Shown: positions 1 through 5,624 of the stretch, piece after piece
How the letters are laid out: each line of letters opens with the position of its first letter
How positions within the stretch are numbered: position 1 is the first letter of the stretch
Assembly (NCBI RefSeq): GCF_006345805.1
Contig: NW_021829967.1
Coordinates: 1 to 5,624 of the forward strand
Length of the DNA stretch: 5,624 nucleotides
DNA from: Octopus sinensis
Lineage: Eukaryota
Direction of reading: 5' to 3'
Notes under the pieces: model-generated
Seen by the model: only the letters and a program-made list of their open reading frames with translations
Databases searched by the model: none
Told to the model about the DNA's origin: nothing
Translations under genes and position numbers: made by a program

Positions 1-29
1 ATATAATATAGATAATATTCTATATATAG

Positions 30-298
30 CGAGAGAGAGAGAGAGGAGAGAGAGAGAAAGAGAGAGAGAGAGAGAAAGAAAGAGTGAGGGAGAAAGATAA
101 TATGTGTATATACATATTCACATATATATACACACATACATATATATATGTGCATTATATGTCTATATGTATGTATATATATATATATGTGTGTGTGTGT
201 TTGTGTGTATATATATGTATGTATATGTGTGTATATATATGTATGTATGTTTATGTGTGTATATATATGTATGTATGTTTTTGTATGTTTATGTTTAT
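30..298. repeat. Compound (GA)n then (TA)/(TG)/(TATG)n microsatellite
   Basis: Directly visible simple repeats. Confidence 0.95.
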
Positions 299-312
299 GG
301 CTGGCTACATAA

Positions 313-381
313 ATAGATAGATAGATAGATCGATAGATAAATAGATAATAGATGTAGATAGATAGATAGATCGATAGATAA

Positions 382-474
<93 letters not shown>

Positions 475-478
475 CAGA
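313..478. repeat. (GATA)n tetranucleotide microsatellite, ~40 units
   Basis: Near-perfect AGAT array ending in GACA units. Confidence 0.98.
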
Positions 479-649
479 CAGGAGCAAAAGAGAGCTCTAC
501 GGGATATACTAAGAGATGTGATGTGAAGAATCAGGTATCGAACTGCCATGTGGTGAAATGAATGGAAAAGAATGATTGGCTATTTCGTTCAGTTTGTCTG
601 ACTGCAAATCGATGCCTTTAGGGAAAAGGGAGACACCGCATCTCTGTTG

Positions 650-847
650 TCACATGACTTTCTAGAAACGACAGCCAAATATCCCTCAGATAACCCCTTA
701 CCAATCTATGAAAACAAAGCTCACGTTGAATAATGTAGTTCGGCGCTGCAGTATATTCAAAGTAAAAAGGAGGGAATGTCACCGCTGGAAAGCCTGCGAT
801 CACAGTTGTGCTGAATCAGGACTGACCTGGGGTTAAATAACAACAAT
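650..847 (+). mobile_element. AAC-tailed interspersed repeat (family C), copy 1
   Basis: Anchors shared with the other copies: CTAGAAA 662-668, TCCCTCA 682-688, ATAATGTAG 730-738 and GACCTGGGGTTAAA 824-837, followed by an AAC tail. It may extend upstream to ~590. Confidence 0.65.
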
Positions 848-894
848 ATGGACCAACAACATGACGAAGGGGACGGGACTTTACTTCGCTTCTT

Positions 895-1077
895 TATCTG
901 CTAGAAATAACAACCAAATCTCCCTCATATCTTATTGTCTTACAAAAAAATGAAAAGACGCAGACAATGAAATGCTAGTTAAACCTACATAAGGCAGGAT
1001 GGTCATAACTGGCATTCGTTGATCAAAGGTGGGCCTAGTCAGAGCTGACCCAGGGCTAAAATGACAACAACGACAAC
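895..1077 (+). mobile_element. Family C repeat, copy 2
   Basis: CTAGAAA 901-907, CTCCCTCA 920-927, GGATGGTCA, GACCCAGGGCTAAA 1047-1060, then an ACAACAACGACAAC tail. Confidence 0.65.
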
Positions 1078-1085
1078 ATGAATAA

Positions 1086-1172
1086 CATAATGTAGCTTTA
1101 GAAATGGTGATGGGTGGAATGATTTCGGTCATAGGTTTGCTGGCTTCGGGTTGGCCTAGGGTTAAAGAAGAC
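1086..1172 (+). mobile_element. Family C repeat, copy 3 (3' part only)
   Basis: ATAATGTAG 1087-1095, TGGAATG...GGTCATAGGTTTGCT and GGCCTAGGGTTAAA 1153-1166, collinear with the 3' halves of copies 1 and 2. Confidence 0.6.
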
Positions 1173-1175
1173 GAG

Positions 1176-1260
1176 TGGGTGGGTGGGTGGTAGACAGAGA
1201 AATGCAGACGTCATCATCATAATCACCATCACCGTCAGCATCAGCATCGTAATCATCAAC
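1176..1260. repeat. (GGGT)n and degenerate (CAT)n repeats
   Basis: GGGT units at 1176-1191 and ATC/ACC/AGC triplets at 1211-1260. Confidence 0.8.
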
Positions 1261-1283
1261 GTTTCCTCCTTATCCTTGTATGA

Positions 1284-1299
1284 TAGTAGTAGTAGTAGT

Positions 1300-1344
<45 letters not shown>

Positions 1345-1462
1345 CTACTACTACTACTACTACTACTAATAGTAGTTTTTTATTGCTGCTGTTGTTACAG
1401 TATAGTCGTAGTAGTAGTAGTAATTGTTTTTATTTTTGTTGTTCTTGTTGCAGCGTAGTAGT

Positions 1463-1516
<54 letters not shown>
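1284..1516. repeat. (AGT)n trinucleotide microsatellite with internal (ACT)8 inversion
   Basis: AGT arrays at 1284-1343 and 1456-1516, an ACT array at 1344-1367, and degenerate TGT/AGT triplets between them. Confidence 0.97.
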
Positions 1517-1800
1517 CAAGTGTTTGGTGACCCTGCTCGTGTAACCCTATCCCCTACACAAATGTAAACAAATGCCTACTCCGTCTCTTCGCGGATCGAT
1601 CCCACGGGTTTCATTCTTATTTAGCACAACCCTTCAGGGACAACATACCCGTTTGTCTCCCGGGTGTCTTTGGCGGTGTTCATTCTATTGCACATATCCG
1701 AGCCATATAAGATCTTATCTCATTACTTTTGTAACATCAGTCACGGAAGTGGACGAAGATGCTTATGAACACTTCCTACCCCAGGGTGGGGACCACGTAT
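1517..1800 (-). pseudogene. Decayed 3' end of an RTE-type LINE ORF with (TAC)n tail
   Basis: Minus-strand translation gives VTDVTKVMR*DLIWLGYVQ (WLGYVQ at 1705-1688). After a 1-nt insertion at 1687 it continues RMNTAKDTRETNGYVVPEGLC*IRMKP. This resembles the post-RT LINE motif RRLRWLGHVxRM...W.PEG.R.RGRPK. The element runs directly into (TAC)n on the same strand, consistent with tandem-repeat tails of RTE elements. It has several stops and frameshifts. Confidence 0.45.
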
Positions 1801-1904
1801 AAGGAGTACTGACATACTGAGGTCGCTGACATAGACCATACCCCAGCCTTCATTTGCATAATGGCTTAGTAAACAAATGTCTATCAACTCTCGATTATCG
1901 TTTA

Positions 1905-2101
1905 ATAAAATAACTCTTTCTACTAAAATTTTGGAGGAAGGACCTAGTTAATTATATCGACCCCAGTATCCAACTGGTACTTAATTTATCGACCTTGAAA
2001 GAATGAAAGGCAAAGTCGACCTCGGCGAAATTTGAACTCAGAACATTAAGGTGAAAGACTGGCGCTAAGCACTTTTCTCGGAGTGCCAAAGTTTCTGCAA
2101 T
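1905..2101 (-). mobile_element. tRNA-derived SINE (family B)
   Basis: On the minus strand, B-box-like GAGTTCAAAT (2039-2030) is followed by CGCCGAGGTCGACTTTGCCTTTCATTCTTTCAAGGTCGATAAATTAAGTACCAG...CTGGGGTCGAT. This central motif resembles conserved SINE body domains (recall; exact domain name not verified). The motif is shared with the 3' half of family A. Confidence 0.7.
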
Positions 2102-2269
2102 TTCAAGATGTAAAACTCCAACTCAGTGAAATGGGGACACAGTTTCGATTCCCGTTTGAAATCACTTCACTTTCTTTATAGCTTTAATTATTTCACCAAA
2201 AGAATATCCATCACAACTAGAGTCATGTGTTAGTAAAAGAAAGCAGTCAAACAACACTATAAAGTTGGT

Positions 2270-2422
2270 GCAAACATGGTTGTATGGTTCACTTTACAAT
2301 AACGTGGTTTTGAGTTCAATACTCTCTGCCGCACCTTGGACGAGTGTTTTCGAAAATAATCGCAGGTTAACCAATAGAGTGTTTGTGAAATTAGGTAGAC
2401 AGAACCCACGTGGGAACCCGTC
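2270..2422 (+). mobile_element. Decayed 5' half of SINE family A
   Basis: Collinear with the reverse complement of 4180-4025: TGGTTGTATGG (A box, 2277-2287), GAGTTCAATA (B box, 2312-2321), GCACCTTGGACGAGTGTTTTC (2331-2351; cf. GCACCTTGGGCAAGTGTCTTC), GGTAGACAGAAC (2394-2405) and CCCGTC (2417-2422). Confidence 0.7.
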
Positions 2423-2610
2423 AAGGCATCGTTCCTGTTATTAAGGGTAGGCTTAATCCATCAACCGGTTTAACACCGCTGCCTGATCTTTGGGTGGGTT
2501 GGGGTAGCGGAAGAGTCCGATCTTTGAACTTACGATAATATTGTCTTGTTTTGGAGTCATGTACTTCTTGAAGTGTTCATAGGCGCTGCTCTTATAAGAC
2601 GAATCGGAAA

Positions 2611-2820
2611 CAACCAACAATAACAACAACAACAACACTAGCGACAACAACATCAACAGCACGATTAATATCAACGAAATGGACAACAACAAGAACAGCA
2701 ACATCAACGAGAGAATAAACAATAGCGACACCATTATCAACATCGGTTGATGATACGATATAACATATTCCAAACTCCATCCTACAACAACAACAGCAAC
2801 AACATCAACAAGTACAACAA
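2611..2820. repeat. Degenerate (AAC)n/(CAT)n trinucleotide tract
   Basis: AAC/AGC/ATC triplets, visible directly. Confidence 0.9.
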
Positions 2821-2870
2821 CCTTTTAAGGGGTTGTTGTAGAAGGGAGTTGGTATTTCTGTAAGATATCA
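2821..2870 (-). mobile_element. Family C fragment in inverted orientation
   Basis: The reverse complement CAGAAATACCAACTCCCTTCTACAACAACCCCTTAAAAGG aligns with copy 2 (TAGAAATAACAACCAAATCTCCCTC) and copy 4 (CTCCCTCAGACAACATCCTACCGTCTTAAGTAGG). Confidence 0.4.
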
Positions 2871-2984
2871 ACCAGTTTGACATTTCAGAGAGAAGCAGCA
2901 ACTGAGGAATTTCAGAGAACTTCCCATGTCTCATTATGTAAACTGTGTCAAGGTCTTTGGTAAGTTACAAACAATGGAACCTCT

Positions 2985-3192
2985 ATGAAGTCGTTCGACA
3001 TGCTAGAAAGAGTAGTCAGGTTATCTCCCTCAGACAACATCCTACCGTCTTAAGTAGGAATATAATGGATAATGGAATGTGAGGCCACTATGGGAAAAGG
3101 AAAAGGCTGGAGAGTCATGGATGGAACATGCTGTAACACTGCAATGCTCGATCATGGCCGACACTGGGTTATACAACAAGGGCGACGACGAC
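2985..3192 (+). mobile_element. Family C repeat, copy 4
   Basis: CTAGAAA 3003-3009, CTCCCTCA 3025-3032, GGATAATG and GACACTGGGTTATA 3160-3173, then a CAACAA...GACGACGAC tail. It may extend upstream to ~2925. Confidence 0.55.
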
Positions 3193-3221
3193 AAATTTTA
3201 TTGTCTGGATCTCGTCAACAC

Positions 3222-3250
3222 GACTCGAGTTCAAATCCTACTGAGGTCAG
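3222..3250 (+). mobile_element. Short fragment of SINE family B head (B box region)
   Basis: GAGTTCAAATCCTACTGAGGTC versus family B GAGTTCAAATTTCGCCGAGGTC: an identical 10-mer (3227-3236) plus GAGGTC at the same spacing. Confidence 0.4.
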
Positions 3251-3398
3251 CAATGAACATGATTCTAACTAATCCGGCAACACACACACACTTCACTCTG
3301 AAGATGAAACCGAGAAAGTATAGCGATGCCGATAGATTCAGGAAGTTCTGGGCTCTAAAATAAACGCGAGGAAATATTAAGGAGAGAACAATACTTCC

Positions 3399-3515
3399 AT
3401 ATGTATATATGTGTGTGTGTGTGTGTGTGTGTATGCGTGCTTGCGTATGCGCACACACACACACACACGCACACACTCTCTCTCTCACACACACAGACAC
3501 ACACACATGTACACG
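3399..3515. repeat. (TA)/(TG)n ... (CA)n/(CT)n compound microsatellite
   Basis: TG run ~3410-3432, CA run ~3452-3476, then CT and CA runs. Confidence 0.95.
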
Positions 3516-3645
3516 CAACTGCAGAAGTGTTGATCTGGGTAGCTTGGATGATGATGTGTCATATTCTCCTGGTAAAAGATTAATAAACGACGTCCGAAAT
3601 CTTCCGGGAAATTTTTGCATTTTCTGCACGCTTCCATTCTCCATC

Positions 3646-3646
3646 T

Positions 3647-3704
<58 letters not shown>

Positions 3705-3758
3705 TATCTCTCTCTCTCTCTCTCTGTATATATATATATATATATAATATATATATAT
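3646..3758. repeat. (TC)n followed by (TA)n
   Basis: Directly visible; it abuts the 3' end of SINE A. Confidence 0.97.
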
Positions 3759-3759
3759 T

Positions 3760-3950
3760 ACTTATTTCAGTCATTTGATTGTGACCATGCTGGAGCACCG
3801 CCTTCAGTCGAGTAAATCGACCCCAGGACTTATTCTTTGTAAGCCTAGCACTTATTTTATCGGTCTCTTTTGCCGAACCGCTAAGTTACGGGACGTAAAC
3901 ACACCAACATCGGTTGTCAAGCGATGTTGGGGGAACAAACACAGAAACAC

Positions 3951-3994
<44 letters not shown>

Positions 3995-4180
3995 ATATAT
4001 ATATACATACATATATAGATATATACGACGGGCTTCTTTCAGTTTCCGTCAACCAAATCCACTCACAAGGCTTTGGTCGGCCCGAGGCTATAGTAGAAGA
4101 CACTTGCCCAAGGTGCCACGCAGTGGACTGAACCGCGAACCATGTGGTTGGGAAGCAAGCTACTACCACACAGCCACTCC
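3760..4180 (-). mobile_element. tRNA-derived SINE (family A), near full length, with internal (TA)/(TG) microsatellite
   Basis: The minus strand starts GGAGTGGCTGTGTGG. It has A-box-like TGGCTGTGTGG (4176-4166) and B-box-like GGTTCAGTCC (4134-4125), then CCTTGGGCAAGTG (4113-4101), a typical post-tRNA SINE motif. The 5' part runs to ~4025, simple repeats occupy ~3940-4024, and the 3' part spans ~3935-3760. It resembles abundant octopus SINEs (recall) and aligns with the copy at 2270-2422. Confidence 0.8.
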
Positions 4181-4194
4181 TATATATATATATA

Positions 4195-4233
<39 letters not shown>
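4181..4233. repeat. (TA)n
   Basis: Directly visible; it lies between the SINE A head and the hammerhead unit. Confidence 0.97.
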
Positions 4234-4236
<3 letters not shown>

Positions 4237-4598
4237 TACACCCCCACCGCCCTGCCTGTCCTAGCCACATTCAGATGGCTAACGTCCCTTATGTTATGGA
4301 GCAGTTACTGTCTATATCTCGTTTAGAGAATTATTATTGCTGTCGAACGGATTTTCTACATCAGTAAATGTATTACTGTGAAAATCTTTATATATAGCCT
4401 GCACAGAGAGTCGTTCGTCGAGGGGCGGTGCCTGCCATACGTTGATAATAGGCAAACACCTTGAAACCTAGGTCCGTATGTGGCATCCGCTTCTTCGGGA
4501 ATGATCTCCCTTGCAGGCTAGAGGACGCCGGATGGCGTCAGCCCTCCTGGTGACGTTGATGATCGCCTGGGGCTAAATGCATCAGTAACACCCCCCAC
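4234..4598 (+). mobile_element. Putative retrozyme monomer or solo Penelope-like pseudo-LTR unit carrying the hammerhead
   Basis: Imperfect direct repeats CAGTACACCCCCAC (4234-4247) and CAGTAACACCCCCCAC (4583-4598) lie ~350 nt apart. They bound a non-microsatellite, hairpin-rich segment containing the hammerhead and abut (TA)n and (CA)n(TA)n tracts. The element class is inferred from the known association of type I hammerheads with retrozymes and Penelope-like elements. Confidence 0.45.
4436..4480 (+). ncRNA. Type I hammerhead ribozyme (U3-A8 core variant, palindromic helix III); predicted self-cleavage after GUC at 4474
   Basis: Helix I: CATACG 4436-4441 / CGTATG 4475-4480 (6 bp, perfect). 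Core 3-9: TTGATAA 4442-4448. Helix II: T4449, AGG 4450-4452, loop CAAACA 4453-4458, CCT 4459-4461, T4462. GAAA 4463-4466. Helix III: ACC 4466-4468 / GGT 4471-4473 with a 2-nt TA loop. C17 = 4474. Every element is in the register the hammerhead consensus requires, with no gaps. Helix I continues past an internal loop (4429-4432/4482-4485; 4421-4428/4487-4494). Confidence 0.88.
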
Positions 4599-4636
4599 AC
4601 ACACACACACACGTATATATATATATATATATATAA
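4597..4636. repeat. (CA)n(TA)n
   Basis: Directly visible. Confidence 0.95.
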
Positions 4637-4717
4637 TTTTTCTGTTGTAAAAAAATGGTTTTTCCGTTTTCGTTTCTCGTTGAGTTCTATGTCTAGCTGT
4701 GGTGTCCTGTACTCACG

Positions 4718-4926
4718 TGTATATATATTTATATATGCATGTATATATATACATGTAGATGTAGGTACGTACATATATGTTTGTATGTATGCATATATTT
4801 TATTTATTACACTATTGTTTGACAGCGCCCTTGGCGTCGGGGTCGATTCGATTCGTTCGCTTCGTTCCGTTTCTTATTCTCCCAGTACTGTTTTATATAT
4901 ATATATAATATATATATACGCGTATA
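4718..4926. repeat. TA/TG-rich low-complexity tracts (4718-4800, 4895-4926)
   Basis: Directly visible; interrupted by a short GC-richer stretch. Confidence 0.8.
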
Positions 4927-5094
4927 TCTTTGTTTCTACGTCTCTTTCACGTTTTCCTTTTCTCTTTTTCTTTATGTTAGGTTTTGAGAAATTGGTGATT
5001 TGTGTGGGACTGGGAGATAGGGGAGCAACTATAGAAACAAGTGTGGGGCTTAAAGGTTGTGATTTTGGAAGAATTTAAGGAGCAGATGTAGGAA

Positions 5095-5332
5095 GTGTGT
5101 GTGTGTGTGAATGAAGGAGACAGAAAGAGAGAGAGGAGAGAGAGAGAGACAAACAGAAAGACTATAACGATCAGACATAACGCAAACAACAGCTGGAGCA
5201 GTAGGCGTTAGACGGAAGGAGGAGGAGGAAGAAGGAAGAGAGAATGAGGAGGAGGAGAAGAAGAAGAAGAAGAAGAAGAAGAAGAAGAGAAGAAGAAGAA
5301 GAAGAAGAAGAAGAAGAAGAAGAAGAAGAAGA
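5095..5332. repeat. (TG)n, (GA)n, (GGA)n and (GAA)n polypurine tracts
   Basis: TG 5095-5108, GA ~5115-5160 and GGA/GAA 5214-5332. Confidence 0.95.
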
Positions 5333-5508
5333 ATGTAAGGTGTTAAGGAAGCTGGAGGAGTGAAAAACCAAGAAGTCAGGAAGAGTAAGAGTTAAACGCA
5401 AAACGAATGAGTGAGGGCCAAAATATGGGTTTTTGTTACCCCCGCCACACCACAGCTCTCCTTTCACACCGCCTTTCCAGCATTGAACAATTGAACAATA
5501 AACATCAG

Positions 5509-5509
<1 letters not shown>

Positions 5510-5545
<36 letters not shown>

Positions 5546-5624
5546 CACACGTGTGTATCTCTGTGTGTATATATACACGCATAGAGATATAAGTATATAT
5601 GCACACATATATATGTGCACGCAC
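5510..5624. repeat. (TA)n/(CA)/(TG) compound microsatellite
   Basis: Directly visible. Confidence 0.95.

What the first reader, a model, noticed from the sequence alone, without database searches (positions are those of the whole stretch)
4421..4494. Complete type I hammerhead ribozyme in apparent octopus non-coding DNA
Seen in sequence: CATACG-TTGATAA-T-AGG-CAAACA-CCT-T-GAAA-CC-TA-GG-TC|CGTATG. Helix I (6 bp) closes exactly on position 3 and on the base after GUC. Helix II, GAAA, the A15.1-U16.1 pair and the NUH triplet are all in register. About 20 constrained positions make a chance match in 5.6 kb very unlikely (rough estimate, not computed). Established knowledge: type I hammerheads with an open helix I occur in animal retrozymes, satellites (newt, Schistosoma, cave cricket) and Penelope-like elements. 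Inference: this is a self-cleaving RNA of a mobile or circular-RNA family. I do not know whether it has been described in this host.
Basis: partly seen in the sequence, partly recalled or inferred. Interest (0 to 1): 0.92.

Follow-up and report, generated by a model that had tools for sequence, protein, structure and literature searches.

The report
Variant hammerhead ribozyme motif, single copy
The window holds one real-looking but non-canonical hammerhead self-cleaving RNA motif of the kind carried by small animal retroelements; this kind is already well known in animals, and I could not test whether this copy cuts.

Summary
The hammerhead proper spans 4436-4480 on the + strand, with the predicted cut between C4474 and C4475. 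It is the only such locus on either strand.

It is not a canonical core:
- U3-A8 replaces C3-G8.
- U.U replaces G10.1-C11.1.
- Helix III is 2 bp plus a tetraloop, inside the 8-nt palindrome ACCUAGGU.
- No Rfam hammerhead model matches, even at E<=10 on a 61-nt slice.

Chance is still unlikely. A relaxed descriptor that allows these deviations expects about 1e-4 hits per window.

Each deviation has a published natural precedent. The layout matches experimentally validated mussel and axolotl retrozyme hammerheads. Two copies are predicted to pair into the classic double hammerhead.

The motif caps a 126-nt hairpin that folds better as + strand RNA.

The window holds no second copy, no tandem array and no reverse-transcriptase remnant. 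No cephalopod genome was searchable, so copy number, covariation and cleavage remain untested.

Verdict: most likely a solitary retrozyme- or Penelope-derived type I hammerhead, of uncertain activity. It is a new member of a known kind, of modest interest.

The parts
4395..4520 (+). 126-nt imperfect hairpin with the hammerhead at its tip. The long stem has 41 pairs, including helix I.
   Evidence: The + strand RNA folds at -59.5 kcal/mol (z about -6 against mononucleotide shuffles) and the - strand at -51.6. Four G.U pairs exist only on the + strand.
4436..4441 (+). Helix I, 5' strand (CAUACG)
   Evidence: It forms 6 Watson-Crick pairs with 4475-4480.
4433..4435 (+). 5' side of the internal loop (UGC, opposite U4481), at the place of loop 1 in canonical type I hammerheads
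   Evidence: Folds. The published architecture has a 6-bp helix I followed by loop 1.
4442..4448 (+). Core positions 3-9, UUGAUAA (U3 and A8 instead of C3 and G8)
   Evidence: A U3-A8 covariation is reported in Schistosoma Cercyon Penelope-like elements.
4449..4462 (+). Helix II and loop 2: U.U (10.1/11.1), AGG/CCU, loop CAAACA
   Evidence: A U.U at the base of helix II occurs in axolotl HHR_Amex2. Loop 2 is CAAAAA in axolotl Ax330 and CAAATA in the laboratory WT hammerhead.
4463..4465 (+). G12 A13 A14
4466..4473 (+). Helix III: 8-nt palindrome ACCUAGGU (A15.1-U16.1, C-G, tetraloop CUAG). It can form an 8-bp intermolecular helix III in a dimer.
   Evidence: The format matches mussel ACGCGCGU and axolotl Ax353 ACACGUGU.
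4474..4475 (+). C17 and N1.1. The predicted scissile bond lies between 4474 and 4475, after GUC.
   Evidence: Register of the motif. Cleavage itself was not tested.
4475..4480 (+). Helix I, 3' strand (CGUAUG)
4248..4582 (+). Possible body of the inserted element (about 335 bp), lying between microsatellites. The boundaries are uncertain.
   Evidence: It is flanked by the gapped direct repeat CAGTA(A)CACCCCC(C)AC at 4234-4247 and 4583-4598. Repeats of similar quality are common in this window, so this is weak evidence. The 361-nt stretch folds with z=-3.3.

Best explanation
This is a genuine type I hammerhead ribozyme motif of the animal retroelement kind (non-LTR retrozyme or Penelope-like-element repeat). 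It lies on the + strand as a single genomic copy in repeat-rich non-coding DNA.

Proposed mechanism: when the + strand is transcribed, the RNA mostly sits in an inactive long hairpin. The catalytic fold has a 6-bp helix I, a U3-A8 core, a 4-position helix II with a CAAACA loop, and a 2-bp helix III with a tetraloop. It is weak as a monomer. It is stabilised when two copies pair through the palindrome ACCUAGGU into a double hammerhead. This could happen between tandem units of one transcript or between transcripts of different copies. Each core then cuts the other strand after GUC, between 4474 and 4475, leaving a 2',3'-cyclic phosphate and a 5'-OH.

In the parent family this would trim multimeric transcripts to unit length. 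The long helix I extension would hold the two ends together for ligation into a circle.

What is shown: the motif, its register, its statistical excess, the predicted folds and the match to published architectures. What is inferred: homology, membership of a mobile family, cleavage and the circular RNA.
For: - It is the only locus in the window that meets a hammerhead descriptor.
- About 1e-4 such loci are expected per window by chance.
- Nine metagenome matches to the bare core pattern all lack helices I and II, which shows what chance matches look like.
- The helix lengths match the published canonical metazoan type I architecture: helix I 6 bp, helix II 4 positions, helix III 1-2 bp with a small palindromic loop.
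- Every deviation has a natural precedent. U3-A8 occurs in Schistosoma Penelope-like elements. U.U at the helix II base, with a 2-bp helix III plus tetraloop, occurs in axolotl HHR_Amex2, which self-cleaves.
- Helix III is an 8-nt palindrome, as in the validated mussel and axolotl Ax353 retrozymes. Loop 2 (CAAACA) fits CAAANA, as seen in Ax330 and the laboratory WT hammerhead.
- The only two changes among the invariant core nucleotides fall on the two positions that pair with each other, and they keep the pair. This is an inference from the sequence.
- A covariance model built from four validated retrozyme hammerheads aligns 4436-4480 over its full length in exactly this register.
- The predicted minimum-energy fold of two copies is the double hammerhead, at -61.4 against 2 x -28.5 kcal/mol.
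- The long stem holds 4 G.U pairs and is 8 kcal/mol better on the + strand.
Against: - No Rfam hammerhead model matches, even at E<=10 on 61 nt.
- My own model scores only 12.2 bits, E=0.035, and a spurious helix-only hit ranks above it.
- Four positions that are near-invariant in most hammerheads deviate.
- The hammerhead fold of the monomer lies 5.5 kcal/mol above an alternative fold.
- The window holds no second copy, no tandem repeat of the unit and no reverse-transcriptase or endonuclease remnant.
- No homologous copy could be retrieved anywhere, so there is no covariation evidence.
- The loop-2 comparison was made after seeing the sequence.
- If the first-stage scan covered a large genome, the relaxed descriptor alone would give tens of chance hits.
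Confidence: 0.6

Rival explanations
1. It is a dead relic. The locus descends from a canonical hammerhead-bearing repeat, but this copy has lost activity through substitutions (C3U, G8A, G10.1U, C11.1U). It is now just an old solitary insertion.
For: - Four departures from the canonical core and helix II base, three of them transitions.
- All Rfam models miss it.
- It is a solitary copy with no partner for dimer formation.
- The monomer prefers another fold.
- Published minimal and variant hammerheads cleave poorly in vitro.
Against: - The two core changes are mutually compensating (U3-A8), which random decay rarely produces.
- The 41-bp stem and all three helices are intact, which argues against heavy decay.
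- Both variant features occur in natural families numbering thousands of copies, and HHR_Amex2 does cleave.
Confidence: 0.25
2. It is a chance look-alike: an unrelated hairpin whose 33-nt loop happens to resemble a relaxed hammerhead.
For: - The first-stage reader may have scanned many windows with a flexible mental descriptor.
- The relaxed descriptor would give tens of hits per 2.7-Gb genome (extrapolated).
- There is no Rfam hit.
- My own model gives only a marginal E-value.
Against: - The expectation is about 1e-4 per window.
- Features not in the descriptor also fit: the CAAANA loop 2, the full 8-nt palindrome, the internal loop exactly after 6 bp, and the double-hammerhead dimer fold.
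- Real chance matches to the core lack the helices.
Confidence: 0.07
3. It is a DNA-level foldback element (MITE-like, with TA flanks) or a hairpin RNA precursor. The selected feature is then the 126-nt inverted repeat, and the ribozyme resemblance is incidental to its function.
For: - The inverted repeat is near-perfect at its ends: TAGCCTGCA...TGCAGGCTA, with TA at both ends.
- Both strands fold significantly.
Against: - The hairpin tip matches a hammerhead far better than chance, even given a hairpin (the rate divided by the helix I term is about 4e-6 per position).
- The G.U pairs favour one RNA strand.
- No microRNA family matches 4395-4520.
- The TA ends are simply part of the palindrome.
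Confidence: 0.05

Closest known systems
Type I hammerheads of metazoan non-LTR retrozymes (mussel Mg353; axolotl Ax353 with HHR_Amex2; axolotl Ax330; coral Amil224) - PMC7229834
   Same: - Helix I is 6 bp, and helix II has 4 positions with a 5-6 nt loop.
- Helix III is a short palindrome (mussel ACGCGCGU, Ax353 ACACGUGU, here ACCUAGGU).
- U.U sits at the base of helix II, as in HHR_Amex2.
- Loop 2 is CAAANA, as in Ax330.
- The cleavage triplet is GUC.
- The possible unit of about 335-350 bp falls in the published size range of about 200-400 bp.
- The dimer-dependent design is shared.
   Different: - The core is U3-A8 instead of C3-G8.
- It is a single copy here, not a tandem array.
- Local GC content is 50-57% around the motif, against the <45-50% reported.
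- Circular RNA and cleavage are untested.
Minimal and variant hammerheads in the pseudo-LTRs of Penelope-like elements (Cervera & de la Pena 2014, PMC4209133)
   Same: - The U3-A8 core covariation is shared (Schistosoma Cercyon family).
[quoted passage not shown]
- Helix III is small and palindromic.
- Copies occur mostly as scattered single motifs.
- A dimer mode of action is expected.
- Penelope-like elements show an insertion bias for microsatellites.
   Different: - Those motifs have a long helix II (6-8 bp), a short helix I (4-5 bp) and often no helix III at all. Here helix II is short and helix I is 6 bp with a defined internal loop, which is the canonical layout.
- No reverse-transcriptase or GIY-YIG ORF lies in the window.
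Schistosoma mansoni Sm-alpha hammerhead, and the laboratory full-length hammerhead I believe derives from it (sequence CTGATGA-GTCC-CAAATA-GGAC-GAAAC in PMC6412130)
   Same: - The two are collinear segment by segment: 7-nt core, 4-position helix II, 6-nt loop 2 identical at 5 of 6 positions, then GAAAC.
- Relative to it, the three inner helix II pairs are exchanged in a compensatory way.
- The carrier is a small non-autonomous retroelement.
   Different: - Positions 3, 8, 10.1 and 11.1 differ.
- The similarity of loop 1 rests only on my memory of the Schistosoma sequence and was not tested.
Rfam Hammerhead_1 (RF00163), as annotated in cephalopods (235 loci in the giant squid genome, PMC6962438)
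   Same: Same ribozyme class and same animal group, if the window is cephalopod.
   Different: This locus is not detected by that model at any threshold tried.

Membership tests
Hammerhead ribozyme (type I) | Conserved core nucleotides C3 U4 G5 A6 N7 G8 A9 / G12 A13 A14 / A15.1-U16.1 / H17 | tested here: inconclusive
   U4, G5, A6, A9, G12, A13, A14, A15.1, U16.1 and C17 are present. C3-G8 is replaced by U3-A8, which keeps the pair and is a published natural covariation.
Hammerhead ribozyme (type I) | Three helices in register around the core, with helix I open-ended | tested here: met
   Helix I has 6 Watson-Crick pairs. Helix II has 3 pairs plus U.U. Helix III has 2 pairs plus a tetraloop. 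This is the only such locus in the window, and it aligns full-length to my covariance model.
Hammerhead ribozyme (type I) | Match to a curated covariance model (Rfam Hammerhead_1, _3, _II, HH9, HH10) | tested here: not met
   No match at gathering score, nor at E<=10 on the whole window, a 161-nt slice or a 61-nt slice.
Hammerhead ribozyme (type I) | Site-specific Mg2+-dependent self-cleavage after H17 | not testable with these tools
   This needs in vitro transcription of monomer and dimer constructs.
Hammerhead ribozyme (type I) | Core conservation and helix covariation among homologues | not testable with these tools
   No cephalopod genome is searchable here. Pattern scans and protein-database attempts found no relatives.
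Metazoan non-LTR retrozyme | Short tandem repeats (about 170-400 bp), each carrying a type I hammerhead | tested here: not met
   The window holds one motif and one copy of the unit. A solitary monomer or a truncated array cannot be excluded. The possible unit size of about 335-350 bp fits.
Metazoan non-LTR retrozyme | Expression as linear and circular unit-length RNA | not testable with these tools
   No transcriptome data are available.
Penelope-like element pseudo-LTR | Hammerhead lies in a repeat flanking an RT plus GIY-YIG endonuclease ORF | tested here: not met
   No long ORF and no Pfam domain on any of 10 frames scanned. Published data say most such motifs occur as single, probably truncated copies, so this does not exclude that origin.

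The most novel reading that the evidence does not exclude
This locus represents a cephalopod hammerhead subfamily that combines a U3-A8 core with a U10.1.U11.1 helix II base in an otherwise canonical type I scaffold. Such a subfamily would be invisible to all Rfam hammerhead models and therefore missing from genome annotations. It would be active as dimers and would produce abundant small circular RNAs from retrozyme-like repeats in octopus tissues.
Probability: 0.2. Interest if true: 0.5.

Novelty: new member of a known kind. Interest (0 to 1): 0.3.

Why it matters
If active, this locus would add octopus to the hosts of hammerhead-bearing retroelements. It would also show that a double-variant core (U3-A8 plus U.U at 10.1/11.1) can sit in a canonical type I scaffold.

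The practical point is that standard Rfam-based annotation misses this motif. Counts of hammerheads in cephalopod and other invertebrate genomes may therefore be underestimates.

It would not change what is understood about ribozymes or retrozymes.

Tried and rejected
- **Rfam scans.** At gathering score and at E<=10 on 5624, 161 and 61 nt, no hammerhead match appeared. The only matches were microsatellite artefacts to mir-297, mir-466 and mir-3149.
- **Search for homologous copies.** A family-specific pattern found 0 hits in metagenome and viral contigs.
- **Generic core pattern.** A U3-A8 plus CAAANA pattern gave 9 metagenome hits (8 distinct sequences), none with helices. These served only as a chance control.
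- **Protein-database searches.** A 53-aa frame across the element and a SINE-derived ORF were used to try to reach source or related contigs. Neither found a candidate.
- **Exact look-up of window ORFs.** Two ORFs were looked up and neither is on record.
- **Literature full-text search.** Strings from the motif gave only unrelated hits, and SINE strings gave none.
- **tRNA scan.** No tRNA was found.
- **Second copy or tandem unit in the window.** None was found.
- **Penelope reverse-transcriptase or endonuclease remnants.** None was found.
- **Target-site duplication.** A candidate exists at 4234/4583, but the background rate of such repeats is high, so it is not used as evidence.
- **MITE reading.** Considered, and kept only as a minor rival.
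- **Covariance model from four validated hammerheads.** The register was confirmed, but the score is marginal and the model is over-fitted on helix I sequence.

Full report
**1. The observation**

- Helix I: CATACG (4436-4441) pairs with CGTATG (4475-4480).
- Core: TTGATAA (4442-4448).
- Helix II and loop 2: T, AGG, CAAACA, CCT, T (4449-4462).
- Then GAA (4463-4465), ACCTAGGT (4466-4473) and C4474.

I wrote an independent type I hammerhead descriptor. It allows C3-G8 or U3-A8, 0-1 extra nucleotide on each side of helix II, helix II of 3 bp or more, and a short helix III. It finds this locus and no other on either strand. An even looser scan for core plus helix II plus GAA also finds only this locus.

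- The two 'spacer' T's occupy positions 10.1 and 11.1, so helix II starts with a U.U mismatch.
- A 2-nt loop is not feasible. Helix III is therefore A15.1-U16.1 and C-G closed by the tetraloop CUAG.
- The core is not canonical, because U3 and A8 replace C3 and G8.

**2. Is it more than chance?**

I ran the relaxed descriptor on 60 Mb of first-order Markov sequence, trained on the whole window, on the local region and on the non-repetitive part. It gave no hit with helix I of 6 bp or more, and four hits with 4 bp or more.

Scaling by the pairing probability gives about 1e-8 per nucleotide. That is about 1e-4 for this window on both strands. The same rate implies tens of chance hits in a 2.7-Gb genome, so the number of windows the first stage read does matter.

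Several features outside the descriptor lower the chance reading further.
- Loop 2 (CAAACA) fits the CAAANA loop of axolotl Ax330 (CAAAAA) and of the laboratory full-length hammerhead (CAAATA).
- Helix III is a complete 8-nt palindrome.
- An internal loop follows helix I after exactly 6 bp.

As an empirical control, I scanned the JGI metagenome collection for the bare core pattern TTGATAA-N4-CAAANA-N4-GAAAC-N2-6-GTC. It occurs 9 times (8 distinct sequences), and none of these has a helix I or a fully paired helix II.

**3. Negative model evidence**

No Rfam family matches 4395-4520 at gathering score. None matches at E<=10 on the whole window, on a 161-nt slice or on a 61-nt slice.

I built a covariance model from four experimentally validated retrozyme hammerheads. 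These are coral Amil224, mussel Mg353, and axolotl Ax353 and Ax330, taken from the supplement of PMC7229834.
- The model aligns 4436-4480 over its full length in exactly the predicted register.
- The score is only 12.2 bits, E=0.035.
- A spurious helix-I-only match ranks just above it.

Model-based support is therefore marginal. The case rests on the descriptor statistics and the architectural match.

**4. Comparison with published hammerheads**

Cervera and de la Pena (PMC4209133) describe canonical metazoan type I hammerheads as follows. Helix I is 6 bp and helix II is 4 bp, and the two interact through their loops. Helix III is 1-2 bp capped by a small palindromic loop. This design works as a dimer. 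The candidate has exactly these dimensions.

Each of its deviations has a natural precedent.
- U3-A8 is a reported covariation, with about 1,300 hits in Schistosoma, associated with Cercyon Penelope-like elements.
- About 60,000 axolotl HHR_Amex2 motifs have a U.U mismatch at the base of helix II and a 2-bp helix III with a tetraloop. They self-cleave weakly as monomers and much better as dimers.

The helix III palindromes of mussel (ACGCGCGU) and Ax353 (ACACGUGU) have the same format as ACCUAGGU here.

Among the invariant core nucleotides, the only two changes fall on the two positions that pair with each other, and they preserve the pair. Random decay would rarely do that. This last point is my inference.

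**5. Structure predictions**

As a monomer, the RNA prefers an alternative fold in which UAGG pairs with CCUA. The hammerhead fold is 5.5 kcal/mol less stable.

Two copies together have the double hammerhead as their minimum-energy structure. It has an 8-bp intermolecular helix III and totals -61.4 against -57.0 kcal/mol for two monomers.

The motif caps a 126-nt hairpin (4395-4520) with 41 pairs. Four of these are G.U pairs, which would be A.C mismatches on the other strand. The + strand RNA folds at -59.5 and the - strand at -51.6 kcal/mol. This mildly favours an RNA-level structure on the hammerhead strand.

In a unit-length RNA, this long helix I extension would bring the two ends together. 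That arrangement is the one expected for ligation into a circle, which is an inference from the retrozyme model.

**6. Context**

The window is microsatellite-rich non-coding DNA.
- No ORF has a Pfam domain.
- There is no tRNA.
- There is no second copy of the 4236-4600 stretch.

The motif lies in a stretch of about 360 bp between a (TA)n tract and a (CA)n(TA)n tract. A gapped direct repeat, CAGTA(A)CACCCCC(C)AC, flanks a body of about 335 bp. Repeats of that quality are common in this window, so I do not count it as a target-site duplication.

I recognise octopus-type SINE-like sequence from memory only. No database or paper search here could confirm the host.

**7. What it most likely is**

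The best explanation (confidence about 0.6) is a genuine type I hammerhead of the animal retrozyme or Penelope-derived kind. It carries a variant core and a dimer-dependent design, and it is present here as a solitary copy.

If it cleaves, the cut falls between C4474 and C4475. Whether this copy is active is open.

The main rival (about 0.25) is an inactive relic of such an element. Chance (about 0.07) and a foldback element or hairpin RNA with an incidental resemblance (about 0.05) are minor rivals.

**8. Novelty**

Type I hammerheads are abundant in animal genomes. Mussel has thousands of motifs and axolotl about 126,000. The giant squid genome paper already lists 235 Rfam Hammerhead_1 loci.

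This is therefore a new member of a known kind. The modest twist is that a U3-A8 core and a U.U helix II base occur together in a canonical scaffold, and that Rfam-based annotation misses it.

The decisive tests could not be run here. They are copy number and covariation in cephalopod genomes, cleavage of monomer and dimer transcripts, and RNA ends or circular junctions at 4474/4475.

Noticed in passing
window 662-1169: A degenerate tandem repeat of about 240 bp, roughly 2.3 units. 662-846 aligns with 901-1070 at 63% identity (E=1e-8), and 786-840 aligns with 1115-1169 at 69%. TRF misses it. It holds no hammerhead-like core. Its unit ends (GACCTGGGGTTAAAT) share a 13-nt match with 4566-4578 of the hammerhead element, but this is not significant.
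   Followed up: partly
window ~3790-4175 (- strand) and ~1940-2100 (- strand): These stretches look to me, from memory only, like the abundant tRNA-derived SINE of octopus genomes. This is the sole basis for 'octopus'. ARAGORN finds no tRNA. Protein-database and literature string searches found nothing. The two stretches share only a 36-nt match at 72% identity.
   Followed up: partly
window 3405-3478, 128-200, 4723-4793, 5529-5614: Sub-threshold Rfam matches to mir-297, mir-466 and mir-3149 all fall on (TG)n, (CA)n or (TA)n microsatellites. They sit far below the gathering scores and are artefacts.
   Followed up: yes
window 4553-4563: ACGTTGATGAT repeats ACGTTGATAAT (4439-4449) 114 nt downstream. 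It contains a second 'UUGAUGA' half-core with no helix II, GAAA or helix I partner, so it is probably chance.
   Followed up: partly
window 4521-4560: A GC-rich region directly 3' of the long hairpin forms a small stem-loop, GACGCC-GGAT-GGCGTC, in every fold. Its role, if any, is unknown.
   Followed up: no
window 1285-1520: (GTA)n runs switch to (CTA)n and back. They form 50-55-nt inverted repeats of 75-84% complementarity (I5-I8). This is a microsatellite-derived hairpin that also attracts weak miRNA-model matches.
   Followed up: no
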